Shown: positions 1 to 49,683 of the stretch, piece after piece | How the letters are laid out: every line of letters begins with the position of its first letter | Position numbering within the stretch: the stretch's first letter is position 1 | Source: an uncultured Bacilli bacterium | GTDB taxonomy: Bacteria > Bacillota_I > Bacilli_A > RF39 > UBA660 | Length of the DNA stretch: 49,683 nt | Assembly: GCA_944336815.1 (NCBI GenBank) | Contig: CALVLG010000001.1 | Location: 1-49,683 of the forward strand | Reading direction: 5' to 3' | The notes under the pieces: model-generated | The model's database searches: none | What the model was told of the DNA's origin: nothing | What the model saw: only the letters and a program-made list of their open reading frames with translations | Position numbers and translations under genes: made by a program

Positions 1-192
1 TTAAATTGTATTTTTAATATAGTATAATTTTTTGAATCTAAAAATGTCATTATTTTAGAAAATGGGCTAATAAAGTATTAAATTAAAGAAGATTAGAATA
101 TCTTGAAAAATCTGTTAATTCTTGTGGCTATTACGCTTCTTATTATCATGATTGGTAAGTGTTTAAAAGTATAATAAATTATGTGAGAGTAA

Positions 193-738
193 TTAAAGTT
201 TAAAATCGTTAATGTCTGTATCAGTCATGTCTTTGCCATCAAAGAAGGTTTTTATTTTTAGATGGTGGATTTTAGCTATAATATTGTTGGGGAATTTTCT
301 AATATAATTGTTTGTTTCGGTCACATGTTTATTATAGTAAGAAATATCAGCAATTAATTTTTCGTTAACTTCTTTAAAGTTTTCTAAAACTTCTTTCATG
401 CTGTTATTTTCATTTAGTTCTTTATTATCTTCATATAAGGTAGAGATAATTGTTTCAGCCTCTTTTAATCTTCTTTCTAAATCAAAGTTACTAATATCTG
501 TTTCTTTTAAATTAATAAATTCTTTTAAATAGTCTTTTTTTTCTTTGAAATGTTCTTTAATAATGGTATCTGTTTTGACAACTAAATCATATTTTTCTCT
601 TAAATCGTTATCAATATTATTTTCAGCTTTTTCAATTTTTGTTTTACTATATTGCATGTGATTATAAATATTAATGTAAACGATAGCTAATAATCCGATA
701 ATAATAATTAATAAAAGTATTATTGTATATATTCCCAT
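193..738 (-). CDS. lemA: LemA family membrane protein
   Basis: 181-aa ORF with a single N-terminal TM helix (IYTIILLLIIIIGLLAIVYI). The coiled soluble domain ends in the LemA-like motif ...YYNKHVTETNNYIRKFPNNIIAKI. An extended -10 (TGtTATAAT on the - strand) lies just upstream. Confidence 0.7.
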   Translation of the reverse strand: MGIYTIILLLIIIIGLLAIVYINIYNHMQYSKTKIEKAENNIDNDLREKYDLVVKTDTIIKEHFKEKKDYLKEFINLKETDISNFDLERRLKEAETIISTLYEDNKELNENNSMKEVLENFKEVNEKLIADISYYNKHVTETNNYIRKFPNNIIAKIHHLKIKTFFDGKDMTDTDINDFKL

Positions 739-780
739 ATTCTTACCCTCAATTCTATAAGAATTATAACATTTTTTTAT

Positions 781-808
781 GAAAAAAAGAAACTTTTTGT
801 GTTTCTTT
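781..808 (-). terminator. Rho-independent terminator after gerQ
   Basis: On the - strand the stem AAAGAAAC / GTTTCTTT has a 7-nt loop and is followed by a T-run. It overlaps the gerQ stop codon. Confidence 0.5.
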
Positions 809-1160
809 AGTCAAATGTGTCGGAGTAGTCAGGGTTGTAATTGATTTTTTCATTAAATTCGATATAGTTTACATATAACATTTTTAATAGATACCAATTT
901 CCAGTTGTTGGATCAGAAAGAATTAAATGATCTCTTCCTGATTGTTCAATTATCCCTTCGTATATTTTGTCGCGCCATTCATTGGAATCGGGGTAAGAAG
1001 CATATACTTTTACTTTTTTTCCTTTGTTTAATCTTAAGATGTTTTCAATTAAACTTTGTTCAATGGGTAGGCTTGTTTGAGCACTGATGTTTCCTGGGGG
1101 AGACATTGGGATGTTTGTATTGGTTGGAAACGTGGGGTTGTTGTAAAAACTTCCGTTCAT
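807..1160 (-). CDS. gerQ: Spore coat protein GerQ (YwdL-like)
   Basis: 117-aa ORF. The core IENILRLNKGKKVKVY...EGIIEQSGRDHLILSDPTTGNWYLLKMLYVNYIEF matches my memory of the GerQ conserved block (ENILRLNKGK...GRDH.I.SDP.TG..YLL...Y..F). Confidence 0.75.
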   Translation of the reverse strand: MNGSFYNNPTFPTNTNIPMSPPGNISAQTSLPIEQSLIENILRLNKGKKVKVYASYPDSNEWRDKIYEGIIEQSGRDHLILSDPTTGNWYLLKMLYVNYIEFNEKINYNPDYSDTFD

Positions 1161-1263
1161 TTTTTATTCACCTCTCTTTCATTTTATGAATTGTTCTTTT
1201 GATTTAGAAGTGGACTTTGCTGGTTTCTTTTGCTAAAATGAAAATATAGAAGAAGGGTTAAAT

Positions 1264-2157
1264 ATGGATATACAAAAAATTAAGAATGCGGTTTTGAAAA
1301 AAGATTTTTTTAAACGGTTTGTGGTGATTATTTTTGGCGTTTTTTTACTTGCTCTTACATATAATTTGTTTTTATATCCTTATAATTTAGTTATTGGTGG
1401 CACATCTGGGCTTTCAATTTTAGTAGAACCTTTATTTGGGTGGGATGCACAAATATTTTTGTATGTTTGTTCAGCTCTTTTGGTTGTTATTAGTTTTGTT
1501 TTTTTGGGAGTTAAAAGAACAAGTATTTCTTTAGTTGGAAGTGTGTTGTATCCAGTTTTTATTAGTTTGACGGAACCTTTAGCCCATTTTTTAAGTGATT
1601 ATGTATCAATGAATAATATGGTTTTAGTTGTTTTAGCAGCCGGTTTTATGTATGGGCTTGGTAATGGTTTAGTTTATAAAATGGGGTTTGATACTGGTGG
1701 GTCGGATGTTGTTATTCGAATATTAAATAAATACTTGCATTTACCGGAAGGAAAATGTGCTTTAATTATTCAAAGTATAATTGTTCTTTCGGGAGCCTTT
1801 GTTTTTGGTTTTAATCAAATGGTGTATGCGATTTTTGTCTTGTTTATTTATTCTTCTTTAATGGATAAAATTATCCTTGGTATTTCTAATTCGAAAATGT
1901 TTTTTATTCATACAAAAGAACTTGCTAAAGTGGAAGATTTTGTGTTACATGAATTACATACAGGGGCAACTGTTTTAGATATGGAAGGGGGATATTCTAA
2001 AAAGAAAAGTTCAATTTTAATGTGTGTTGTTCCGAATCGTGATTATTATTTGTTTAAAGAAGCAATATTAGAAATTGATCCCGATGCCTTTTTTGTTATT
2101 AATGATTGTTATGAAGTTCATGGCGGTGTCAAAGCTAAGCGGTTTCCCTTTATTTAG
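1264..2157 (+). CDS. YitT-family membrane protein (DUF2179 C-terminal domain)
   Basis: 297 aa with multiple TM helices (GGTSGLSIL, GFDTGGSDV motifs). The soluble C-terminus (GATVLDMEGGYSKKK...VVPNRDYYLFKEAILEIDPDAFFVI) is typical of YitT/DUF2179. Confidence 0.8.
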   Translation: MDIQKIKNAVLKKDFFKRFVVIIFGVFLLALTYNLFLYPYNLVIGGTSGLSILVEPLFGWDAQIFLYVCSALLVVISFVFLGVKRTSISLVGSVLYPVFISLTEPLAHFLSDYVSMNNMVLVVLAAGFMYGLGNGLVYKMGFDTGGSDVVIRILNKYLHLPEGKCALIIQSIIVLSGAFVFGFNQMVYAIFVLFIYSSLMDKIILGISNSKMFFIHTKELAKVEDFVLHELHTGATVLDMEGGYSKKKSSILMCVVPNRDYYLFKEAILEIDPDAFFVINDCYEVHGGVKAKRFPFI

Positions 2158-2198
2158 GGGCTTTTTTATGCTATAATTTATAATGCGAGGTGTGTGTA

Positions 2199-2909
2199 GT
2201 GAAATTAATTAAAGTAGAACATGCTTATAAAATTTACAAAAATGGGACAACAGCGGTGGCTGATTTAAGCGTTTCAATTGATAAAGGCGAATTTGTCTTT
2301 GTTATTGGTACGACTGGATCTGGTAAAAGTACATTTATTAAAATGCTTTATCGGGAAGAAAAACCAACTAGTGGCAGTGTTATTGTTGGAGGTATTGATG
2401 TAGCAAAACTAAGAAATTCTAAAGTGTATAAATTACGGAGGAAGCTTGGGGTAGTGTTTCAAGATTTTAAATTATTACCTAAATTAAATGTTTATGAAAA
2501 TGTGGCCTTTGCTTTAGAAACTTTAGGGTTACCTAATGATGAAATACGACCAAAAGTTTTAAGAGCTATTGAAGCTGTTGGGTTAAAAGAGAAGACAAGA
2601 AATTTGCCTAGTGAATTATCTGGTGGGGAACAACAACGGGTAGCTATTGCGAGAGCTATTGTTAATGAACCGAAACTTTTGATTTGTGATGAACCGACTG
2701 GTAATCTAGATCCTGAAACTTCTAAGGGAATCATGAAAATTTTGGATAAAATTAATCAAGAACTTGGGACAACGATAATTATGGCAACACATGATAAAGA
2801 ATTGGTTAATAAAATGAAAAAAAGAGTTTTGGTTATCGAAAACGGCGTTTTAGCTAGTGATACAAAGAAAGGAAGTTATAAGGTACATGAGAGCATTAAG
2901 AATTCTTAG
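2199..2909 (+). CDS. ftsE: Cell-division ABC transporter ATP-binding protein FtsE
   Basis: Walker [13 protein letters not shown] signature [14 protein letters not shown] and Walker [10 protein letters not shown]. The GTG at 2199 lies 8 nt after GAGG and is preferred over the track's GTG at 2190. Confidence 0.9.
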
Positions 2910-3780
2910 AAGAAGTATTCGTGATTCTTTTAAAAGTGTTTTTCGTAATTTTTCTTTATCTATGGCTTCGATTGCTTGTACAACTATAACGCTTATTTTG
3001 GTGGCTATTTCTTTAGTTTTAACATATAATGTAAGACAAGTTACAACTGATTTGGAACATGAATTAACGATTGTTGTTTATTTAAACAAAGATGTTACGG
3101 AAGAACAAAAGGTTCGCATTTCTAATGATTTAGAAACAATGGAAAATGTAGATAGTTATGTGTTAAAAAGTAAAGATGAATGGAAAGCCGAGATGAAAGA
3201 AGAAGATGAAAGTTTAGAAAACGCTTTGGACATTTTTGAAGAAAACCCTTTATTAGATTCAATCATTGTTACGGTTGATGATGTGAAAAATTTAGGGGTT
3301 ACGGCCGAGAAACTACGTGCATATGATTTCGTTAGTAGTGCTGAATATGGCGAAGGAATGGTTGAAAATGTTATTGGTATTTTTGACGCGATAAGTGTTG
3401 GCACAATCGGAATTGTCGTGGCTTTAGTCTTAGTTACTGCTTTTTTAATTAGTAATACAATTAAATTAACGATTTTTTCAAGACGTACAGAAATTGAAAT
3501 TATGCGGTTAGTTGGGGCTTCTAATACGGCAATTAAATTACCATTTGTTTTTGAAGGTTTTATTTTAGGTATTTTTGGTAGTATTATACCGATTATTTTA
3601 ACAATTTATGGTTATGTTTTCTTATTTAATCAAACGGGAGGTTATGTTTTCACTCAGATTATTACTTTAGTTGAACCATTCCCATTTGTACTTATTGTTT
3701 CGTTATTCTTAGTTGTCGTTGGTTCTTTAGTTGGTATGCTAGGTTCATGGCGAGCAGTTAAGAAATATTTGAAAATATAG
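2887..3780 (+). CDS. ftsX: Cell-division permease FtsX
   Basis: Lies downstream of ftsE and overlaps it. It has an N-terminal TM helix, a periplasmic-type loop and three C-terminal TM helices (FtsX fold). The ATG at 2887 ([15 protein letters not shown]) is a more plausible start than 2857. Confidence 0.88.
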   Translation: MRALRILRRSIRDSFKSVFRNFSLSMASIACTTITLILVAISLVLTYNVRQVTTDLEHELTIVVYLNKDVTEEQKVRISNDLETMENVDSYVLKSKDEWKAEMKEEDESLENALDIFEENPLLDSIIVTVDDVKNLGVTAEKLRAYDFVSSAEYGEGMVENVIGIFDAISVGTIGIVVALVLVTAFLISNTIKLTIFSRRTEIEIMRLVGASNTAIKLPFVFEGFILGIFGSIIPIILTIYGYVFLFNQTGGYVFTQIITLVEPFPFVLIVSLFLVVVGSLVGMLGSWRAVKKYLKI

Positions 3781-3789
3781 GAGGGTATT

Positions 3790-4992
3790 GTGTATAAGAA
3801 AATTATTGGTTTATCTTTAGCTATTTTAACTTTCTTTAGTTTTTTTACCCCTGTTTATGCGGCTGAGGAAACGTTGGGCGACTTAAGAAGCACATATAAT
3901 GAGTTATTAAAACAGAAACAAGAAAATGATAATTTGAGTGCAGAAGCGAAGGCTGAAATCGCGCGTAAAGAGGCGGCGATTATTCAAGCAGAAGCTGACA
4001 TTCATAAAGCTGAAGAAGATATGCAACAAGCTGAAGAAGACATTAAAATTTCTAATGAACGGATTGAAGTTTTAAAGAAAAATGCCAGTGAAGTTCTTTT
4101 GTATTTACAACAGATGCAAGGTACTAATGCTTATGTAGAATATGTTTCTGGCGCTTCTAGTATGACAGATATGATTATGCGAATCGCAGCGATTGAGCAA
4201 TTGTCTGATCAAATACATGGGACGATTAATGATTTAGAGGCTGAGATTAAAAGAAATGAAGAATTGAAAGTTGAATTGGCTGAGAAAAAGAAAACGTTAG
4301 AAGCTCAAGCAGTTGAATATCAAAGAATTATTAATGAAAACTATGATAAATTAGAAGAGTATGATAAATATGCGCTTGATATTGATAATCAAGTTAAGGT
4401 TGCTAAACAAAGATTAGAGACTTATGAGAAAAAATGTCAAGAAACAGTTGGTAGTACCGCTGATAGTGTGGTATTAACAAGTTGCTCTAGTGTCCCTTTA
4501 AATTCTGGATGGTTAAAACCTTTAAATTATGGCATTATTACAAGTACGATTGGTGTTCGTTGGGGAGAGTATCACAATGCTTTAGATATTGGTGGAGCTA
4601 GTCCGTTTGAAGGAACACCTATTTATGCGGCAGCAGCCGGGGTCGTATCTGGTATGGTTCATAAATATAAATGTGGGGGAAACATGCTTTATATTGATGT
4701 TTTTGTTGATGGTAAGGCTTATACAACATATTATTATCACTTATTAGATTTTAATGTGAATTTAGGTGATGTTGTAACACAAGATACAGTGATTGGTTGG
4801 GTTGGTGGTTACTCAACAAGTAAAAATCATGGCGGATATGATGGTTGTACGACAGGTGCTCACTTACATTTTGGGGTGGCAAATGGATATTACAATCCTC
4901 AAGTTGGTATTAAAAGAGCTAATGTTATAACGCCACCAGGTTTTCCAAATAGTTCTGGTTGGGCCTTTTATTCTAGAACGCAAATGTATTAA
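3790..4992 (+). CDS. Secreted coiled-coil M23 (LytM-type) peptidoglycan endopeptidase, EnvC/PcsB-like FtsEX partner
   Basis: GTG start after AGGAGGG and a signal peptide ending VYA/AEE. About 200 aa of coiled coil are followed by an M23 domain with an intact HxxxD (YHNALD) and HxH (GAHLHFG). Confidence 0.85.
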   Translation: MYKKIIGLSLAILTFFSFFTPVYAAEETLGDLRSTYNELLKQKQENDNLSAEAKAEIARKEAAIIQAEADIHKAEEDMQQAEEDIKISNERIEVLKKNASEVLLYLQQMQGTNAYVEYVSGASSMTDMIMRIAAIEQLSDQIHGTINDLEAEIKRNEELKVELAEKKKTLEAQAVEYQRIINENYDKLEEYDKYALDIDNQVKVAKQRLETYEKKCQETVGSTADSVVLTSCSSVPLNSGWLKPLNYGIITSTIGVRWGEYHNALDIGGASPFEGTPIYAAAAGVVSGMVHKYKCGGNMLYIDVFVDGKAYTTYYYHLLDFNVNLGDVVTQDTVIGWVGGYSTSKNHGGYDGCTTGAHLHFGVANGYYNPQVGIKRANVITPPGFPNSSGWAFYSRTQMY

Positions 4993-5044
4993 GAGGATAG
5001 ATTTTTCTATTCTTTTTTTGTATAATAGTCTCGGTGATTTTACT

Positions 5045-5980
5045 ATGACTTTTTCTTTAAAAGTGAAAGAAGAAATATGTAATCGCGAGATTGATCGTGT
5101 TGCAGTTTTTTCGCGATTAGAAGCGATTGTTCGGTATGATGCGGTTATAAAAGAAAAAGGTTTTTCTTTTACATTTGAAAGTCCGCAGATAGCGAGAAGG
5201 GTGTATAAAGATTTTAAAATGGCTTTTAATATCACGCCCCATGTAACTGTGCGAAATCAAAAAAGATTTCGGAGTAAACAAGTATATATTTTGGATATTA
5301 AAGAAAATGCTAAACTTGTTTTAGAAAGATTAAATATTATTAAAAATAATCAGTTTTTGGAAATGAACCGGAATAATTTAAGTGACCCAGAAGAAATGGT
5401 TTCGTTTGTGGAAGGGGCATTTTTAGTAACGGGATCTTTAAATGATCCTAGTACTAGTGGGTATCATTTAGAGTTTGTTTTTCAAAAAGAAAAAGATGCT
5501 AATTTTTTTAATCAGTTACTTCATGAAATGAAGTTTGATACAAAAGTTTTAAAAAGAAGCGAAAAATATATGGTTTATTTAAAAAGCGCTGAAGAAATTA
5601 GTGATATGATTAGAATGTTTCAAGCCGCTAATTCTTTGTTTTATTTTGAGGATATAAGAATATATCGTGATCATAAAAATATGGTCAATCGTTTAAATAA
5701 TTGTGAAATAGCTAATCAAGAAAAAAGTATGACAACGGGCTTGAAACAAGTGGAAGATATTATGTTTTTACAAGAACATGATCTAGTTTCTTTGTTAGAT
5801 GAAAAAACGAAACTCGTTATGGAGTATCGTTTAAAATATCCGGAAAGTTCTTATCAAGAATTAGCCCTTATTCTTAAAATGGAAACAGGTTATACTATTG
5901 GTAAGTCTGGTATTAATCATCACTTTATTAAAATGAAAAAAATAAAAAAACAATATGAGTTAAATAATTTGGTCGATTAG
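5045..5980 (+). CDS. whiA: Sporulation/cell-division regulator WhiA
   Basis: The N-terminus [10 protein letters not shown] and the LAGLIDADG-like middle ([18 protein letters not shown]) are WhiA-like. The C-terminal HTH is [32 protein letters not shown] at 5045 is chosen as the start. Confidence 0.9.
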
Positions 5981-6529
5981 ACCATAGTTTTTAGCTTCGT
6001 CACTGTTTAGATAGTAATCACGATCGGTATCTTTCGTGATTTTTTTTAAGGGTTGATTAGTATTAGCGGCTAATATATGATTTAATTTAGCTTTGATTTT
6101 TATTATTCGATCACAGGCTATTTTCATATCGCTAGCTTGGCCTTTTATGCCTCCAAGTGGTTGATGGATCATAATATCAGCATTTTTAAGGGCACATCTT
6201 TTGCCTTTAGTGCCAGAAGATAAAAGAAAGGCTGCCATGGAAGCGGCAAGACCGACACAGATTGTTTTGACATCACTTTTAATATAATTCATTGTATCAT
6301 ATATGGCCATGCCACTTGTTACAGAGCCGCCAGGACTATTAATATACATATAAACATCGTCATGATTTTTAGCATCTAAATAAAGAAGTTCACTAATAAT
6401 TAAATTGGCCGTTTGGTCATTTATTTCACCACTTAAAAAAATAATCCGATCTTCTAATAATCTTGAATATAAATCATAAGCGACTTCACGATTGCTTTCT
6501 TTTTCTAAAACTGTTGGAATAATGTTCAT
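5960..6529 (-). CDS. clpP: ATP-dependent Clp protease proteolytic subunit ClpP
   Basis: The sequence [32 protein letters not shown]...[11 protein letters not shown]...MIHQPLGG carries the catalytic Ser/His context typical of ClpP. The start is at the internal ATG after AGGTGAG. Confidence 0.95.
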
Positions 6530-6631
6530 TTTCTCACCTATTATTATCATAGGATATTATAGGAAAAACTATTCAAAAAAAATAGTTTTTATGGTAAAAT
6601 GTTTTAAGAATAGAAAAGGCTAGGAGATATT

Positions 6632-8260
6632 ATGCAGGAAATACTTGTGACTTATGAAAATACAGAATATAAAGTAGCTAAAGGGTCTTTGTTTATTGAT
6701 TTAGCCAAAAAAATTGGGTTAAAAAACACTTTAGCAGCCAAAGTAGGAAATGAAGTTTTTTCTTTGGATAGTAAAATTCTTGGTAATTGTACGGTTTCTT
6801 TTTTGGATGTGACAACTCTTCCTGGATATAAAATCTATCAAGGAGCTTTGAAGTTTTTGTTTTTTGTAGCGGTGAAAGAATTGTATGAGGATGCTGAAGT
6901 TTTGTTTTTGCACAGTGTTCCGAAAGGAATTTTAAGTGAAATTCATGTTACTAAAAATTTAACTGGTGAAGATATTTCGAAAATTAAAGGGAAGATGGCC
7001 GAGATTGTTGAACGAAAAGAACGAATTTATCGTTACCATTTAGATAATCAAGATGCTTTTCACTATTTTATGAATCATGATGAAGACGAAAAAGCTTATA
7101 ATATTCAAAATACGCCTAAAGAAGTTGTTACGATGTATCGTTTATGTAATCATTTGAATTATTTTTATACAATGATGCCTTATGATACGGGCGTGATTAA
7201 TCGTTTTGAGCTAGTTTTTATTGGGCGTAATCGTATTGTGCTTGTTTGTCCTAATGTTACTAGTGGAAATAATATTCCGGAGTACGTGCATTATGAAAAT
7301 ATCGTGGCTAATTTTATGGCTACCAAAAAATGGCTTCGTAAAATGCAAACTCCTTATTTATCACAGATGAATTATTTAGTAAGTACGTCGAAAATACAAG
7401 ATTTTATTTCTTCAAATGAAATATTATATGAGGCTGATTTATTAGCGGCTTGTGATAAGATTATTTCCCTTCGGGATGTTAAATTAGTTTTAATTGCGGG
7501 TCCTTCTTCAAGTGGTAAGACGACAACGATGAAAAGATTAAGTGCTATTTTACGGAGTCGCGGGTTTGATCCGATAGGCTTATCAACTGATGATTTTTTT
7601 GTGAATCGTAAAGAAACACCTAAAAATGAAAATGGTGATTATGATTATGAGTGTTTGCAAGCGATTGATTTGGAATTATTTAATGGAACTTTACAGAAAT
7701 TAATGAATGGTGAAGAAGTTGAACTTCCTGAATATGATTTTGTTAATGGGGAAAAGATTTTTAAAGGCAAAAAAGTTAAATTAAAAGATAATAGTTTATT
7801 ACTTGTAGAAGGTCTTCATTGTTTAAATGATGATTTAATTCCTTATATTGAAGCAAAGTATAAATTTAAGATTTATTTAAGTCCGTTTATTCCGTTAAAT
7901 ATTGATCGCCATAATTATATTTCGACGTTAGATTTACGATTAATAAGACGGATTGTAAGAGATAACCGCACAAGAGGCAAAAGTGTTAGTCAAACAATTG
8001 CGGAATGGCAGATTGTTCGTAGTGGTGAAGAAAAATATATTTTCCCTTATGTTTATCAAGCGGACATGATAATTAATACCGCTTTAGCTTATGAAATTGG
8101 TGTGTTAAAAGTTTATGCTGATCCATTACTATTTTCTGTTGGTGTTGATAGCATTTATTATAGTGAATCAAGAAGACTTATTGATTATTTACAAGTGTTT
8201 TTTACTATTCCGTCAGAATATGTTCCTAAAGATTCGGTTTTAAGAGAGTTTATTGGATAG
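6632..8260 (+). CDS. TGS-domain / uridine-kinase-like (PRK family) nucleoside kinase
   Basis: 542 aa. A P-loop (IAGPSSSGKTTT) lies in the C-terminal half, which has phosphoribulokinase/uridine-kinase-like motifs (LLLVEGLHCLND, RRIVRDNRTRG). The N-terminus is TGS-like. Confidence 0.65.
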   Translation: MQEILVTYENTEYKVAKGSLFIDLAKKIGLKNTLAAKVGNEVFSLDSKILGNCTVSFLDVTTLPGYKIYQGALKFLFFVAVKELYEDAEVLFLHSVPKGILSEIHVTKNLTGEDISKIKGKMAEIVERKERIYRYHLDNQDAFHYFMNHDEDEKAYNIQNTPKEVVTMYRLCNHLNYFYTMMPYDTGVINRFELVFIGRNRIVLVCPNVTSGNNIPEYVHYENIVANFMATKKWLRKMQTPYLSQMNYLVSTSKIQDFISSNEILYEADLLAACDKIISLRDVKLVLIAGPSSSGKTTTMKRLSAILRSRGFDPIGLSTDDFFVNRKETPKNENGDYDYECLQAIDLELFNGTLQKLMNGEEVELPEYDFVNGEKIFKGKKVKLKDNSLLLVEGLHCLNDDLIPYIEAKYKFKIYLSPFIPLNIDRHNYISTLDLRLIRRIVRDNRTRGKSVSQTIAEWQIVRSGEEKYIFPYVYQADMIINTALAYEIGVLKVYADPLLFSVGVDSIYYSESRRLIDYLQVFFTIPSEYVPKDSVLREFIG

Positions 8261-8275
8261 AAAGAAGGTTTTAAA

Positions 8276-9283
8276 ATGATAAGAGTTGCAATTAATGGTT
8301 TTGGAAGAATTGGAAGACTGGCTTTTCGGCAAATAATTACAAGTACTGATTTTGATATTGTCGCGATTAATGATTTATCAAAAGCGGAAGATTTAGCTTA
8401 TTTACTTAAATATGATACTAGTCATCGTAAGTTTCATCCGGAAGCTATTTCCAGTGTGGATAATTATTTAGTTATTAACAATGTTAAAAAAATTCCGGTT
8501 TATGCTCAAATGGAAGCCGAGAAGTTACCTTGGAAAGAATTAGATGTTGATTTGGTTTTAGAATGTAGTGGACATTATACAAAGTTAGAGATGGCTTTAA
8601 AACATATTGAGGCTGGCGCTAAAAAAGTGTTGATTTCAGCTCCTGGTAAGGGCGAGATGAAAACGATTGTTTATGGAGTTAATGATAATCTTTTAGATGG
8701 AACAGAAAAAGTTGTTTCAGCGGCTTCTTGTACAACTAATTGTTTAGCTCCAGTTTTAGATGTTTTAGATAAAGAATTTGGCGTTGTTAAAGGTTTTATG
8801 AGTACAATTCATGCCTATACTAATGATCAAGCTACACTTGATATTGCTCATAAAAAAGGGTATGAATCACGAAGAGGAAGAGCAAGCGCTATGAATATAA
8901 TTCCTGCTAGTACTGGGGCTGCAAGTGCCATTGGAAAGGTTTTGCCTAATTTGAATGGGTTATTAGAAGGTGTTGCTTATCGGGTGCCAGTTAGTGATGG
9001 TTCAATGATTGATTTAGCTTTAGAATTGAAAACTAAAGTTACGGCTGAGCAAATTAATGAGACATTTAAAAAATATGCTAATGAAACGTTAAAAGTAACA
9101 AACGATCCAATTGTTTCTAGTGATGTTTTAGGTGAAAAGTGTGGTTCTTTAGTTGATATGCGTTTAACAAGCGTTTTAGATACGGCAAATGGTCAATTAG
9201 TGAAAGTGGTGGCTTGGTATGATAATGAATATGGTTATACAGCCCAAATGCTTCGGACGGCTAAGAAAATGTTTTTGCAATAA
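8276..9283 (+). CDS. gap: Glyceraldehyde-3-phosphate dehydrogenase
   Basis: INGFGRIGRLAFR Rossmann motif, catalytic SCTTNCLAP, and WYDNEYGY at the C-terminus. Confidence 0.95.
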   Translation: MIRVAINGFGRIGRLAFRQIITSTDFDIVAINDLSKAEDLAYLLKYDTSHRKFHPEAISSVDNYLVINNVKKIPVYAQMEAEKLPWKELDVDLVLECSGHYTKLEMALKHIEAGAKKVLISAPGKGEMKTIVYGVNDNLLDGTEKVVSAASCTTNCLAPVLDVLDKEFGVVKGFMSTIHAYTNDQATLDIAHKKGYESRRGRASAMNIIPASTGAASAIGKVLPNLNGLLEGVAYRVPVSDGSMIDLALELKTKVTAEQINETFKKYANETLKVTNDPIVSSDVLGEKCGSLVDMRLTSVLDTANGQLVKVVAWYDNEYGYTAQMLRTAKKMFLQ

Positions 9284-9293
9284 TTGAGGGAAT

Positions 9294-9674
9294 ATGAAAA
9301 AATTAAAAGTTAATATTACTTGTGGAGTAATTGATATTATAACTACTTTTCTTTATTTTTTTTCATTGTTTTTAGTTGGTAATTTTACGGGTGCAATTGG
9401 TACAAGTGATGGAACGGAAGCTTTACAACAATTTTTGCTTATTGTCGCGATTGTTTGTATTGTTATTCATTTTGTTTCGTTTTTTCAATCGCATAATTTT
9501 AAAATGCGTTTACTGGGACCAATTTTTGGCTTGCTTGGCCATGTGATTTATTTGATTTTTGGTGTTTATTTAGCTTGGTTATCAATAATATTTACTTTAC
9601 TTGGGGCAATCTTTTTATTTAAAGATAATCATTATACCGACGAGGTTATTTTACCAAAAGAAATGAGCAAATAA
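9294..9674 (+). CDS. Small multi-pass membrane protein, unknown function
   Basis: 126 aa with about 4 predicted TM helices. It is tightly packed between gap and pgk. I recognise no family. Confidence 0.45.
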   Translation: MKKLKVNITCGVIDIITTFLYFFSLFLVGNFTGAIGTSDGTEALQQFLLIVAIVCIVIHFVSFFQSHNFKMRLLGPIFGLLGHVIYLIFGVYLAWLSIIFTLLGAIFLFKDNHYTDEVILPKEMSK

Positions 9675-9726
9675 TTGCTTATTTCTTTTTTTTTCTGTAT
9701 AATATTTTTGGATAGAAGGGGATACA

Positions 9727-10938
9727 ATGAAAAAGTGTTTACAAAACATGAATGTACGTAATAAGAGGGTTGTTTTGCGGTTAGATTTGAATGTTCCAAT
9801 GCAAAATGGCGTTATTTTAGATGATGCAAAGATTAGGGATTCGTTAGAAACAATTTTTTATTTGTTACAAGAAAATTGTCGCATTGTTATTCTAAGTCAT
9901 TTTGGTAAAATAAAAACACAAAATGATAAGTTGCGTTATTCTTTAGAAAAGGTATCTTTACGTCTTAAAGAACTTGTTGGGCAAGAAGTGTATTTTTCTA
10001 AAGAAAATTTTGGTGAGGCAGTTGTTAAACGAGTTCAAATTATGAAACCTAAAGAAATATTGATGTTAGAAAATACGCGATTTATGGATTTGCCAAATAA
10101 GTTAGAAAGTAAATGTGATGCTCAACTTAGTTTGTTTTGGGCTTCTTTGGGTGATGTTTTTGTTAATGATGCCTTTGCTACTTCCCATCGTAAACATGCT
10201 TCTACTTACGGTATTTCTTTGTATCTTCCTAGTTGTATTGGATTTGCAATGCAAAAAGAAATTTCTTCTTTAGATCGATTAATATTACATCCAATTCATC
10301 CTTTTACGGTTATTATGGGTGGAGCTAAAATAGATGATAAAATTACTTTAATTGAATCTTTACTACCTAAATGTGAACATTTATTATGTGGTGGTGGCAT
10401 AGCCAATACTTGTTTAGAAGCACTCGGTTTTGAAACAGGTCAGTCTATTTCATCAACCGATCCAATTGTTTTAGATAAAGTTAAAAAAATTCTTTTACAG
10501 TATAAAGATAAAATATTACTCCCTTTGGATGCTATTGTTGGTAGTACTTATGATAAAAGTTATGTTAAATATAAACTTATAAATGAAATTGATGAAAATG
10601 ATATGATTTTAGATATTGGGGCAAAAACATTACAACGTTATGAAGAAATTATTCATAATAGTGAGACAGTTTTTTTGAACGGAACAGTGGGACTATATGA
10701 AGACATGCGCTTTGCTAATGGAACAAAAGAATTACTTCGAATCATTACTGAATCTAAAGCTGTGAGTGTTTGTGGTGGTGGTGATGCTTCTTCTAGCGTG
10801 CGAAATTTTGGCTATGGTAATAAGTTTACATATATTTCTTCAGGTGGTGGCGCAACGTTGGAATATATAGCTACGGGCAATTTAGCTGCTATTGAAGCAA
10901 TAAAGGAGGAGATGTACATTGAAACCCTTGATATGTAA
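9727..10938 (+). CDS. pgk: Phosphoglycerate kinase
   Basis: RLDLNVP, VILSHFGK, NDAFATSHRKHAST and the C-terminal ISSGGGATLEY motifs. Confidence 0.95.
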   Translation: MKKCLQNMNVRNKRVVLRLDLNVPMQNGVILDDAKIRDSLETIFYLLQENCRIVILSHFGKIKTQNDKLRYSLEKVSLRLKELVGQEVYFSKENFGEAVVKRVQIMKPKEILMLENTRFMDLPNKLESKCDAQLSLFWASLGDVFVNDAFATSHRKHASTYGISLYLPSCIGFAMQKEISSLDRLILHPIHPFTVIMGGAKIDDKITLIESLLPKCEHLLCGGGIANTCLEALGFETGQSISSTDPIVLDKVKKILLQYKDKILLPLDAIVGSTYDKSYVKYKLINEIDENDMILDIGAKTLQRYEEIIHNSETVFLNGTVGLYEDMRFANGTKELLRIITESKAVSVCGGGDASSSVRNFGYGNKFTYISSGGGATLEYIATGNLAAIEAIKEEMYIETLDM

Positions 10939-11656
10939 TTTAAAAATGGAACATTCTTTACAAGATATTTTACAATATAAAAAAGAACTTGAACATTGTG
11001 TGAATAGTTTTTCTTTAGTTGTGTGTCCACCTTTTTGTTATCTGCCAATTATGCATTCAAAATATTATAAAATTGGGGCTCAAGATGTTTCTTGTTATCG
11101 CAATGGAAGTTTTACTGGTAAAGTTTCGGCTGAGGCCTTAAAAAGTTTAGATGTTTATGGCGTTTTAATTGGTCATAGTGAATTAGCTAATACAATGGAA
11201 GAAAAGTTAAAAAAATTAAGAAGAGCTGTGACAGATGGGTTACACGCATATGTTGTGATTAGTGATACTAAAGAAGATTATGACTATCAATATACTTATG
11301 TGAAATTAATGAGTAAAATTAGGGCTTTTTTATCACGAGTTTTACCAAAAGATTATGCCCATATTACTTTTATATATGAACCGTTTTGGCTCGTTGGTGG
11401 GGCAGAAAGTTTAGATGTTTCGTTTTTAGAAAATTTGTTTTATCAAATTAAAACAGAACTTTCATCCGAATACCGTTATGATTTCCCACTTTTTTATGGT
11501 GGAGGAATTACGAGTGCTAATATCGAAGCGTTATATGCGTCCGATAAAATTGATGGTTTGTTATTAGGAAATTTTTGTAAACACGTTAAAAATGTCGTTA
11601 ATTTTTTGGAAAAAGACGTTAATTCGACAAGTGTAGACAATTCTTTACATGATTAG
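10919..11656 (+). CDS. tpiA: Triosephosphate isomerase (divergent)
   Basis: Catalytic Asn/Lys (ICNLK), GHSE (His/Glu), the YEPFWLVGG (Glu) loop and YGGG are present. The TTG start at 10919 lies 8 nt after AAGGAGGA and overlaps the pgk 3' end by 20 nt. The first ATG would delete the catalytic N/K. Confidence 0.75.
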   Translation: MKPLICNLKMEHSLQDILQYKKELEHCVNSFSLVVCPPFCYLPIMHSKYYKIGAQDVSCYRNGSFTGKVSAEALKSLDVYGVLIGHSELANTMEEKLKKLRRAVTDGLHAYVVISDTKEDYDYQYTYVKLMSKIRAFLSRVLPKDYAHITFIYEPFWLVGGAESLDVSFLENLFYQIKTELSSEYRYDFPLFYGGGITSANIEALYASDKIDGLLLGNFCKHVKNVVNFLEKDVNSTSVDNSLHD

Positions 11657-11682
11657 ACAAAACCTTTTCTGGTAATTTGACA
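11653..11682 (+). promoter_or_regulatory. Two 0A-box-like motifs and a TTGACA -35 upstream of spo0A
   Basis: TTAGACA (11653-11659) and TTTGACA (11676-11682) each differ by 1 nt from the TTCGACA 0A-box complement. TTGACA at 11677-11682 could also serve as a -35. Confidence 0.3.
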
Positions 11683-11741
11683 AAAACTTTGCTATTATTA
11701 AGGTGCGTGTTGTGAGTAGAGGTACTTGAAAGGGAGAAAAA

Positions 11742-12518
11742 ATGAAAACAAAAATTAACGCATTAGTAGTAGATGACAGTATGGAGTTTACGAGTAGTGT
11801 CGAGAAGTATTTTAAAAACAACGCTGATATTCAAATAGCCAATGTTTTACATGATGGTAACGAGGTTGTATCTTATGTAAAAGAGCATCAAAATGAAATT
11901 GATGTTATTCTTATGGACTTGCTTTTACCTGGTAAAGATGGGTTAGCTATTTTGGAAGAATTTAAAAATATTGGAATTGTTAAACATGTTATTATTCTTT
12001 CTAGTTATCGGAAAGAATATGCAATGAAACTTTTAGATAAATTTGATGTTGATTTCTTTATGTTAAAACCATGTGACTTAACTTCTTTAGAAAAAAGAAT
12101 TTTGGAAATAGTACAAGTTAAAGATAAAGAAAATAGTTCAAGTAAAGTGCGATTATCAGTGGAAATGCGTATTACTGAATTATTGCATACTCTTGGGGTA
12201 CCTTCACAAATTAAAGGTTATCAGTATTTACGAGAAGGTATTTTAATGTTATATGAATCTGCTAGTTATATAGGCGGGATTACCAAAGAAGTATATCCTG
12301 AAATAGCTAATCGTTTTAATACGACACCTTCTAGAGTGGAAAGGGCTATTCGTCATGCTATTGAAGTTAGTTGGAATAGAGCTGATTATAATACGATGAA
12401 TAAATTATTTGGACATAGTATTGATTATGATCGCGCAAAGCCTACAAATTCAGAGTTTATGGTGACACTTTCAGATACAATTCGTTTAGAAAATAATGCT
12501 CGTTATGCTTATTTATAA
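11742..12518 (+). CDS. spo0A: Sporulation master regulator Spo0A
   Basis: Receiver domain (ALVVDDS...ILMDLLLPGKDG). The Spo0A-specific C-terminal DNA-binding domain is ITELLHTLGVPSQIKGYQYLREGI...TPSRVERAIRHAIEVSW...KPTNSEFM. Confidence 0.9.
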   Translation: MKTKINALVVDDSMEFTSSVEKYFKNNADIQIANVLHDGNEVVSYVKEHQNEIDVILMDLLLPGKDGLAILEEFKNIGIVKHVIILSSYRKEYAMKLLDKFDVDFFMLKPCDLTSLEKRILEIVQVKDKENSSSKVRLSVEMRITELLHTLGVPSQIKGYQYLREGILMLYESASYIGGITKEVYPEIANRFNTTPSRVERAIRHAIEVSWNRADYNTMNKLFGHSIDYDRAKPTNSEFMVTLSDTIRLENNARYAYL

Positions 12519-12552
12519 AGAAAGTTTAAGAAAATTTTAAACTTTCTTTTTA
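12518..12552 (+). terminator. Rho-independent terminator after spo0A
   Basis: 12-bp stem AAGAAAGTTTAA / TTAAACTTTCTT followed by a T-run. Confidence 0.6.
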
Positions 12553-12554
12553 TA

Positions 12555-12586
12555 ATAAAAAAATCAAAATGTATTTTTACATTTTG
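12555..12586 (-). terminator. Rho-independent terminator after the ToxN/AbiQ gene
   Basis: On the - strand the hairpin CAAAATGTA-AAAA-TACATTTTG is followed by ATTTTTTT, 8 nt past the stop codon. Confidence 0.55.
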
Positions 12587-12593
12587 AATAAGT

Positions 12594-13103
12594 TTAATTG
12601 ATTTTATTATATTCACGGCATTTTTTTTCTAATAATATAAAATTACAACATCTTTTTTTTATTCTTTCATCTAGCGTATTATTTTTATATTTATTATATA
12701 AATTAAAGGCTTTACCTTTTACATTTTTAATGTTTTTATTTAGCCATAATAATTGCGTTTTTAGTAAGTTTTGCCATTTTAATTCGGATGTGTTCTTTGG
12801 GGTGGATTTTAAGTCTAATAATTCATAATTTTTTTGAGTAATTGGTATCATATTATTAAAATTAACAACCCCTAAATTTCCCTTATCAATTTTGATGAAA
12901 TCTAAATTATTTTTCATGTGTATATGTTTAATTTTAGGACTTGATAAAGGTGCAAAATATTCGAAATTATCAACAACAAATAAAATGCCTATAAATGGTC
13001 TCATTTCTTTAGAGCCGGCATTATATGCCACTTTGTTATCAAACTTTCTTAAATAATCACAATAATTTGAATCAACTTTTACAATTTTAAAATTTCTAAT
13101 CAC
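12594..13103 (-). CDS. toxN: Type III toxin-antitoxin system toxin, ToxN/AbiQ-family endoribonuclease
   Basis: 169 aa with a GTG start 6 nt after AGGTGA. The blocks YLRKFDNKV, RPFIGILF...YFAPLSSPK, LGVVNFNNMIPI, LLDL and CNFILLEKKCREY align with the ToxN/AbiQ blocks I recall (YLKEFDDKV, AFIGIVL...YLAPLTSPK, LGLINLKFMIPI, LLDL, CNFSLLEEKYRDF). The cognate repeat array lies upstream. Confidence 0.9.
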   Translation of the reverse strand: MIRNFKIVKVDSNYCDYLRKFDNKVAYNAGSKEMRPFIGILFVVDNFEYFAPLSSPKIKHIHMKNNLDFIKIDKGNLGVVNFNNMIPITQKNYELLDLKSTPKNTSELKWQNLLKTQLLWLNKNIKNVKGKAFNLYNKYKNNTLDERIKKRCCNFILLEKKCREYNKIN

Positions 13104-13140
13104 GATACATCACCTAATGTAATTATAGGCTATTTTTAAT

Positions 13141-13172
13141 CAAAAGAAAAGATTAGAGTATGCTCTCTAATC
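13141..13172 (-). terminator. Intra-operonic terminator between the antitoxin repeats and toxN
   Basis: On the - strand GATTAGAG-AGCATA-CTCTAATC (8-bp stem, + coordinates 13151-13172) is followed by TTTTCTTTT. It occupies the same position as the terminator that sets the toxI:toxN ratio in characterised ToxIN loci. Confidence 0.6.
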
Positions 13173-13285
13173 ACTTTTTTAATTTCCATATAACGGCTGG
13201 AATCACCACTTTTTTAATTTCCATATAACGGCTGGAATCACCGCTTTTTTAATTTCCACTTAGAGCTGGAATCACTCGCTTTTTT
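13169..13285 (-). ncRNA. toxI: Type III antitoxin RNA (ToxI/antiQ-like): 3.3 tandem 35-nt repeats
   Basis: Units read on the - strand:
- AAAAAAGCGAGTGATTCCAGCTCTAAGTGGAAATT (13285-13251)
- AAAAAAGCGGTGATTCCAGCCGTTATATGGAAATT (13250-13216)
- AAAAAAGTGGTGATTCCAGCCGTTATATGGAAATT (13215-13181)
- partial AAAAAAGTGATT (13180-13169)
The period of 35 is not a multiple of 3 and there is no ORF. The array is on the same strand as toxN and immediately upstream of it. Confidence 0.8.
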
Positions 13286-13304
13286 GCTATTAAATAGCAT
13301 TATT

Positions 13305-13340
13305 ATTATATGCAAAAATGCATAACATAATTACTTATGT
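13305..13340 (-). promoter_or_regulatory. Candidate promoter for the toxI-toxN transcript
   Basis: A TATAAT on the - strand (+ coordinates 13305-13310) lies about 19 nt upstream of the first repeat. The -35 is poor (TAATTA region). A T13 tract (13381-13393 on the - strand) could act as an UP element. Confidence 0.3.
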
Positions 13341-13539
13341 GTTAGTAATATATCATAAATATGTTGAAATGTCTAGTTTAAAAAAAAAAAAATAACCACT
13401 GAAAATTGTGACAATAAATGAAAATGGCTAATTTGGGAAGATATTTTTATTAACATCAGTTATATTTTATCGAGTATTTTTTTAAATATCTTTAAATATT
13501 TTGGAATACATGATACTATTTTATTAGGAGGCCTAATAG

Positions 13540-15042
13540 ATGAAAAAAATTTTAACCGTTATTTTAGATGGCTATGGTTGGAGCGATAATACTTTAGGGA
13601 ATGCTGTAAAGATGGCTCCACCAACAAACTTTTTGGAATTGTGGAAAAAATATCCGCACGCTTTATTAGAGGCTAGTGGTGAAGCTGTTGGGTTAGAACA
13701 AAATCAATTTGGAAATAGTGAGGTTGGTCACATGACTATTGGGGCCGGCAGGAAAATTAAACAAAACATTACGCGGATTAAAGAGTTTTTGACGGATAAT
13801 CCTTTAATAAATGAAAACTTTTTAGATATGATAGATTATATTCATGATACAAAGAAACCTTTGCATGTGGTGGGACTTTTAAGTGATGGTAAAGTTCATT
13901 CTAGTTTGGATCATTTTTTAGAACTTGTTGATGTGTTGGCTAAAGAGGAAATAACAAATGTTTTTTTTCATGTGATAAGTGATGGTAGAGATACAGAGAC
14001 GACATCGTTGTATACATATGTTTCAATGTTAGAAAAAAAATTAGTTGAAACAGGAGTAGGTTTTATAGCGTCTATATGTGGTCGTTATTATGCAATGGAT
14101 CGTGATAAAAATTATGATAGAACTAAAAAATACTATGATTTATTAGTTAATGGAATAGGAATTACAGCAGAAAGTATTCCTTTGATGATTCAGAAGTGTT
14201 ACCGAAATAAAATAACAGATGAATTTATGATTCCGATTAAAACAAAAGATTATCGAAGAATTGGTGATGGTGATGCGGTTTTGTGGATGAATTATCGGAT
14301 GGATCGGGCTAAACAAATTATGGCTTCTTTCGGCCAAAATAATTTTGCTGAATTTCCTATTACGGCAATGCCTAATTTGCAATTGTATTCTTTTTTAGAG
14401 ATTGATCATAAAATTAAAACAAAATATTTTTTAGAACAAGAAAATATTCAAAATAGTTTGGGCTTTTATTTATCACAGCTTGGTTTAACACAGGCTAGAA
14501 TAGCCGAGACTGAAAAATATGCTCATGTTACTTTTTTCTTTGATGCGGAAAGTAACGCTTCTTTAGAGGGCTGTCAAAAGTTTTTGATTCCTTCTCCTAA
14601 AGTGGCTACTTATGATTTAAAACCGGAAATGAGCGCTGTTGAAGTGACAAGAAAATGTGTCGATTGCATGGAAAAAGATTATGATTTTATTTTGATTAAT
14701 TATGCCAATCCAGATATGGTTGGACATACGGGTAATTTAGATGCGACAGTGAAGGCTTGTATTACAGTTGATTTGTGTTTGAAACTTTTATACGAAAAAG
14801 CTAAAGAAAATTTTTATACTTTAGTTATTTTGGCTGATCATGGAAATGCTGATCAAATGCTTGATGAGCAAGGACATCCGGTTACGACCCATACAACTAG
14901 TTTAGTTCCCTTTTTAATTACTGATGAAAAAGTTTGTTTAAAAGAACAAGGGGCTTTAACCAATGTGGCGCCAACAATATTAGAATATATGGATATAACT
15001 ATTCCAAAAGAAATGCGTGAGTCAGGTAGTTTACTAAATTAA
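13540..15042 (+). CDS. gpmI: 2,3-bisphosphoglycerate-independent phosphoglycerate mutase
   Basis: LDGYGWS, GNSEVGHMTIGAGR, DGRD, and ADHGNAD near the C-terminus. RBS is AGGAGG. Confidence 0.95.
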   Translation: MKKILTVILDGYGWSDNTLGNAVKMAPPTNFLELWKKYPHALLEASGEAVGLEQNQFGNSEVGHMTIGAGRKIKQNITRIKEFLTDNPLINENFLDMIDYIHDTKKPLHVVGLLSDGKVHSSLDHFLELVDVLAKEEITNVFFHVISDGRDTETTSLYTYVSMLEKKLVETGVGFIASICGRYYAMDRDKNYDRTKKYYDLLVNGIGITAESIPLMIQKCYRNKITDEFMIPIKTKDYRRIGDGDAVLWMNYRMDRAKQIMASFGQNNFAEFPITAMPNLQLYSFLEIDHKIKTKYFLEQENIQNSLGFYLSQLGLTQARIAETEKYAHVTFFFDAESNASLEGCQKFLIPSPKVATYDLKPEMSAVEVTRKCVDCMEKDYDFILINYANPDMVGHTGNLDATVKACITVDLCLKLLYEKAKENFYTLVILADHGNADQMLDEQGHPVTTHTTSLVPFLITDEKVCLKEQGALTNVAPTILEYMDITIPKEMRESGSLLN

Positions 15043-15286
15043 TCGTAAATTTAAGAATTTGATGTTAAGATATGATGTAAATAATTTTATTATGCATTAT
15101 AGAAATGATGGAAAATTGACATAAAAAATAATTTTGAATTTATTAGTACAATTGAAGGTAATGTTATTGTGCCTAATGGTAAGAAAATAGTTACAGTAAA
15201 TGAGAATGGAATTTATCATACATATATCGAATGATTTCCTTTCTTTTTTTTGGGCTTTTTTGTATAATGTTTATGAGGTAATAAAC

Positions 15287-17368
15287 ATGATTGATTTAAC
15301 AGAATTAAATGAATTACAAAGAGAAGCGGTAGCACACATTAATGGGCCTTGTCTTGTTATTGCGGGTGCTGGCTCTGGGAAAACTAAGGTTTTAACCACA
15401 CGTATTGCTAATCTTATAAATGAAGGCGTTCCTTCCTACCATATTTTAGCTATTACTTTTACAAATAAAGCGGCTAAAGAAATGAAAGAAAGAATTGGTA
15501 AAATAGTAGATAATTGTGAATCTTTTGTTGGGACGTTTCATTCTTTTGGCATGCGTATTATTAGAGAAAATGTTTTAAAACTTGGGATGGAAAGAAACTT
15601 TACTATTTTAGATAGCGATGATGTTTTAAGTTTAATTAAAAAAATATTAAAAGATAAAGGGTATGATACTAAAGAAGTTTCGCCTTCGTATATTCGTAAT
15701 CGAATTAGTTTTATTAAAAATGAAATGCTTACTAATGCTGAAATTGAAAAGTTTTTTCAAAGTGAGATGGAAAAGATTGCTTATGAAGTTTATTTAGAAT
15801 ATAACGTAAAATTAAAGAAAAACAATTCTGTTGATTTTGATGATTTATTATGGTTGCCAGTGAAACTTTTTAAAGAAAATCCGGATGTTTTAGAACATTA
15901 CCAAGATAAGTTTCAATATATTTTGATTGATGAGTATCAAGATACAAATGAAGTACAATATAAATTAGTTAAATTATTGGCAGAGAAATATCGAAATTTG
16001 TTCGTGGTTGGAGATCCAGATCAATCTATTTATCAGTTTAGAGGAGCTAACTATAAAAATATTTTGAATTTTGAAAAAGATTATCCGGATGCTAAAGTTA
16101 TTTCTTTAGAAGATAATTATCGAAGTACAGAAATGATTTTAGAAGCTGCTAATAGTGTCATTAAAAATAATAAAGAAAGAAAAGAAAAAAATTTAAGAAG
16201 TCATCATGGTAAAGGGTTAAAAATAAAATACATGCGAGCTTATGATGAAAAAAATGAAATAGCGTTGGTTATTTCGGAAATCAAAAAATTGTTTTTAGAT
16301 GGTTATAAGAAAAAAGATATTGCTGTTTTTTATCGTACTAATGCGCAAGCTAGGGTTGTTGAAGAACAATTTTTAAAAGCTAATATTCCATATAAAGTTG
16401 TTGGAAGTTATTACTTTTATGCTCGTAAAGAAATTAAAGATTTAATTTGTTATTTAAGACTTATTTTGAATTTTCATGATAATGTTTCCTTAGAAAGGGT
16501 TATTAATGTTCCTAAAAGAGGAATAGGCACGACAAGTATTCGGAAGCTTTTGGAAAAAGCAAGCACTGAGAATACAAGTATGTTTGATGTTTTAAGTAGT
16601 CCAAAGGAGATGGAATTTAAAAACTTGTTGATCGAACTAAAAAAAGATAGTGAATCATTATCTTTAACGGAACTGGTTGATGATGTTTTAGAAAAATCGG
16701 GAATGAAAAGAGAATTAGAATTAGATTCTTCTTTGGAAAGTGAATTAAGACTAGATAACTTAATGGAATTTCGAAGTATTACAAAAACGTATGAAGATAC
16801 AACTGGTAGTGTAGACTTGGGTGACTTTTTGGAAGAAATTAGTTTGGTCGCGGATATTTCAGAACATAAAAATGAAGATGATGTGGTAACTTTAATGACA
16901 ATGCATAGTGCTAAGGGGTTAGAGTTTCCGATTGTTTTTTTGGTTGGGATGGAGGAAGGTTTGTTTCCACATCAAAATAGTTTTAATGAAGAAGATGGTA
17001 TTGAAGAAGAGCGAAGGCTATGTTATGTGGCAATTACGCGAGCGAAAGAACGGCTTTATATTTCCAATGCTAAATCAAGAATGATGTATGGACAAACAAA
17101 CCGGAATATGCCTAGTCGGTTTATTGAAGAAATTGATTCTGGACTGGTGGAAAAAGATTTTCCGGAAGTTACAGAGAAAGTTATTCATAAAGAAGAGATG
17201 TATAGCGATGACGATATTTCTTATAATATAGGTGATGTGGTTATGCACACGATTTATGGAAGAGGCGTTGTGGTTGGAGTTGATAAAACATTGGTTACGA
17301 TTGCTTTTTCTAAACAATATGGAATAAGAAAACTTATGAAAAATCATAAGAGTATTAAAAAGGTGTAA
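15287..17368 (+). CDS. pcrA: ATP-dependent DNA helicase PcrA (UvrD family)
   Basis: LNELQREAV, the AGAGSGKTKVLT Walker A, ILIDEYQDTN, VGDPDQSIYQFRGA, TMHSAKGLEF and CYVAITRAK motifs. ATG at 15287 follows GAGG, with a TGtATAAT -10 element upstream. Confidence 0.92.
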   Translation: MIDLTELNELQREAVAHINGPCLVIAGAGSGKTKVLTTRIANLINEGVPSYHILAITFTNKAAKEMKERIGKIVDNCESFVGTFHSFGMRIIRENVLKLGMERNFTILDSDDVLSLIKKILKDKGYDTKEVSPSYIRNRISFIKNEMLTNAEIEKFFQSEMEKIAYEVYLEYNVKLKKNNSVDFDDLLWLPVKLFKENPDVLEHYQDKFQYILIDEYQDTNEVQYKLVKLLAEKYRNLFVVGDPDQSIYQFRGANYKNILNFEKDYPDAKVISLEDNYRSTEMILEAANSVIKNNKERKEKNLRSHHGKGLKIKYMRAYDEKNEIALVISEIKKLFLDGYKKKDIAVFYRTNAQARVVEEQFLKANIPYKVVGSYYFYARKEIKDLICYLRLILNFHDNVSLERVINVPKRGIGTTSIRKLLEKASTENTSMFDVLSSPKEMEFKNLLIELKKDSESLSLTELVDDVLEKSGMKRELELDSSLESELRLDNLMEFRSITKTYEDTTGSVDLGDFLEEISLVADISEHKNEDDVVTLMTMHSAKGLEFPIVFLVGMEEGLFPHQNSFNEEDGIEEERRLCYVAITRAKERLYISNAKSRMMYGQTNRNMPSRFIEEIDSGLVEKDFPEVTEKVIHKEEMYSDDDISYNIGDVVMHTIYGRGVVVGVDKTLVTIAFSKQYGIRKLMKNHKSIKKV

Positions 17369-17369
17369 A

Positions 17370-17729
17370 ATGAATGGAAGTTTTTATGTTGGTGATGAAC
17401 TCACAAGAATTTATAAAAAAGGAAAGGGTTATTTAACTTTAGTGCAAAAAGTAACGCCTACTAGTTATATTACTATGCATACTATTTTTGAAAATACTTT
17501 TGACTTTAAAAATTATCCTTCTATTGAAGAAATGTTAAGTGATACAGTATCGTTAGCTTTTCGTTTTCAAAATACTAAAAATGTATATCGAGCTTTTATT
17601 GAAGAAGAACAATTTTTAGATGGAAAGTTAAAATATGAAACAAAGTATGCTGAATATGGAGAAAATATATATGAAGCACTGGCTTTGTTAGAAGAAAAGA
17701 TTAAATTAGAAAGAGGAATAGGACGATGA
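17370..17729 (+). CDS. Hypothetical protein
   Basis: 119-aa ORF starting 2 nt after the pcrA stop and overlapping the next gene by 4 nt. No motif recognised. Confidence 0.45.
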   Translation: MNGSFYVGDELTRIYKKGKGYLTLVQKVTPTSYITMHTIFENTFDFKNYPSIEEMLSDTVSLAFRFQNTKNVYRAFIEEEQFLDGKLKYETKYAEYGENIYEALALLEEKIKLERGIGR

Positions 17730-18637
17730 AAGACAAATTAACTTTGGTTGTTATGGCGGCAGGAATGGGAAGCCGTTTTGGAGGGTTAAAACAAATTACA
17801 CCTGTTGATGATGATGCCAATTTTTTAATTGATTATTCGCTTTATGATGCCATTAAAGCTGGATTTTCTAAAGTTGTCTTTATTATTAAAGAAGAAAATT
17901 TGCAAGATTTTCGGAATACGATAGGGAAGCGGATTGAGCAAAAAATAGATGTGGCGTATGTTTTTCAAAAATTGACTGATGTTCCTTCTTTTGTTACTCT
18001 TCCTAAAGATAGAGTAAAACCGTGGGGAACTGTGCAGGCTGTTTTAGCCGCGAAAGAAGAAATAGATGGCGCTTTTGCGGTTATTAATGCTGATGATTTT
18101 TATGGGGCTTCTTCTTATCAAATTGTAGCTGAGGCTTTAAGAAAATCTAAAGATGTAAATGAACAGATTGCTATTCCTTATCCTTTTTGTAATGTAAGTA
18201 GTAAATATGGTTTTGTTAAACGGGGGGTTTTATTTTATAAGGGCGATAATGTTTCTAAAATACTTGAATGTAGTGTGGGGTATGAAGATGATAAAGTCGT
18301 GGCTAAGCCTTTAGATGGCAGTGAGCCTTTTGAAATTGCGAAAGATCATCCTGTATCTATGAATATGTTTGGTTTTAAAAAAGAAATATTAGCTTATTTA
18401 GAAGAATATTTTGTTAATTTTATGGCTAAAAATCAAAATGATTTAGCTAATGTTGAAGCTTTATTACCTGTTTTTTTAGAAGAATATTTAGAAAGTGGGA
18501 AAATCACTTTAAAATATGTTTTAAGTGATGGTGTATGGTTAGGAATGACTTATAAAGAAGATTTAGAAGAAGTAAAAGAAAAAATAGCCGAGTTAAAAGA
18601 AAAGAAAGAATATCCGCGACAATTATGGGAGGGATAA
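17726..18637 (+). CDS. Sugar-phosphate nucleotidyltransferase family protein
   Basis: The N-terminal VVMAAGMGSRFGG.K signature is typical of NTP-transferase (GlmU/RmlA-like) folds. PWGT and INADDFYG motifs are also present. Confidence 0.65.
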   Translation: MKDKLTLVVMAAGMGSRFGGLKQITPVDDDANFLIDYSLYDAIKAGFSKVVFIIKEENLQDFRNTIGKRIEQKIDVAYVFQKLTDVPSFVTLPKDRVKPWGTVQAVLAAKEEIDGAFAVINADDFYGASSYQIVAEALRKSKDVNEQIAIPYPFCNVSSKYGFVKRGVLFYKGDNVSKILECSVGYEDDKVVAKPLDGSEPFEIAKDHPVSMNMFGFKKEILAYLEEYFVNFMAKNQNDLANVEALLPVFLEEYLESGKITLKYVLSDGVWLGMTYKEDLEEVKEKIAELKEKKEYPRQLWEG

Positions 18638-20684
<2,047 letters not shown>

Positions 20685-20686
<2 letters not shown>

Positions 20687-21458
20687 ATAATGTTAGTTGT
20701 TCTTTTCTTTCTAAAAGAATTTGTTCTATTTGAATTAATATGTTTGTCATAGTTTGATACCATTGCTCACCAAAAAATATTTTAGCTATTTGCAGTAATT
20801 CTTGATTATTAGTCATATATAAAGCGAAGAAATTAGCAAATTGTTCATCAAATGATAAATAATAGTTTGTTTTGTCTTTTTGATGATAATAATTATAAGG
20901 ATGAGAATATGGTAGGGTGAATGTTTGCCCATCTTTTGTTTTAAAATTGTTGACACCTAAATATATACTAGAGATTATATCTGATAAGGGAGCTAAGATA
21001 GCTTTGTTTTTAGAATTGCATATAGCTATTATTAGGGTTTTAAAATTGGCTTCTTTGTATAATTCATTATTTAAAGTGAAGTTTAGATTGGCCGCATTTT
21101 TTATATGTGCTTGTGTTTCTTTATTAAAATTTTCGAGATTATTAACAGGAATTTTTAAGGTGTTAAATAGATAATGACCAATTTCATGAAGAGATGCGAG
21201 ATTATCTGCTTTAGGATCAATTTCTAAAGCGTTAAATGTATATAAATAATGAGAACCATTTTTTGATGGGAAAAATTGAATAGTATCTCTTGATAATAAA
21301 AAGTTGGTAATTATATTTTGTCCAATTTCGTCTGTATAGGGATAAATAGTTGAAAATATTTCCCATAATTTTTCAATTGTTTCGGTATTATCACCTAAGG
21401 GTGTATTTGGTGGGAAAACAAGTTTGGTAAAAAAATCATTTTTGTATTCTTCAGTCAT
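20685..21458 (-). CDS. Hypothetical protein with HExxH motif (putative Zn-metallopeptidase-like)
   Basis: 257 aa with a single HEIGH motif (LASLHEIGHYLFN). There is no signal peptide or TM helix. It lies 9 nt downstream of trmB on the same strand. Confidence 0.45.
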
Positions 21459-21467
21459 AAGAACTCT

Positions 21468-22118
21468 CTAACTTTCAAAAATGGCATCAAGATAAAAAAT
21501 TGGTCGGCCTTCTTTATAATATTGTTTTTCATAATTTGTCATGATATTAGGAATTTTATTTTCATCATGATGTAAATCTAAACTTACTCTTTTAAATGTA
21601 TACCAATAGTTAGATAAACTTTCTAAGGAATAAGCAAATAATACTTTATTATCCGTTTTCAAGATAATATGTTTTTTCTTTTTAAATATTTTATCATAAA
21701 GTTTTAAATAGCTTTCATGTGTAAATCTTTTCTTTTCATCAATTTTTTTAGGCCATGGTTCACTAAAGGTAAGATATATTGTATCTATTTCTTTGGCAAA
21801 TATTTTGTCTATTTCTCTGGCATCTATACATATTAATTTTAGGTTTTTAAGATTTAAGTTTTCTAGTTTTTTAATACCATTTACCATTTGGGAATCATTT
21901 ATTTCTAAACCGATGAAGTTGCGGTTTGGATAAGTTTTAGCCATTTCAATAATAAAATCGCCTCTTCCCATCCCAAGTTCTAAATCAATAGGATTGTTGT
22001 TATTAAAAATTTCATGCCATTTTCCTTTATAATTTAAAGGATTATTTATGACATATCTTGAATTTTTAACTATTTGATCTGCATTTTTAATTTTAATATA
22101 TTCCATTTTTTGCCTCAT
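21468..22118 (-). CDS. trmB: tRNA (guanine-N7)-methyltransferase TrmB
   Basis: SAM-binding DLELGMGRGDF, IGLEI, and FSEPWPKK (the DPWPK-type motif). The alternative start is ATG at 22106 (MEYIK), preceded by GAGG. Confidence 0.85.
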   Translation of the reverse strand: MRQKMEYIKIKNADQIVKNSRYVINNPLNYKGKWHEIFNNNNPIDLELGMGRGDFIIEMAKTYPNRNFIGLEINDSQMVNGIKKLENLNLKNLKLICIDAREIDKIFAKEIDTIYLTFSEPWPKKIDEKKRFTHESYLKLYDKIFKKKKHIILKTDNKVLFAYSLESLSNYWYTFKRVSLDLHHDENKIPNIMTNYEKQYYKEGRPIFYLDAIFES

Positions 22119-22185
22119 TTCTTTTATTATTTTAGCAAATATTTATTTAAAAGTCTTTGTTTTTTATGTGAAAATTTGATTATAA

Positions 22186-22284
22186 AGTAAAGTGGTTCGA
22201 AAAATCGCCAAAAATGATAAAAAAGTGGTTCGAAAAATCGCCAAAAACAGTAAAAAAGTGGTTCGAAAAATCGCCAAAACATTG
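22186..22284 (+). repeat. Three tandem 33-nt direct repeats (candidate repeat-RNA or operator array)
   Basis: The units are:
- AGTAAAGTGGTTCGAAAAATCGCCAAAAATGAT
- AAAAAAGTGGTTCGAAAAATCGCCAAAAACAGT
- AAAAAAGTGGTTCGAAAAATCGCCAAAACATTG
A 24-nt core is identical in all three. A candidate promoter (TTGTTT-18-TATAAA, 22157-22186) would start transcription at the first unit. The array ends 43 nt before the ATPase ATG. Confidence 0.85.
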
Positions 22285-22327
22285 CTTTTTCTTTTTTGTT
22301 ATGTTATATTTTTTATGGTGATGTTAT

Positions 22328-23749
22328 ATGAAACGCTCTTTTTGGAATGATTTAGAACAGTGGTACAGTGGAGATATGCAAATGCCTTTAATGGTAATAG
22401 GGGCAAGACAAGTAGGAAAAACTTATTTAATTGATAAGTTTTGCAAGAGTCATTTTAAAAAGTATTGTTATATTAATTTGATGCAAGATCAAGATTTTGT
22501 TCATGCTTTTCATACTTTACCAGATTTTGCGTCAAAAGTATTTTATTTGGAGTCAAAATATAATGTTAAACTAGATGATAAAGAAGTTGTTTTGTTTGTA
22601 GATGAGGTACAAGAAAGTGAAGAATTTATTGAGTCTTTAAAGTTTTTTTGCGAAAGTGATAAAAAATATAAAATTATTTGTGCTGGCTCTTTATTAGGGG
22701 TTAAATTAAAAAGAGATTTTTCAAGTTCGTTTCCAGTCGGTAAAGTAGTGATCAAATATATGTATCCAATGAGTTTTCCAGAGTTTTTAGCAGCGACGGG
22801 AAATGACCGATATATAAAATTAATTCAAGAGAGTTTTATGAATGATAAACCACTTATAGAATCATTACATAAAATTCTTCTGGACTTTTACCATCAGTTT
22901 TTATTTCTTGGTGGAATGCCCGAGTGTATTTTATCTTTTGTAAAAAACAATCAAGATTTTATTTTAATGGATCATAATATCATTTCGAATATTATTCAGT
23001 CTTATTTTAATGATATGGGTAAATATACTTCTCAAAAAAATGAGTCATTACGCATATCTAGAATTTATCAAAATATTCCTTCGCAACTGGCAAAAGAAAA
23101 TCAAAAGTTTACTTTTGCAAAAATTGATAATAAGGATAATCGAAAAAGAGATTATATTACTGCTGTAGACTGGTTACTTGCTAGCAATTTGATTCTTCCT
23201 TGTTATGAAGTTACTAATCCAGTATTTCCAGTTTTGGGATATGTCAATTATGAAAATTATAAATTATATATGAATGATACTGGTATTTTGTGCTCTATGT
23301 TGCAAGTAAAAGATCATGAAGTTTTATTTGATGGTGATTATTCTTATAAAGGTGTGTTAACTGAAAATTATGTAGCTAGTGAGCTTTATAAAAATGAATT
23401 TCCTTTGCTTTATTGGACAAGAAAAGGTGAGAATAAAGCAATGAGTGAAATTGATTTTTTGATTCAGTTAGATAGCAATGTTATTCCTGTTGAGGTAAAG
23501 GCTAATCATAATACCCAATCTAAAAGTTTGATGGTTTATAGAGAAAAGTATCAGCCACCATATATGATTAGAATTTCTGCGAAAAATTTCGGTTTTGAAA
23601 ATAATATTAAATCTGTTCCATTATATGCTGTTTTTTGTATGAACGATTTAGTTAAATTAGAAAAAGAAAAATCACAAGAAAAAATGCGTCAGCAAAAAGA
23701 GAATATACAAAAAAAGCAAAAGGAAATTGACAAATTTTTAAATGAATAG
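22328..23749 (+). CDS. COG1373-type AAA+ ATPase with C-terminal DUF4143 / PD-(D/E)xK nuclease-like domain
   Basis: Walker A GARQVGKT and Walker B VLFVDEVQ. The C-terminal GVLTENYVASEL ... SEIDFLIQ ... VIPVEVKA gives a D...E.K nuclease-type motif. A Lys/Glu-rich coiled tail follows. Confidence 0.75.
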   Translation: MKRSFWNDLEQWYSGDMQMPLMVIGARQVGKTYLIDKFCKSHFKKYCYINLMQDQDFVHAFHTLPDFASKVFYLESKYNVKLDDKEVVLFVDEVQESEEFIESLKFFCESDKKYKIICAGSLLGVKLKRDFSSSFPVGKVVIKYMYPMSFPEFLAATGNDRYIKLIQESFMNDKPLIESLHKILLDFYHQFLFLGGMPECILSFVKNNQDFILMDHNIISNIIQSYFNDMGKYTSQKNESLRISRIYQNIPSQLAKENQKFTFAKIDNKDNRKRDYITAVDWLLASNLILPCYEVTNPVFPVLGYVNYENYKLYMNDTGILCSMLQVKDHEVLFDGDYSYKGVLTENYVASELYKNEFPLLYWTRKGENKAMSEIDFLIQLDSNVIPVEVKANHNTQSKSLMVYREKYQPPYMIRISAKNFGFENNIKSVPLYAVFCMNDLVKLEKEKSQEKMRQQKENIQKKQKEIDKFLNE

Positions 23750-23755
23750 TATATT
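23727..23755 (+). promoter_or_regulatory. SigA-type promoter of the lysS T-box leader
   Basis: TTGACA (23727-23732), a 17-nt spacer and TATATT (23750-23755). The -35 and spacer lie inside the last codons of the ATPase gene. Confidence 0.5.
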
Positions 23756-23764
23756 ATGAACAGG

Positions 23765-23975
23765 AAATGCGTTGAAAACTATAGTAGTTATAGAAATTCT
23801 TTTTTAGAGAGATGAGGGATGGTGTGACTCATTAGAGATTCTATAATGAAGAAAAGAGTGGGAGCATAAGCGTAATTCTGCGTTAAAGAAAGAAAGTGCA
23901 TGGCAACATGAATTAAGGTGGTACCGCGGATTTAACAGTTATTCGTCCTTTAGAGGAAGATAACTGTTTTTTATT
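23765..23975 (+). promoter_or_regulatory. T-box riboswitch leader (probable Lys specifier) with terminator/antiterminator
   Basis: AGAGA bulge and a distal loop GGATGGTGTGA in stem I. The canonical T-box is AATTAAGGTGGTACCGCG (23912-23929). The terminator is AACAGTTAT...ATAACTGTT plus a T-run (23933-23975). The specifier-loop region TGAAGAAAAGAG contains AAA/AAG followed by a purine. Confidence 0.8.
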
Positions 23976-23989
23976 TTGAAGGAGATAAT

Positions 23990-24256
23990 ATGGAAACACC
24001 TACTTGTAAAATTGCCTGGATTATTAAAACTTCAGCGATTGTGATAATATCAGTTAGTATATTTTTGGCTTTGTTTTTTTGCTTATTTGGCGCTATTTCT
24101 ATTTTAGATGCTATTCTTTTAATTATAGGCGGGATTGTGTCTTTTGCTATTTTATATGGTTATGCACATATTATTCAAGGAGTACAAGATCTTGTTTATT
24201 TAAAAAAATTGGAATATGAAGATGATGAAGAAGACGAAGAGGAGGAAGAAAAATGA
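23990..24256 (+). CDS. Small 2-TM membrane protein with polyacidic C-terminal tail
   Basis: 88 aa with RBS GGAGA. Two hydrophobic helices are followed by YEDDEEDEEEEEK. Its stop overlaps the lysS start (ATGA), implying translational coupling. Confidence 0.5.
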   Translation: METPTCKIAWIIKTSAIVIISVSIFLALFFCLFGAISILDAILLIIGGIVSFAILYGYAHIIQGVQDLVYLKKLEYEDDEEDEEEEEK

Positions 24257-25719
24257 GAGAATTTAGTGAACAAGAATTAGTAAGAAGAGAAAAATTAAAA
24301 AATATTAAAAATCCTTATCCTGAGAGGTTTGAGGTAAATACGGAAATAGCTGAGGCTAAAAATTTAGAAGATGGTACAACTGGTATTCGAGTTGCTGGCC
24401 GAATTGTTTTAATGCGTAAAATGGGTAAGATGAGCTTTTTAACTATTGGAGATATAGGTGGTCGAATTCAGATTTCAGTTAAAATGGATATGATTGGGGA
24501 AGAGGCTTATCAAGATTTCAAACAAAACTATGATTTAGGTGATTTTATTGGTGTTTTAGGTGAAGTCTTTACAACACATACTGGCGAGAAAACAATTCGG
24601 GCGAGTGAAATAACTTTTTTAGGAAAAGCATTGAAACCTTTACCAGAAAAATTTCATGGTTTAGAAGATGCCGAAATGATTTATCGTGAACGTTACGTTG
24701 ACCTTATTATGAATGAAGATGAAAAGAAAAAGTTTTTATTTCGCAGTGCATTTATTAAAGAATTAAGAAATTACTTAAATGATAAAGGCTATGTGGAAAT
24801 TGAAACACCTATTTTAAATAATAAACCAAGTGGGGCTACAGCAAAACCTTTTATTACCCATCATAATGCTTTAGATATTGATTTATATTTAAGAATTGCG
24901 CCAGAAACATATTTAAAAAGAGCTATTGTGGGTGGTTTTACCAAAGTGTTTGAAATTGCTCGTTGTTTTCGAAATGAAGGAATGGATACTACACACTTAC
25001 AAGATTTTACAATGATTGAAGGATATGGAGCTTACTTAAATTATAAAGATAACATGGTTTTCTTACGTGAACTTTTACAAAGTATTATTTTAAAATTATT
25101 TGGCACACTTAGTATTCAAGTGGGCGACAAAATGGTTGATTTAAGTGGCGAATGGCCAAGTGTAAGTTTTAGAGATTTGATTTTAAAATATGCGGCGATT
25201 GATATATATGAGGAAGATACTAAAGAAAAATTATTAGTAAAAATTCGGGAAATGCATATTGAAATTGAATCAGAAGTTCCGTTAGAAAATTTAGGATATG
25301 GAAATTTAGTTGATCAATTATATAAAAAGGTGGCGAGACCTCATTTAGTTAATCCAATCTTTTTAGTAGAACATCCAATTAGTTTATCACCTTTAGCTCG
25401 AGCAAATGATGAAAATCCTAATTTAACTGATCGTTTTCAACTTGTTATTAATGGAGCCGAGATTATTAATGCGTATTCGGAATTAGTTGATCCACAAGAA
25501 CAAGAAAGACGTTTAGAGGAGCAAGCACGCTTAAAAGCTCATGGCGATGAAGAAGCAATGCCAATGGATTATGATTACATTAGTGCAATGGAATATGGTA
25601 TGCCACCTATAAGTGGTTGGGGAATGGGCATAGATCGTTTATTACAACTTTTAACAAATAGTGATAATATTAAGGACGTTGTGATGTTTCCTTTAATGCG
25701 TCCAAAGGATCAAGAGTAG
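24253..25719 (+). CDS. lysS: Lysine--tRNA ligase, class II
   Basis: OB-fold N-domain. Class II motifs are present: FEIARCFRNEG (motif 2) and GWGMGIDRL (motif 3). RYVDLI and ETPIL are also present. Confidence 0.95.
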   Translation: MREFSEQELVRREKLKNIKNPYPERFEVNTEIAEAKNLEDGTTGIRVAGRIVLMRKMGKMSFLTIGDIGGRIQISVKMDMIGEEAYQDFKQNYDLGDFIGVLGEVFTTHTGEKTIRASEITFLGKALKPLPEKFHGLEDAEMIYRERYVDLIMNEDEKKKFLFRSAFIKELRNYLNDKGYVEIETPILNNKPSGATAKPFITHHNALDIDLYLRIAPETYLKRAIVGGFTKVFEIARCFRNEGMDTTHLQDFTMIEGYGAYLNYKDNMVFLRELLQSIILKLFGTLSIQVGDKMVDLSGEWPSVSFRDLILKYAAIDIYEEDTKEKLLVKIREMHIEIESEVPLENLGYGNLVDQLYKKVARPHLVNPIFLVEHPISLSPLARANDENPNLTDRFQLVINGAEIINAYSELVDPQEQERRLEEQARLKAHGDEEAMPMDYDYISAMEYGMPPISGWGMGIDRLLQLLTNSDNIKDVVMFPLMRPKDQE

Positions 25720-25741
25720 AGTTCTATTCTTGATTTTTTTA
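25709..25741 (+). terminator. Rho-independent terminator after lysS
   Basis: ATCAAGA ... TCTTGAT stem spanning the stop codon, followed by T7. Confidence 0.6.
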
Positions 25742-25807
25742 TTAAAAAAGTTTTAATTTTCTTTATTTTATAGGTATTTGTGCTATAATTTTAATGGAGG
25801 AGGAGAT

Positions 25808-27298
25808 ATGAAAAATTTGTTTAAGGAACATGACTTAGTAAAAATTGTTTCTATCTTGTTATTAGTTATTGTTATAATGACTTGGTTTATTCCTTTTGGG
25901 GAATTTGGTAGTAGTGCAGTTTTTACAGAAGGTGATGTTACACCTATTGGTATTGCACATATTATTTATGGCTTTATTTATTCCTTACAAAACTATGCTA
26001 TTCAATTTGGCTTTGTTTTGTTAATCGGAATGTTTTATGGTGTAGCTACAAGAACAGAAGGTTATAAAGCACTTGTTTCAAGAATTGCTAAAGCATGTGA
26101 TAAAATTGAAATTGTCGTAGCACTTGTTGTTTCATTCATTGTCACTTTACTTGCATCATTCTTGAATACAACTTATGTACTTTTATTTTTCATGCCATTT
26201 TTGGTTTCTGTATTTAGAAAAATTGGCTTTGATAAACTTAGTTCATTTGCTTTAACTTTTGGGTCTATTTTAGTTGGCGTTTTAGGTGCAACTTATGGAA
26301 CAGAAGGCTTTGTTGGGCTTGTAGAATACATTAATATGTATGGAGGGGAGTATACAATTGCAACCGAAATTGTTGTTCGGGCTGGCATCTTACTTTTAGC
26401 TTACATTTTGTTTAGTTTCTTTAATGTTTTATATATTAAGAAAAACTTTAAAGCAAATGATAAAAAAGAAGATGCTAAAGTTTTGGATGATAAGTTTGGT
26501 GTCCAAGAACCTAAAAAGAAAAATACCAAAATTTGGTTTACAGTTATTTTAGGAGTTATTTTATTTGTTGTAGCTCTTCTAGCATTTATTACATGGAATG
26601 CTACACCTAATGGAACAGAGATATTCGGAATTGAGGCTTTTGATACTTTCCATAATTCATTCATGAAATTATCGATTGGTGAAGATTTTCCAATTTTCCA
26701 ATATATTTTAGGTGGCGGCGGACTTGCTAATTTTAATGCCCCTTTAGTACCTGCCCTTGGTAATTGGTATTTATTTACTTATGCGATTGTAATTATTGCT
26801 GTAATGATTTTAATGGCTATTGCTTCTAAAATGAGCGTTCGTGAATTCATTTCTAATATTGGTGATGGCTTTAAGAAAGTAATTCGTCCAGCAATGTATT
26901 TAGTATTAGCATATATGGCCTTTATTTTCTTATATTGGGTACCAGTAATTCCAACTATCCTTAATGAAATTGGAAAGATGGCTTCAGGCTTTAATCCTTT
27001 TGTAGCTACACTTCAAGCATTTGTAGGAGCTTTCTTTAATTCAGATTTTGCTTATTTGAGTTTCTCATTAGCACCTTATCTTGCATCTTTTAGTGGAGCA
27101 GAAGGAAACTTAATTTTAGTTATCTTTACAACTATTTATGGTTTAGTTCAATTTATTACACCAATAAGTATGTTCCTATTATTTGGTCTTTCTTATATGA
27201 ATATTCCATATAAAAAATGGCTTAAATATGTTTGGAAATTCTTACTATGTATGTTCGTGTGCTTACTTGTGATTTTTACATTGTTAGCATATTTATAA
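25808..27298 (+). CDS. YfcC/DcuC-like (C4-dicarboxylate anaerobic carrier family) permease
   Basis: About 497 aa and polytopic throughout. ATG at 25808 follows GGAGGAGG, with a TGcTATAAT extended -10 at 25781-25789. The family call is from overall topology and N-terminal resemblance and is moderately secure only. Confidence 0.6.
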   Translation: MKNLFKEHDLVKIVSILLLVIVIMTWFIPFGEFGSSAVFTEGDVTPIGIAHIIYGFIYSLQNYAIQFGFVLLIGMFYGVATRTEGYKALVSRIAKACDKIEIVVALVVSFIVTLLASFLNTTYVLLFFMPFLVSVFRKIGFDKLSSFALTFGSILVGVLGATYGTEGFVGLVEYINMYGGEYTIATEIVVRAGILLLAYILFSFFNVLYIKKNFKANDKKEDAKVLDDKFGVQEPKKKNTKIWFTVILGVILFVVALLAFITWNATPNGTEIFGIEAFDTFHNSFMKLSIGEDFPIFQYILGGGGLANFNAPLVPALGNWYLFTYAIVIIAVMILMAIASKMSVREFISNIGDGFKKVIRPAMYLVLAYMAFIFLYWVPVIPTILNEIGKMASGFNPFVATLQAFVGAFFNSDFAYLSFSLAPYLASFSGAEGNLILVIFTTIYGLVQFITPISMFLLFGLSYMNIPYKKWLKYVWKFLLCMFVCLLVIFTLLAYL

Positions 27299-27323
27299 GA
27301 TTACTGTAATGGTAATCTTTTTG
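27298..27323 (+). terminator. Rho-independent terminator after the permease
   Basis: AGATTAC-TGTAATG-GTAATCT followed by TTTT. Confidence 0.55.
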
Positions 27324-27382
27324 TATAAAAATTCTTCTTTTTTCCCTATATTATCATAGAGTGAATAAAGGAGGATTTTTTT

Positions 27383-29521
27383 ATGTTTCAAAATTATGGA
27401 TATGAAGTGGCTAATATTTTAAAGGATGCGGAAAAGATTCGTTATCAGTTAAAACACCCTTATGTAGGAACGGAGCATTTGTTTCTTTCTTTACTTAGAA
27501 ATGATCAAGAAATTGCTGATTGTTTTGCTTTATATGATGTAACTTACGATAATTTTAAAGATGAGTTATTAGCTTTGGTTGGGCAAGCAAGTGCATATCA
27601 AGATTTTAATTTATATACGCCGATGCTTCGTAAAGTTTTGGAACAAGCTAACGCGATGGGAAGTGAAATGAATAAGGGAAAAGTCACGGCAACAATGCTT
27701 ACTTTAGCTATTTTAGAAGAAGGTGAAGGTGTAGCTATTCGAATTCTTATGCACTTCGATGTTCCATTAGATGAAATATATTTAACTTTAAAACAAAAGT
27801 TGCTTCCAAAAAATAAACGAAATAGAAATTTAGAAGTTTATAAGATTGGGGTTTCCTTGAGTCAAAATATTTTAAAAGAAAAAACGATTGTTGGAAGAGA
27901 TAAAGAAGTATCTTTAATGATTGAAACGTTGCTTAGAAGACAAAAAAACAATCCTTTATTGATTGGAAAAGCTGGAGTTGGAAAGACAGCGTTAGTTGAA
28001 GAACTGGCACGAAGAATAAAGTATCATGAAGTACCTGAAGAGCTTTTTGATTATGAAATTGTTTTACTAGAAATGGGGGCTTTAGTCGCGGGTACTAAAT
28101 ATCGGGGGGAATTTGAAGAACGATTAAATAAAATTATTAAAGAAGTTAGACAAGAAAAAAATATTATTTTGTTTATTGATGAAATTCATTCTATGGTGAA
28201 TGCGGGCGGAGCTGAAGGAGCAATCTCGGCTGGTGATATTTTAAAACCTTATTTGGCTAGGGGGGAAATTAAAGTCATTGGGGCGACGACATTGCAAGAA
28301 TATCATGAGTTTTTAGAATGTGATAAAGCCTTAGATAGACGTTTTGAAAAAATAATGTTAAATGAACCAGACGAAGATATGATGAAAGAAATATTAGATG
28401 CTGTTTTTCCAGGATATGAAAAATATTATCATGTTTGTTTAACGGAAGAAAATAAACAAAGTTTTTTAAAATATAGTAAGTCCTATTTATTTCATAAATG
28501 TAATCCGGATAAAACAATCGATTTAATTGATTCAGTCTGTGCTCGTAAAAAAGTTAAAAACATCTCTCTTAATTATTCAGGTAATGTTCTAGAAAAAATT
28601 CAAAAGAAAAAAGAACGAAGTTTAAAAAAAGGTAATTATAAAGAGGCTTTACAAGAGGCTCAAGATGAAAATAAGTGGAAACAAGAATTAAAAAAAATAA
28701 ATAATAAAACTTATTTAACAATAGATGATGCTGATATATTAGAAGTATTAGAAAATAAGACAAATTTTTGGATTCAAAAAGATGAAAAAAAATTATTAAA
28801 AGAATTAGAAGAAAAACTAAAAAGTTCGTTATTTGGGCAAAATGAAGTAATTGAAAATCTTGTTCATTCTTTAAATTTACAGGAAGAAAAAAGTATGAGT
28901 TTTTTTCTTTTAGGTGGTAGTGGGGTTGGGAAAACAGAAACTGTTAAAATTTTTAGTGAAGTAATGAAAACTTTATTTATCCGAATTGATATGAGTGAAT
29001 ATAATACGCCAGAAAGCATTTATAAATTAATTGGGACGCCTTATGTGTATGGAAAAAATCATAATGGTTTTGTTTTTCAACAAGTGATGGAAAAACCTTA
29101 TGTGACTATTTTGTTTGATGAAATAGAGAAAGCTCATCCCAAAGTTTTAAATTTATTGTTACAGATTTTAGATGAATCTTTCGTGACAAATTCTTTTGGA
29201 GAAAAAATTTATTTTAATCATTCATTTATATTTTTAACAAGTAATGCGTTGGCAAAAGAAACAATTGGTTTTTCTAAAAAAGATATGGCAGTTGACCTAA
29301 ATGTCTTTTCAAAAGAATTTTTAGGAAGAATTGATGTTTTTCTAACTTATAACAAAATTACTAAAGATGTAGCTTTAAAGTATATAAAACAAAATTTGAA
29401 AAATTTAGATATAGATGTAGAGGCCTTGCTTTTAAAAGCCGAGATCGAAAAATATGGGATGCGTAATTTAAAAAATCAAATTGAAAGAGCAAATAAAAAA
29501 AATTCTTTATTAAATAATTAG
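27383..29521 (+). CDS. ClpC-like Clp/Hsp100 AAA+ unfoldase (short, 712 aa)
   Basis: Clp_N repeats (YVGTEHLFLSLL; TLAILEEGEGVAIRIL). AAA-1 has GKAGVGKTALVEELA and ILFIDEIH. There is a short coiled M-domain. AAA-2 has GGSGVGKTE and ILFDEIEKAHP. A ClpP-docking IGF tripeptide (ETIGFSKK) is present. Confidence 0.8.
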   Translation: MFQNYGYEVANILKDAEKIRYQLKHPYVGTEHLFLSLLRNDQEIADCFALYDVTYDNFKDELLALVGQASAYQDFNLYTPMLRKVLEQANAMGSEMNKGKVTATMLTLAILEEGEGVAIRILMHFDVPLDEIYLTLKQKLLPKNKRNRNLEVYKIGVSLSQNILKEKTIVGRDKEVSLMIETLLRRQKNNPLLIGKAGVGKTALVEELARRIKYHEVPEELFDYEIVLLEMGALVAGTKYRGEFEERLNKIIKEVRQEKNIILFIDEIHSMVNAGGAEGAISAGDILKPYLARGEIKVIGATTLQEYHEFLECDKALDRRFEKIMLNEPDEDMMKEILDAVFPGYEKYYHVCLTEENKQSFLKYSKSYLFHKCNPDKTIDLIDSVCARKKVKNISLNYSGNVLEKIQKKKERSLKKGNYKEALQEAQDENKWKQELKKINNKTYLTIDDADILEVLENKTNFWIQKDEKKLLKELEEKLKSSLFGQNEVIENLVHSLNLQEEKSMSFFLLGGSGVGKTETVKIFSEVMKTLFIRIDMSEYNTPESIYKLIGTPYVYGKNHNGFVFQQVMEKPYVTILFDEIEKAHPKVLNLLLQILDESFVTNSFGEKIYFNHSFIFLTSNALAKETIGFSKKDMAVDLNVFSKEFLGRIDVFLTYNKITKDVALKYIKQNLKNLDIDVEALLLKAEIEKYGMRNLKNQIERANKKNSLLNN

Positions 29522-29558
29522 TGTTTTTTTGGCCATATTAATTTTAGGTGAAGTATGG

Positions 29559-30299
29559 ATGGCTAAAAAGTATAGTACAATAAGTTTTGGTTTAGTAACG
29601 ATACCGGTTTTGTTTTCTGCTGCGGTTAAAGAAGATGACATTTCTTTTCATCAGTATCATAAAAAATGTTTAGAAAGAGTTATTTATCAAAAATATTGTC
29701 CACATTGTCGGAAAACGTTAAAAGATAGTGAAATTGTTAAAGGCTATGAAGATGAAGGTGTTTTTGTTTCTTTTGATAAAAAAGAATTAGATAATTTAAA
29801 ACCAGAAAATGATGGTGAGATAGAAATTGTTTCTTTTATTCCTTTAGCGGAAGTAGATAGTCGTTATTATGATAAAACTTATTATTTATATCCAGCTAAG
29901 AAAAGTAAAGCCTATTCGCTTTTTTTAGAAACGTTAAAAAAAGAAAAGTGTGGGGCTTTATGTAAGGTTGTTTTGTTTAATAAGTTTTATTATGCTCTTA
30001 TACAAAGTAGGGCCAATTATTTTCTTTTAACTACTTTATATTTTGCTTCAGAAATAAAAGAGTTGCCCGAAATAAGTGAGACAAAGTTTTCTAAAGCCGA
30101 AATGGAATTAGCTCATGAATTAATTAGAAAGATGAAGGGTCATTTCACGCCAACTAAATATAAGGATATATATAAAGAAAGTGTTTTAAAAGCGATTGAA
30201 GCAAAAATGGCTGGTAAGAAGGTTACTAAAAAGAAAAGAAAAAATAAAAAAGAAATTGCTTCTTTAATGGAGGCGTTAGAAAAGAGTTTGAAAGCATGA
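29559..30299 (+). CDS. ku: Non-homologous end-joining protein Ku
   Basis: The N-terminus ISFGLVTIPV and the motifs GYE...V and DKTYYLYP match bacterial Ku. It has a basic C-terminal tail (KKVTKKKRKNKK). ATG at 29559 follows AGGTGAAG. Confidence 0.85.
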   Translation: MAKKYSTISFGLVTIPVLFSAAVKEDDISFHQYHKKCLERVIYQKYCPHCRKTLKDSEIVKGYEDEGVFVSFDKKELDNLKPENDGEIEIVSFIPLAEVDSRYYDKTYYLYPAKKSKAYSLFLETLKKEKCGALCKVVLFNKFYYALIQSRANYFLLTTLYFASEIKELPEISETKFSKAEMELAHELIRKMKGHFTPTKYKDIYKESVLKAIEAKMAGKKVTKKKRKNKKEIASLMEALEKSLKA

Positions 30300-31084
30300 A
30301 AAGGATGTTTCAAACTTTTTTAAAACCAATGTTACTTTATGAAGAAAAAAGGTTTGTTTTTTCAAATGATTATTTATATGAGATAAAGTATGATGGTGTG
30401 CGAGCTTTAGTATATGTTAGTCCGACTTTTTTTAAAGTGGTTAGTCGTAATGGTAGAGATATTACGAAATATTTTTTAGAACTTAAAAGTTTGCAGAAGT
30501 TGGTAAATAAAGAAATTATTTTTGATGGTGAACTTATCGCGTTTAAAAACAATAAACCATGCTTTTATGAAATTATGAAAAGGGTTAGAGGAAATAAAAA
30601 TATTCCTTTTTTATATATGGCCTTTGATCTTTTATATGAGGGATCGTCTTTATTAGATTATCCGTTAGAAAAACGAAAGAAGAAGTTAGCTAAATATCAT
30701 AATACGTCTTTTTTTCGAGTGGTACCTATTTATAAAAAAGGAAAAGTTTTGTTTGAAAAAGTTAAAAAGTTAGGGTTAGAAGGGATAGTTTGTAAAGCTA
30801 AAAATAGTTTATATCAAGTTGGACGTCGGTCTTATGATTGGGTAAAGGTAAAAAATATTCAAAGAGATGTTTTTTATGTGGCTAATTATTTATTTAAAGA
30901 TAATTATATTATTTTGGATTTAGCTGAGAAAAAGAAAAGTTTTTGTTTTGTTGGGAAAGTGGCCGTTTTAAAAAGTAAAGTTAAAAGAAAGATTATTCCT
31001 TATCAAACAAGATGTTATGTAAAGTATTTAGAAAGAACATCAACTTCCTATTTAAGGCAGCCTGTTTTTGAAAGATTTGTTTAA
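30296..31084 (+). CDS. ligD: ATP-dependent DNA ligase, minimal LigD-type ligase domain only
   Basis: Motif I is EIKYDGVR, motif III FDGELIA, motif IV MAFDLLY and motif V EGIVCKAK...WVKVK. It is only 262 aa, with no polymerase or phosphoesterase domains. Its start overlaps the ku stop (ATGA). Confidence 0.8.
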   Translation: MKRMFQTFLKPMLLYEEKRFVFSNDYLYEIKYDGVRALVYVSPTFFKVVSRNGRDITKYFLELKSLQKLVNKEIIFDGELIAFKNNKPCFYEIMKRVRGNKNIPFLYMAFDLLYEGSSLLDYPLEKRKKKLAKYHNTSFFRVVPIYKKGKVLFEKVKKLGLEGIVCKAKNSLYQVGRRSYDWVKVKNIQRDVFYVANYLFKDNYIILDLAEKKKSFCFVGKVAVLKSKVKRKIIPYQTRCYVKYLERTSTSYLRQPVFERFV

Positions 31085-31140
31085 TTATTATATCCTATTA
31101 TTTATAGGGTATTTTTTTTGTTTAAAATGTTAATTTTTAC

Positions 31141-31169
31141 TTGCATTTTACATGTTTCTCGTGTAAAAT
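31141..31169 (+). promoter_or_regulatory. SigA-type promoter of the S10 operon
   Basis: TTGCAT (31141-31146), a 17-nt spacer and TAAAAT (31164-31169). It is followed by a roughly 120-nt, comparatively GC-rich leader. Confidence 0.55.
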
Positions 31170-31293
31170 TGATTTCGTATGACGGCTGTGATGTGTGAAG
31201 TTACTGATACACTTGGCGGTGTTGCTGGGTTTAAGCAGAGAATTTACATGGAGCAAGTCTATACAAGATATAGGCGAAAGGAGGACATTTGTT

Positions 31294-31602
31294 ATGTCAA
31301 AAAACAAGGTTCGTATCAATTTGAAAGCTTTTGATTCTAAAGTTTTAGATTTAGCAGCTGGTAAAATTGTGGAAACTGTTAAAAGATTAGGAGGTACTGT
31401 TTCTGGACCTGTTCCTCTTCCAACGGAAATTGAAAGAGTTACAGTTTTAAGAGCTGTGCATAAGTACAAAGATGCTCGTGAGCAATTTGAAAGTCGTACT
31501 CACAAGAGACTTATCGACATACTAGATCCTAGCAAAGAAGTTGTTGATGCTTTAACAAGACTTGATTTACCAAGTGGTGTTGACATTAATATTAAATTAT
31601 AA
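31294..31602 (+). CDS. rpsJ: 30S ribosomal protein S10
   Basis: [19 protein letters not shown]... follows AAAGGAGGA. The track ORF's upstream extension (from 31195) is leader sequence, not coding. Confidence 0.95.
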
Positions 31603-31622
31603 TAAGGAAAGGAAAAGAGAAA

Positions 31623-32387
31623 ATGAAAGGAATCTTAGGACGCAAGGTTGGCATGACCCAAGTTTTCAGTAAAGATGGTAAACTTATTCCAGTTACAGTA
31701 GTAAGTGTTCCAGAAAATACGGTAATGCAAGTTAAAACACTTGATAAAGATGGGTATAATGCTGTTCAACTTGGCGTATTTGACAAAAAAGAAAAAAATT
31801 CTAGTCGTGCATGTGTTGGTCACGCGAAAAAAGCAAACACGACTCCTAAGCGCTTCTTGAAAGAAATTCGCGATTGTGAAGGTAACTATCAAGTTGGAGA
31901 TAAGATAAGCGCACTTTGTTTTGAAGTTGGAGACATTGTTGATGTTACAGGAACAAGTAAAGGAAAAGGCTTTGCCGGTTCTATTAAAAGACATGGTCAA
32001 CAAAGAGGACCTACGACACACGGTTCTAACTATCACCGTGGACCAGGATCTCTTGGTACAATGCTTCCAAAAAGAGTATTAAAGGGTAAAAATTTACCAG
32101 GACACATGGGTAGCGAAACTGTTACTGTTCAAAATCTTGAAATTATCGAAGTAAATGATAAAGAAGGATACATTTTAGTAAGTGGTAATGTACCTGGAGC
32201 TAAAAATAGCATGATTTTAATTAAGAGTGCTGTTAAAAATAACCGTAAGAAAAATCCAAAAGAAATAATTTCTTTTGTTAGCGAAACGGTTGTTGACGAA
32301 GTTGAAGAAGTAAAAGATGCTACTAGTGAAGAAGTTGTGGAAGAAGTAGAACAAGAAGAAACTAACACAACTGAGGAATCTAAATAG
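31623..32387 (+). CDS. rplC: 50S ribosomal protein L3 (with acidic C-terminal extension)
   Basis: [15 protein letters not shown]... and [12 protein letters not shown]. Confidence 0.95.
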
Positions 32388-32409
32388 AATCATAGAAAGG
32401 AAATGAAAA

Positions 32410-33039
32410 ATGGCAAAATTAGAAGTTAAAAATTTAAAAGCTGAAAAAGTACGCGACATCACTTTAAATGATTCTGTTTGGAAAAATGAAGTACATGAAG
32501 ATTCTTTAAAGAAGATGATTCGTTTACAAATGGCTGCTACTCGCCAAGGAACACAAAAGACAAAAAATCGTAGTGAAGTTTCTGGTGGTGGAAGAAAGCC
32601 TTGGAGACAAAAAGGAACAGGTCGGGCTAGACAAGGTTCTACTCGTGCTGTTCAATGGGTAGGTGGCGGAAGAGCTCATGCTATTTCTCCACGTGATTAT
32701 GGTTTTAAAATTAACCGTAAAGAAAGAGTTTTAGCTTTACAAAGCGCTTTAGCAGATAAATTAGCTAATAAAGCAGTTGTTGTTTTTGAAAACTTGAATT
32801 TAGCAAGTTTAAAAACAAAAGATGTTAAAGACATGATTAAAAAAGCTAAATTAGAAGGAAAAATTTTATTTGTAACAGCAGAAGATTGTGAAAACTTATT
32901 TATGGCTTGCCGTAATTTAGGTTATGCTTATCACATTTTAGCAGATGAAATTAATGTTTTAGATATTGTTAATGCTGATACTTTAGTTTTAGATGAAGCT
33001 GCTGTTAAAGTAATTGAGGAGGGTATCTCACATGCGTAA
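32410..33039 (+). CDS. rplD: 50S ribosomal protein L4
   Basis: SGGGRKPWRQKGTGRARQGS motif. Confidence 0.95.
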   Translation: MAKLEVKNLKAEKVRDITLNDSVWKNEVHEDSLKKMIRLQMAATRQGTQKTKNRSEVSGGGRKPWRQKGTGRARQGSTRAVQWVGGGRAHAISPRDYGFKINRKERVLALQSALADKLANKAVVVFENLNLASLKTKDVKDMIKKAKLEGKILFVTAEDCENLFMACRNLGYAYHILADEINVLDIVNADTLVLDEAAVKVIEEGISHA

Positions 33040-33304
33040 TCCAGATATTATTTTAGGCCCAGTTATTACAGAAAAAAGTATCGGGGGCAATCAAAATGGT
33101 GTGTATGTTTTTAAAGTAGATAAGAAAGCAACAAAAACACAAATTAAAAGTGAAATTGAACGTCATTTTGGTGTTAAAGTTGTGAATGTTAATACTTTAA
33201 ATACAAAAGCTAAAGACCGTCGTGTTGGAAGATACACTGGTAAAACAAAAACATATAAGAAAGCAATTGTAACCTTAGCACAAGGTTCATCAATTGAAAT
33301 GTAA
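33032..33304 (+). CDS. rplW: 50S ribosomal protein L23
   Basis: [16 protein letters not shown]... The ATG at 33032 is preferred over the longer track ORF. Confidence 0.9.
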
Positions 33305-33318
33305 GGAGGGAATTTGTA

Positions 33319-34149
33319 ATGGCTATTAAGAAGTTTAAACCTACTACCAATGGTCGTAGAGGAATGTCTACTTTAACAAATGAAGAAATTACGACTTCAA
33401 CTCCTACTAAATCATTACTTAAAAAAGCTCGTAAAACTGGTGGACGTAATAATCAAGGTAAACTTACTGTTCGTCACATTGGGGGAGGAGCAAAAAGAAA
33501 ATATAGAGTAATTGATTTCAAAAGAAATAAAATTGGTGTTACTGGACGTGTAGCAAGTATTGAATACGATCCAAACCGTAATGCAAATATTGCATTAATC
33601 AATTATTTAGATGGTGATAAGAAATACATTATCGCTCCTAAAGGATTAAAAGTTGGCATGATAATTGAAAATGGGGAAAATGCTGATATTAAAGTTGGTA
33701 ATGCTTTACCATTAAAAAACATTCCAGTTGGTACTGTTGTTCATTGCCTTGAACTTAATCCTGGTAGTGGTGCTAGCCTTTGTCGTAGTGCGGGTACTTC
33801 TGCTCAAATTTTAGGAAGAGAAGACAAATATGTTATGGTTCGTTTACAATCTGGTGAAACAAGAAAAATCTTAGGAAATTGTATAGCAACTATTGGTGTA
33901 GTTGGTAATGAAGATTTTGAACTTGTAAACATTGGTAAAGCTGGACGAACAAGACACATGGGTGTAAGACCTACTAACCGTGGTAGTGCAATGAACCCTA
34001 ATGACCATCCACATGGTGGTGGTGAAGGACGCGCGCCTATTGGTCGTAAGAGTCCAATGACACCTTGGGGTAAACCTGCTCTTGGTTATAAAACTAGAAA
34101 AAATAAGAAAGCTTCTGACAAACTTATTGTTAGTCGTAGAAAGAAATAA
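33319..34149 (+). CDS. rplB: 50S ribosomal protein L2
   Basis: [14 protein letters not shown]... and HPHGGGEGR. Confidence 0.97.
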
Positions 34150-34161
34150 TAGGAGGGAAAT

Positions 34162-34425
34162 ATGGCAAGAAGTTTAAAAAAAGGACCTTTCGCTGATAAA
34201 CATTTATTAGATAAGGTTGAAAAATTAAATAAAGATAATAAAAAAGAAGTTATTAAGACATATTCTCGTCGTTCTACAATATTCCCTAGTTTTGTTGGAC
34301 ATACATTTGCTGTTCATAACGGGAAAGAATTTATTCCTGTTTATGTAACAGAAGAAATGGTTGGCCATAAATTAGGAGAGTTTTCTATGACTCGTAAGTT
34401 CGGCGGACATGCAGGTCAGAAGTAG
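34162..34425 (+). CDS. rpsS: 30S ribosomal protein S19
   Basis: [10 protein letters not shown]... and [13 protein letters not shown]. Confidence 0.97.
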
Positions 34426-34435
34426 GAGGTAGTAC

Positions 34436-34786
34436 ATGGAAACATACGCAATTCATAAAAGTGCTATGGTAGCTCCAAGAAAAGCTAGAATGACAATGGA
34501 TTTAATCCGAGGAAAAGACATTACAGCTGCTCGTGCTATCTTAGATACTACAAATACAAAATCAAGTCGTTTAATTCGTAAGGTTTTGGAAAGTGCTATT
34601 GCAAATGCTGTTAATAACAATGGCGCTAAAGAAGCTGATTTATACATTAGCGAATGTATGGTTAATCCAGGACCAGTTTTAAAAAGAATTAAATTTGCTA
34701 GTCGTGGTAATGTTGATCGTCGCGACAAAAGAACAAGTCATATTATTGTTAAAGTAAGTGATGAAAAGAAAGGAGGCAACAAATAA
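34436..34786 (+). CDS. rplV: 50S ribosomal protein L22
   Basis: [15 protein letters not shown] and TSHIIVKV. Confidence 0.95.
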
Positions 34787-35469
34787 TGGGACAAAAAGTT
34801 AATCCTGTTGGTTACCGTTTAGGAGTTAATAAAACTTGGGATTCTAGATGGTATGCAAATAAAAAAGATTTTGGGACAACTTTAAATAAAGATATTAAAA
34901 TTCGGGAATATTTAAAGAAAAATCTTAAAGATGCCGCTGTTGCTTCTATCATCATTGATCGTAAGAAAAATCGTTTAGAAGTTACGATTAATACAGCTAA
35001 ACCTGGCATTATAATTGGCCGTGGTGGTGAAGACATTGAAAAATTACGTAAAGCATTAGCTAAAGTAGTTGGGGAAGATGTTTATGTATCAATCGTTGAT
35101 GTTTCTAAACAAGCTGATTTGAATGCGCAATTAGTTGCTGATAATATCGCAATGCAAATTGAAAATCGTGCCCCATTTAGAAGTGCACAAAAAAGAGCTA
35201 TTAGAAATACAATGAAAGCTGGGGCTAAGGGTATTAAAACTTTAGTTTCTGGGCGTTTAGGCGGTGTAGAAATGGCTCGTAGTGAAGGATACACTGAAGG
35301 AACTGTTCCTCTTCATACAATCCGGGCTAATATCGATTATGCTCAAAGTGAAGCTGATACAACTTATGGAAAAATTGGAGTTAAAGTTTGGATTTATAAA
35401 GGTGAAATTCTTCCAACAAAGAAAAATGTAAAGGAGCGTGAACAACATGTTGATGCCAAAAAGAACTAA
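34786..35469 (+). CDS. rpsC: 30S ribosomal protein S3
   Basis: [13 protein letters not shown]... and a KH domain. Confidence 0.97.
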
Positions 35470-35863
35470 ATATCGTAAACAACATCGTAGAAGTTATGAA
35501 GGACACGCTAAAGGAAATACAGAATTACATTTTGGTGAATATGGTTTAATGGCAAAAGAAGGAAATTATGTAAGTGCTAGACAAATTGAAGCTGCTCGTA
35601 TTGCGATGACTCGTTATATGAAACGTGGTGGTAAAGTATTTATTAATATTTTCCCTGATATGCCTAGAACAAAGAAACCATTAGAAACTCGTCAAGGTAA
35701 AGGTAAAGGTAACGTTGAAGAATGGGTAGCTGTAGTTAAAGAAGGAAAAATCATGTTTGAAGTTTCTGGTGTTGACGAAGCAACTGCTCGTGAAGCATTA
35801 CGTTTAGCTTCTCATAAATTACCTGTGACATGTAAGTTTGTTAAAAAGGAAGGTGAAGTATAA
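35447..35863 (+). CDS. rplP: 50S ribosomal protein L16
   Basis: [14 protein letters not shown]... ATG at 35447 lies 10 nt after AAGGAG and overlaps the rpsC 3' end. Confidence 0.95.
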
Positions 35864-36063
35864 TGACTGCTCAAGAAATTCGTAAGATGACTGATGAAGA
35901 AATTTTAGAAAAAATTAAAGCATCTAAAAGTGAATTGTTAGATTTACGGATGCAAAATGCTAGAGGAGCATTAGAAAAACCAGTTAAAATTCATACATTA
36001 AAAAAAGATATAGCTAGAATGATGACAATTTTAAAAGAAAGAGAATTAGGAGGTAATAAATAA
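35863..36063 (+). CDS. rpmC: 50S ribosomal protein L29
   Basis: 66 aa with the ELLDLRMQ motif, at the expected operon position. Confidence 0.92.
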
Positions 36064-36323
36064 TGGCAGAAAAAAGAAAACAAGAACTTGTTGGTAAAGT
36101 TGTAAGTGCAAAAAATGATAAAACCATTACCGTATTAGTTGAAACTCATAAGATGCATCCTTTATATGGAAAAAGAGTTAAATATTCTAAAAAGTATGCA
36201 GCTCATGATGAAAAAAATGTTGCTAAAGTAGGAGATACAGTAAGAATTAGAGCTACAAGACCTCTATCTAAAACAAAAAGATATGAACTTGTTGAAGTTT
36301 TAGTTGAAGCTGTTATTCTATAG
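36063..36323 (+). CDS. rpsQ: 30S ribosomal protein S17
   Basis: [17 protein letters not shown]... and YAAHDE. Confidence 0.95.
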
Positions 36324-36333
36324 GAGGTAAACT

Positions 36334-36702
36334 ATGATAATGCAAGAATCAAGACTTAAAGTTGCTGATAATACTGGTGCTCGTGAAGTATTAGTTATCC
36401 GTCCTTTAGGTGGAAGTAAAAGAAAAAGTGCTAATATTGGTGATGTTGTTGTTTGTACTGTTAAAAAAGCCATTCCTAATGGAACTCTTAAAAAAGGAAA
36501 AGTTGTCAAAGCTGTTATCGTAAGAAGTGTTGAAGGTGTTCGTCGTGCTGATGGAAGTTATATTAAATTTGATGATAATGCTTGTGTTATTATTAAAGAT
36601 GATAAAACTCCAGTAGGTACTCGTGTATTAGGTCCAGTAGCAAGAGAACTTCGTGAAAAAGATTATATGAAGATTGTTTCTCTAGCTAGTGAGGTTATTT
36701 AG
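36334..36702 (+). CDS. rplN: 50S ribosomal protein L14
   Basis: [16 protein letters not shown]... Confidence 0.97.
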
Positions 36703-36711
36703 GAGGTACTT

Positions 36712-36966
36712 ATGAAAATTAAAGTGAATGATCAAGTAGAAATTATTGCTGGTAAAGATAAAGGAAAAACTGGTCGTGTTTTAAAAACTTTAAGAAAAAA
36801 AGACCGTGTTGTTGTTGAAGGAATCAATATGATTAAGAAACATCAAAAACCTAATAATGCTAATGAAAATGGTGGTATTTTCGATATGGAAGCCCCTATT
36901 CATGTATCTAATGTTAAAAAAATTGAAACGAACAAGAAAGACACTAAGAAAGTTAAGAAAGATTAA
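36712..36966 (+). CDS. rplX: 50S ribosomal protein L24 (short form, 84 aa)
   Basis: [27 protein letters not shown] motif. Confidence 0.92.
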
Positions 36967-36977
36967 GGTGGGAATTT

Positions 36978-37517
36978 ATGAGTACATTTAAAGAATTATA
37001 TAATAAGGAAATTGTTCCTGCATTAATGAAAGAATTTCATTACGATTCAGTTATGCAAGTTCCAAAACTAGAAAAAATTGTTATCAACATCGGTGTTGGT
37101 GAAGGCCATAACGATGAAAAGTATATCGAAGCTGCTTTAAAAGATTTAGAGACAATTACAGGTCAAAAACCAGTTGTAACTAAAGCTCATAAATCTATTG
37201 CAGGTTTTAAAATTCGTGAAGGACAACCTATTGGGGTTAAAGTTACTTTACGTGGTGAAAAAATGTATATTTTCTTTGAAAAACTTGTGAAGCTTGCGCT
37301 TCCACGTGTACGTGATTTTAGAGGTGTATCTAAAACAAGTTTCGATGGTCATGGAAATTATACTTTGGGAATTAAAGAACAACTTATTTTTCCAGAAATT
37401 GAATACGATAATGTATTAAAAATTCGTGGTATGGATGTTGTATTTGTTACGACAGCTAAAACAAACGAAGAAGCAAAGGCATTACTTGCACAATTTAAAA
37501 TGCCTTTCAAAGGATAG
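36978..37517 (+). CDS. rplE: 50S ribosomal protein L5
   Basis: [14 protein letters not shown]...[13 protein letters not shown]. Confidence 0.96.
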
Positions 37518-37526
37518 GAGGACACT

Positions 37527-37712
37527 ATGGCAAAAACTAGTTTGAAAGTAAAACAAGCTCGTAAACCTAAATTTAGTACAAGAGCTTACACTCGTTGTGA
37601 ACGTTGTGGAAGACCTCATGGTGTTCTACGTAAATATCATTTATGCCGTATTTGCTTTAGAGAATTAGCAAATGAAGGAAAAATTCCTGGCGTAAAGAAA
37701 GCAAGTTGGTAG
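37527..37712 (+). CDS. rpsN: 30S ribosomal protein S14 type Z (zinc-binding)
   Basis: 61 aa with [20 protein letters not shown] (CxxC...CxxC). Confidence 0.95.
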
Positions 37713-37728
37713 GAAGGAGGAATTTAAT

Positions 37729-38124
37729 ATGGTACAAGACGTAATTGCTGATATGCTTACAAGAATTCGTAATGCAAATCAATTAAAATATGATAACGTT
37801 ACTGTTATTGGTACAAAAATGACTTTAGGTATTGCGGAGATTTTAAAAAGAGAAGGTTACATTAGTGATTTTGTTTATGAAAAACATTCTAATGGTGATA
37901 AACTTACTTTAACTTTAAAATATGGCGATCGTAAAGAAAGAGTTATTACTGGTTTAAAACGCATTAGTAAATCTGGTTTACGTGTATATGCTAAAGCTCA
38001 AGAAATTCCTCATGTTCTTAATGGACTTGGAATTGCAATCATTTCAACTTCTAAAGGATTAATGACAGATAAAGAAGCTAGAGAAGCTAAGTTAGGAGGC
38101 GAAGTTCTTGCCTATATTTGGTAA
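37729..38124 (+). CDS. rpsH: 30S ribosomal protein S8
   Basis: [14 protein letters not shown]... Confidence 0.96.
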
Positions 38125-38134
38125 GATGTGAATT

Positions 38135-38674
38135 ATGAGTAGAATAGGAAAAAGAAAATTACAAATCCCAACTGGTGTTGAAGCTAGTTTAAATGAAAAC
38201 GTTTTAACTGTTAAAAGTAATAAAGGAACTTTAACCTTAACAGTTGATCCTTTAATTGAAGTTGTTATAGCAGATGGCTCTATTGAAACAAAGAAACGTG
38301 AAGATACACCAAGAGCTAATGTTGTTCAAGGAACCATGAACTCACTTATTAACAATATGTTAATTGGTGTTAGTACTGGTTATAAAAAAGGTCTTGAAAT
38401 TATTGGTGTAGGTTACCGTTTCAATGTTCAAGGTAATAAATTAAATATTAATGCTGGTTTTTCACATCCTGTGGTTATTGAAGCACCAGAAGGAATTCAA
38501 ATTGCTTCTGTAAGTACAACAGAAATCAGTATTGAAGGTATTGATAAACAAAAAGTATCTGAATTTGCGGCAAAGATTCGGGAAATAAGAAGTCCAGAAC
38601 CATATAAAGGTAAAGGAATTCGTTATAAAGACGAACATGTACGTCGTAAAGAAGGAAAGAAAGCGGCTAAGTAG
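38135..38674 (+). CDS. rplF: 50S ribosomal protein L6
   Basis: [15 protein letters not shown]... Confidence 0.96.
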
Positions 38675-38682
38675 GTGATAAT

Positions 38683-39036
38683 ATGATAAAGAAAGAATCA
38701 AGAAATGTAATGCGTGAAAGACGTCATGCAAGAGTTCGTAAAACTGTTTCTGGAACAAGCGAGTATCCAAGATTAAATGTTTTCCGTTCTAATAAAGAAA
38801 TTTATGCACAAGTTATTGATGATGTTAAGGGTACTACTTTAGTTAGCTCTTCTTCTAAAATCTTAAAAGTTAATGGCGGTAATATTGAAGGTGCGAAAGC
38901 AGTTGGAAAAGACATCGCTTTAAAATGTAAAAAGGCAAAAATAGAAAAAGTCGTTTTTGATAGAGGTGGTTATCTTTATCATGGACGTGTTGCCGCTTTA
39001 GCTGAGGCTGCACGTGAAAACGGCTTAGAGATATAG
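38683..39036 (+). CDS. rplR: 50S ribosomal protein L18
   Basis: [32 protein letters not shown]. Confidence 0.95.
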
Positions 39037-39048
39037 GAGGAAACGGTT

Positions 39049-39555
39049 ATGGCTAGAACACAAAATAATGATGCAAGAAAAAAACTTTTAGAAGAAAAAG
39101 TTATTAATCTTAGTCGAGTTACAAAAGTTACAAAAGGTGGTAGACATTTTCGTTTCTCTGCAACTGTTGTTGTTGGTAACCGTAAAGGTTTAGTTGGTAT
39201 TGGAACTGGCAAAGCTAATGAAGTTAATGATGCTATTTCTAAGGCAAGTAAAGCTGCTAATAAAAACGTTGTTCGAGTTGCTATTCAAGAAGGAAGAACT
39301 ATTCCACATGAAGCAACAGGTAAAATTGGTCGAGCAGTTGTTTTAATTAAACCGGCTGTAGCTGGTAAAGGAGTTATTGCTGGTGGTGCAGCTCGGGCTG
39401 TTTTGGAACTTGCTGGTGTTAAAGATATTATTTCTAAAAGTTTAGGAAGTAATTCACAAGTTAATGTTGCTAAAGCAACTTTAGAAGCTTTAAAATCTGT
39501 TCGTACTCCAGCTAAGATTGCAGCTTTACGTGGTAAGAAAGTTGAGGAGTTGTAA
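39049..39555 (+). CDS. rpsE: 30S ribosomal protein S5
   Basis: [27 protein letters not shown]. Confidence 0.96.
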
Positions 39556-39556
39556 G

Positions 39557-40000
39557 ATGAGATTAGAGAGTTTACCTAAAACAAAAGAACTTAAAAACGT
39601 AAAACGTGTTGGACGTGGTCCAGGATCTGGAATGGGCAAAACTTCAACTCATGGTGAAAATGGCCAAAAAGCAAGAAGTGGCGCTAGTATTTCTGCTTGG
39701 TTTCAAGGTGGTCAATCTCCTTTATATAGAAGAATTCCTAAAAGAGGTTTTAAAAATACACGTTTTGCAACAAAATACGCAGTTATCAATTTAAGTGATT
39801 TAGATAAGTACTTTAAAGATGGTGATGTTGTAACACCAGAAATTTTAAAGGAAAGAGGAATCATTAAAAAACAATTAGATGGCGTGAAAGTTTTAGCTAA
39901 TGGGACATTAACTAAAAAATTGACTGTTAAAGCAGATCGTTTTTCAAGTGTTGCTGTTACTAAAATTGAAAATGCAGGTGGAAAAACTGAGGTGATTTAA
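39557..40000 (+). CDS. rplO: 50S ribosomal protein L15
   Basis: MRLESLPK...RVGRGPGSGMGKTS. ATG at 39557 is 1 nt after the rpsE stop, so there is no room for rpmD. Confidence 0.93.
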   Translation: MRLESLPKTKELKNVKRVGRGPGSGMGKTSTHGENGQKARSGASISAWFQGGQSPLYRRIPKRGFKNTRFATKYAVINLSDLDKYFKDGDVVTPEILKERGIIKKQLDGVKVLANGTLTKKLTVKADRFSSVAVTKIENAGGKTEVI

Positions 40001-40001
40001 G

Positions 40002-41273
40002 ATGGCTACTGGGTCACTCAAGTTATTTTCTAAAGAAGCCAAAGATTTAAGAAAGAGAATTATGTTCACTTTATTTGTTCTAGGCATTTATGCATTGGGA
40101 ACTGGAATTACGATTGTATGGGCAGCTCCTTGGCTTGGTACTTTATTTAGTGAACTTGATTTTCTAGGTGTTTTTAATTTAATGAGTGGTGGGGGTTTTG
40201 AAAGGTTTGCAATCTTTGGCCTTGGCGTAACCCCTTACATCAACGCATCTATTGTTACACAGTTATTAACAATGGATATTATTCCTTATTTTAAGGAACT
40301 TAAAGAACAAGGATATGTCGGAAGACAAAAAATTAATCGGATTACAAGATATTTAGGAATTTTCCTAGCATTTGTCCAATCTTATGTTTTAACCGTTTTC
40401 TTATTACGAGTTAGTGATGTAAGTATGATTTTAAAAATAACTTTAGTTATGACTGCTGGTACTTCTTTTCTTTTATGGTTAGGAGATCAGATTACAGCTA
40501 AAGGTATTGGTAATGGTCAATCTTTACTTATTATGGCTAGTATCGTTTTAAGTTTACCGGCCGTATTTACGGGAGCTTTTGATGTATTTATTGGCTCTGG
40601 TACTTATGCTAGTTGGGTAGGAATTATTTTCTTTGCTGCTTATCTAATTATGTACTTACTTGTAATTATAGGTATAGTTTGGATAACGCTTGCAGAACGA
40701 AGAATTCCGATTCAATATGCTAATAAAACCGTAAGTGCATATCGCGAAAAACAGTCTTATTTACCACTTCGTATTAATTATGCGGGGGTTATGCCTGTTA
40801 TTTTTGCTTCAATGCTTCTTACTATTCCATCAATTGTTGTGACAATTATTGGTAATCAAGATGCGATTAATTTTGTAAATAATTATATTATGTATACATC
40901 TGTTCCAGGCTTTATTTTATATATTGCTTTAATTGTATTCTTTAGTTATTTTTATACTTTTATGGCAATGAATCCTGAAGAAATGAGTAAAGACTTAAAT
41001 AAGAGTGGAGCTTATATTCCTGGTGTAAGACCTGGGGCAGAAACAACAAAATACATTAGTAATGTTGTTGGAAGACTTACTTTGGTTGGTTCTTTGTTCA
41101 TCGCTATTTTAGCTGGTATGCCAATTTTAATTTCTAATTTAACTGGTTTACCACAAAATGTTGCAATTGGTGGAACAGGAATCTTAATCGTTGTCGGTGT
41201 GGCAATTGAAACTTATAAACAAATTCAAAGTGGACTTGTTTCGCGGAAGTATTCAAATAGGAGAAGAAATTAG
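40002..41273 (+). CDS. secY: Preprotein translocase subunit SecY
   Basis: 423 aa, 10-TM profile. FGLGVTPYINASIV and GIGNGQSLLI motifs. Confidence 0.96.
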   Translation: MATGSLKLFSKEAKDLRKRIMFTLFVLGIYALGTGITIVWAAPWLGTLFSELDFLGVFNLMSGGGFERFAIFGLGVTPYINASIVTQLLTMDIIPYFKELKEQGYVGRQKINRITRYLGIFLAFVQSYVLTVFLLRVSDVSMILKITLVMTAGTSFLLWLGDQITAKGIGNGQSLLIMASIVLSLPAVFTGAFDVFIGSGTYASWVGIIFFAAYLIMYLLVIIGIVWITLAERRIPIQYANKTVSAYREKQSYLPLRINYAGVMPVIFASMLLTIPSIVVTIIGNQDAINFVNNYIMYTSVPGFILYIALIVFFSYFYTFMAMNPEEMSKDLNKSGAYIPGVRPGAETTKYISNVVGRLTLVGSLFIAILAGMPILISNLTGLPQNVAIGGTGILIVVGVAIETYKQIQSGLVSRKYSNRRRN

Positions 41274-41905
41274 TGAAAAGCGTCATATTTCTTGCTCCTC
41301 CTGCCGCTGGCAAGGGCACATATAGCAAGTTTTTAGAAGATAAATATGGTTATCAACATATTTCAACGGGCGATTTATTAAGAGAAAAGGCTTTAACAGA
41401 TGAAAGTGTTAAGAGGCGATTACAAAGTGGAATGCTATTTTCTGATGATGAAGTAATGACTCTTTTTAAAGAAAGATTAGCAAAATATCCTCATCATACT
41501 TTGTTTGTTTTTGATGGTATTCCTAGAACCCTTAATCAAGCTCAAATAATGGATACTTTTTTACCTAAAGATTATATTGTAATATATCTTGATGTACAAA
41601 AAGATGTCCTTTTAGAAAGAGTACTGGGACGGATTATTTGTCCTAAGTGTCATCGTAGTTATCATGAAGTTTTTGCCAATTTTAAACCAAAAATAGCTAA
41701 CGTTTGTGATAATTGTGGTGTTTCTTTAGAAAAAAGAGTAGATGATAAAGAAGAAACATTTTTAAAAAGATATGAAGAATACATTGCAAAAACAGAACCT
41801 TTGTTAGATTATTATCAAAATAAAGGGAAGTTATTTCTTTTAAAAAATGAAGATGTTGCTTTAGAAGAATTAGAAAGTTTGATAGGAGGGGCTAATGACA
41901 ATTAA
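41273..41905 (+). CDS. adk: Adenylate kinase (Zn-lid type)
   Basis: P-loop APPAAGKGT and STGDLLRE. The lid is CPKCHRSYH...CDNCG. The GTG start overlaps the secY stop by 1 nt. Confidence 0.93.
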   Translation: MKSVIFLAPPAAGKGTYSKFLEDKYGYQHISTGDLLREKALTDESVKRRLQSGMLFSDDEVMTLFKERLAKYPHHTLFVFDGIPRTLNQAQIMDTFLPKDYIVIYLDVQKDVLLERVLGRIICPKCHRSYHEVFANFKPKIANVCDNCGVSLEKRVDDKEETFLKRYEEYIAKTEPLLDYYQNKGKLFLLKNEDVALEELESLIGGANDN

Positions 41906-42638
41906 AAGTGCGAGGGAAATAAAACTAATGAAAGAAGCTGGCCATATAAATTATCTAGCTCATAAAGAGATGGAAAAATATATGAAACCAGGAATTACAA
42001 CTAAAGAAATTGATAAACATATTTATGATTTTGTAACAAAGATGGGAGGTTATCCTTCATGTCTTGGTTATGAAGGGTTTCCAGGAAGTGCGTGTATAAG
42101 TATTAACGATGAAGTTGTTCACGGAATTCCCGGAAATAGAAAATTAAAAAATGGGGATATTGTTAAACTTGATTTTACGGTGCGTAAAGCTGGATATGAA
42201 AGTGACATGACTAGAACCTATTTAGTTGGGGAAGTAGAACCACGAATTAAAGAAATGGTTATTGATACAGAAAAATCTTTATATGAAGGGTTGAAAGTTA
42301 TTAAACCAGGTGCTAGAATAGGGGATATTGGACATGCGATTAGTAGTTATGCTCATGCTCATGGCTTAAGTGTTGTTGAAGAACTTGTTGGTCATGGGAT
42401 TGGGACAGATATGCACGAAGAACCAGATGTTCCTAATTATGGGGAAGCTAATACTGGTTTAGTTTTAAAAGAAGGCATGGTTTTAGCAATTGAACCAATG
42501 CTTAATTTAGGCAGTAAAGAAGTTATGATGCTTGATGATGATTGGACAGTAGTAACAGCTGATGGAAGTCCATCGGCGCATTTTGAACATACCGTTTGTG
42601 TAACAAAAGACGGATATGAAATTTTAACGGGAGAATAG
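41895..42638 (+). CDS. map: Methionine aminopeptidase type I
   Basis: [14 protein letters not shown]..., HGIP, and the metal ligands D..D...H...E...E (VGHGIG, EPM). Confidence 0.95.
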
Positions 42639-42643
42639 AAAAT

Positions 42644-42931
42644 ATGGCGAAAAAGAATGATCGAAAGAGCAATTTGCAAAGTAAAGACGTTGTAAAACAA
42701 AGACCAGTTAATAATACGCGGTCTGATAAGATTGAAGTAGAAGGTAAAGTTGTTGATGTTTTAAAAGGCGGAGATTATATCGTTGAACTTCAAAATGGTT
42801 ATACTGTAGAAGCCTACGTTTCTGGTAAAATGCGAGTAAATATGATTCGTATTTTACCGGGTGATACGGTTACCATTGAACTTTCTCCTTATGATTTAAC
42901 ACGTGGGCGTATTGTATGGAATAAAAGGTAA
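42644..42931 (+). CDS. infA: Translation initiation factor IF-1 (with N-terminal basic extension)
   Basis: S1-like core [32 protein letters not shown]...[21 protein letters not shown]. Confidence 0.9.
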
Positions 42932-42944
42932 TGGAGGTAATATT

Positions 42945-43061
42945 ATGAAAGTTAGACCATCAGTAAAAAAGATTTGTAAAAAATGTAAACTTATTAAAAG
43001 AAATGGAAAAGTTATGGTTATTTGTGAGAATCCAAAACACAAACAAACCCAAGGTAAATAA
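42945..43061 (+). CDS. rpmJ: 50S ribosomal protein L36 (zinc-binding form)
   Basis: Not in the ORF track because it is too short. It reads [38 protein letters not shown] (38 aa) after GGAGG. Confidence 0.93.
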
Positions 43062-43079
43062 GGAGCGTGAATTAAGAAA

Positions 43080-43454
43080 ATGGCAAGAATTAAAAATATT
43101 GAATTACCAAATGAAAAACATGTATGTATTGGTTTAACAGCTATTTATGGAATCGGAAGACCTTTAGCAAAAACGATTTGTGAAAATGCTGGTGTAGATT
43201 CTTCAAAAAAAGTTAAAGATTTAACTGATGAAGAAATTCAAAAATTACGTAAAGAAATTGATAATCACACAGTTGAAGGTGATTTAAGACGTGACGTACA
43301 AATGAGTATTAAAGAAAAGATGGAAATCAATTCTTATCAAGGTATTCGTCATAAAAAAGGATTACCTGTTCGTGGTCAAAGAACAAGTAGAAATGCTAGA
43401 ACTCGTAAGGGTAAAGGTAAAGTTGTAGCTAATAAGAAAAAAGCAGGTAAATAG
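43080..43454 (+). CDS. rpsM: 30S ribosomal protein S13
   Basis: [15 protein letters not shown]...YGIG. Confidence 0.96.
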
Positions 43455-43467
43455 GAGGTAAGTAAGT

Positions 43468-43851
43468 ATGGCATATAATAGAAGAAAAAGAAAAGTTAAA
43501 AAGAATGTTCCTGAAGCAGTAGCACATATTCATTCTACTTACAATAATACAATTGTAACAATTACTGATAAAGAAGGTAATGTTCTTAGCTGGGCAAGTG
43601 CTGGTACGATTGGGTATAAAGGTTCTAAAAAGAAAACTCCTTTTGCGGCTGGTACAAGTGCTGAAGCTGCTGGTCGTGCAGCTTTAGATTGTGGTGTTAA
43701 AAAAGTAGAAGTTCATGTTAAAGGTTTAGGATCAGGAAGAGAAAATGCAATTCGTCAATTACAAGCTGTTGGCCTAGAAGTTACTAGTATCGTTGATGAA
43801 ACACCTATTCCACATAATGGATGTCGGCCACCAAAAAGACCAAGAAATTAG
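43468..43851 (+). CDS. rpsK: 30S ribosomal protein S11
   Basis: [18 protein letters not shown] and [15 protein letters not shown]. Confidence 0.96.
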
Positions 43852-43871
43852 AATAGGGGAGAGGGTTATAT

Positions 43872-44816
43872 ATGATTAAATTTGAAAAACCAGATTATAA
43901 GATTACAGAATATCAAGATAGTAATCATTATGGAAAATTTGAATTAGAACCACTTGAAAGAGGTTTTGGAACAACTATTGGAACGGCTTTACGTCGGGTT
44001 ATGCTATCAAGTATGCCTGGATGTGCAATTACAACGGTTAAAATTGAAGGAGTTCTTCATGAATTCCAAAAGATTGATGGCGTATACGAAGATGTTACAA
44101 CAATTGTTTTAAATTTAAAAAATGTTGTTTTGAAAAATCATACTGAAGAAGCTAAAACAATGCATTTAGTAGCTAATACACCAGGACCTGTTACAGCTGG
44201 AATGATTGAACATGATGCTGATATTGAAATTGTTAATCCTGACTTTGTTATTTGTAATTTAGTTGAAGGCGGTAAAATCGACATGACTTTAACTTGCAAT
44301 AATGGTAAGGGTTATGTTGATTCAAAAGAAAATCAAAAGCTTTTTGCTGAAGATAAACCAGGTGTTATTGCAATTGATTCATTATATAGTCCGGTAGCAA
44401 GAGTAGCTGTTGATGTTGAAGGAGCTCGAGTTGGACATAATGAAAATTTTGATAAATTAATTATGGAAGTTGAAACAAACGGAAGTATTACACCTGAAGA
44501 ATGTATGGCTTTAGCAGCTAAAATATTAATTGAACATTTTTCAATCGTTGCTGACATCAATTCTATTAGTGATGTAGCTGGTTTAATGAGTGAAAAGAAA
44601 GTTGATACTATTACCAAAACTTTAGAAACTCCTATTGAAGAAATTGAATTTTCTGTACGGGCTTATAATTGCTTAAAAAGAGCTGGTATTCATACAGTTC
44701 AAGATTTAATCAATAAAAAAGAAAACGAAGTTACAAAAATTCGTAACTTAGGTAAAAAATCATTAAAAGAAGTATTAGATAAAGTAGAAGAAATGGGACT
44801 TAAGTTCCGCGAATAA
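43872..44816 (+). CDS. rpoA: DNA-directed RNA polymerase subunit alpha
   Basis: GKFELEPLERGFGTTIGTALRRVMLSS. The C-terminal domain has EFSVRAYNCLKRAGIHTVQDL. Confidence 0.96.
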   Translation: MIKFEKPDYKITEYQDSNHYGKFELEPLERGFGTTIGTALRRVMLSSMPGCAITTVKIEGVLHEFQKIDGVYEDVTTIVLNLKNVVLKNHTEEAKTMHLVANTPGPVTAGMIEHDADIEIVNPDFVICNLVEGGKIDMTLTCNNGKGYVDSKENQKLFAEDKPGVIAIDSLYSPVARVAVDVEGARVGHNENFDKLIMEVETNGSITPEECMALAAKILIEHFSIVADINSISDVAGLMSEKKVDTITKTLETPIEEIEFSVRAYNCLKRAGIHTVQDLINKKENEVTKIRNLGKKSLKEVLDKVEEMGLKFRE

Positions 44817-44830
44817 GGAGGTATTTAAAA

Positions 44831-45172
44831 ATGGCTTATAGAAAATTAAGTAGAGATTCGAAGAAAAGAAGAAGTATTCTAGCTGGACTTACAAAAACTG
44901 TTATTTTAAATGGCAGTGTAGTGACAACAGAAGCTCGCGCAAAAGAAGTTCGTAAATTTGTTGATAAGTTAATTACCTATGGTAAAAGAGGAACTTTAGT
45001 TTCTCGGAGAAAAGCATTAGCTTTTGTTCATAACGATAATGAAGTAGTTAGTAAAGTATTTAATGAACTTGCTAGTAAATATCAAGATCGTAATGGTGGA
45101 TATACAAGAATTATTAAAATTACGGAACGTGTTGGCGATGATGCTTTACAAGTACGTTTAGAATTAGTGTAA
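44831..45172 (+). CDS. rplQ: 50S ribosomal protein L17
   Basis: MAYRKLSRDSKKRRS... and GGYTRIIK. Confidence 0.95.
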   Translation: MAYRKLSRDSKKRRSILAGLTKTVILNGSVVTTEARAKEVRKFVDKLITYGKRGTLVSRRKALAFVHNDNEVVSKVFNELASKYQDRNGGYTRIIKITERVGDDALQVRLELV

Positions 45173-45173
45173 G

Positions 45174-45198
45174 CTCAAGAGAAATCTTGAGTTTTTTT
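45174..45198 (+). terminator. Rho-independent terminator ending the alpha operon
   Basis: CTCAAGA-GAAA-TCTTGAG followed by T7. Confidence 0.7.
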
Positions 45199-45244
45199 CA
45201 TTTAAGTATGATATAATACTTGCAGAAATTTTAAGGAGTTAGGA

Positions 45245-45799
45245 ATGAATACATTATTAATTGATACCCATGATAGGGAGCTTTTGCTAGCTATATATAA
45301 AGATGAAAAATTAAAATGGAAAAAAGAAATTAAAGAACAACTTGATCATAGCACTGTTTGTATGCCTTCGTTAGTTGCTTTACTTAATGAGGCTTCTTTA
45401 ACAATTCATGATATAAATGATATTGTTGTGGTAAATGGGCCAGGTTCTTTTACCGGGGTTCGTTTAGGTGTTACGATTGCTAAAATCCTTTCTTATACTT
45501 TACAGATTCCGATTCGTTCAATAACAAGTTTAGAATTATATGAATATCCTTCAGATGCTATTTATGGTGTTTTAAAAGAAAAGAATGGTTATTATGTGGC
45601 ACAGCGAAAAAATGAAATGTTTGATTTTTATAATTATTTAAAAAAAGATGAATTTTCTTCTTGGAGTAAGAATAAGAACTTTGCTTATGGGGAAGTTATT
45701 GATTATGAAAATTTGGTTAAAAAGGCTCATTTAAAAGAAGCTGAAAATGCCCATACTGTTAATCCTTTTTATGTTAAGAAAATCGGGGTTCAAGAATGA
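45245..45799 (+). CDS. tsaB: tRNA t6A37 biosynthesis protein TsaB (YeaZ)
   Basis: LLIDTHDRELLLAIYKD... and GPGSFTGVRLGVTIAK. A TGaTATAAT extended -10 at 45209-45217 lies upstream. Confidence 0.85.
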   Translation: MNTLLIDTHDRELLLAIYKDEKLKWKKEIKEQLDHSTVCMPSLVALLNEASLTIHDINDIVVVNGPGSFTGVRLGVTIAKILSYTLQIPIRSITSLELYEYPSDAIYGVLKEKNGYYVAQRKNEMFDFYNYLKKDEFSSWSKNKNFAYGEVIDYENLVKKAHLKEAENAHTVNPFYVKKIGVQE

Positions 45800-46224
45800 T
45801 TAGAACAGCTAAAGTGACTGATTTAGATACTATTTATAAGATGGGAAGGGCTTTACATGATAATTATAAACAAACTTATGATTTGGAAAGTTTATTAACA
45901 AAAGATTATTTTCATCTTTTAGTATATGAAAAAGATAATCAAGTAATTGGTTTTTTAGCTTATTCTTTATTAATTGATTCAGTTGATATTTTAGATATTT
46001 ATGTTGATAAAGAATATCGTCAGCAAAAAATCGCATCTTTATTAATTGATTATATGATTTCAATGGTAGATCCTAAAACTTCTTTTTTGTTAGAAGTTGC
46101 GGTGGATAATTTGCCAGCTATTTCCTTGTATGAAAAATTTGGTTTTAAGGTTATTCATACCCGGAAAAAATATTATGGTCAAAAAGATGCTTATGTAATG
46201 GAAAGAGAGGCTTTAAATGAGTAA
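45796..46224 (+). CDS. rimI: GNAT N-acetyltransferase, RimI-like
   Basis: GNAT motif A context (YVDKEYRQQKIASLLI) and LYEKFGFKV. It sits in the canonical position between tsaB and tsaD. Confidence 0.8.
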   Translation: MIRTAKVTDLDTIYKMGRALHDNYKQTYDLESLLTKDYFHLLVYEKDNQVIGFLAYSLLIDSVDILDIYVDKEYRQQKIASLLIDYMISMVDPKTSFLLEVAVDNLPAISLYEKFGFKVIHTRKKYYGQKDAYVMEREALNE

Positions 46225-47251
46225 AGATGTTTATATTTTAGCGATAGAAACTTCTTGTGATGAAACTTCTATGGCTATTGTTAAAAATGGGCAAGATGTT
46301 GTTTCTTTATGTATTTCGACTCAGATGAAAGAACATGCTAAATTTGGGGGTGTTGTGCCTGAACTGGCTAGTCGAATGCATACGGAAAATATTACTTATG
46401 TTTTAGAAGAAACATTAAAGAAAAGTCCAATAAAAATAGAAGATGTTGATGCTATTGCAGTTACTTATGCTCCAGGGTTATTAGGGAGTTTATTAGTCGG
46501 GGTGGAATGTGCAAAAGCCCTTTCTTTGGTATACAACAAACCTCTAATCGCGGTTAATCATACCATGGGACATATTTATGCTAATAATATTGAAAATGAT
46601 CTTGTTTATCCAACTCTTTCATTAGTTGTAAGTGGGGGGCATACGGATTTGCTGATTTTAAAAAATGAACAAGACATGGAAATACTTGGAAGTACAATTG
46701 ATGATTCTGTTGGCGAAGTTTTTGATAAAGTTGCTCGGGTTTTGGGAATGTCTTATCCAGGTGGGCCTAATATTGAAAAAGCTGCTTTGCAAGGAAAAAA
46801 GACTTATGAGATGCCAATAATGATGAATGATGATAGTTATAATTTTAGTTTTAGCGGGTTAAAAAGTTATGTGATTAATCTTGTACATACGGAAAAAGTT
46901 CGGAATCATGAAATACGGATTGATGATTTAGCTTATTCTTTTCAAGCAGCAGCAATTGATGAATTAGTTCGAAAAGTTGAATTAGCTTTAAAAAAGACTA
47001 ATATTAAAGAGCTTATTTTAGCTGGTGGTGTTTCGGCTAATAAGATGTTACGTGAAGAAATGCAAAAAGTTTGTGATAAATATGAAGCAAAATTTCATGT
47101 GCCAAATATTTTATATTGTACAGATAATGCAGCAATGATTGGGTGTGCAGCTTATCCACTTTATAAAGCAAAGAAGTTTGCCTCATTTGCTTTGAATGCC
47201 AAAAGTCAAGAAAATATTCAAAAGTATATTGAAGATAATATAAAAAACTGA
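46217..47251 (+). CDS. tsaD: tRNA N6-adenosine threonylcarbamoyltransferase TsaD
   Basis: ILAIETSCDETS, HTMGHIYA, VSGGHT and AGGVSAN motifs. Confidence 0.95.
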   Translation: MSKDVYILAIETSCDETSMAIVKNGQDVVSLCISTQMKEHAKFGGVVPELASRMHTENITYVLEETLKKSPIKIEDVDAIAVTYAPGLLGSLLVGVECAKALSLVYNKPLIAVNHTMGHIYANNIENDLVYPTLSLVVSGGHTDLLILKNEQDMEILGSTIDDSVGEVFDKVARVLGMSYPGGPNIEKAALQGKKTYEMPIMMNDDSYNFSFSGLKSYVINLVHTEKVRNHEIRIDDLAYSFQAAAIDELVRKVELALKKTNIKELILAGGVSANKMLREEMQKVCDKYEAKFHVPNILYCTDNAAMIGCAAYPLYKAKKFASFALNAKSQENIQKYIEDNIKN

Positions 47252-47276
47252 GTTAAAATTTTACTCAGTCTTTTTT
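47248..47276. terminator. Bidirectional terminator between convergent tsaD and the LCP gene
   Basis: CTGAGT-(9 nt)-ACTCAG hairpin flanked by A6 on the left and T6 on the right. Confidence 0.6.
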
Positions 47277-49167
47277 ATTCATTATCAGGAAGGGAATCTT
47301 CTGGTTTTTCAGGGGTATTAGGTTCTTCTGGTTCGGGTGTTTCTTTATCTGGTTCTTCTGGTATTGGGTCAACAGGTTCTTCGGGCGTTTCTGGTTTTTC
47401 AGGGGTATTAGGTTTTTCAGTTGTTTGGTTATCGTCTTCTTCATCGTCATCATCAGGTGTTTCGGGAATAATTGGTTCTTCTGGTTCCGGATCTTTTGGC
47501 GGATTTGTAATAGTTGAATCAGGAACTTTGCCGCCGGAATATATACCTTTGCCAACAATATCACTGCTTTGTTCATAATCTACCGAATAATCATAGCTCA
47601 TAGTAGTTATTGTTTCTTTTTCTTTTAAACCAAGATTTTCTTCCATTGCTTCGACAATGGCATCTAAACTTCCTTTGTAATATCCTAAGCATGATAAACC
47701 GTATTGGTTATCAAAACTAAAGTATGATAGTTGAGTTTTTTGAATGTCAATAAATGAATCGCCACTTAAAGCTCTTGTAAGCATTCCTTTTAAAGATTGA
47801 TAGAAAGATAAGATTTGGCTAGTTTGCATGTTGGTGGCAATGTTGTTACTAATTGTTTTTAATAAATTTTCAAAATCGCTGAAAGAGGCAGTTTGAATTA
47901 TTTTTTTAGCTAAAGCTTCAATTATTTGTTGTTGATGACGATTTCTGGCAATATCACTTTCTAAATAACCATGTCTGTTTCTAGCATAAGCTAGAGCTTG
48001 TTTACCATCTAAGTGTTGATTGCCAGTGTTCATACAAACCATATTTACATAAGTTCGATCGGCACCACTTTCACAAAGACGTCCTTCGCCCCATTTGTTA
48101 ATATAGGCTTGGTAGTCAGGACTTTCAACATAAACATCAATTCCACCTACAGCATCGACTAAATCAATAACGCCTTGGAAATTTACTTTAACAAAATAAT
48201 CAATTGTTATACCGGTTAAGTTTTCAATCGTATTTACTGTACTAGCAGTGCCATATCCAGCGGATGAATTTATTTTATTTAAACCAATTGGTTTATTATT
48301 CCGATTATAAATTTGAACATATAAGTCTCTTGGTAAGCTAAACATTGTTGCCGTTAGGGTTTTAGGATTAAAAGTTACAAGTATTAGAGTATCACCATTA
48401 AATGCAGCATTGGCATCTAAGCCATCTTTGCTATCCGAGTCAACGCCCATAACTAAAACGGTAAATGGTTCAGTTAAACTTTTGGTACTTACTAAAAGTT
48501 CACTTTCTTCGGTCTTCATTTCTTTAGAGTATTCTTTAATAATTTTTGTTTCGGTACCAATATTAGCAAATTTTTCTTCACTACTATAAAGAGTTACATA
48601 GTCTTTATTTATGAAGACGGCATCTATTTCTTTATTATATAAAGCTTCTAGCATTTCATAGTTATTGCTATAGTATTCAATCGGGTTTTTGATGTTGTCT
48701 TTATTTATCCATTCCATTGGGAGGATATATCCGGTTCTATCTTCTTCATCAGTTAGCATACCAATGGTGCTTTCACTATTAAAAGTTGTATCTTTTAAAG
48801 TAACAATGGCTGTTGTATAAGTGCTTGTATCACTGGCTGTAAAAGATTCAATTACGTTATATACTTTATCTATATAATAGGAAGCAAAGCCAAATATACC
48901 AGCAAATAAAATAGTAAAAATAGTTAAAATGGTAAAACTAATTTTCTTTCTTTTGAACATAGTTACTAATCCTAAGATGGTATATAGTAAACCAAAGAGG
49001 GCCATGATTATCAAAACGATAGTTCTTATAACAGTTTCAATACCCGTAAGCGAAAGAACGCTTTTGCAAAAGAAACCATACGTAACCCAGTATAAAATAA
49101 TGGCAATAAAATAAAAAAACTTCATTACCCAGCTAGCTTTTTTTAATTTTGTGAAAAATACTTTCAT
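47275..49167 (-). CDS. LytR-CpsA-Psr (LCP) family cell-envelope phosphotransferase with Pro/Glu-rich C-terminal tail
   Basis: It has N-terminal TM helices. The LCP core is VLVMGVDSD...GDTLILVTFNPKT...MFSLPRDLYV...INSAGYG, followed by an R..RH.Y...D..R..RQQQ block. The last ~95 aa are low-complexity PE(K/T)P repeats. Confidence 0.85.
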   Translation of the reverse strand: MKVFFTKLKKASWVMKFFYFIAIILYWVTYGFFCKSVLSLTGIETVIRTIVLIIMALFGLLYTILGLVTMFKRKKISFTILTIFTILFAGIFGFASYYIDKVYNVIESFTASDTSTYTTAIVTLKDTTFNSESTIGMLTDEEDRTGYILPMEWINKDNIKNPIEYYSNNYEMLEALYNKEIDAVFINKDYVTLYSSEEKFANIGTETKIIKEYSKEMKTEESELLVSTKSLTEPFTVLVMGVDSDSKDGLDANAAFNGDTLILVTFNPKTLTATMFSLPRDLYVQIYNRNNKPIGLNKINSSAGYGTASTVNTIENLTGITIDYFVKVNFQGVIDLVDAVGGIDVYVESPDYQAYINKWGEGRLCESGADRTYVNMVCMNTGNQHLDGKQALAYARNRHGYLESDIARNRHQQQIIEALAKKIIQTASFSDFENLLKTISNNIATNMQTSQILSFYQSLKGMLTRALSGDSFIDIQKTQLSYFSFDNQYGLSCLGYYKGSLDAIVEAMEENLGLKEKETITTMSYDYSVDYEQSSDIVGKGIYSGGKVPDSTITNPPKDPEPEEPIIPETPDDDDEEDDNQTTEKPNTPEKPETPEEPVDPIPEEPDKETPEPEEPNTPEKPEDSLPDNE

Positions 49168-49315
49168 TTGTCAACCTCATCTTTCATTATTATGATTATA
49201 TAATAAATAAGTAAATTTCTCAATATTTGATAGTTTATTTACAAAATGAATTTTGGAAAACTTTTATTCTAATTAAGAAAATGGTATAATTGTGTCGATA
49301 TAAGGAGGCTAAAAA

Positions 49316-49683
49316 ATGAAAAATATCCGAAAAGCGATTTCTTTTGTAATGTCTCTTTGTACTCTTTTTTTAGCAGTAACGTGCTTTATTCCGATTGCTA
49401 AGGCGGCTGTTTCTGGTACAATTACGGGTAATGAAGTCCGTTTTCGAAGTGCGCCTAGTACAGCTGGGGAAAAATTAGCTGTTTTAAATAGTGGGGATAT
49501 TATTAGTGTAACTAATACAAACAAAGTTAGTGGTGCTGGCTGTTCTGATGGTTGGTATAGTGCTGATTATAATGGTAAAAGTGGTTATGTTTGTTCTACT
49601 TATGTTTTATTAGAAGGTGAAACTTCTAGTGCGTCTTATGAAAGACCCTGGACTAGTCCTAAAAAAGCAATAATAGGTGGGGC
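49316..49683 (+). CDS. Secreted SH3b-domain protein, 5' partial (probable cell-wall hydrolase)
   Basis: Not in the ORF track because it runs off the window. RBS is AGGAGG, with a TGgTATAAT extended -10 at 49282-49290. The signal peptide is MKNIRKAISFVMSLCTLFLAVTCFIPIAKA. An SH3b-like block follows (GNEVRFRSAPSTAGEKLAVLNSGDIISV...DGWYSADYNGKSGYVCSTYV). Confidence 0.7.
   Translation, partial: MKNIRKAISFVMSLCTLFLAVTCFIPIAKAAVSGTITGNEVRFRSAPSTAGEKLAVLNSGDIISVTNTNKVSGAGCSDGWYSADYNGKSGYVCSTYVLLEGETSSASYERPWTSPKKAIIGG

Follow-up and report, generated by a model that had tools for sequence, protein, structure and literature searches.

A probable ToxIN-family type III toxin-antitoxin cassette in the gap between spo0A and gpmI of an uncultured gut bacterium

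A toxin gene and its upstream region between spo0A and gpmI

What fills the 1 kb that separates spo0A from gpmI in the chromosome of this uncultured gut Bacilli bacterium? A preliminary description of the window (the whole 49,683-nt stretch of DNA that was analysed) had proposed that the apparent gap hides a ToxIN/AbiQ-like module with an RNA antitoxin. This was borne out: all the listed features are present, and the gap is occupied by a complete, intact ToxN toxin together with a repeated small-RNA module. With a probability of about 0.88 we regard the cassette as an intact type III toxin-antitoxin of the ToxIN family, ~0.8 kb long and running from ~13375 to 12557 on the minus strand. Along that strand it presents a sigma-70-type promoter match, a leader, the repeats, a hairpin with a U-tract, a ribosome-binding site, toxN and a second terminator (Table 1). 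The neighbours were identified by profile matches as Spo0A (TIGR02875, 235 bits, cutoff 200) and GpmI (TIGR01307, 565 bits), and no mobility gene accompanies the cassette, as had been described. Also real is the upstream non-coding region, first put at ~430 bp, which measures 436 bp (13104..13539) and holds no ORF of at least 40 aa on either strand. The span originally assigned to the module (12555-13310) takes in the toxin, the repeats and half of the leader, and stops short of the promoter match (13375→13347) and the rest of the leader. Insulation by terminators on both sides, which had also been claimed, holds for the internal terminator and for the one behind toxN, while the promoter side has no terminator and faces the divergent upstream region of gpmI.

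Table 1. Features of the cassette, in minus-strand order (positions are those of the window).
Feature	Position	Strand	Description
Promoter-like site	13347..13375	-	-35 TAGACA 13375→13370; 17-nt spacer; extended -10 TG-n-TATATT
Extended -10 parts	TG 13355→13354; TATATT 13352→13347	-	Consensus match
5′ leader	13286..13340	-	~55 nt
toxI unit 1	13251..13285	-	AAAAAAGCGAGTGATTCCAGCTCTAAGTGGAAATT; stem 1 GAG(U)/(G)CUC, stem 2 UUCCA/UGGAA
toxI unit 2	13216..13250	-	AAAAAAGCGGTGATTCCAGCCGTTATATGGAAATT; stem 1 CGG(U)/(G)CCG, stem 2 UUCCA/UGGAA
toxI unit 3	13181..13215	-	AAAAAAGTGGTGATTCCAGCCGTTATATGGAAATT; stem 1 UGG(U)/(G)CCG with a U·G pair, stem 2 as in unit 2
Partial fourth toxI unit	13173..13180	-	AAAAAAGT; 8 nt; in all related arrays
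Intrinsic terminator toxI/toxN	13141..13172	-	8-bp hairpin 13172→13151 + U-tract 13150→13141
Ribosome-binding site	13115→13110	-	AGGTGA; 6 nt 5′ of the GTG; kept in L001-L003
toxN	12594..13103	-	169-aa ToxN/AbiQ-family endoribonuclease toxin; GTG start; stop TAA 12596→12594
Terminator after toxN	12557..12587	-	10-bp A/U-rich hairpin 12587→12564 + U7 run 12563→12557

The ORF had been credited with the conserved ToxN/AbiQ blocks, and the family profile, the solved structures and the catalytic residues agree with this. It matches Pfam PF13958 (ToxN_toxin) with E=6.7e-47 and 160 bits (cutoff 25) over profile positions 2-159 of 159, and the PADLOC AbiQ profile with E=2.3e-36. No NCBIfam model matches it, so the family assignment rests on Pfam and PADLOC. 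A phmmer search against the PDB returned 4ATO (2.3e-23), 2XD0 (4e-17), 7D8O (1e-15) and 4GLK (~1e-7). The AF2 model (pLDDT 89.6, pTM 0.84) had as its best four Foldseek matches in the PDB ToxN_Bt, ToxN_Pa, ToxN_Ec and AbiQ (TM 0.75-0.78, E 1e-8 to 1e-11); the matches after these had E of at least 0.018, with CptN at TM 0.57 and MazF at ~0.3. As modelled, the protein has the ToxN fold, a twisted antiparallel beta core ringed by helices. In the alignment, R35/S54/S55/K57 fall on the catalytic K33/T52/S53/K55 of ToxN_Pa/Ec, and G39, A51-P52-L53 and Q117 are conserved as well. We took the residue roles and the tolerance of K33R from PMC8860590, where Arg at position 33 is found in E. coli ToxN clusters 4 and 5. 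The Ser at the position of T52 has its counterpart in Ser51 of AbiQ, and Ser is interchangeable with Thr there (PMC5086642). The dN/dS of toxN is 0.08-0.12 against the nearest relatives and 0.08-0.34 overall; judged by these substitution rates, the gene is under purifying selection across species. Both the ribosome-binding site and the GTG start are where they had been described, and the start position is kept among relatives with a codon that varies between GTG, TTG and ATG.

The putative promoter is the best-scoring match of the region (10/12 plus TG). As promoter-like sites are no more frequent than chance in this AT-rich region (11 found vs 10.6 expected), its support comes from conserved position and not from the scan: the same layout (TAGACA or TTGATT, 17 nt, TGnTATATT) recurs at the same place in related cassettes, and nucleotide homology between cassettes begins there. 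Transcription is predicted to start near 13340. The leader that would follow holds a conserved TATAAT-containing motif, TTGCATATAAT (13315→13305), and a stem-loop, GCTAT-TTA-ATAGC (13298→13286), that stops exactly at the first A-tract. Stems of at least 5 bp ending no more than 3 nt from the first A-run were found in 24 of 27 loci, compared with a mean of 6.1 and a maximum of 15 in shuffles, and their sequences are of at least 10 kinds. Such a leader is absent from pCV56A, pECA1039 and pAW63. For another leader hairpin, hairpin 1 (13326→13299), we make no claim; it is not clearly conserved across clades.

Terminator-like sites, by comparison with chance, are enriched in the region (4 found vs 0.3 expected). 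The 8-bp hairpin and U-tract reported between the repeats and the toxin are present, as GATTAGAG-AGCATA-CTCTAATC followed by TTTTCTTTTG; this G+C-containing hairpin (-9.2 kcal/mol, z=-2.5) gives a predicted terminator that ends 37 nt before the toxN start codon. Its stem is kept in relatives, with the compensatory change AUUAGAG/CUCUAAU to ACUAGAG/CUCUAGU, and by analogy with the ToxIN literature it would be leaky. The hairpin behind toxN folds at -8.9 kcal/mol (z=-5.25), a value that none of 200 shuffles reached; a consensus scan misses this terminator for want of enough G-C pairs in its stem. It abuts the bidirectional spo0A terminator (12514..12552), and homology to the L001 cassette stops at it.

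The repeat array and its pseudoknot

Tandem Repeats Finder placed the array at 13174..13285, with a period of 35, 3.2 copies, 91% matches and a score of 173. The head-to-tail layout, the 35-nt period and the A6 that begins every unit had all been noted correctly, and the copy number of 3.3 given at the time becomes 3.2. A 19-nt core of the unit would be expected 0.02 times in the shuffled window. The three full units are non-identical, and their differences had been pointed out as natural variants for covariation analysis; indeed, unit 1 carries an additional nucleotide and a stem 1 of its own, in which the changes from units 2 and 3 compensate each other. In L001-L003 it is unit 2 that has its own stem 2. 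The A-tract of the partial unit, a presumed cleavage site, would free the 3′ end of unit 3. An array of 34-36-nt units was present in 27/27 related loci that could be checked, with ~3 copies in 26 of them and 2.2 in L026, and lies 61-109 nt upstream of the start codon. With E allowed to reach 10, the repeats matched no Rfam family, and at gathering thresholds the whole window gave a T-box alone; to our knowledge, Rfam has no curated ToxI model.

To compare units we built an N-padded alignment on sequence anchors, with five outgroup units placed by hand. It replaced a plain MAFFT alignment, which had pushed the differences in loop length to the 3′ end and put stem 2b out of register. With 62 distinct units aligned, the two-stem interleaved model has 84.9% of its cells paired, a percentage that leans towards the pseudoknot because the alignment was our own, with anchors, padding and hand-placed outgroups; slid registers of the same alignment gave 25-47%. 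Changes on both sides were seen at 6/9 pairs, in 41 cells, and the covariation score was 0.261, compared with 0.111±0.009 in shuffled alignments (0/500 reached it). After removal of the five hand-placed units it was 0.178, compared with 0.077±0.008 (0/300). The weak spots are outer pairs, columns 10-26 being unpaired in 29/62 units and columns 17-38 in 46/62, and in the sister clade stem 1 of the commonest unit contains a C·A mismatch.

Thus the interleaved two-stem covariation expected of a ToxI pseudoknot was seen, and the loops fit the published template as well. That template, as given in PMC3401426, has two interleaved stems of 3-4 bp, with 3-4 nt between 1a and 2a, 1-2 nt between 2a and 1b and a variable loop between 1b and 2b. 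The loops of our unit are 3-4, 1 and 5 nt long, and by this comparison it fits as a putative Group I antitoxin. Four A-tract columns are invariant in 62/62 units, which is consistent with the cleavage sites of ToxN_Bt, which cuts A/AAAA, and of AbiQ, which cuts A/AAA. Minimum free energy folding of a single unit finds stem 1 alone, because such folding cannot predict pseudoknots, and the base triplexes and intercalated G of solved ToxI structures are outside the reach of a model based on sequence.

For transcription, the termination ratio, the exact cleavage site, RNA processing, neutralisation, stoichiometry and phage defence at this locus, we infer the following course. One promoter would drive the leader, the three-plus 35-nt toxI repeats, the terminator and toxN. 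Most transcripts would end at the hairpin behind the repeats, leaving the antitoxin RNA in excess, and read-through would yield ToxN. ToxN, a sequence-specific endoribonuclease, would cut the precursor within the invariant A-tracts into three 35-nt monomers. Each may fold into a small pseudoknot, with C8-G22, G9-C21, G10-C20 and U11·G19 as stem 1 and U14-A32, U15-A31, C16-G30, C17-G29 and A18-U28 as stem 2 in unit 2, and may bind two ToxN molecules head-to-tail, blocking their active sites. The complex would most likely be closed and 3:3, as in ToxIN_Pa and ToxIN_Bt; such heterohexameric neutralisation is suggested by analogy with these two and with ToxIN_Ec, and three full units are compatible with it. 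Should transcription be shut off, for instance by phage infection, the labile RNA would be lost and free ToxN would cleave A-rich RNAs and arrest the cell, an abortive infection. The same logic of a labile antitoxin would also make the cassette addictive.

In this gut-Firmicute clade the array has a hairpin directly against each of its outermost A-tracts, the conserved leader stem-loop at the first and that of the terminator at the last. A speculative idea, which we think unlikely to hold, is that the array is built for exactly one closed complex per transcript, with both end hairpins standing in for a neighbouring pseudoknot. Such stand-ins could let ToxN cut the outermost sites and so release exactly three monomers. 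Units that are non-identical in a position-specific way could avoid mis-pairing with their neighbours or take defined places in the 3:3 complex. If true, this would be a layer of antitoxin design undescribed for ToxIN_Pa, ToxIN_Bt and AbiQ.

Distribution, decay and alternative readings

The clade of this sequence consists of uncultured gut metagenome-assembled genomes. The same intact arrangement is found in at least three other contigs (L037, L039 and L040). Among sister contigs with 100% identical Spo0A the cassette is intact, frameshifted, internally deleted or absent: L041 carries several indels, L042 an internal deletion of ~730 bp, L043 a 2-nt frameshift and the loss of one repeat, and L044 is without the cassette. 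As strains of the same species have frameshifted or deleted copies, the cell can do without the module, which may be of benefit only under some conditions. Elsewhere, L029-L032 are decayed remnants, with a truncated toxN and an array of one unit or none. The cassette occupies different chromosomal sites in different species, and a site shared with other species was rejected, as no related locus adjoins spo0A or gpmI. A functional link to spo0A was rejected too: other species carry the cassette away from that gene, and strains whose Spo0A is identical have a degraded copy or none. Cassettes were not found within recognisable defence islands. The search of viral_contigs gave no phage-borne copies and no pseudo-ToxI mimics, the viral collections showed no close toxin relatives and no copies of the repeat unit, and INPHARED contained distant toxin relatives alone.

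Could the repeats be a DNA-level or other element that happens to adjoin toxN, for example a set of protein-binding iterons, a CRISPR-like array that has degenerated, or repeated coding sequence? Rfam does report a weak sub-threshold match to the CRISPR repeat family CRISPR-DR17 (16.7 bits, gathering threshold 42, E=8) that spans the last A-tract and the hairpin of the terminator, and an annotation pipeline once placed a hypothetical protein across toxI of pECA1039. Yet the units are contiguous and have no spacers, on which ground together with the low Rfam score we rejected a CRISPR array, and the region is devoid of ORFs of the length given above. The compensatory changes, moreover, preserve on the toxN strand a pair of interleaved helices for which DNA-binding sites would have no need, and the array is homologous to those upstream of toxins of the family to which ToxN and AbiQ belong, two toxins with arrays that experiments have validated as RNA antitoxins. 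Covariation and homology together effectively refute this explanation, to which we give next to no weight. That the copy in the window is a recently inactivated relic, intact in appearance and failing for reasons such as a dead promoter or a non-neutralising array, is also very improbable. The decay in L041, L042 and L043, the empty site of L044 and the remnants in other genomes show what such a fate looks like, and the homopolymer upstream of the -35 element differs in length between strains. Against this stand an ORF of full length in which every catalytic and invariant residue is kept, a complete 3.2-copy array like that of nearly all intact relatives, an intact promoter match, ribosome-binding site and pair of terminators, and the three contigs that share the arrangement. 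An intact toxN also implies a working toxI, because a live toxin with a dead antitoxin would be lethal.

The alternative that we take most seriously, while still thinking it the less probable one, accepts a genuine ToxIN cassette and gives it, as its main role in this genome, selfish addiction or stabilisation, or else the regulation of growth in response to stress, with no useful effect against phages. Type III systems are reported to act as addiction modules too, and ToxIN_Bt to aid plasmid retention during sporulation (PMC4615649; PMC5086642). The minimal 0.8-kb unit with a lower GC content (24% vs 31%), the chromosomal site that varies by species and lies outside recognisable defence islands, and the loss or degradation in some strains of one species would all suit an element of this kind. 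By contrast, chromosomal type III loci, and ToxIN members from Gram-negative as well as Gram-positive hosts, have conferred phage resistance in tests (PMC5086642), and the purifying selection on toxN across species argues for a benefit to the host. The two roles are not exclusive.

With the cassette read as an intact ToxIN system, the annotation gains a complete type III toxin-antitoxin, and a candidate abortive-infection module, in a low-GC uncultured gut Firmicute, including an RNA gene that no Rfam model would flag. The clade provides a natural set of ~60 different ToxI units that carry compensatory changes, for studies of ToxI-ToxN specificity, and the intact, frameshifted, deleted and absent alleles within one species are a resource on the gain and loss of toxin-antitoxin cassettes.

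Comparison with known type III systems

ToxIN_Pa of Pectobacterium atrosepticum (plasmid pECA1039, PDB 2XD0/2XDD) is the founding member of the family. It has the same operon logic as our locus and the same toxin fold (TM 0.77), and its unit, AGGTGATTTGCTACCTTTAAGTGCAGCTAGAAATTC, has GGUGAUU and a GAAAUU tail in common with the window unit, as well as the pattern of two interleaved stems. It differs in its 5.6 nearly identical units of 36 nt, compared with 3.2 non-identical units of 35 nt here, in cutting AA/AU and not a long A-tract, in its Gram-negative host, and in a protein identity of 28-33%. The CptIN and TenpIN families were rejected: ToxN_toxin is the sole significant Pfam match, CptN (4RMO) reaches TM 0.57 with E=0.02, and 35 nt is below both repeat ranges as given in PMC3401426 (40-48 nt or 39-57 nt).

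The period of antiQ on pSRQ900 of L. lactis, given in the preliminary description as 35 nt, is correct (35 nt x 2.8; PMC5086642) and equals that of the locus. An orthologue of AbiQ was rejected all the same, since 4GLK ranks last among the four structure matches (E=1.4e-7, 26% identity), within the same family. A related ToxN/AbiQ-family locus, on L. lactis pCV56A, has 3.1 copies of a 36-nt unit, AAAAGCGGTGAATCTCCACCATCAAGTGAGAATCAA. This unit and that of the window have the 5′ AAAAGCGGTGA in common, the arrays are 71% identical over 117 nt, and the toxins are 41-43% identical; stem 1 of pCV56A (GGUG/CACC) lies one position inward relative to that of the window. The Lactococcus loci differ from ours in being plasmid-borne and in having almost no leader.

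The closest solved toxin is that of ToxIN_Bt from B. thuringiensis pAW63 (PDB 4ATO; phmmer 2.3e-23, ~31% identity, TM 0.78). Its array, 34 nt x 3.1 by Tandem Repeats Finder (2.9 in the literature), resembles the 35 nt x 3.2 of the locus in units that start with the A-tract, and promoter, repeats, terminator and toxin follow in the same order. Aligned with ours, the ToxI_Bt unit fits the layout column for column, with GGU/ACC, ACUC/GAGU and loops of ~3-4, 2 and 4 nt. ToxIN_Bt is plasmid-borne whereas the present cassette is chromosomal, and pAW63 lacks the 55-nt leader hairpin region and has its terminator apart from the last A-tract. Because ToxI RNAs are highly toxin-specific (PMC5086642), cross-neutralisation between the two is not expected.

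The toxIN family, as catalogued by Blower et al. (2012, NAR 40:6158, PMC3401426), has repeats of 38.1 nt on average (range 31-62) in 2.8 copies (1.9-5.6) and toxins of 168 aa on average; 57 of its 67 loci are chromosomal, and by 2012 it was recorded from Firmicutes, in which it is common, Fusobacteria and Proteobacteria. Our locus agrees with these family averages in repeat length, copy number and toxin length and is chromosomal like the 57. Repeat length, copies, toxin size, chromosomal site and RNA fold are thus all typical of the family and leave the view of type III systems unchanged; the locus adds one more member to a family that earlier work had found to be common in bacteria of this kind.

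The toxIN locus and its toxin

The gap between spo0A (11742..12518, plus strand; identified by TIGR02875, 235 bits) and gpmI (13540..15042, plus strand; TIGR01307, 565 bits) spans 1,021 bp and holds a single non-shadow ORF of at least 40 aa, a minus-strand frame of 169 aa with a GTG start. The preliminary description had read this gap as a ToxIN/AbiQ-like module; the features it listed are present, the finding is real, and its interpretation as ToxIN is supported. The 35-nt repeats, each opened by A6, are there, in 3.2 rather than 3.3 copies (Tandem Repeats Finder; period 35, 91% matches, score 173). A promoter match does lie upstream of the array, but above 13310, which had been given as the upper limit of the module. 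Terminators had been proposed on both sides; the one on the toxN side is found, adjoining the bidirectional spo0A terminator (12514..12552), whereas the promoter side has none. Directly upstream of the −35 element lies a homopolymer (13379-13391; A13 when read on the plus strand and T13 in the direction of toxIN), whose length and sequence change from strain to strain within the species (A13, A11, TTAAAAAAAC) and which might modulate promoter strength.

Features of the toxIN cassette in the window, in the direction of its transcription
Feature	Position	Strand	Remarks
Promoter match TAGACA–17 nt–TG-n-TATATT	13375→13347	-	top match in the region, 10/12 plus TG
Leader, ~55 nt	~13340→13286	-	
toxI unit 1	13285→13251	-	
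toxI unit 2	13250→13216	-	AAAAAAGCGGTGATTCCAGCCGTTATATGGAAATT
toxI unit 3	13215→13181	-	
Partial toxI unit	13180→13173	-	AAAAAAGT
8-bp hairpin and U-tract	13172→13141	-	GATTAGAG/CTCTAATC
RBS	13115→13110	-	AGGTGA
toxN ORF	13103→12594	-	GTG at 13103
10-bp A/U-rich hairpin and U7	12587→12557	-	z=-5.25

The toxin matches the Pfam ToxN_toxin model end to end (E=6.7e-47), the family proposed for it, and the PADLOC AbiQ model (2.3e-36), with no matching model in NCBIfam. Its sequence matches all four solved ToxN-family toxins (ToxN_Bt 4ATO, 2.3e-23; ToxN_Pa 2XD0, 4e-17; ToxN_Ec 7D8O, 1e-15; AbiQ 4GLK, 1e-7), which are also the only strong PDB matches of its AlphaFold2 model (pLDDT 89.6, pTM 0.84), at TM 0.75–0.78 vs only 0.57 for CptN, of a sister type III family, and ~0.3 for MazF. 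In an alignment of ten sequences R35, S54, S55 and K57 fall on the catalytic Lys33, Thr52, Ser53 and Lys55 of ToxN_Pa/Ec (PMC8860590), and the structural Gly37, an Ala-Pro-Leu strand and Gln117 are retained. Arginine occupies the first catalytic position also in E. coli ToxN clusters 4 and 5 (PMC8860590), and Ser and Thr are interchangeable at the second, where Ser51 of AbiQ aligns with T52 (PMC5086642). A protein search returned 2,419 homologues, many of them 65–99% identical and from gut metagenomes. The dN/dS of toxN, rough values because dS is saturated, is 0.08–0.12 against the nearest relatives and 0.2–0.34 against a second clade. The start position is conserved across relatives, the codon itself being GTG, TTG or ATG.

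The repeat RNA and its predicted pseudoknot

A genome scan found 32 related loci (L001-L032), all in MAGs of uncultured Bacilli or Clostridia. All 27 in which the toxin gene is complete and the upstream DNA long enough carry a 34–36-nt array that lies 61–109 nt upstream of the toxin start, and a hairpin with a T-run follows every array. Copy number is about 3 (2.8–3.3), with one exception of 2.2 (L026).

For unit 2 of the window two interleaved helices are predicted: stem 1 (C8-G22, G9-C21, G10-C20, U11·G19) and stem 2 (U14-A32, U15-A31, C16-G30, C17-G29, A18-U28). The first loop is UGA (3 nt, or 4 nt with U14 unpaired), the loop from the 5′ strand of stem 2 to the 3′ strand of stem 1 has 1 nt or 0 (G19, alternatively paired with U11), and the third loop is UUAUA. 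By sequence, this predicted layout is the ToxI pattern of Blower et al. (PMC3401426), who derived from the ToxI_Pa crystal structure, for 39 ToxI sequences, two stems of 3–4 bp with loops of 3–4 nt (1a-2a), 1–2 nt (2a-1b) and variable length (1b-2b; at most 7 nt in Group I). The preliminary description had suggested comparing one unit with ToxI pseudoknots; the published pattern fits, and compensatory changes are found.

As plain MAFFT misplaced the 3′ strand of stem 2, we built the unit alignment from sequence anchors only, padding variable loops with N (ignored in counting) and placing five outgroup units (L. lactis pCV56A, C. botulinum plasmid) by hand. In this self-built alignment, which is biased towards the pseudoknot model, 84.9% of cells across 62 distinct units hold standard pairs, all slid registers dropping to 25–47%, and at six of the nine pairs both partners have changed (in 41 cells). 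Covariation scored 0.261 vs 0.111±0.009 shuffled (reached by 0/500), and without the hand-placed outgroups 0.178 vs 0.077±0.008 (0/300). The second pair of stem 2 occurs as U-A, A-U and C-G and its last pair as A-U, U-A and C-G, while stem 1 is GAG/CUC in window unit 1, CGG/CCG or UGG/CCG in units 2 and 3, and AAG/CUU in locus L002. The two outermost pairs are frequently unpaired, and stem 1 contains a C·A mismatch in the most frequent unit of the sister clade. Four columns of the A-tract show no variation among the 62 units, a sequence pattern that fits the sites at which toxins from Gram-positive hosts are known to cut, A/AAAA for ToxN_Bt and A/AAA for AbiQ (PMC5086642). A single isolated match to the toxI core with two mismatches, AAAAAGTGTTGATTTCAGC at 8622-8640 (+) in the GAPDH gene, is most likely due to chance.

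The leader, at the same position in L001-L027 (13286-13340 in the window), is absent from the characterised pCV56A, pECA1039 and pAW63. In 24/27 loci it contains a stem-loop that stops 0–3 nt short of the first A-tract, the stem occurring in ten or more sequence versions; shuffles gave a mean of 6.1 and a maximum of 15, a comparison that is suggestive and not a probability, because the loci are related. This stem-loop might stabilise the 5′ end or take the structural place of a pseudoknot upstream. The terminator hairpin starts 1–3 nt past the last partial unit, and a helix therefore flanks both outermost A-tracts. Within an array the units differ from one another, and across genomes the differences go with the position of the unit (arrays of L001-L023): unit 1 carries an additional nucleotide and a stem 1 of its own, and in L001–L003 unit 2 has a separate stem 2, ACCA/UGGU, where units 1 and 3 have UCCA/UGGA. 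As units differ by position, the arrays are not homogenised; the units of pECA1039, in contrast, are near-identical. A leader motif, TTGCATATAAT (13315→13305), is conserved in two clades. Its near-identical counterpart in pAW63, CTGCATATAAT, includes the −10 hexamer (TATAAT) of a promoter-like site, TTGATT–17 nt–TATAAT, that precedes the toxIN repeats. No good −35 precedes TTGCATATAAT in the window; the motif may serve as a second promoter or a binding site, or be a relic.

Genomic context, mobility and decay

Nucleotide homology to other genomes runs from 13378 to 12564–12604 and ends there; the shared unit therefore extends from promoter to terminator, ~0.8 kb. At none of the related loci is the cassette next to spo0A or gpmI. 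Example copies are flanked by a SIR2-family gene and an acetyltransferase, or by DUF378 and DUF2130, with no integrase or transposase near them. The G+C content of the cassette is 24.2% vs 31.0% for the window; a local dip spans 12400-13400 (21.5-25% vs ~31%), with GC skew inverted, opposite to that of the surrounding plus-strand genes. The window is otherwise almost wholly plus-strand, toxN being among just six minus-strand ORFs of at least 150 aa. The order across 8276-15042 is gap, an ORF of 126 aa lacking a Pfam match, pgk, tpi, spo0A, toxIN and gpmI, then pcrA; compared with Bacillus and Clostridium, spo0A is unusually placed within a normally contiguous glycolytic cluster. Elsewhere, a T-box leader (RF00230; 23763-23953, +; 108.6 bits vs a gathering score of 93) precedes the ORF 24253..25719, and no tRNA genes were found in the whole window.

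Among contigs with 100% identical Spo0A (L037, L039-L044) the site (12557-13480) is polymorphic. The window, L037, L039 and L040 hold an intact cassette. In L043 a 2-nt frameshift disrupts toxN and the array is short of exactly one 35-nt repeat; L041 is also short of one repeat, toxN there carries several 1-nt indels, and small deletions lie close to the −10 and ahead of the RBS; L042 has lost ~730 bp, reaching from the 3′ end of toxN to the −35; and in L044 the cassette is absent, with ~85 nt of different spacer between ~12570 and ~13480. Remnants in other gut MAGs (L029-L032) have toxN truncated after ~30-50 codons; L030 and L032 (~30 codons) keep the promoter, leader and one unit (1.2), and L029 and L031 retain less, the array being deleted. 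The toxin is broken in all degraded copies seen. Together, polymorphism and remnants follow the course of gain and decay that a dispensable TA cassette would be expected to take. Viral collections yielded no copy of the toxI unit and no close ToxN relative.

Comparison with known type III systems

What is observed is the set of parts, the membership of the family, the conservation and the covariation; by homology with ToxIN_Pa, ToxIN_Bt, ToxIN_Ec and AbiQ, we infer how the locus would work. A single promoter would drive the repeats and the toxin gene, and the terminator between them would keep the RNA in excess. ToxN would cleave the precursor within the A-tracts into 35-nt monomers, each folding as a pseudoknot that bridges two ToxN head-to-tail, so that the active sites would be occluded in a closed 3:3 assembly. 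Once transcription halts, for instance upon phage infection, the labile RNA would decay and ToxN would cut A-rich RNAs.

The locus holds no surprise for specialists, as its toxin is recognised at once by Pfam and PADLOC, and a catalogue of 2012 already lists comparable loci on chromosomes of Firmicutes (PMC3401426). The RNA part alone would escape routine annotation, since Rfam has no model matching the toxI repeats. In RefSeq pECA1039 (L033, 463-684) a 'hypothetical protein' CDS is called across the toxI array, illustrating how standard pipelines miss or mis-call toxI RNA genes.

The arrays compared were 36 nt × 5.6 for ToxI_Pa on pECA1039 (unit AGGTGATTTGCTACCTTTAAGTGCAGCTAGAAATTC), 34 nt × 3.1 for ToxI_Bt on pAW63 (AAAAAATTGGTGTAACTCTACCGTAGTGAGTACC), 36 nt × 3.1 for L. 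lactis pCV56A (AAAAGCGGTGAATCTCCACCATCAAGTGAGAATCAA; 71% identical to the window array over 117 nt) and 38–39 nt × 3.2 for the C. botulinum plasmid. Literature values are 36 × 5.5 for ToxI_Pa, 34 × 2.9 for ToxI_Bt and 35 × 2.8 for antiQ (PMC5086642), the last having the period that the preliminary description gave for it. ToxI_Bt has the same column layout as the window unit, with GGU/ACC and ACUC/GAGU, and ToxI_Pa shares with it GGUGAUU and a GAAAUU tail. The leader, flanking helices, unit differences and TTGCATATAAT are minor variations on a known design. In the toxIN family repeats average 38.1 nt (range 31–62; Blower et al., PMC3401426), copy number 2.8 (1.9–5.6) and toxin length 168 aa, and 57 of 67 loci are chromosomal (PMC3401426); the window locus sits centrally in this distribution.

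Follow-up and report, generated by a model that had tools for sequence, protein, structure and literature searches.

An array of three 33-nt direct repeats precedes the gene of a predicted ATPase-nuclease in the window, that is, the whole stretch of 49,683 nucleotides of Bacilli DNA that was analysed. The array is a real repeat feature that is conserved among homologues of distant lineages and confined to the promoter region. We propose that it serves as an operator array of iteron-like type, to which the ATPase itself probably binds in order to regulate its own gene, and we give this reading a probability of roughly 0.55. An earlier note on this DNA had listed an iteron-like operator for a DNA-binding protein as the second of its alternatives, and the comparative data support it.

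The three perfect-core direct repeats of 33 nt described in that note were confirmed by Tandem Repeats Finder (22189-22279, period 33 nt, 2.8 copies, 94% matches) and by a direct-repeat search, which delimited the units at 22189-22221, 22222-22254 and 22255-22287. The array thus covers 22189-22287, and the same 25-nt core, AAAGTGGTTCGAAAAATCGCCAAAA, is found intact in 3/3 units, while the other ~8 nt of each unit differ. The features of the locus are the following:

21468..22118, minus strand: trmB (tRNA m7G46 methyltransferase family, Methyltransf_4), divergent neighbour, context only
22157..22186, plus strand: candidate promoter of the earlier note, TTGTTT-18-TATAAA, weak and not conserved
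22189..22221, plus strand: repeat unit 1, core 22189-22213 (AAAGTGGTTCGAAAAATCGCCAAAA) and variable linker
22222..22254, plus strand: repeat unit 2, core 22222-22246 and variable linker
22255..22279, plus strand: repeat unit 3, promoter-proximal, core only
22282..22310, plus strand: predicted sigma-70 type promoter of the ATPase gene, best-scoring in the 260 nt upstream
22317..22321, plus strand: Shine-Dalgarno GGTGA, 6 nt before the ATG, kept in L007, L009 and L014
22328..23749, plus strand: AAA_14 and DUF4143 ATPase / PD-(D/E)xK nuclease-like protein, 473 aa, PADLOC PDC-S01
Within this gene: Walker A, 22400-22423; Walker B, around 22589-22612; E-x-D...E-V-K, 23447-23500

The whole 25-nt perfect repeat of unit 3 ends 2 nt before the -35 hexamer, and the 19-bp family core contained in it, GTGGTTCGAAAAATCGCCA, ends at 22276, 5 nt before the same hexamer. 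From the end of the last perfect core (22279) to the ATG there are 48 nt, and not 43 as had been given. A stretch of the window's core reads GAAAAATCGCC. Shuffled sequence would be expected to contain 0.02 copies of the 19-mer core; the window has three, and no further match turned up in its 49.7 kb when up to 3 mismatches were allowed. In the genome-contig collection the exact 19-mer gave four single matches in unrelated phyla, which is a chance number.

The locus is chromosomal, located between ligA/trmB and lysS, and it is syntenic with locus L009, where the flanking genes are 69-88% identical. Since trmB is absent from L009, we treated it as context and not as part of the module. The region 22157..22186 must also hold the divergent trmB promoter.

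Conservation and anatomy of the array

The array was present in 10/10 close relatives. The survey of homologous 5' regions that had been suggested covered 90 loci (27-99% protein identity, periodicity score cut-off of at least 10), and a periodic repeat of 31-34 nt was found within 300 nt upstream of the start codon in 55 of them, against 1 of 394 control windows. This result speaks for a real and conserved module, the refuting condition of the earlier note having been that homologous ATPase loci never carry repeats. About 58 of 88 loci had their best lag at 32 or 33, where about 6 were expected, and about 40% of the sampled homologues showed no clear array. The syntenic orthologue of L009, 59% identical in protein, has 3 units with a diverged core, TCGAATTATCGC, and five more relatives of 52-58% identity carry arrays in all five cases, in differing genomic contexts. 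No array was seen at the distant paralogues of 22% identity in L058 and L030, and for this reason it is documented only for the subfamily with at least 27% identity to the window protein.

Among the relatives at 99%, 86% and 83% protein identity the copy number goes from 3 to 4 units, and in L005 the linker length differs by 1 nt, as could be expected of a recent tandem duplication that is neutral and without function. Nevertheless, the core is perfectly kept in these relatives, down to 86% protein identity and beyond, while flanks, linkers and the surrounding intergenic DNA have diverged, and more than half of the homologues have independent arrays with this period, as opposed to the single control window. 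By these comparative data neutral duplication is already refuted.

When each locus was searched with its own core, 97 matches were located at most 270 nt upstream of the gene and 1 in the ~250 kb elsewhere. The core motif lies on the 5' side of the gene only, so that the gene is not flanked by it, and the comparison of neighbourhoods gave no other gene common to the array loci.

The unit is formed by a conserved core of ~19 bp and a variable linker of ~13 bp, with unit-to-unit identities of 0.7-1.0 and 0.4-0.5, respectively; selection acts on the core only. There are 2-5 units per array and their spacing is always 32-33 bp. The cores share a loose family motif, TCnTnnGAAAAAnGTG (GTGGTTCGAAAAATCGCC in its window version), the informative part of which is GAAAA(A)nGTG. 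The core is bipartite: one half is family-wide, GAAAAAnGTG (AAAATCGCC in the clade of the window), and the other half is locus-specific, varying between loci and being kept within each array. The orientation of the array with respect to the gene is variable, + in 37 loci and - in 14 (14/51 inverted, about a quarter), as classed by an iterative motif model; the fixed pattern GAAAAANGTG with 1 mismatch was too strict. The clear inverted arrays have no divergent ATPase gene upstream.

Other identities were considered for the repeats and rejected. A coding repeat is incompatible with the 32-nt period of about 40% of the arrays, which does not maintain a reading frame; a tRNA-like 3' end (core GGTTCGAA...CCA) lacks a T-stem complementary to it, and ARAGORN gave no prediction; in a CRISPR-like mini-array the "spacers" would be only ~13 nt; and the array is not part of trmB, which is missing in L009 and differently placed elsewhere.

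Promoters and transcription signals

The predicted promoter of the ATPase gene consists of a -35 TTGCTT (22282-22287), a 17-nt spacer and an extended -10 TGtTATATT (22302-22310), with a predicted transcription start at ~22316-22318 and a very short predicted 5' UTR (~10 nt). L005, L006, L007 and L009 have their promoter at this position as well and retain the TGnTAT element. In the low-GC loci the best predicted promoter is immediately 3' of the array in 17 of 21, with the first base of the proximal core ~24 nt before the -35, and in L014 it agrees with the consensus in 12/12 positions. In the higher-GC loci (n=12) a TAnnTTTG box overlaps the proximal unit (7) or follows it (4) and never precedes it. 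The position of the array is fixed relative to the predicted promoters. Some units are probably transcribed, because a promoter-like box precedes the array in L016 and one unit lies downstream of the box in L081, L085 and L095.

These data bear on the first proposal of the earlier note, a type III-like layout in which the repeats would be transcribed as an RNA (antitoxin, regulator or decoy) that controls or neutralises the ATPase-nuclease. The layout indeed resembles that of the module 9 kb away, which had been called ToxI-ToxN and proved to be a true type III toxin-antitoxin locus of AbiQ type (PADLOC AbiQ, 2.3e-36). Transcription of the repeats could come from the weak promoter-like TTGTTT-18-TATAAA upstream of the array; from read-through in L009, where 19 nt, and no terminator, separate the ligA stop from the array; or from the box 5' of the array in L016. 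However, the repeats do not demonstrably fill the 5' leader, as had been supposed. The best conserved predicted promoter lies downstream of them. The sequence TTGTTT-18-TATAAA is present at 22157-22186, but it is a weak candidate: the last T of the -10 is missing, the promoter scan did not list it, and its position is not conserved in L007 and L008. In L019 an intrinsic terminator stands directly 5' of the array, and no terminator-like site was found between array and gene (22279 to 22328), unlike the AbiQ locus. The inversion of about a quarter of the arrays and the lack of constraint on the linkers are also contrary to an RNA function, and the protein is not a RNase of the ToxN/AbiQ fold. 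With respect to RNA structure and covariation, the folding z-score of the array was -0.45 and RNAalifold gave 0 pairs; no Rfam match at gathering score was obtained for the window and 20 loci, and permissive matches were at chance level only (E 0.27-7.8). The missing structure alone is not decisive, as true antiQ repeats likewise show no folding z-score signal. Taken together, promoter position, absence of a terminator, flipped orientations and core-only constraint make a repeat RNA very unlikely.

The ATPase-nuclease and its proposed operator

The assignment of the protein to the COG1373/DUF4143 ATPases, with Walker A and B and a C-terminal nuclease motif, was borne out by Pfam matches above the gathering cut-off to AAA_14 (PF13173, 8.6e-24) and DUF4143 (PF13635, 6.2e-27). 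The PADLOC model PDLC04786 (PDC-S01) matches the full length of the protein (6.7e-137). Walker A corresponds to G25-T32 (GARQVGKT), Walker B to D92 E93 and the nuclease motif to E374/D376...E389-V-K391; G25, G30, K31, D92, E93, E374, D376, E389 and K391 are invariant in 17 homologues. A long C-terminal helix covers residues 432-472. By Foldseek, the best matches of the AlphaFold2 model (pLDDT 86) were 2QEN, ORC4/5, archaeal ORC2 (1W5T) and DnaA, over 385-430 columns and thus beyond the AAA+ core, so that the predicted fold resembles that of Orc/Cdc6/DnaA-type AAA+ proteins. The sequence search of solved structures returned P-loop noise only, with no sequence-level homology to Orc1. The model of the isolated domain of residues 208-318 had a pLDDT of 52.6. 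A comparison of putative recognition helices was confounded by phylogeny.

In the proposed mechanism, the three 33-bp units would be double-stranded DNA binding sites rather than RNA, phased at about three helical turns, and ~5 bp would separate the end of the promoter-proximal core from the -35 box of the promoter that serves the ATPase gene itself. The most likely binder would be the protein encoded next to the array, which is an AAA+ ATPase of Orc/Cdc6/DnaA-like type with a putative winged-helix-like module and a C-terminal PD-(D/E)xK nuclease domain. The indications of such binding are indirect: the Orc/Cdc6/DnaA-like fold matches, and the inheritance of the array together with this gene, the one element that the loci have in common. 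The ATPase may assemble cooperatively on the phased sites and in this way control its own transcription. The most probable outcome would be repression, which would set the amount of a potentially harmful nuclease to a low level; the site centre near -50 fits activation as well as repression.

It is also possible, although somewhat unlikely, that the array is the operator of another trans-acting regulator encoded elsewhere, the ATPase being simply the regulated gene. The winged-helix-like segment, and the ATPase as a whole, match no recognisable HTH family by Pfam even at permissive level; the correlation of motif similarity with protein-domain similarity is weak and not domain-specific (rho 0.09-0.12 in all three domains, the winged-helix-like one being no better); and HTH_3 genes are near some loci (L101, L104 and L009). 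Such nearby HTH genes are inconsistent, though, and no second conserved gene goes with the module, while the array accompanies the ATPase gene in several phyla-like compositions and in contexts that are unrelated. The locus-specific half of the core, which changes from locus to locus and is constant within each array, also speaks against a regulator of this kind.

The modelled Orc/Cdc6/DnaA-like fold, together with repeats that are direct and phased as in iterons, may suggest a non-regulatory site of initiator type, that is, an origin or iteron, a site for partition or loading, or the end at which a small mobile cassette is recognised. The gene is found at differing chromosomal sites in related genomes (after rplQ, beside trmB, between ligA and lysS) and homologues are present on 11 contigs of the viral_contigs collection, which would fit such a site. 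We consider it unlikely: the loci are surrounded by housekeeping genes, genes for replication, integrase or transposase are not found next to them, the motif does not flank the gene, and the module is vertically inherited, as seen in the synteny between the window and L009. Moreover, the geometry relative to the -35 box is fixed, and it points to transcription.

A further reading, also of low probability, extends the operator array to a chromosomal docking platform for an ATP-dependent, sequence-specific assembly of the Orc/Cdc6-like ATPase-nuclease, in which every member of the family would have private iterons that sequester or license its nuclease, and infection, or foreign DNA with competing sites, would release or activate the enzyme. 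If true, this would be a self-restraint at the DNA level, functionally an antitoxin made of DNA sites.

The ATPase and PD-(D/E)XK architecture has been described for PDC-S01 (PMC12988326; PMC3424549). Among the defence candidates of prokaryotes PDC-S01 is reported to rank fourth in frequency, and among single loci of rumen genomes to rank first (PMC12988326, PMC13356809). One member tested in E. coli B gave no protection against T4, T5 and T7 (bioRxiv 10.1101/2024.09.26.614923), and PDC-S01 is an anti-phage candidate only, with no validated phenotype or known mechanism. In the literature searched there was no mention of upstream repeats of DUF4143/COG1373/PDC-S01 genes, consistent with the earlier statement that no system of such composition had been described. 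The conserved phased sites, private to each gene, are a first concrete handle on this family. They predict that the proteins, as AAA+ members of initiator type, bind DNA sequence-specifically and that their expression is under tight self-control. This suggests that heterologous tests made without the native upstream ~200 bp, or with foreign promoters, may misreport activity. The arrays also supply ready ligands for EMSA, footprinting and structural work.

Comparison with known systems

The locus shares with type III toxin-antitoxin systems (ToxIN, AbiQ/antiQ, CptIN, TenpIN) a short tandem array whose direct repeats of ~33-36 nt are directly followed by a candidate defence gene. In the AbiQ locus of the same window (12594-13285) there are 35-nt repeats (x3.2) and a hairpin with a T-run between the repeats and the toxin gene. 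By contrast, in the array studied here the predicted promoter comes after the repeats, no terminator separates them from the gene, the orientation is variable and the linkers are under no constraint. In place of a ToxN-fold RNase there is an AAA+/PD-(D/E)xK protein as effector, and the PADLOC AbiQ model matches a different ORF. The mere presence of tandem repeats before a defence gene should not be taken to indicate a type III toxin-antitoxin system.

With PDC-S01 the window protein coincides in its full-length HMM match and in the ATPase and nuclease architecture, but in the literature searched PDC-S01 is described as a single protein-coding gene, with no cis element. STAND/AAA+ regulators such as MalT are dedicated regulators with LuxR/HTH domains, which act on other genes. 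By analogy with MalT on MalT boxes, the ATPase would be an ATP-dependent, oligomeric P-loop binder of direct repeats upstream of a promoter; it differs in having a nuclease domain, and its only known target, a presumed one, is its own promoter.

The likeness to archaeal Orc1/Cdc6 and the origin recognition boxes (ORB) beside orc1/cdc6 is found in the AAA+ fold class suggested by Foldseek (1W5T, ORC4/5), in the repeated ~20-bp elements adjoining the gene and in a site that looks bipartite, with a conserved and a variable half. ORBs, however, flank an unwinding element and are often inverted, whereas here direct repeats abut a promoter, and the ATPase has no homology to archaeal Orc1 at the sequence level.

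Iteron arrays accompany autoregulated Rep genes on plasmids (P1 RepA, pPS10, R6K pi), and DnaA boxes are found in the dnaA promoter. The period here is 32-33 bp and not ~22 bp; the locus lies on the chromosome with housekeeping genes around it, outside any replication context, plasmid or phage backbone; and the array-linked protein, whose binding is presumed, has a PD-(D/E)xK nuclease domain. As in plasmid iterons, there are several direct repeats with whole-helical-turn phasing, variable copy number and conservation of the core only, and the array adjoins or overlaps the predicted promoter of the presumed binder's own gene.

Repeat array and gene order

The window is a chromosomal segment of about 30% GC with a strong leading-strand skew. 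The order of the features around the repeat array is the following.

18641-20674, +, ligA
20685-21458, -, ORF of 257 aa, between ligA and trmB
21468-22118, -, trmB, followed by the repeats
22328-23749, +, ATPase, ORF of 473 aa
23763-23953, T-box leader in front of class II lysS (Rfam RF00230, 108.6 bits)
24253-25719, +, class II lysS

Tandem Repeats Finder detected the array at 22189-22279 (period 33 nt, 2.8 copies, 94% matches), and the repeat search located the starts of three units at 22189, 22222, and 22255. Nucleotides 1-25 of the unit, AAAGTGGTTCGAAAAATCGCCAAAA, are identical in all three, and the remainder of each unit varies. The 19-mer core is present 3 times in the window versus 0.02 expected, with no further copy there when up to 3 mismatches were allowed. 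Both searches confirmed, at the sequence level, the three perfect-core 33-nt repeats that the earlier note had described before the ATPase gene.

The 257-aa ORF had no match in Pfam, NCBIfam, or PADLOC; among the fetched loci with ATPase homologues, it is kept in L005 and L006 and missing from the syntenic L009. The T-box leader before lysS is the same in L007, and in L014 a T-box also comes after the ATPase homologue, there preceding another aminoacyl-tRNA synthetase. The segment that separates the T-box terminator from the lysS start (23954-24256) contains an insertion of about 257 nt, which both L005, the 99%-identical strain, and L007 lack. It carries an 88-aa ORF (23990-24256), whose product is predicted to have two hydrophobic helices and has an acidic tail (EYEDDEEDEEEEEK). 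The stop codon of this ORF overlaps the lysS ATG, so it would be under T-box control.

Arrays in close relatives and across the subfamily

The contigs encoding the closest ATPase homologues were fetched and their upstream repeats were compared. Three units were found in L005 and L006 (99% protein identity), four in L007 (86%), and three in L008 (83%), whose gene is without its 5′ third. The core is unchanged in these four loci, while the linkers and the neighbouring intergenic DNA differ. In L005 (4880-4895, window 22214-22224) one linker is 1 nt longer, with 34-nt spacing between units 1 and 2, which indicates that linker length is polymorphic within a species. In L008 a deletion (660-760) fuses the region just past the array's predicted -35 box to ATPase codon ~110, with loss of the -10 element, the ribosome-binding site, and the two Walker motifs; the ATPase is a pseudogene, yet its three repeat units are intact.

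The 59% orthologue in L009 has the same ligA to lysS neighbourhood, without trmB, and three 33-nt units with a diverged core, ATTCCCTCGAATTATCGCAAAA. Considering that the genes flanking the module in L009 share 69-88% identity with those in the window, the module was inherited vertically there. Five further relatives (52-58% identity) all have 3-4 or more units with a 33-nt period, in contexts that include a position after rplQ and one beside trmB in two different arrangements. Altogether the ATPase adjoins trmB in three arrangements, divergent upstream, co-directional upstream, and downstream (window 21468-22118; L102 1766-2362; L105 3839-4504), and in L101 and L103 it follows rplQ and not trmB; this varied adjacency comes either from rearrangements in a single lineage or from a preference for such neighbours. 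In L103 (~2285-2385) an N run, from masking or a scaffold gap, splits the array, of which at least 4 units can be seen, and short-read assemblies may collapse or under-represent arrays of this kind.

A profile scan gave 80 metagenomic and 11 viral-collection loci with 27-47% identity, the metagenomic sample being biased to the best 80 of more than 551 matches. Lags of 20-49 nt were tested over the 300 nt before the start codon, and about 58 of 88 loci had their highest autocorrelation at 32 or 33 nt, where chance would give about 6. A 31-34-nt periodic segment scoring at least 10 was present in 55 of 90 upstream regions versus 1 of the 394 windows taken as controls from these loci. No clear array was seen in about 40% of the sampled loci, nor at two distant paralogues (22% identity). 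The arrays counted had 2 (18 loci), 3 (23), 4 (5), or 5 units (1), always spaced by 32-33 bp, and neighbouring units shared 70-100% identity over the core of about 19 bp and 40-50% in the linker of about 13 bp. A coding repeat was ruled out by the 32-nt period in many loci. The iterative motif model gave a common motif of roughly TCnTnnGAAAAAnGTG, in which the informative part is the A-tract plus GTG and the 5′ half is locus-specific; the clade of the window has ...GAAAAATCGCC in its place. Summed over loci, matches to each locus's own core numbered 97 within 270 nt upstream of the gene versus 1 in about 250 kb of other locus sequence. In L088 one extra core copy lies just past the ATPase stop codon (+1307 from the ATPase start), and in L086 (~2770-2830) two degenerate core units lie about 100 nt further upstream than the main array, beyond a hairpin.

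Promoter position and nature of the repeats

The earlier note had the repeats filling the 5′ leader of the ATPase gene. This was an interpretation, and the best predicted promoter for this gene in the window, TTGCTT(22282)-17-TGtTATATT(22310), comes after the array; L007 and L009 share its TGnTAT element. Of 21 low-GC loci with arrays, 17 had their top-scoring predicted sigma-70 promoter directly downstream of the array, for example TTGACA-17-TATAAT in L014 (12/12), TTGATT-17-TATAAT in L010, and TTGGCA-17-TGnTATATT in L019, where a predicted intrinsic terminator abuts the upstream side of the array. The geometry was near constant, with about 24 nt from the start of the gene-proximal core to the start of the -35, and 13-23 nt from the end of the -10 to the ATG. 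In the 12 higher-GC loci examined, a TAnnTTTG box, which we take to be the -7 promoter element of Bacteroidota, is never placed ahead of the array: it overlaps the proximal unit in 7 loci and lies 16-28 nt past it in 4. The exception is L016, where the box does precede the array.

No terminator was predicted between the window array and the ATPase gene. The motif faces the gene in 37 loci and is inverted in 14, and the clear inverted cases (L053, L057, L058, L060, and L064) have no divergent ATPase gene to own the array. As for RNA, the folding z-score of the window array plus leader was -0.45, RNAalifold predicted no pairs for 15 diverse units, and the array matched no Rfam family in the window or 20 loci. 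The antiQ repeats, used as control, were likewise without z-score signal, so the absence of RNA signal is weak on its own and the promoter, terminator, and orientation points carry the case. These four lines argue for a DNA site over an RNA.

The best-supported model is that the array is an iteron-like operator for the promoter of the adjacent gene. Three putative binding sites would lie on roughly one helix face, the proximal one ending about 5 bp before the -35 box, and would control the promoter of the neighbouring ATPase gene. We infer binding by the ATPase itself, because it alone is common to all loci and because each array pairs a private half-site with a family-wide one, as expected if the DNA-binding module that recognises it is conserved and has a specificity surface that varies. 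Activation is less favoured than repression, since the predicted promoters are already near consensus and in many loci a unit overlaps a promoter box or sits between the box and the start codon.

The ATPase and comparison with known systems

The earlier note's ATPase with Walker and nuclease motifs was borne out as AAA_14 plus DUF4143; the residues of Walker A, Walker B, and the E-x-D...E-V-K motif do not vary across 17 homologues, and PADLOC classes the protein as PDC-S01 (6.7e-137). The AlphaFold2 model, from an alignment of 17 sequences (pLDDT 86, pTM 0.86), has the following parts.

Residues to ~215, AAA+ base and lid
Residues ~237-315, alpha/beta module (helix, QLAKENQKF loop, helix 271-285, beta-hairpin)
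Residues 341-431, PD-(D/E)xK core
Residues 432-472 (window 23621-23746), long C-terminal helix

The QLAKENQKF loop is poorly ordered in the model and highly conserved. The C-terminal extension, rich in lysine and glutamate and predicted as one long helix, has comparable length among the 17 aligned homologues only in the 86% relative P0002, the tail of the homologue P0061 being shorter; the extension could be a coiled-coil oligomerisation element. The top Foldseek PDB matches were 2QEN (an archaeal Walker ATPase), ORC4/ORC5, Aeropyrum ORC2, and DnaA, then TnsC, RFC, and Avs4, with alignments of 385-430 columns that run well past the ATPase core. A sequence search found no solved structure with sequence-level kinship.

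DUF4143 was placed in the PD-(D/E)XK superfamily in 2012 (PMC3424549). The PDC-S01 family, with ATPase and PD-(D/E)XK domains, is known as a defence candidate and is described as fourth in frequency among the defence systems of prokaryotes, without validation (PMC12988326); in rumen genomes it is the single locus found most often (PMC13356809). A member assayed in E. coli B did not protect the cells (bioRxiv 10.1101/2024.09.26.614923). The literature found on the PDC-S01/DUF4143 family makes no mention of upstream repeats. We regard the array as a putative self-operator of a family that is abundant and uncharacterised.

A complete AbiQ-type type III locus is present in the same window (12594-13285, -), with a 258-aa ORF on one side and the phosphoglycerate mutase gene on the other. 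It has a predicted promoter, the antiQ repeats (3.2 copies of a 35-nt unit, 13174-13285), a predicted hairpin with T-run terminator, and then abiQ, whose product is 169 aa (PADLOC 2.3e-36). In contrast to this locus, the ATPase array has no terminator between repeats and gene, and it departs from type III toxin-antitoxin systems in each defining feature that could be tested. By analogy, the arrangement of array plus ATPase would work like iteron/Rep, DnaA-box/dnaA, and ORB/orc1. It belongs to none of these, from which it differs in being without replicon context, in its period, and in its nuclease-fused protein.
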